A DNA stretch of 25,000 nt from Takakia lepidozioides (taxonomy: Eukaryota; Plantae; Bryophyta), in contig JAKLZA010000075.1 in assembly GCA_030704615.1 (NCBI GenBank), forward strand, positions 1-25,000, given 5' to 3'. The notes below the pieces were generated by a model. The model was given only the letters and a program-made list of their open reading frames with translations, had not been told where the DNA came from and ran no database searches. This document shows, piece after piece, positions 1 through 25,000 of this stretch. Numbering within the stretch: the first letter of the stretch is position 1; each line of letters starts with the position of its first letter. The translations under genes were made by a program, and so were the position numbers.

Positions 1-130
1 CCTTTCCGAGTCCTTGCATAAACAAATTCTCTATCATGTGTCTACTCACCGTTTCATGGGTGATAAGCTTTTCAATGAGCTCACTAGAGGGGGAGTACCA
101 TGCTATTTGGAGGTGCCACCACGGAGCTAG

Positions 131-1085
131 CTGAATGCTTTATTGGAGCATTTCCATTGTTCCTTGTATGCAGGTCACCTTGGTATCAAGAAGACCGTGG
201 CCCGCATCTATTGGCTGGGCATTCACCGAGACGTCACATAATTCATCTATAAATGTGAAGGTTGACGTGCTAACATTGCTCTCCCTAGGGCCCGGATCTT
301 GTATGAGCTGCAGCTTTTGCCTGTCACGCATGCTTTTGCTTGTGTTGGCATTGACTTAATATGACCCCTCACACTCACATCAAAGGGTCGAAGCTACCTT
401 TGTGTTGCTACCGACTACTTGACTAAGTGGGTAGAAGTCCGGCCTTTGCGTTCCAAGGCTAATGATGTTGTAGCTCAGTTCTTCTTCAATGAGATCCTTA
501 TGCGGCATGGGTGTCCTCAGGAGATACTAACGGATCAGGGCAAGGAGTTTTATAACCAGCTCCTCACGATGATTTGCTTCAACTTCGGTGTTAAGCATTC
601 CACCACAGCCCCATACCATCCCCAGACCAATGGCCTCATGGAATGCTTCAACCAAACTCTTTGCCGAATGTTGGAGAAGAATGGCGCACTTACCAGGAAG
701 TGGGATACCATTCTTCCCCCTATTCTCTTTGCTTATCGCACCGCCATGCATGCTAGCACCAAGAAGACTCCTTTTGAGTTGTTGTATGGTCGCAATTGTG
801 TTTCTCCTTTGCATTCTACCCCTCTTATTTCTACTGTTGCTGATCCGGTTGATCTTGATACCTTTGTTGAGGATCTTCATGCTCGGCATGCGATGTCCAT
901 CCATGATGCCAAGACGAACATTGGTAAAGCTCAGCTAACCCATGCCCGTAATTTTAACAAACGTCAAGTATTCTAACATGTTTCAGGTGGGACAGACCGT
1001 GTGCGTCGATTACAGCATGGCAAGTATGCATGCAAATCTAAGCTCAAGATCGATGGTCCATACTTTATCTATCAGATTTTACGTA
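131..1085 (+). pseudogene. Retrotransposon integrase remnant (HHCC zinc-binding domain, DDE core, GPY/F motif)
   Basis: One frame reads HCSLYAGHLGIKKTVARIYW...KCEG*, then VGIDLI*PL...ATDYLTKWVE, LTDQGKEF and HPQTNGLMECFN. In-frame stops lie at 239, 263, 362 and 974. FQVGQTV is in a shifted frame and DGPYFI is at ~1052-1069. Confidence 0.92.
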
Positions 1086-1733
1086 GACGACATGCTCTCC
1101 TTCGTCCACAAGGCTCCAATACTAAATGCGGGATGAACCTATTTCCTTAACGGACTTGGTGCATTCCAAGGTAGTTTTTGATCTTACATGTAATGTACGA
1201 AACCAGATTGGAAGAGGACCTCTGCGTCGAGAAGAAAATAAATGCATTGGGGCTCAGCTGCTGTTCGAAGAACGCATCGAAAATATTATTGTAATTTCTT
1301 TGCATGAAAACAGTTGAATCATCGTCACAGACTGTGTTGACGAACACCATTGCGATGTTATCGAAATCCCTCTTTCTCACAATTTTTAACTGTGTTTTGG
1401 CATCCGTGAACCTCCGCTTCCCTCCAATGCACTGGTAATGTGACTTGAATGTATCCTTGAGGTTGCCCATTTCCTTTACCATGTCTTCAACCCTTTTCTT
1501 GCATGAAAGCACTCGGATGGTGACTCTTGGGGTCCTAGGACTTGACCTCTCTAGGACTTAGAAACATTTTTTCATGGTATATCACCATCTGTACTCCCTG
1601 CACGGTTTTCCTAGCCGAGGGTTTTGTCCTCGGCCCAACTTGCAGGTGCTTTCCCTTGGTAGGTTTTTCACCCGACAGTGGAGGGTGATATTTCCCTATT
1701 ATTTGTTTTCCTTCGCGGAGCTCAGGATTTTTC

Positions 1734-1745
1734 GTGGGGGGTAGG
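1734..1745 (+). other. Putative polypurine tract of the gypsy element
   Basis: gtggggggtagg lies downstream of integrase and ~10 nt before TGTAAAGCC. Confidence 0.5.
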
Positions 1746-1754
1746 CTTCACAGA

Positions 1755-2204
1755 TGTAAAGCCCCATATTTGCTTAGCCTAGAAATGGCCCGTTTCATCC
1801 GAAATGGCAATACACATCCATAGTATAATTTTTTGGCGTATAAAGCCGTTAAACCGTTACAATGATATCTAGGTTAGGATTAGTTTTGGCTGGTGGCTCA
1901 ATCCTGGCCCTTCATCAGATCTAGGGTAACAAAGCGGCGCCGTGAGTTTGGCTTGTGACGCCTCGCCACGCGGCGGGCCACTAAAGCTAGGGTTTTTGTA
2001 TAAAGACAGCACCCTGACACAAGGTCAGGGCGGTGTACTTGGGTGTTAGTGTATATGTGATTTTGGTGTAGAGCTGCTTTGTGTCAGATCCGTGTGTTTG
2101 ATCCTCCTCTCGCACGTTGCCTGCTCTTTCCGCTCGCCCCTTATATGCTTCAGGCTTGTTTTAAGACTTCACACGCCTTGAGGCTAGTCCATGCAGGTTC
2201 AACA
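1755..2204 (+). repeat. Putative 3' LTR
   Basis: Starts TGTAAAGCC after the PPT, with TATAAA at 1999-2004. Possible CA ends are gacttcaCA (2173) or ggttcaaCA (2204). The 5' LTR is outside the window, so it cannot be confirmed by pairing. Confidence 0.5.
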
Positions 2205-2699
2205 TCTTCCTATTTAAGTAGACTTTATTATTAAGACTACGTCTGGCAGTGAAGAGGATGTAAGAACACCGTTTTAAATGAGGTATAACTGGATTCTTTC
2301 TTGCAGTCCAGGATTCTCAAGACCTTTCAGATACAGTCTCTACGGAATGTGGTTCCATTGATGGGTGTTCAAAATACATAAAACATCTCATTTTGGCAAC
2401 GGCACCTCACAAAATACTCCTAGACACATAATTTATCATGAATCCAAGATCACATCTCAATTTTGAAACTTAGGAAAGTTTGGTGTAACCTATGCAGTAG
2501 ATGTAGTAGGTCTCTTTGCATGGTATAAGACAATTTGAAAATGATAACATACAGACATGTTGCACTTCAGTCGCTTTGTGTGCAAGCAGTTATCTCAAAC
2601 TGATCATTGTGTTATGCAACAACAGTGATGATGGTGTGAAAGCCATCAGATCTAGAACTGATGAGTGTAGCAGCTGCAGATGGGATGTGCCGGGGCTTG

Positions 2700-5600
2700 T
2701 CATCCTGTCCACTTCGGAGTCCACACATCTGCCTCTTTCACAGGAGCCTTACTCTTTTTCAACTCTCGCCTTTCTAGTCTCTTCAAAGCTTTCCACTCAG
2801 TTGTCTTGGTCAGTCTGACTACCTCACCATTGTCTAACTCTACACCTGCTTCATTCTCTTCTAGATTTTCCTTGCCCTGAGAAAATTCCTCAATTAAGTC
2901 GTCATTCTCTGTCTCCTGCTCTGTAGCACTACCGAACATTGCCCCCTTGTGCAATACTGTCTCCATTTTTCTCAATACTTTGCGCTTTGGCTTGGCTTGC
3001 CCCACTAGCTGCAAACCCTGCTCTATCAGCCTAGAAGCACAAGCCTGTTGTGAGTTTTGTAGCTTACATAAGATACATCACTGGCTATTAATAATGTCAA
3101 CACTTGCATGCCAAGAGCCAAAAGTTCTACAGCAACCATGGGAGCAATCAGTGTAGCAACCAGTTTGACTGAAGTTCCGAAAGATGTAAAAACTGAGGAG
3201 AAGGGCAAGAGAAGAGAACAGGCATGAAACAGTAACAGGTACAGAGTGAGGATCACCAAACGCACATGCCACAAAGTTCCTTCTGCGAGAGAGCAGAGTG
3301 ATGGTCCACAAAAACATCCTCCAATCGAAGGCTAAGCCACACATAGAGCTCAAGGACCTGCGATAGCACACAGATTAGTCTGTTTGCTTGCAAATTTGGA
3401 AGGTTGAAGAGAGTGCAGCTACATCCTGCTATATACTGGCATACTTGCAGGTCAAATTTCAAACTAGGAATACAGCCTTCATGGAATGAAAAAATGAGAC
3501 GAACAATGAAAGCAAACATGAAGTAGATGCTTTAAGATCACATGAAAATTATTCCCACAGAGTCGACATGGAAAAAGGGGACACCTTATGCATAGACTCC
3601 AGTTCTTGAAGTGCACCCTGAGTCCGGGGGACTCGAACAGTGGCGGGTGTGAGCATCCGCTCTAATGGCACCCTCTGACTCTTTGCATAGTCACTGGCAA
3701 ACTGCACTTACCCAGCCACCTCCCAGTTAAGAGATTAAAGTTTGACCTAATCGAAAGGTCTTATATGGCCTTCAAAAAGCCACAAACATAGACACAATCT
3801 GTCAAGGTTAGAAACTATGGTGTGAATACCCCAATAGCAGGATGTGGTAAGTCAGTACACGTTAACCACCTACAATACAACATAAGCCCTGCCATTAGTT
3901 TGGGATACCTTTGGCTGACCATAGGCCCTCAAGCATTGGAGAAATCTTGGGACTGTCAGCCAAACAATTCACCTAACAGCAAATGTGTCAAGGAGTCTTA
4001 CAATCAGCGGTAAACAAAGCTGTTAATATCGTGTTAAGTCTGGGATCACAATGCACATTCACAAATCTTTTGCATAAAGATTGTGAGTTCTGTCAAATAT
4101 GGAGTTATGCCCATTCATCCCATTCCATGCCCTTGGCCATGGAATTTCAGGTATCTTTCTACGCGGGTTTAGGCGCAGGGTTGCCAGCAAATATCCAACT
4201 AGGAACCCATACACACAACTGTAATGACAAGGTATCATACGGAGGCTCACCTGCAGCAAAGCGCCCATGGCTGTATGATCATTTGTATCCACAGGGCTGT
4301 AACAACACCATTGCCAAGAGGAAACACTGAGAGGGAGGGAGCAAGATGGAAAGAGCCAGAAAAATGTCTATGCACGAAATGACTGGAGGACAAAAGCAAG
4401 GGAAGAGGGATGCAGACACTAAATCCAAGGTCATAAATAACACATGTTCCACATCTGTCAAAGACCTAAGTTCGCAGTCTTTGATGTGAGAAAGCCAACC
4501 ACCTAGCGACTACTTGCATCTTCCCTCTCTAAGAACTGAGCTTCATAGCGATGAAATGAAATGGTACTTTATAACGTCCGCGGAAAGCTCAAAGAGGTTA
4601 TGGGACAGAATGGAAAAACAAGAGCGAGGAAACAAAACCAGAGCCAAAAAACAGCCCAAAAGCAACTACTGCTCAAGCGATTGTCTAAGGGTCAAGGCCT
4701 CGTGCAGGTAAGCTGCCAAGCATTTCTCATAGTGAAAGCCTTCAGTGAGAGATTGAGTTCCACGGAATAGACAGTGGAATCTCCCACGGATCTCATAATA
4801 GAGGGCAATAAAAGAGGAAGTGAACTTCAGTTTCAATTTCCTGGCTACGCCCGGTGCAAGCTGGGCATAGGCGGTCTCTCGTTGAAGGTTTTCCCATCTA
4901 CCAGTCTCTATCCGTAGATTGTGGGAGCCCACCCCGAACCGCCCCAATGCCCTCCCGAGGTAAGGAGATAAAGACGGCACAAGGTAATTGGGCCGCAAGA
5001 TTCTATCATCACCGAGACCCAAGAAGGTCTCTCGATAGAAATGGAGTTCTGTTGTGAGATTGGGTAGCTTAAAAGTTCTCCTGACATGTAGTTCCATAAG
5101 TTCTCTTCTAATGAGTCTGTTGCGATCCTGTTTGGATGTGATTTCCACCCCTTCTGGATTTTGTGGCAATAACGAAGCAACAGAGAGTCCATGCGCTAAG
5201 AAAAACTGCACACTCGAGCATACCAGGAGTAGAGAGAGGATGGTTCCATACTGTACTCACCAAATACAGAAGAGAAAGCGATCCTGCAAGGAAAGTGGTA
5301 ATTTCTCCAGCAAATCTGCTATGATCTTTTGCCCCCTCCCAACCAATCCCCACACCCAAAATGTCGTCTAACATGTCACTGATATAAACCGCAACTATTT
5401 TGAAATGTGGATCCATAGGAGAAGATAGAGTTCATTCTAAGAACTCCTGCACAATTTGAGACAGACGTAATACGTATGTGAGTCCACAGCACTGGAGCAT
5501 ACTTCACTTGTTATGGCTCAATCAACATTGAGATACAACTTGCACAAAGAAGATAGAGATCCAACCAGCATGCTGTCACAGTCACGCATGAAGTACTCAG

Positions 5601-8600
5601 GAGATAGACGTGCCTTCCCTACAAATTCCTCCTGAAATATCTCCACAGAACCAAGCAACAATGTCAAGGGACTACTGAGTGTGCAATTCAGGCAATTCCT
5701 TTGCCACCATAGCAAATTTCTGGCGTCAAGCCGATAATAATTGAAGACTATGCAGTTGCATTACCAAACTTAGGTCTTCTGTCCGAAGCTCTGAGCCGGA
5801 TTCCCCCACTGCGTCCAGGTCCCTCCAATGGAATACCCAGAAATCATTGGTGGGAAATCAAATGAAACATTTGTCAGCTGAGTTATGAGAGCAAATACAG
5901 AAAAATAGGAGTGCAAAGTACCAGTACAGAGGAGAAAGTCATGGATGGGTGTGATGACGAGTAGAGAGCAAGCAGATCAAACGATGGAAAGAGGCCTGCA
6001 GCCTGTGCCACCACCAACAGAGAAACCACGCCCAACCCATGACCTTGTTTAATTTTGCTTGTCTCAGAACCTAGACCAAATAAAGTGTCATCACAGCACT
6101 TTGCCAAGGCACTGAGCGTATAATGGCACCACAAAGTTCTCTCTACTCTCTCACTACTGGAGCAAGTCTTCAGTGATGGTAGGGGGTCCTATTGTGCTCT
6201 CCTTCTGCCCTCTCCTTATTTTCTCTATGCACAATGGCTACAAGGTTGTGGCAAAGAAAGTTAACGAGGCTTTCTGTTGGGTACAGGTTCAAACCCTGTA
6301 GTGGTTGTTTGGTCCAACTATATACAGGTTATGGCAAGCCAAGTCTACTGCATACAAAACCTGTTTATGAGATAGTTGTAACACAACCGGGAGAAATCCA
6401 GCATCCAAGATTGTATCATTCGTTTCAACAATGAATGTGCCAGCTGTAACACGCTTACTGAAAGAGGCACGGTTGGAGCAGCAAGGGAGTGGTGCAAGAG
6501 TGAGAGGTCTTCCTCCAACAAACATGTAACTTTTCCATCTGGAAACTTTGATCCATATCTCCCAGCCCGGCCTGCAGGGAAAATTGACTTGTCAGATCAG
6601 TTCCTCAGATCTGTAAGTATACTCTTGAGTATTTCGCAATCTGACTCCTAGAGAAAAGACTGCACTCAAACTAAACTCTTCCTATTCAAACACTACATGC
6701 CATATTTGTTCAACACACATGAAGTTCTACACAAGCTGCAATGCCAAGAATTGAAGCAAAACATGTTAATGCAGAGAACTGCTGTTCGGTCATCCTCTAA
6801 ATGCGGGCAGGTAGTACCTGCGATTTGCTTGATCTCTGAAACATTTAAAGCACGAGTAGAAGTGCCATCAAATTTCTGGAGTGTAGAAAAGACAATTCGC
6901 CGGATGTTGAGATTGAGCCCCATCCCCACCGCATCACTGGCTACCAAAATGTCGGATCCAGTGCTTGCATCATTAAACTGAGCTGCCTGCCGTATAAATT
7001 TAATGTGAGAACAAAGCCGTGATATTTTCTGAGTGAGGAACTGCCTTTATATGCTGAGTTCAAAGCTGTCTTTTCCATATGGCATTTGAACAGATGTGCA
7101 TGCATGTATTCAGAGTATGCCTACACGCATACATGACTTAGTCGATATATCATAATATACTGATCCTTAAAAGGTGTCATTCTGGGACACAATGCGCACA
7201 CTTCAAACAACTTATAATGATGCCTAGTTAATGCAAGCCCAGATACAAAAGCACAATCCACCATTACCTGGACCTAACATGTTGACCCATTCAATACAAC
7301 ACCAGACAGGGAGCCCCATACCTGTTTGGTGCGCGTTTCAGGAGGCAAAGAACCATACACGACTGAGCATTTGTGCCTTCCACCCGCCTCAATCTCTTTC
7401 TGAATATTATCCAGGCAGTGCATATAAGAATCCCAGCAGGTGAAACTCACATCATGGTATATGCTACATAATGCACTCACATGTCACAAGATACCACTCA
7501 ATCGCAAAACAGACCTTTGAACAAAAGTCTTGCAGACCTTGATTGAGTAAATCTCCCGACGTGAAAAAGCAACAATGCAATCCCCTTTTCGCACACGTGC
7601 GTATGATCCAAGTGCTGTTGTCTTGGGAACAAGGGGGGACAAGCGCTGATACTGCTGAACCTGGTTTGCAAATTGAAATAATTAGTCAGAAAAATGCTGT
7701 CATAGACCATGTGTATATCACAACATGACAAGCTATTCTAGCGTTCTAGCAAGTACATATGATGTTATGAAGTGTTATTCACAAATCTTCCGTTGCTTTC
7801 TACAAATTGATATCAGGTGCATGCAAAGAACTTACTTCGAGTGTATCACTGGTGGCAGCTATGATTGTGCTGATAATGGAGACTGCAGCTGGATCCCCAC
7901 AAATATGCAATTCATCCACTGCCAACCCGAGCAGAGCACGTGTGAAAGAAAACCCCCTTTCCCGGCAAGCAATCATCTGCGCCCACATCAGCATACTGTG
8001 ACTGGGTCCACCACTGGTGCTGCTACTAGAAGGAAATTCGGAACTTCAAAGACTAAAGAAGTTAATCTGTGCAAAAAAGTGAGCACATTTCCCTTTGAAA
8101 GCCTGTAATTTCGACATCCATCCACATCCAGCAGAAAATAAGCGAGAGATTGGTTACTTGAATTTCATCAATGACAGCACACTCATACTCCCGAGTCACA
8201 TCTGCCATCTCCACAGTCATCGCTTGATGTTTTGCACCTTTCACCTCTCTCCTCTCTTGCCCAGTGACAAGGCTACAGAGAACATTTGCTTTATTCATTC
8301 GATCTGCTACTTCCCATGCCAGAAGCCTGAGCGGCCCACAATAGATACCTGCACAGCTAAGGTTTCACATCAGCAATATGTAGATTCGAGGTATGAGACA
8401 TCGGGTCACCACTTATAGATTTACTTTGGACATGTACTGCGGAGTCCTGATCTACTTTCTTGACTCTGACAGGTAAAACAAAATCTAGCACCAAAATGAA
8501 TTATTTATGCTGAATCCCCTGTTCGGATCTCTGAGTTCCTGTTCCGTTTGTTTGCATGCCTGTCTTGTCCTAAAACGCCTTGGGAGGACAGAGACCTTCT

Positions 8601-9495
8601 CTCTCTATAGCTTTACTGAACACCCAAAATAAGGTAGGCCCACACACCAGAGGAAGAAAGCTGCAGGCGCTGCAAGGCAGCATAAGTTTTTCCGCTGTTT
8701 GTGGGTCCCACATGCATTACAATGCGCCTTTTCTTCCGCCAAGCACATGGATACCATGTGTGCGGCAATCTGTTCCCCAATCATGAAGCTTCCCACATTT
8801 CAACCCCTTCTGCTGCAAGAGACTTGCTATATTCCAACCTCAAAAGTTAGCTACTGCAATTTTTTTGAAAATATAGGGGATTCTGTCTGAGCCTATCTTG
8901 CCTTCTAGTGCTAGATACAGACCAGACTTGAGCGTGGTTCCAGTTAAAATGGTGGATTGAAGCAAATCGTCTGCAAGAAGGCCAGGACAGAGAATGCTAT
9001 GCCACTATAGTTCTTCACATTCCGGACTCAAACTCCAGACGCCGTTGGGATTGAATGCCCTTGGCCTGAAACATGAAATTAAACCCGGAAAGATCTTAAT
9101 CTTTTGCAAGGGATCTGTCAAAGAATATGAAGTTGGAGCCTTACGTTAAATCCATGAAGTCCACTAACGATGGCGGGCGTATAGTACTTGAAAACCTCGC
9201 CCTCCCACACCCCTTCCCCTGCCAATAGGCAATGTCACATCGTCTCCGGATGCTGATGTCTAAATAATCTGCACAGGGATACAGTCCTCACTTCTTGGTT
9301 TAAGGTGACAACCATGGACAAGATCAGGTTGCAATCTGTCATGAAGAAGCAAAGATACAATGCATAATGTTGAATTCCTTTCCCAAGACCCCCACTTGTG
9401 ACCCAAGTGTATATGAGCGATTTGCCATGAGGAGAGAAACCTTGGAAAGACGAGGAGACTTGCCAACACGAACCAATGTGCTTGAGGCGCCACAT
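2700..9495 (-). CDS. SUV3: Mitochondrial ATP-dependent DExH-box RNA helicase SUV3, 16 exons, ~637 aa
   Basis: Exons (minus): 9495-9441, 9268-9145, 8769-8648, 8348-8158, 7976-7836, 7660-7538, 7399-7322, 6986-6818, 6571-6459, 6002-5922, 5631-5566, 5325-5261, 4296-4251, 3701-3585, 3357-3266, 3030-2700. All introns are GT-AG with matching phases; total 1914 nt. Motifs: HVGPTNSGKT, YCGPLRLLAWE, AVIDEIQM, VVYGSLPPETR, VASDAVGMGLNL, KQIAGRAGR, LELYVWLSLRL. The Arg/Ser-rich N-terminus fits a mitochondrial presequence. Exon 1 is the least certain. Confidence 0.95.
4551..5215 (-). mobile_element. 5'-truncated non-LTR retrotransposon (RTE/RTE-X-like LINE) 3' fragment in SUV3 intron 12
   Basis: Reads RFGVGSHNLRIETGRW, then after a frameshift RDRLCPACTGRSQEIETEVHFLFYCP (CX2CX11HX4C knuckle), then YEIRGRFHCLF. 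Stop at 4666 and a short CATTTCATTTCAT tail ending at ~4551. No clear TSD was found, and the clade call is from motif recognition only. Confidence 0.8.
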
Positions 9496-10294
9496 TTTAG
9501 CTAACACGTGCTTCCTTTATGTACATAATTGGGGTCAACACAAACTTCCACTCGAATTCAACGCTTACACATCTCAGAGATCACCGGTCCATGACTTTGA
9601 TCGAGGAATGGTGGGTAATCCAGGCATTCAGAAAAAGTCCCCTTTCTACAAACTACCCCATCAACCCCATTCGACTTCCCGTTTCAACACGGCATAGATT
9701 GGGACAAGCTCTACCTAAAATTGCCACATTTCTAACAGCCCACAGAATTCCTGAATCTACAGCAACTAGGTATTTGGCTCGCCACATCTGCTGAACAGCA
9801 TGATGATTGTCAACTCAAGTATTGTCTCTTCTCCCTCTGCGTGCATCGTCTAAGCCGGCAACCCACAATGCACAGTCTGCGGGATCCACAGACCGCAACC
9901 TCAAATGGGTGTTGTAGTGTAAGTGGATGCCATACAGCTTCAGCTCAAAGATCCACAATGAACATCTCTGGCCTCCTTCTTTTGAAGGCCTTGGTAGGTA
10001 CAAATCTAAAAACTGTTTGTAAAAGAGCATGCAGCCAACAGTGACGAACTGGTCAAAAAAGGCGGCCCTTTCGGTAAGTAATGAAGTATCTGCCCACAAT
10101 TGTGTGTATATTATTATGTAGGTAATGTATGCTCCCAAAAAAGCTGACTTTTGCTCATGGTTTCATCAGTCAGCCCCTCTACAAAGCAGGCGGAGTGTGT
10201 GTGAGCGGAGCAGAAAAGGGAAAGAGCAAAGGGTGGGGGGAGGGGGGTGTGTGGGGGGGAGAGAGAGAGAGTGAAGGGAGACAGAGAGAGAGGG
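9496..10294. promoter_or_regulatory. Shared divergent promoter / 5' UTR region between SUV3 and cytochrome b5 reductase
   Basis: The two start codons are ~800 bp apart, head to head. An AT-rich TATA-like stretch lies at ~10107-10117. Confidence 0.5.
10231..10294 (+). repeat. G-run cluster (G-quadruplex motif) followed by a GA microsatellite, directly upstream of the reductase ATG
   Basis: GGG-t-GGGGGG-a-GGGGGG-tgtgt-GGGGGGG (10231-10259), then interrupted (GA)n up to the ATG. Confidence 0.8.
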
Positions 10295-11140
10295 ATGGGA
10301 GTGATGGAGCAGTTCCAGAGCGACAGGGCGACGTATGTGGGTGTGGCCCTAGCTCTGGCAGCCGTGGTGGCAGGGGCTTCGTATGTGTGGCTGAGCAGAC
10401 GCAAGCCCAAAATGGTTCTGGATCCAGAAAATTGGAAGAAGTTTGAGTTGGTGAAGAAGGATCAAGTGAGCCACAACGTTGTGAAGCTGCGATTTGGGCT
10501 GCCTACTCCAACGTCTGTGCTGGGGCTTCCCATCGGCCAGCATATTAGCTGCCTTGGGTTTGACTCGGAAGGTGCGGAGGTGGTGAAGCCATACACGCCT
10601 ACAACCCTCGACTCCGACGTTGGCCACTTTGAGTTGGTGGTCAAGGTGTACAAGGAGGGTAGAGTTTCTGCCTACTTGGGTCGAATGAAGGTGGGGGAGA
10701 AGCTCACATGCAAGGGCCCCAAGGGCCGCTTCAAGTACAAGCCCAACCAGGTGAGGGCCTTTGGGATGATTGCTGGTGGAAGTGGCCTGACCCCGATGTA
10801 CCAGGTGGCACGGGCGATACTGGAGAACCCCAAAGACAAGACGCAAGTCTATCTCATCTATGCCAATGTGACATACGATGATATTCTTCTTAAGGACGAT
10901 CTAGACCACATGGCAAGAGACCGCCCTGACCAATTTAAACTGTACTATGTTCTCAATGAGGCTCCAGAGAAATGGGACGGTGGTGTGGGATTTGTCTCAA
11001 AGGATATGATCAAGACTCACTGCCCTCCCCCTGCTGCTGACATCCAGATTTTGCGATGTGGACCTCCAGGCATGAACAAGGCCATGGCAGGCCATCTCGA
11101 CGCTCTCGGCTACTCCAAGGAGATGCAGTTTCAGTTCTAA
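10295..11140 (+). CDS. CBR1: NADH-cytochrome b5 reductase (CBR1 type, N-terminal membrane anchor), intronless, 281 aa
   Basis: Hydrophobic anchor YVGVALALAAVVAGASYVWL. FAD-domain motifs LGLPIGQHI and KPYTPTT. NADH-domain motifs GMIAGGSGLTPMYQV, LIYANVT and ILRCGPPGM. Ends MQFQF. The first ATG is at 10295; the ORF-track start at 10247 is a GTG inside the repeat. Confidence 0.95.
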   Translation: MGVMEQFQSDRATYVGVALALAAVVAGASYVWLSRRKPKMVLDPENWKKFELVKKDQVSHNVVKLRFGLPTPTSVLGLPIGQHISCLGFDSEGAEVVKPYTPTTLDSDVGHFELVVKVYKEGRVSAYLGRMKVGEKLTCKGPKGRFKYKPNQVRAFGMIAGGSGLTPMYQVARAILENPKDKTQVYLIYANVTYDDILLKDDLDHMARDRPDQFKLYYVLNEAPEKWDGGVGFVSKDMIKTHCPPPAADIQILRCGPPGMNKAMAGHLDALGYSKEMQFQF

Positions 11141-11999
11141 TTGTGTCTTGACTACTCTTTTCAATGGCCACAATGAAATGGCCATCTGACTAACAATCCA
11201 GACTAGCGCATTGCAGTATTGTTTGCCGCAGCATGCGATGCTCATGTAGTACTTGATCATGAGCGGGAATTGGAATCTTTCAATTGGCGTCGTCTATGGC
11301 CTTAGTCTATCAGTGCCAGGAATTGCCTCAGGGAGTTCATTTAGGGCTGGCTTGCCACCAATTCTTGACATTCTTCCATCAATATACACCCGAAGTTTTG
11401 TGTGTCAAGAGTAAAACGCTTGTTTGTTTGTAGTAGTAAATTTTCCCTGAGAATGCATTACACTATCAAACAATTTCACGGAAATTGAAGTTGGAAAGAT
11501 GTTCAGATTCTCAAAAAGTTTCACAATGGAATCATTCAAAGGAGGTGCCCGAGAGGCAAAGCCAGTCTGCACTTTTGGGATGTGAGATACAGCTTCCAAC
11601 TGCATTAGTGGATGGCCTCAGAAATGGTAGAAAGGTCACCTCCGCGCCAAAGAATCTTTCTCTCTCTTTAAAGAGGAAGTTAGGCAACTTCCAAATCACT
11701 TGTGTTCAAAGATATTGTGAATGCAGGGTGGCTGAGTTTAGTTGGATGTGCTTTGCAATATGTTCCATACTGCAACACGGAACACACCGGATATATACTG
11801 TGACCGTGGGCTGTCCAAGTTAAAGATGGGCATGGAAGCTATGGGGTCCTGCATTGTAGTTTGTCGACTGTGTTTGTTGACATGAGGCTGGGACCGAGAA
11901 ATACAATTTAGTGCACACAAGTCATACTTGGCTTAAAATCAACCAAGCACTTAGTCATTGTGCAATGTTGACCCTTAGACACCTAAAATGTTTGGGAAA

Positions 12000-14900
12000 T
12001 TAGATCAAATGCCGCACAGCAGCAATGTCTTCTTGCAACCGGGCTTGGTATTTCTGCACTCGCACTGGGACATTCTTCTCATTCCACTTGCAAGATGTCA
12101 CGCCTCTGCTCAGTGTGAACACCTCTGCACTCGTAGGTCTCCTGTATCAATAATACAGACAGTCTAAATAAATCAAATAGAGAAGAGTACATGAGGACTG
12201 GTCATGCATGTATGCCTCAGGAGCAGAGGCAGAATTCGAGTTTGTAATTGCTTCAAAGTGATGAAGTGGACTTGCAGGGATGTATTAGTATCTATGGCCT
12301 TAGTTCGCATGAGTCTGAAAGTACTTGTGTACTGTAGCGAGCAGACATGAGCAGGCCCAGTAGGCTCAAATATTGTGTGGAGTTTGATACCAAGTGGAAG
12401 TCTCTGGCTGTAGCATACTAGTTATTTCAGCTGCACCTCTTCACTCGAATTGATTGATTAGAGCCCTGGTTCTTATGCCATGGTTACCACGGCTATCAGT
12501 ATATCATTGGCTATAATACCATTAACTCTATGAATGAAAGAACAACTTCAGATATTATATCAAAGCTCTAGCCCTGTGAAAGCCTCAATCTTTGCATTCA
12601 CAGGATGGGTACAATACGTATGCAGCCATACCTGGCAGTCAATGGCACATTGCACTGAGGAGACACTGCTCTTGCTGTACATGAGACTGTATGTGGCCGG
12701 ATAGATACTGTGATACCGCACTGATGCCTGGTAGATGGTATCCCAATTGCCACAGCTGCAGAGTGAGGCCTCCATGTGGTGGGTGATTTAGGTCTCGGTG
12801 AGAAAGAAACAGATTGTGGTCGACATGCAAAGATCCCTGCAAATTGAGGCCTTGAAGAAAACCCTGTAGATTGCGGCCGGAAAGAAATAGCAGCAGATTG
12901 AGGCCTTGTTGAAGTAGCTGCAGATTGGGGCCGTGTAGAAATTGCTGCAGATAGAGGCCTGGCAGGAAAGGGTGTCTCAAGTCTTGGGGTGAAGGATACA
13001 GAATGGGGTCTGCCTGCCAAGAACCCCTCGGAGTGGGGCCTAGGTACATAGATCGCCGACTGTGGGCGAGAGAGATCTCCGGTGCTCTTACACTTGTTGG
13101 AAAACTTGGCAGGATTGAGATGTGTATGGAGCCTTACGCTGGAAGGTTGATCCCAAACATAGCCACCCATGCCAGTTGTGGGTTTGACATGTTTGCCTGT
13201 GCCCACAAACGGTGTTTCCCCCAGTTGAGTCACCCATTGTCTCTGGGTGTCCTCCTGCCCAGCAGTATGTCTGTCTTGCAATTGTGAACCCAAAGGGGGT
13301 AGTGGATAGTCGCGAGTAAGCGACAGACAAAGTTTTGGAGGCTTCGGAGCATCTGTACCAGGCCAGAAGGGAACACGAATGGGAAGGGGTGCAGGTCTCC
13401 AAGAATACCTTGGTTGATATTGCGCTATTTCTTCAGGCTCCTTTTCAATAATCCCTGGCCAGAATGGACAATTTGGTCCAATTGGAAGTGGGTTATGATG
13501 ATGAAGACCATCTCGATCCAGTCTATCAAACATGGGGACGGCTGAACTCCAGTTTGTTGTTGCTGCAAAGAGGGGTGGTTGCAGCTTGCTGTAGATGACA
13601 TCGTCTCTGCTCCTCAAAGACTTCGGAACACACTCTTCAGGAGGTCGAACAAGTTCCTGACAGAGCATCAGACACAATTCACATTTACCACAACTGGAGC
13701 TAGAATAGTCCAATTTCATGAAGAGTATGGAAATCAGATCTTCATAGGCAGGATTCATGGCAGATATAGCCAGTGGACATAATGGTGCAGAGATGCCATC
13801 GGTATTCCACACCAAAAGACAATGTCCATTTGCTATCTAACATGTACTTCTTAGTCTATTTCTATGTTGTAGTGTTTGTATTGTCATACAAACATGCAAA
13901 CAAGGGCACCTTACTTGAAAGATACTCCCTTTTCTGATCCAGCATGGATCTTCGAGAGGTTCCGGATCAGTTTCGAATGCAGAGTCACACTCTCTTGCTT
14001 TGTTACAACCTTGAGTTCCCATCCGCTCCCCATGGGTCTCTGTGGGGTGTTGTAACACCTCATCAAACCGGGTTTGCCACATAGGAGGGTTTTCCACAAA
14101 TGTTCGGTGTCGGGAGTGCACAGTTGTTGGTGGAAAAACCATATTGCTACAGCCCTGCATGTTTGCTTCTGTGGGTTCAAATACCATGCTGTTCAAGATT
14201 CTTTCTGGGGCACCAAAACCCTGGTGAATATGGCTTGACACACAACTTGCAGGCATGTACCTCGGACCTCGTCGTTTTGAGGGAACGATTGGGATAATCT
14301 TTTTGAGCATCTTCCAGTAGTCTAGATATCCTGTTGGGAATTTTTGGTTTCAAGTCTGATCAGCATCTGATCCAGCACTTCTGTAGTATCTTGGTTAGAC
14401 AAAGCATGAAGATACAATTGGCAGAATGGGTGACACAAGCATTTAACTTTCAAAGGTGTTATTTTCATTCTCTTTCTTGAAGTTCATGTTGATGCAACAA
14501 TGCCCGCCTGACCATGGATTAGAATCATCTTTTGCTGCATAATGGGGGGTGTGAAGGTAGGTGAGCTCCCCCACCTTTTCCATCAGACACAAAGGCTGTT
14601 GACAGCAGCTTCAGCTCTGCTGGGTTGAGGTCCACTTGCAGTTGTTTCAAGGCCCACCCTACCTCCCCAATGGTTAGTTTTCCTGCACATGGCCACGTAT
14701 GGACACATATACCAATATTCCACTGTGGAGGTCCATGAAAACTGTCATCAACCTAAGGATCTCTTAAAGGTCCCTCCTATTTTCGTGTGTGGTGTATGGG
14801 CATGAAGTGAATCAGTGACTCTCTCTCTGCTTGCTCTGGCACCCTCTTCACCTGTCCCTTTCTCCTTCAGCAGAGACATTGCATGACTTGACCTGACTAA

Positions 14901-17900
14901 TGAATACCATCCCAGGAAATGTTTCTTATAAAAACCTCCTCTCCCGGGACCCTAATCGGAGAAGAAACAAACCACTGTGTGCAGGATCTAGTCTTCTGAA
15001 AGTATCTGCAACCTCCTTTGGTTGAGTTCCCTGTATTTTCTCCTGCAGTCAAATGCACTTGTGAGACAGGTTGTGTTCATCGTATTATTGTTATAAAGAT
15101 TGGCCTGATACAGAGCCAAAAGGGTGTTGTTTATGTGTGCAATGCACACTCAGAGTCATATGACAGTTTGATGTGTAGGTGTGTGCAGTTAGGTGGGCGG
15201 GGGTGATACCTACATTCTACTATGACCTTCGCCTTACTGGCGAAAATCCACTCTCATCTACCTATCAGAACCACAAAATAGCCCCTCAAAGGAAGCAGCC
15301 TGCAATTTGGAATTTTGCAGTCGCCACCTGGGTGCAAAGCGCCAAGGTTGCAAATCCTCTTTTGACAGCTGCAAGTTGAATCCTGGCCACTACACTAGTG
15401 CTCTGCTACGAGGATCGGGAACTGTTTGAAGGAAAAAAGGTGTGCAATTTACTGACAATGCACCTATAAATTGTTTCAAACAACTTTTCTTGCAGTTGTT
15501 CCTAATACAGAGGGATGGAACGCTCTACTGGTAGATGGAGGGCAGTTTCCCTTTCCTAGGTGCACAATTAAAATCCGTTCTTAGCTAGAGGGAAGACAAC
15601 TCAAATAAAACCTAACCAGGTCAAGTTACACCCAAGATCCGTCGAAACTTGCAACCTCCCAAATAACTACCACCCTAGAAGATCTTCAATGGATGCAAAA
15701 CTATTGGAAATCAAGCCCCAGAGAAGCTAGCGTCATGAATAGTTCTCATCCAGGTTTTGGAAATACCAGGTAACAAATATACCTGTACCCTGTCTCTCAG
15801 GAGGGTCATCGCTGCTGATTCCGCCCCCTGTTGTTGAGTTTCTCTTGCAATCCGGTTTCTTGAATTTTGCTTCCTCTTTAGAACTCCATCAAGCCATGTG
15901 GCGCTGCCAACATCAGTACCCTGCATGCCCCACTTTGTGGGTCAAGAGTGCTGGCGGCCAGTATTCTAATTTCCCCCAATCTGTAAAAACTTGATGGATA
16001 AAACAAACATCGATACATTGAATTCAGTAGTCCTGAGCTCCCAGGGTTGGATCTCTAAAAATGTTGCTAAAAACTGCAAGGACAGAATTACTTTCCACAA
16101 ATTTCCATTCCCACTTTCATTAGGGCCCATATGACCAATTTGAGGATGGACTACAGATTCACAGGTGAACAATCAATGCTCTAACCTCCTCTATGTAGAG
16201 TCTGAGAACTTGACTTACAAGTTTTTCCTTGTGTCCATAATTCTTATGACTGCTTTGTAATAAGCAAAAAAGTGAGGAACAGCTTCAGAATGGGGACCTC
16301 AATATCATCCACATCAAGGCTGAGATTGTTTGGGCATCCAAAGCTTCGATTGCGAGTCCGCCTTCTGCAGTGGGAGCCGTGAATGTCTTGATAAACCATA
16401 GAAGAAGGGTCCCGCACGAGACGTTCCTCAAAGGGCCCATTGATATCCTTCACTTTTAAGCACAAGTCTCGGACTCCTCCTTTACCTAGACCCATAGTTG
16501 AGGGTGTCATAAAAAATGATGTCATGACAGATACATCAACTGCTTACTTCCGTTTTACTACTATTGTCACTGTTTTGGAGAGGTGAGTTTAGGATTTGGG
16601 AAAAGAAAGTCTTACTTGGGTGTTATTGGCCTAGGAACTAAACATGACATTGGTAGCTAGTGTAAAATAGTGGAATAGCAACAAGCAGTGGTGAGCTAAT
16701 GTAATGGCACGCCAGTATCCCTTCGGTCTTCCAATACCCTTGAACTTATATGTGGCTGTGAGAGGAGGTTTGGTCTACCTTCCATGCTTTTCCTAAGAAT
16801 AAGAAAACCAGCCTATCTATGCAGGGTCTCGATATAGCAGAATTATTCAGCAACTCTGTCTAGATGCTTCATCAATTTACGTGTCAGAAAGAAGACATAA
16901 GACCATTCCAATGAAGGTCTAGGTGTTAAGAATATAAGAGCTCACCAAACCTGCGGCGATGGAAAGGCCTCCATCCAGGGCATGTGCCTTCTATATCCTG
17001 AACATTGAGAGTCTGGGAGTTTCTCTCCTGGACCAGTACCCCATACCGTACATGGAAAAGGGATTGAGCATTACCTTAATATTTCCAACTCCTACCTTCA
17101 AAGAGTGTGCATGCCCTTGGTGGACTTGTTTTCTTTCAACTAGTGGTTATAAGGCAGGACCATGATGTACCATTGAAAATGAAACATCATACATCAGACC
17201 ATCAGATCAGGCATTGGATCACATCAGACCCAGCAGCACAATCAAGAGGCTTGCAGTGATACTCCTCCTTCTGGCTTGAATTGCTTCTTCCTCCAGGACA
17301 TCTGGATCCTACTTGGCAGTTCCATAAGGCAACGCTGCCCTCCTTGTTTCCTAAACATCAATAATATGTATGTCGGCAACTTTTGCAGGCCATGTCAGGC
17401 TACCCATAGAATGTATGATTACTCCATCCACCATATTAGAGTCATTCCTTCAAGGTTACCTGCTGAGTGAAAAGCTTACAGAAGTTGAAATTCTGGAAAT
17501 CGGTCGAGCTCCTTTGATGTCCCGTGTGTCCAGGCTGCCGAATCATAGCAAGGTTCTACCACCAATCACTTCAGGTAAATGAAGTGGCTTGTGACAGCCT
17601 TCCATATAGCCACTTGGCCCCCAGCAGCTAAGCTGTTGACCAAGTATTGAGTACTCAGTGAAGGCATTGGGAGTTACCTGTCTCGGAGAAACTTGGGTAC
17701 ACTTGGAATATTCTCAGCAAAGGAGGGCAGGGTGTAGCGTGGTTCCAGCGGATCAGTGTTCCTGGCTGGGACAGGCCCTATTCTCATGCTCTGCATCCCC
17801 ACATGCACATATTCTCGAAGTGTTTTCCAAGAGAAGAATGTGACTTTGGAATGCACAAAAAGTTCCCACCCTTAATGATGTAAGGCTTTTCTAGTGACCT

Positions 17901-20900
17901 TTACACCTGTCTAACTTCCAAGGGCATTCAAAGGAAAATGCTGACAAATTTCTCAAATAGAGCGGACCCCTTCAAACCCCAAGGTTGTAACTACTTTCAT
18001 GGTTCCAACAATTATGCACATTGTCTTGCTATGACTGTATTGTGAATAGATAAGCAATACATCTTACAAACAGTAGTGAAAAGTGTAGGTGTGCTTGAGG
18101 CTCCAAGAGAAGAATATGCAGCCCCAGCCATTTGTAGGACACCGTTCAGAATATATCAAGAGCAAACATATCATGGGGGACGCATACACCACAGAAGTCC
18201 AAAGACTCTGGTCAGTGTAGACAATATAAATCCAGTTCCCAATATAAATCCAGTTTATATTAAGTAGCCGAGGTGGTAAGAGTACCTTCCAGGGATCCGG
18301 ACGATTTCCATCGATGTCATCAGTCGTGAGGTTGTGGTGGGGTCTGTTGACTTTGGCTGTGATCACCCCACCCTAGTATCAGAAAAGTACTTGCCAGAAT
18401 TATGACATTGGTCTCCCACCCCTCTCATCTCCTTGATACTCTGATGTCAAATTGACCAGATCTCTAATCAGTACGATATCCATCGAGTCAGTGGCCAATT
18501 AATGTTGAAACCAAGGACAAAGTAAACGGCCATGGATTATTGGAATCCCTTTAGAGGTAATATGAGACAATAGAGCATCTTCACCCATTTCAGTGAAGAG
18601 CCCAAGAGCCCTGCATCTGGCATCCTCAAGCAGACTCAGTGCAAGCTTTCCTTGTTACGCAATGGTCATCCTCCTATGTAGAAGATGCAAATCACATGCA
18701 AGTTAGAGGCTCTCACCAGGGATCCAAACGTGTGGTGTGCTTTTTGGAATATCCCGATCCCAGTTCTTCGTCATAGTACATCGCTGATTGCCACCCATGA
18801 CCCAATGGTACAATGTTTTAGAACATGCTGAACTGGATAGACATAGTGACAAATAGGTGGAGTCTACATGAAAGCTATCACTATATCGTGTCTGTTCCTT
18901 GAATGTAAATGTATAGGACTTACATGATAAGGGCCACGATTTGTGTACTTGTATAATGGGTGAGGTTTGGCGAGGGCAATCCCTGAGTTCCCACCAATAC
19001 AAGTAAACCACATTAAAGTCACAGCTTCTTAGAATCATTGCTACATGTCTTTATAACCATGTAAGACATACAGCTGGTTTGACATTGATTTTTCAGTTTA
19101 AATTGGCTAGCATGGGCATGTTCTTGATTGGAAAGTATAGATATTCAACTGGGCAAGATGCATATCTTGGGGCAACTGTACATGGTGTAGAATGAAGTTG
19201 CAGTCTGTCTTGTCATGCCCAAGTGGGACGGTCTAGAAAACAGGCTACCAAGTCCCCAAGCACACAAGTGTCAATTTCCCCAGCTTGCATCTGCTCTGGG
19301 CAGTGCACCCATGGTTGATCTGGAGAGTCCAGAGATATGTAGGCCACTGAAAGACTCTTAAGCTGAGTACTACATATGCAATATCTCAGCTCAAGTCAAG
19401 TCACTTTGTTATGGAGAGGTATTGAAGGTGAAGCGAAACTAGGGCCAGGACCTGAAGTGCAGTAAGAAGGCAGGGAAAATCATGCAGGAAACTTTACAGC
19501 GAGCATGATTGATGTAGCAGTAGAATGTAGATTCATTTCCCAACATACCCTCAACAGAGAGAGTGCATGGACCCGTAGCATTGTAACTTGTTCTCTTCAG
19601 TAACCCTGTTTTGCATCTTCGGTTAAGTCTGCAAAATGGGAGCCGTGTAAATGAATTGGACTTCTGATCAACCAGCAAGACATCAAGGAAGGGTTTTTTT
19701 CAAGCTGCTAGGTAGATGGTAATGTTGAACTCAGGTTAGGTCATGGCGACTCTGAGAATGCCAGATTATTTCTAAGGTACTGAAATGCCACTAAGTGAAT
19801 CCAAAAGAAACAAAGAGACGCAACTAGCCCCCCAGCCACTCATGAGGGCAGATCCCAGAGTTGATCTAAACAGAATCCCTTGTTTACCTCATTGTGCAGA
19901 GCAGCCTAAGCAGCTAAGATTCACTTCAAATCGCCAAGCTGGACCTTAAGCTGACCGGCTCATCCTGCACTTATGGTGTCCTTCCAAAATCTACGCAAAT
20001 CCTCCTGAAAATACCTCTCAGAGCAGAAGGACACCTAACACATGAAATTTGCTGAACCAATTACCCAAGCAAATGGACTTTGCCCCAAGTACCCCTCCCA
20101 GCCATCACATTGCCACTTGCTAGATCAGCCCTAGATCCCAGCTCCTTTGGGGATTTGAAGAATCTTCCACCCCTCCCACTCTGCAAATATCAGTCATGGT
20201 TCTGAGCGTTCTCTGATCCCACTGAGTGCTGAATTCAAGGATTCACATGATGTGAGGTAACCATGTAGGAGAGAATCAATACCAAACCCAGGGTTTAAGA
20301 ATTTGTTCTATTGCGCGAAACCTGATTTTGATATTATGAGATACAACACCACTAGTTGGGCTAAACCATCTGGAAGGCCCAAACTAATTTTTTCACCTCA
20401 TTCATTGGGGCCGGGGGTGCCAGAGTCTTCTTCCTTCTCTTCCTACCCCTGCTGAACTGGACCGACATGATGTGTAACTAAAGTTCAAAATCGTTGCTAT
20501 ACTCCTGAGCCTATCTGAAAATGGTGTGAAGCTAGTCTACCCAAGGACAGTGAGTTCTCTCATGAGGCGGCGCTAATTTGTGCGTCAGAGACCTCAAGTG
20601 TGGACCTTGACTCGCCTTGTTGATATCTTCTGTCAAGGAACCTATCGGTGGTTCTCAGCTGAGCGGCTTTACAAGTTCTTTGATTATGCGGTGGATCTAT
20701 TGCCTATCTATTGATCTGGAAAGTTGAAGCGGGGAAGGCACAATCTGTAATTACGGACCACATTGCCTTTTGGAGGTCAGTTGTGACGCATTGCGCAGGA
20801 TTTTCGTTTTTGTAGCTGGAAAAGAATCTCTCATCGGGATTTTATGAAGGCATGTTCACAAACAGCCAAAGCTGCTGGAACGCCAATCCTCACAAGCTCT

Positions 20901-21379
20901 TCAAGGCTTCTCGTCACAATTTCCAACAGATTCAAGGAGAGGAAACCTGAGACTCAGCAGCTGAGTGGCAAAGAGCAAGTCCTACCTAAAGTGTGTTCAG
21001 TTGTCGCACAAAATCAACAGACACGTGAGCCAACATAGAGAGAAAAATGAGCAGGGAGAATTGCTTGCCGGTGATCGTCGGCAACGGAGAGAGTATCAAG
21101 CGACATGGACTTGAGAGTCTTGGTGTACGGGAAATTGGGCTCGAAATCATCTTGCGGTATTGAGACCAACACGAGATCATTTTTCTGCTGTGATACCCAT
21201 TGATCTCGTCGTTGTGGCCCCCTGGCCAGAGGGCTAGTTGCAGGAGTGACTGGCCGGGCAGAGCTCTTAGCTCGAGGAGGGCTGCCACCCGAATGGGGAG
21301 GGCTAGTGCGGGGTGTGAGGGGCCGAACAGAGATCTCCTGCGGCTTGGGCTTCAGAACGCGCGTCTCGCATATCGTCAT
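12000..21379 (-). CDS. Uncharacterised ~974-aa protein with DIxG repeats, EF-hand pair and RPxS array (candidate ciliary/basal-body protein), 15 exons
   Basis: Exons (minus): 21379-21069, 19628-19549, 18982-18924, 18783-18717, 18356-18286, 17790-17678, 17534-17480, 17027-16946, 16485-16298, 15920-15783, 15042-14973, 14682-14575, 14330-13915, 13656-12632, 12141-12000; total 2925 nt. All phases match, and motifs are completed across junctions (LDVDDIE|GT, FRRLDPAHSG|KLTIGEV, VSDGKG|YLDYWKM). The ATG context is GCCATG with an in-frame stop just upstream. Intron 1 requires a GC donor. Extra small exons cannot be excluded. Confidence 0.8.
12685..13070 (-). repeat. Coding minisatellite, ~27-bp unit encoding RP[QHLK]S...
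   Basis: RPQSAIYVP RPHSEGFLAG RPHSVSFTP ... RPLSAAIST RPQSAATST RPQSAAISF RPQSTGFSS RPQFAGIFAC RPQSVSFSP RPKSPTTW RPHSAAV ... RPHTVS. Confidence 0.85.
18222..18255. repeat. Small intronic tandem duplication
   Basis: caatataaatccagtt occurs twice with an 18-bp period. Confidence 0.85.
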
Positions 21380-22926
21380 GGCCGATCAGCCTTCCATCTC
21401 GCTTACAAAGTCTCCACTATTTTAGCTCCCATCTCGCCCAGAAAAACTGCAAACAATGTCTGTGAACATGACTCGGAGTTTGTGGGTGAAGCATTCCAAA
21501 ACTTCAGTGGTTAGTTATAGAACTAATTCAGTTAAGATTCCGTCATGAATCATTCCCATCCATTCCACTGTTTCAGATGAAGATCACTGGGTGGGTGACA
21601 GGAGCATTGCTTGCCATTGGGAAGAAACCAACGCACAGGAGTTGGCCAATTGCAACAGAAACGTGTCAGGGGTGCTGGAATTCCAAGTGATGTGAAATGA
21701 TCGACATTCTTGACAAGTGGAACGCAGTCTGGATACGTGTATGGACGGACACTGGGTAAGCCCTTGGTGCTGACTACTCGGAAGAGAACCCTCTTCCATT
21801 GTGGATTGGCAATGGATCTCACAGCAAAAGGATTCAGCAAATATCAACTCATTGGCAGTGGGTAGGAGTTCCTGGGTGACAATGCCTTCCTTCAAGGTTG
21901 CAGTTCGGTAACATCTTTGATACAAGACAAATAGCACACTGATCAGAAGGGTGTAGAGACAAGGCCTTTCATACGTTCCTGCTGAGTACCGCTGTATGTA
22001 CTTCATCTTCATAATAAAGATGCAGCAGAAACGGCTGTGACAAAACAGACACAAGAATAAGAGATCCGCCCATCGTCAGAGAAAGGGGCTTGCGACCAGG
22101 TCAGGTGATCAGAGACTATGGATCACTGACAATTGATCCTGCGGATATGACAGAACAGAACACATTCCTTGGACCTTTGAGGGCAATTGAGAAAAAACCA
22201 CAAACAAGAATCGCACAGTGCTCAGGAGCTTTTAAAGTACAGATGAGGCTGCAATAGCTCTCAAATCGTTACAATACAGGGAACAACAGAATTTCACATT
22301 CCCAGACCCACCACACAAAGAGACCAATTTCATAAGACCTCGAACCCCTAAGACTTCCTTCCCCTATCAGTTTTCTTTACCCGAGTTTGCTTTGATTGAA
22401 TCCTCGACAGAGTGCAACCAGCAAAAAGCAGAACTTGTAGAATTTTTTCACACCCCTGAGCGAATCGTCACAACAATGTGATATAGCGCAGGTCAAAATG
22501 TTTTGGAATAGACCAAAGAATGAATCCCATCCCAGTGCCCTTGACAACGTCTATGTTCTTCAATACATCACAACGCCGAACCAGTTGAATGCGTCCTTCA
22601 CTTCGCTGAGGCGATCCCACCTGAGTAAATTATAATTCTGACACAATGGGGCAGCCGAAGGTATTGACGCCCAGCTCACCAAAGGTTGCATCAATCCCGT
22701 CTGCGAGGAGTGGTCCGTCGTGTTTGAAACTCTGTATGATTCTAAACTGGGCTGAATTGGGCCCAGACAGCAACCAAAAAAGCGTGTTTCCTCTTTATCC
22801 CAGACGAAGCCATGGGCACATGCAGCCAAGGATTCAATTGGGGTGTATTCAGCTAACCAGAAAGCTCCCAAGCGGAGCACCTGCAATTTTGTAGAGTCGC
22901 TGAGTAGAGCAGCCGCAAGCATCACC

Positions 22927-24132
22927 TCACACTAGGTAGTCGTTCTCCAGGGTGGGTCGCGTCCTCGTGCCTGCTGCTGCTGGGGCTCTGCTGTGTCCAA
23001 TCAACGCGGTTTGCAAGGTCTCTCCATTGTCAGCATGGTACTGCATCTTCGCAAAGCGTTTCCTCTCTCTGTACCGCACAGCGAAAAGAGCTAAGATCGA
23101 TGAGATTGCTACGAGTCCGACCACACCTAGCACAGTTCCGAGGGCAACCTTCCATGCATTCGAGTGGTGCTTTGAGGTCTTCCTGGCAGGTGCGCCCCCA
23201 ACTGACGGGCTGCTAGGTTCTCCAGAAGGGGAGAACCCCGGGGCAACAAGCGGGCTTGGCGAAGGCGCTGGCGCCTGGCCCAAGAGAGCGAAGTCTCCAA
23301 GATGTCTGGCGGAGCATATGTTGGGAGACAGGCTCACGTTGCTTGTGGTGGCGGTCCCATCATCGTTGAAAGATACACACAGAGAAGGGGGATTCAACGC
23401 AAGTTGTGAATTTTGGGGAATTGTCACCGATATTGGTTGCTCTGTTGCATTCACACTGAGACGAGGCAGGGGCGTGGCAGACGACAGGTTTGAAGCACTG
23501 TAGACCATGATCCCAAGAACTGGACTAACCAGAGCCTGGCCCGATAGAGGAGAAGAATAAACAACCATGTTGCCGAAGTCTCTGTAGACCAGAACCACAC
23601 TGCGGAGGCTGACACCTTCCAGCACCAGTCCAGGGGGTATAGTGAAGTTTCCCAGCGTAACCCCACGTCTTCTAAGGCTGCCGGTGCGAAGCCTAACTGC
23701 TAGCACTGTTACATTTGCGAGGTCTACTGGCAATGTAGCTTGGTAGACTTTGCCAGTTTTGGGATGGGCAAGGGCCTGGAATGCTGCTAGCTGTATTCTT
23801 TGATCGAGATAGCTTACATTTGTTCCTGCTTCTGCAAGTTCGCGATCCAACCTTACAACTCCATGTGAAGCTTCCAAGCTTCCGAACAAAGTAGAGAGAA
23901 CCCACATGAATACACACGACCACAGAACATTTCGTTGCAATCCGATACTCAAGCGTCGTTTTCCTTGGCATATTGCCTCTGTTTGAGCCTTCTTTTCATT
24001 CCCTCCGAGAGACTCCCCTTGATGTTGGCGAGAACCATCGACCCCACCGAGACCCCGGCCACACATTTTACGCAAATCTTCGACAGGACCGTGGGGCCAA
24101 GAAGAATCCGATTGCGACTGTGAGAAATGCAT
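22927..24132 (-). CDS. DUF1191-family plant membrane protein, intronless, up to 401 aa
   Basis: Family-typical segments LDQRIQLAAFQALAHPKTG, AVRLRTGSLRRRGV, LVYRDFGN, SPVLGIMVYSA and CSARHLGDFAL. TM helix WKVALGTVLGVVGLVAISSILALFAV. C-terminus GETLQTALIGHSRAPAAAGTRTRPTLENDY. The true start may be a later Met. Confidence 0.9.
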   Translation of the reverse strand: MHFSQSQSDSSWPHGPVEDLRKMCGRGLGGVDGSRQHQGESLGGNEKKAQTEAICQGKRRLSIGLQRNVLWSCVFMWVLSTLFGSLEASHGVVRLDRELAEAGTNVSYLDQRIQLAAFQALAHPKTGKVYQATLPVDLANVTVLAVRLRTGSLRRRGVTLGNFTIPPGLVLEGVSLRSVVLVYRDFGNMVVYSSPLSGQALVSPVLGIMVYSASNLSSATPLPRLSVNATEQPISVTIPQNSQLALNPPSLCVSFNDDGTATTSNVSLSPNICSARHLGDFALLGQAPAPSPSPLVAPGFSPSGEPSSPSVGGAPARKTSKHHSNAWKVALGTVLGVVGLVAISSILALFAVRYRERKRFAKMQYHADNGETLQTALIGHSRAPAAAGTRTRPTLENDYLV

Positions 24133-24539
24133 TGCAAATGGTAGCCAGCCACTGTGCCCGGCAGCGACCTGTTGCTGCTAGAGAGCACCCTCAATATCCC
24201 CACACCCCCCTATTCGACATATTTCTTTGCAGCTTGACTTCTTGACTCATAATCTGTGGCTTGCTTTCTAGCCCTAGTCTGGCTCTGCTAGAAGCACCTC
24301 GTTGGTCGAAAAGTCGGATTCTCAAGACAGCCATAGCCACCCTTGCTCTGTAAGCCACCTTCACCTCCCTGTCCAGCTACAAACACCACCATAACTCTCT
24401 ACTCCCTGTCATCCTCCGCTGCCTCAACTTCACCTCCAGCCATGCCCCACCAATCCAGCTCGCCACAATCGAAACCTCGAAACCTCCCAACAGCACAAAG
24501 GCGCAGATACAATCAATTCAAGTCAGAGTGAAGTGAACC

Positions 24540-24765
24540 TCCTCCCCATCTCACTCTATTCCTCACTCCACACCCTCCCGCCAAATGCAAGATTGACTTC
24601 TTGCCCCTCTCTTGTCTCAACACACTAGAATCCCACTACAATCAATCTCCCCTCTCTCTCTTCTCTCTCCCAGTCTTTCTTTCTTTGCTGGCTTCTTTCT
24701 TGCACTCACTCCGCACTCTTCTTCTCTGTGTCTTCGTTCCCCCCAACAGTCTTCCCCTCTCGCCG
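24540..24765. repeat. CT-rich low-complexity tract (GA-rich on the minus strand) upstream of the DUF1191 gene
   Basis: Dense CT/C runs such as tctcccctctctctcttctctctccc. It probably belongs to the promoter or 5' UTR. Confidence 0.5.
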
Positions 24766-25000
24766 AGTGTTCCCGCATCTGCTGCTCCATCACACACCCA
24801 TCCAACGGCCCAAAAAGAGGGTACAAATAATAACTATTCTACCCCGAGAAAAACAAATAACCATTTATGTCACTTCCATTCTTACCAAGAGGGAAATGCC
24901 CAGACTCTTAAATCCAGGAAAGTCCCGGGTCAGAATTTTACCCTCTAACATATAATAAAATTGCCAGGCGCGGCGAGGGCCCTAACTTAATCCAGAGTTG

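Follow-up and report, generated by a model that had tools for sequence, protein, structure and literature searches.

The window analysed here, a 25,000-nucleotide stretch of the genome of the moss Takakia lepidozioides, contains an intact single gene that is the moss ortholog of an ancient, uncharacterised protein family. Fifteen exons on the minus strand, running from 21379 to 12000, splice in phase into a 2,925-nt coding sequence for a protein of 974 amino acids with one terminal stop codon. It is practically certain that the locus is a real gene of the family typified by Marchantia Mp3g09930. A hidden 15-exon gene for a 974-residue protein had been proposed in an earlier, sequence-only reading, and the independent rebuild from liverwort alignments gave the same numbers of exons, nucleotides and residues.

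Gene structure and conservation

The exon junctions are the phase-compatible splice sites that fit the tblastn alignments of four liverwort proteins, whose collinear minus-strand matches extend from 21208 down to 12003 across all of the exons. Intron 1 has a GC donor (GCAAGC), and the remaining introns are of the GT-AG type; GT donors for intron 1 were ruled out, as their use would remove a conserved stretch. A gene finder based on codon log-odds and splice scores was overfitted, yielding 24-26 tiny exons, and the homology-guided junctions were preferred. The exons are as follows.

Exon 1, 21069..21379, minus strand: 311 nt; ATG at 21379; Pro/Ser/Arg-rich N-terminal extension and LKSMSLD motif; GC donor GCAAGC at 21068
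Exon 2, 19549..19628, minus strand: 80 nt; enters in phase 2; LNRRCKTGLL...CTLSVE; intron position and phase common to Marchantia
Exon 3, 18924..18982, minus strand: 59 nt; degenerate first module GIALAKPHPLYKYTNRG
Exon 4, 18717..18783, minus strand: 67 nt
Exon 5, 18286..18356, minus strand: 71 nt; module NLTTDDIDGNRP
Exon 6, 17678..17790, minus strand: 113 nt; module RNTDPLEPRYTLPS (17722-17766) and PKFLRD
Exon 7, 17480..17534, minus strand: 55 nt; module SLDTRDIKGARP
Exon 8, 16946..17027, minus strand: 82 nt; module LNVQDIEGTCPGWRPFHRRRFG, more strongly conserved than any other block in the family
Exon 9, 16298..16485, minus strand: 188 nt; modules KDING and QDIHG; DDIE/G begins here and is split by intron 9
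Exon 10, 15783..15920, minus strand: 138 nt; final part of the last module, then the helical linker (helix predicted in orthologs)
Exon 11, 14973..15042, minus strand: 70 nt; entering helix, then EF-hand loop 1 as far as its first half (DPAHS/G, split by the intron)
Exon 12, 14575..14682, minus strand: 108 nt; remainder of EF-hand 1 and first half of EF-hand 2
Exon 13, 13915..14330, minus strand: 416 nt; GYLDYWK (end of EF-hand 2) and weakly conserved middle region
Exon 14, 12632..13656, minus strand: 1,025 nt; two PFWPG motifs (13453-13467 and 13357-13371); the greater part of the R-P-x-[ST] array, with the 27-nt tandem repeat (12835-12960)
Exon 15, 12000..12141, minus strand: 142 nt; final RPTS site, followed by the motif of the C-terminal helix, ARLQEDIAAVRHLI (12003-12044); TAA stop codon at 12002-12000

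The spliced protein aligned with Marchantia OAE35486 in one BLASTP segment (residues 53-501, 46% identity, E 5e-111), an alignment that, as a sequence match, is far beyond chance. The multiple alignment is free of gaps at every junction in the aligned part (junctions 1-12), and the first 12 introns coincide in position and phase with those of the Marchantia locus (12/12). All 16 invariant columns of the family are kept in the moss protein, as are 34 of the 37 columns conserved at >=80%, which is on a par with the liverwort and fern members. The family tree, with one copy per species, matches the species tree.

The orthologs include Marchantia polymorpha Mp3g09930 (full-length model OAE35486.1, 933 aa), Riccia fluitans KAL2633021.1, Calypogeia fissa CAM6128484.1, Selaginella LOC9630602 and Ceratopteris KP509_08G044800, all annotated merely as hypothetical or 'EF-hand domain-containing protein'. 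With these proteins the moss product shares 40-46% identity over the N-terminal ~400 residues and a common motif order, which begins with LKSMxLD and closes with the C-terminal [ED]DI..VR.L. Its collinear N-terminal series comprises LKSMxLD, TEGI..A..P.LYK.xNRG, the DIxG modules, R.T[ND]PL.P.Y.LPS and DIEG..PGW[RK]P..RR.FGK. The repeats are followed by a helix with one EF-hand pair and, at the C-terminus, by a helix ending in [ED]DI..VR.L; these elements were located in moss by the alignment and a C-terminal tblastn match, respectively, and are also predicted in the orthologs. One EF-hand pair, the PFWP motif and RPx[ST] sites occur in the moss protein and its orthologs alike. Unlike the orthologs, the moss gene encodes a Pro/Ser-rich N-terminal extension of ~50 residues, an Ala at position 3 of EF loop 1 and a longer tandem RPQSA array, and it has two additional introns in the C-terminal half as well as the GC donor of intron 1.

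The sequence-only reading could match the protein to no named gene, and this was borne out: the family is uncharacterised, and its DIxG / NPLxPxY region lacks a Pfam model, with no match at E<=10 for the moss pieces, the orthologs or repeat-only relatives. The moss exon pieces also matched no Pfam family. A literature search found no paper on the DIxG / NPLxPxY family, and neither Mp3g09930 nor the fern sequencing run SRR2103735 appears in any searchable paper. No match was obtained with Rfam over the window, no usable match in ESM Atlas look-ups, and no relative in a metagenome scan with exon 14 as the query. The Logan contigs of P0016 and P0001 were genomic in appearance. Exact look-ups of neighbouring open reading frames found none of them in the protein collection.

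Protein architecture and the EF-hand pair

The features described in the sequence-only reading were all recovered in the spliced protein, namely, a Pro/Ser/Arg-rich N-terminus (residues 1-58), a helical linker and EF-hand pair (approximately 352-455, by ortholog alignment), two PFWPG motifs (650 and 682), an array of R-P-x-[ST] sites (12 sites, 783-929) and the terminal ARLQEDIAAVRHLI. About eight DIxG repeats had been counted; the repeats are present, but they number about seven, with six strict D-I-x-G modules (at residues 186, 239, 263, 293, 313 and 340) and one degenerate E-G-I module (at residue 130). The conserved motifs are short and lie 20-53 residues apart. Tandem Repeats Finder detected the 27-nt period at 12835-12960. 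Both the repeat region and the RPxS region carry a net positive charge. AlphaFold2 models of the N-terminal part of the Marchantia protein and of the full-length fern ortholog predict ~75% disorder together with a long helix, a single EF-hand pair and, at the C-terminus, another helix, the last with a pLDDT of ~80 in the fern ortholog. The possibility that this helix is an AKAP amphipathic helix was discarded, since the consensus, checked by eye, does not fit.

In a canonical EF-hand the 12-residue loop has oxygen ligands at positions 1, 3, 5 and 12 (D, D/N/S, D/N/S and E/D). Each of the moss loops lacks one of these ligands and departs from the canonical calcium-binding form: in loop 1, DPAHSGKLTIGE, position 3 is Ala, and in loop 2 Lys occupies position 12, which is non-acidic in all aligned members. 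These departures weaken the designation of the moss protein as calcium-linked. Loop 1 is canonical in ferns and algae, so the EF-hand probably bound calcium in the ancestor, while that of the moss is probably calcium-insensitive or weak. The Pfam EF-hand model scores the liverwort orthologs below its cut-off (23.5 vs 30) and Chloropicon above it; it did not match the moss exon pieces, which were scanned singly, the domain being split over three exons.

Distribution in plants and ciliates

The family was found in liverworts, Selaginella, ferns (Ceratopteris, Adiantum), Ginkgo and the green alga Chloropicon, Ginkgo being the only seed plant among the named holders. All of them save Chloropicon have swimming sperm, and Chloropicon retains a near-complete flagellar gene set (PMC6731263). 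Among seed plants, flagellar genes are kept in Ginkgo and cycads and were lost in conifers, Gnetum and angiosperms (PMC9023351). No member was found in angiosperms, conifers, animals, Chlamydomonas or Micromonas by word-indexed, length-limited searches, which also missed known members (e.g. Selaginella in one). The profile predicted beforehand is thus only partly reproduced: bryophytes and ferns have the family and the patchy searches found none in angiosperms, but the expected presence in Chlamydomonas was not seen. Because it was undetected in Chlamydomonas, Micromonas and animals, the family does not appear to be a core ciliary component. This distribution fits a role in flagellate cells, and the interpretation given in the sequence-only reading is partly supported.

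The N-terminal ~200 residues of the family are homologous to proteins of rumen ciliates. Presence in ciliates had been anticipated, and it holds for this N-terminal region only and in rumen ciliates. The ciliate proteins, of about 600 aa, are encoded on gene-sized chromosomes of ~2 kb (L011, L016 and some 60 more loci) capped by CCCCAAT telomeres, the telomere repeat reported for the rumen ciliate Entodinium (PMC6211341). The plant and ciliate proteins are collinear over these ~200 residues and share the DIxG and R-x-T-N-P-L-x-P-x-Y modules, including PKFIRDSIDIKDIQG. The ciliate proteins differ in lacking the EF-hand, PFWPG and the C-terminal motif; their remainder is Asn/Lys-rich and of low complexity, and the NPLxPxY module recurs two to three times. 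The conserved region of ~200 residues common to ciliates offers a handle for finding a binding partner.

Candidate function and integrity of the gene

Every lineage in which the family was found builds flagellate cells, and no member was found in seed plants with non-motile sperm, so the protein would most likely act in the flagellar apparatus of the spermatid or sperm, namely, the basal bodies, the spline/multilayered structure or the flagella. On these sequence occurrences, a function in flagellate cells can be given about an even chance. The disordered N-terminal chain probably runs along a repeating, probably microtubule-based surface, to which it would bind via its 6-7 DIxG/NPLxPxY motifs, while the helix and EF-hand pair probably form a folded docking or regulatory module, and the basic R-P-x-[ST] array may be a region of multisite phosphorylation. 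Direct binding to microtubules, suggested by analogy, is a tentative proposal. It is equally tentative to regard the DIxG / R-x-T-N-P-L-x-P-x-Y region as an unrecognised module of flagellate cells that predates plants (green lineage and alveolates) and would attach to a cytoskeletal lattice of repeating units outside the canonical set of doublet inner proteins, e.g. basal-body-associated microtubule roots. In land-plant sperm, the microtubule roots are the spline and multilayered structure. The literature searched describes no component specific to either of these structures in plant sperm.

With all of the members found to date coming from organisms that form swimming cells, the family is a good candidate for a part of the swimming apparatus of plant sperm, and it is genetically tractable through Marchantia Mp3g09930 or the moss locus. 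Published sperm-gene screens rely on annotated proteomes and comparison with Chlamydomonas (Koshimizu et al., bioRxiv 10.1101/2021.07.25.453666). The family would escape screens of this kind, because it is found in none of the moss proteomes of the protein collection searched and is halved in the current Marchantia Tak-1 models. If the module reading is true, the absence of the family from Chlamydomonas, animals and moss annotations would also explain why standard cilia gene lists missed it.

The protein might instead be a scaffold or calcium-related protein unrelated to flagella (e.g. acting in signalling, in chromatin or in the vegetative cytoskeleton), in which case it would be missing from seed plants with non-motile sperm by coincidence. 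The data examined contain no direct link to sperm, and the family is missing from the sperm-plant-specific, antheridium-expressed genes identified in the screen of Koshimizu et al., whose supplement contains neither Gb_03457 nor any EF-hand entry. DUO1-type AACCG[TC] sites are missing from the 1.5 kb upstream of the gene (only six occur in the whole window), and binding to nucleic acids would also be compatible with the basic, Ser/Pro/Arg-rich regions. However, all of the named holders make flagellate cells or keep the genes for them, the sole seed plant being Ginkgo (PMC9023351), and the N-terminal region is also present in ciliates, which makes a non-flagellar role rather unlikely. If the protein proves not to be sperm-related, what is described here is a well-conserved orphan family.

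A more specific proposal, under which the protein belongs to the structure of the axonemal doublets, as a microtubule inner protein or otherwise, appears improbable. It follows the leading picture of the sequence-only reading, short tandem motifs in a disordered chain with an EF-hand; the chain would be threaded along protofilaments. In its favour, many doublet inner proteins likewise combine a disordered basic chain, short conserved motifs and an EF-hand pair, and the family profile has axonemal multi-EF-hand proteins as its best PDB matches (EFCAB6, RSP7, CFAP115, RIB57 and FAP225). The matches to EFCAB6 (8i7o), Chlamydomonas RSP7 (7jtk_M) and Tetrahymena CFAP115 and RIB57 (8g2z) reach E values of 1.8e-41 to 5e-19, but the likeness is limited to calmodulin-like EF-hand pairs and the scores are raised by summation over the many copies in these proteins. 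They lack the DIxG/NPLxPxY region, PFWPG and the C-terminal motif, whereas the moss family has a single EF-hand pair whose second loop is without an acidic position 12. Compared with solved axoneme and doublet chains, the family profile and the repeat-module profile showed only generic EF-hand similarity; the PDB contains doublet structures from Chlamydomonas, Tetrahymena, mammals, sea urchin and Leishmania. The repeat region and the 21-unit module profile matched no PDB chain at E<=10, Tetrahymena structures included, and Foldseek searches of the PDB returned generic EF-hand folds only, with nothing below E 1e-3. The failure to detect a Chlamydomonas homolog also argues against a doublet protein. 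Thus, the label of axonemal microtubule protein given in the sequence-only reading was not supported by these profile searches, and the comparison with microtubule inner proteins that it had called for matched no known one.

The Mn modules of SAXO/MAP6 and the PG-rich repeats of STPG/SHIPPO share with the moss family the design of a disordered basic chain bearing short motifs, a likeness that extends to the manner of working only, as neither Pfam nor the PDB gives any sequence relationship. The repeat region matched no Pfam model of STPG/SHIPPO, SAXO/MAP6 or other repeat families; SHIPPO-rpt is among the Pfam models.

It is still less probable that the gene is an unexpressed or decaying relic in this moss. 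EF loop 1 has lost one ligand, the near-invariant Arg after its first Asp is replaced by Pro, and the family is found in none of the moss proteomes of a 15-billion-protein collection. Against decay, the 2,925-nt frame is open over 15 exons, every one of which has a usable splice site, and the invariant (16/16) and near-invariant (34/37) residues are kept as well as in liverworts and ferns.

Least probable are two separate genes, an N-terminal repeat half and a C-terminal half. The Marchantia Tak-1 and Tak-2 models of Mp3g09930 (602 and 501 aa) might point to them, since they cover just the EF-hand region onward and the 602-aa Tak-1 model begins at a Met right before it, but moss exon 10 continues into exon 11 in phase without a stop, and the annotations of M. 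paleacea, two Riccia species, Calypogeia, Selaginella, Ceratopteris and Chloropicon show one protein of full length. The reading of the locus as one gene is upheld, both halves being joined in orthologs of more than five lineages and in a fern mRNA contig, an intronless 2,579-nt sequence (run SRR2103735) containing the whole 751-aa open reading frame and untranslated flanks.

A conserved, intact moss gene

The window has a G+C content of about 45%, and no Rfam match was found anywhere in it. The protein motifs noted in the sequence-only reading are carried by stop-free segments of the minus strand between 21385 and 12003, and liverwort proteins of 926-953 aa gave collinear minus-strand tblastn matches, extending from 21208 (residue ~10) to 12003 (the last residue). 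For each gap, a phase-compatible donor/acceptor pair agreeing with the liverwort alignment was selected. This homology-guided splicing yields 15 exons and a CDS of 2,925 nt, encoding 974 aa with one terminal stop; the model spliced by hand from the sequence had exactly these figures and was correct to the residue. There are 14 AG acceptors and 13 GT donors, intron 1 having a GC donor.

12000-21379, minus strand: 15-exon gene
21067-21068, minus strand: GC donor of intron 1 (GCAAG context; GC-AG intron of 1,440 nt)

GT donors for intron 1 were rejected, since they would delete the conserved DDHR-LNRRCKTGLL stretch. The Marchantia ortholog has a GT donor at the identical position and phase. The codon positions and phases of moss introns 1-12 are identical to those of the Marchantia genomic locus (L005, LVLJ01000170.1), while the C-terminal half contains two introns more than in Marchantia. 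In the displayed part of a 12-sequence alignment, which covers junctions 1-12, no junction coincides with a gap.

The moss protein aligns by BLASTP with OAE35486, the 933-aa full-length model from Marchantia polymorpha, in a single segment (aa 53-501, 46% identity, E 5e-111), and is 40-45% identical to the proteins of Riccia, Calypogeia, Selaginella and two ferns, and 33% to that of Chloropicon. In a maximum-likelihood tree, where each species has a single copy, it falls within the land-plant clade (support 95/99) and outside the liverwort clade (98/99), the fern and Ginkgo clade and Selaginella. The rival possibility of a silent relic in moss must be weighed against the retention of conserved columns in a 17-sequence family alignment: all 16 invariant columns and 34 of the 37 that are at least 80% conserved are kept. 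The overall value of 94% lies inside the range of other land-plant members (89-98%, the Ginkgo fragment left aside). The family is old, and its moss gene is conserved and intact.

Protein architecture and the EF-hand pair

Features of the 974-aa moss protein
aa 1-58: Pro/Ser/Arg-rich extension, moss-specific
aa 89-96: LKSMSLDT motif
aa 127-146: degenerate first module, then PLYKYTNRG
aa 186, 239, 263, 293, 313 and 340: six strict D-I-x-G modules, spaced 20-53 residues
aa 205-219: single R-N-T-D-P-L-E-P-R-Y-T-L-P-S module
within aa 258-282: best-conserved block of the family, DIEGTCPGWRPFHRRRFGK
aa ~352-392: helical linker
aa ~396-455: EF-hand pair
aa 461-640: middle region of low conservation
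aa 650 and 682: PFWPG motif, two copies
aa 783-929: R-P-x-[ST] array of twelve sites, partly a 27-nt tandem repeat
C-terminal end: ARLQEDIAAVRHLI

About eight DIxG repeats had been counted earlier; the repeats are present, but as six strict modules and a degenerate first one. The repeat and RPxS regions are basic (net charge +11 and +18, respectively). In the AlphaFold2 prediction for the Marchantia ortholog, made with family alignments, the repeat region is disordered (pLDDT below 50) and essentially devoid of secondary structure, and is followed by a 44-residue helix and the EF-hand pair (pLDDT ~88). In the full-length fern ortholog pLDDT is below 50 for about 74% of residues; a value of 70 is reached solely in the linker helix, the EF-hand pair (86-91) and a C-terminal helix of 32 residues (~80). 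On these predictions the family protein is a largely disordered, basic chain carrying short fixed motifs and three folded segments.

The EF-hand pair of Chloropicon exceeds the Pfam threshold (EF-hand_1, 33.8 against a cut-off of 25.4), whereas that of liverworts falls below it. Ferns and algae have a canonical loop 1 (D-R-D-x-S-G-K-L-T-x-x-E); its position 3 is Gln in Selaginella and the liverworts but Ala in the moss (DPAHSGKLTIGE), and position 12 of loop 2 is non-acidic in all aligned members. Because of this ligand state, the calcium link suggested from the EF-hand pair, though plausible in the ancestral protein, is doubtful in that of the moss.

Distribution of the family in plants, algae and ciliates

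When the largest moss exon (12634-13656, minus strand) was used as a query against 1.84 billion representative proteins (HMMER), only four matches, all liverwort or liverwort-like, were below 1e-10: Calypogeia fissa, Riccia fluitans, Marchantia polymorpha and an unnamed Calypogeia-like protein of a Logan assembly. The Marchantia protein and family profiles retrieved further members from the liverworts Marchantia paleacea and Riccia sorocarpa, Selaginella moellendorffii (LOC9630602), the ferns Ceratopteris richardii (KP509_08G044800) and Adiantum (L7F22_016255, P0023; chimeric gene model), Ginkgo (Gb_03457, P0021; a poor model in which the repeat region is present) and the green alga Chloropicon roscoffensis, whose 566-aa protein has the complete architecture, with REDIATIRALR at the C-terminus. 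The same architecture is found in several environmental proteins (560-650 aa), and short environmental ones consist of repeats alone. The Ginkgo and Adiantum models are chimeric or mis-spliced and only part of each belongs to the family, so orthogroup-based screens would mishandle both.

An intronless 2,579-nt contig from run SRR2103735 contains a complete fern ORF of 751 aa between untranslated flanks, which places the N- and C-terminal halves on one mRNA in at least one species. This agrees with the single gene originally proposed and argues against two separate genes. The current Marchantia Mp3g09930 models (Tak-1, 602 aa; Tak-2, 501 aa) lack the whole N-terminal repeat half. The 933-aa model includes a 130-nt 'intron' (L005, 5028-5159) that lacks GT-AG ends and has a 12-nt direct repeat, CGAGCGTTTAAG, on its two sides; this 'intron' probably arose as an artefact of annotation or assembly.

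No member was found in angiosperms, conifers, animals, Chlamydomonas or Micromonas by word-indexed, length-limited protein searches, each of which missed some true members; absence from hundreds of angiosperm proteomes is reasonably safe, absence from a single species is not. Moss proteomes of the protein collection, which by exact look-ups of neighbouring ORFs does not hold the proteins of the source genome, contained no member.

A metagenome scan with a family profile identified 80 loci. They include G+C-rich algal contigs, but most are AT-rich contigs of ~2 kb (20-26% G+C), many with terminal CCCCAAT/ATTGGGG repeats, the sequence reported from the telomeres of Entodinium, a rumen ciliate (PMC6211341). 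Each AT-rich contig carries one ORF of ~600 aa whose N-terminal ~200 aa are homologous to, and collinear with, those of the plant proteins, the EF-hand and C-terminal motif both being missing (for example L011, 171-2027, and L016, 123-1949, among the contig loci L011-L085). The telomere-capped contigs are gene-sized chromosomes of rumen ciliates, and their genes form an undescribed ciliate branch that lacks the EF-hand. The moss gene adds a member to an unstudied family whose other proteins are already in databases; the family's conserved N-terminal region, common to plants and ciliates, is undescribed.

Proposed function and neighbouring genes

Flagellar genes are kept in Ginkgo and cycads and lost in conifers, Gnetum and angiosperms (PMC9023351). 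Of the profile expected of the family, members were seen in bryophytes, ferns and, for the N-terminal region, ciliates; the patchy searches gave none in angiosperms and none in Chlamydomonas, where one had been expected. This distribution fits the earlier proposal of an uncharacterised flagellar-apparatus protein; as the one line of evidence for it, it makes the idea reasonable and suggests that the family acts in flagellate cells, which in the moss would be spermatids or sperm. A role unrelated to flagella is the principal rival.

Judging from the architecture, the N-terminal chain may provide multivalent binding of a repeating surface, the obvious candidates being microtubule-based (basal bodies, the spline/multilayered structure and flagella), while docking could be the task of the helix with its EF-hand and of the C-terminal helix. 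Basophilic kinases may target the R-P-x-[ST] array at multiple sites; in Marchantia, sperm motility is reported to be under the control of cAMP/PKA signalling (PMC11032487).

The proposal of an axonemal doublet inner protein is weakened by comparison with solved structures. Family profiles matched only EF-hand proteins among all PDB sequences, and the top-ranked ones are axonemal (EFCAB6, RSP7, CFAP115, RIB57 and FAP225), but these alignments are confined to the EF-hand region and their scores are summed over many EF pairs. Neither a repeat-only relative nor a module profile of 21 units and 35 positions (L-x-[TV]-x-D-I-x-G-x-x-P, 8-12 residues, R-x-T-N-P-L-x-P-x-Y-x-L-P) matched any PDB chain at E<=10. 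The family protein is therefore unrelated to any modelled axonemal or doublet inner protein. The earlier failure to match a named gene was borne out: no Pfam model covers the repeat region in the moss pieces, orthologs or repeat-only relatives, and a literature search found no publication on any member. The family is not listed in a published in-silico screen of sperm-plant-specific, antheridium-expressed genes.

Other features of the window
419-976, plus strand: retrotransposon integrase-core fragment (Pfam rve), transposon debris
4666-5211, minus strand: ORF without a Pfam match, transposon debris
10247-11140, plus strand: intronless ~280-aa ORF of NADH-cytochrome b5 reductase type
22927-24132, minus strand: single-exon 401-aa ORF, DUF1191 single-pass membrane protein (Pfam E 2.4e-47)

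By appearance, the ORF at 4666-5211 resembles the C-terminal portion of non-LTR retrotransposon proteins. The reductase-type ORF (FAD_binding_6 and NAD_binding_1, both E ~1e-30) is located within a patch rich in G+C, directly following a GA-rich 21-nt tandem repeat (10255-10301), and could be a retrogene; its exact protein is absent from a collection of 15 billion proteins. The DUF1191 ORF is located directly upstream of the 15-exon gene on the same strand, which limits the promoter space of the latter to at most ~1.5 kb.
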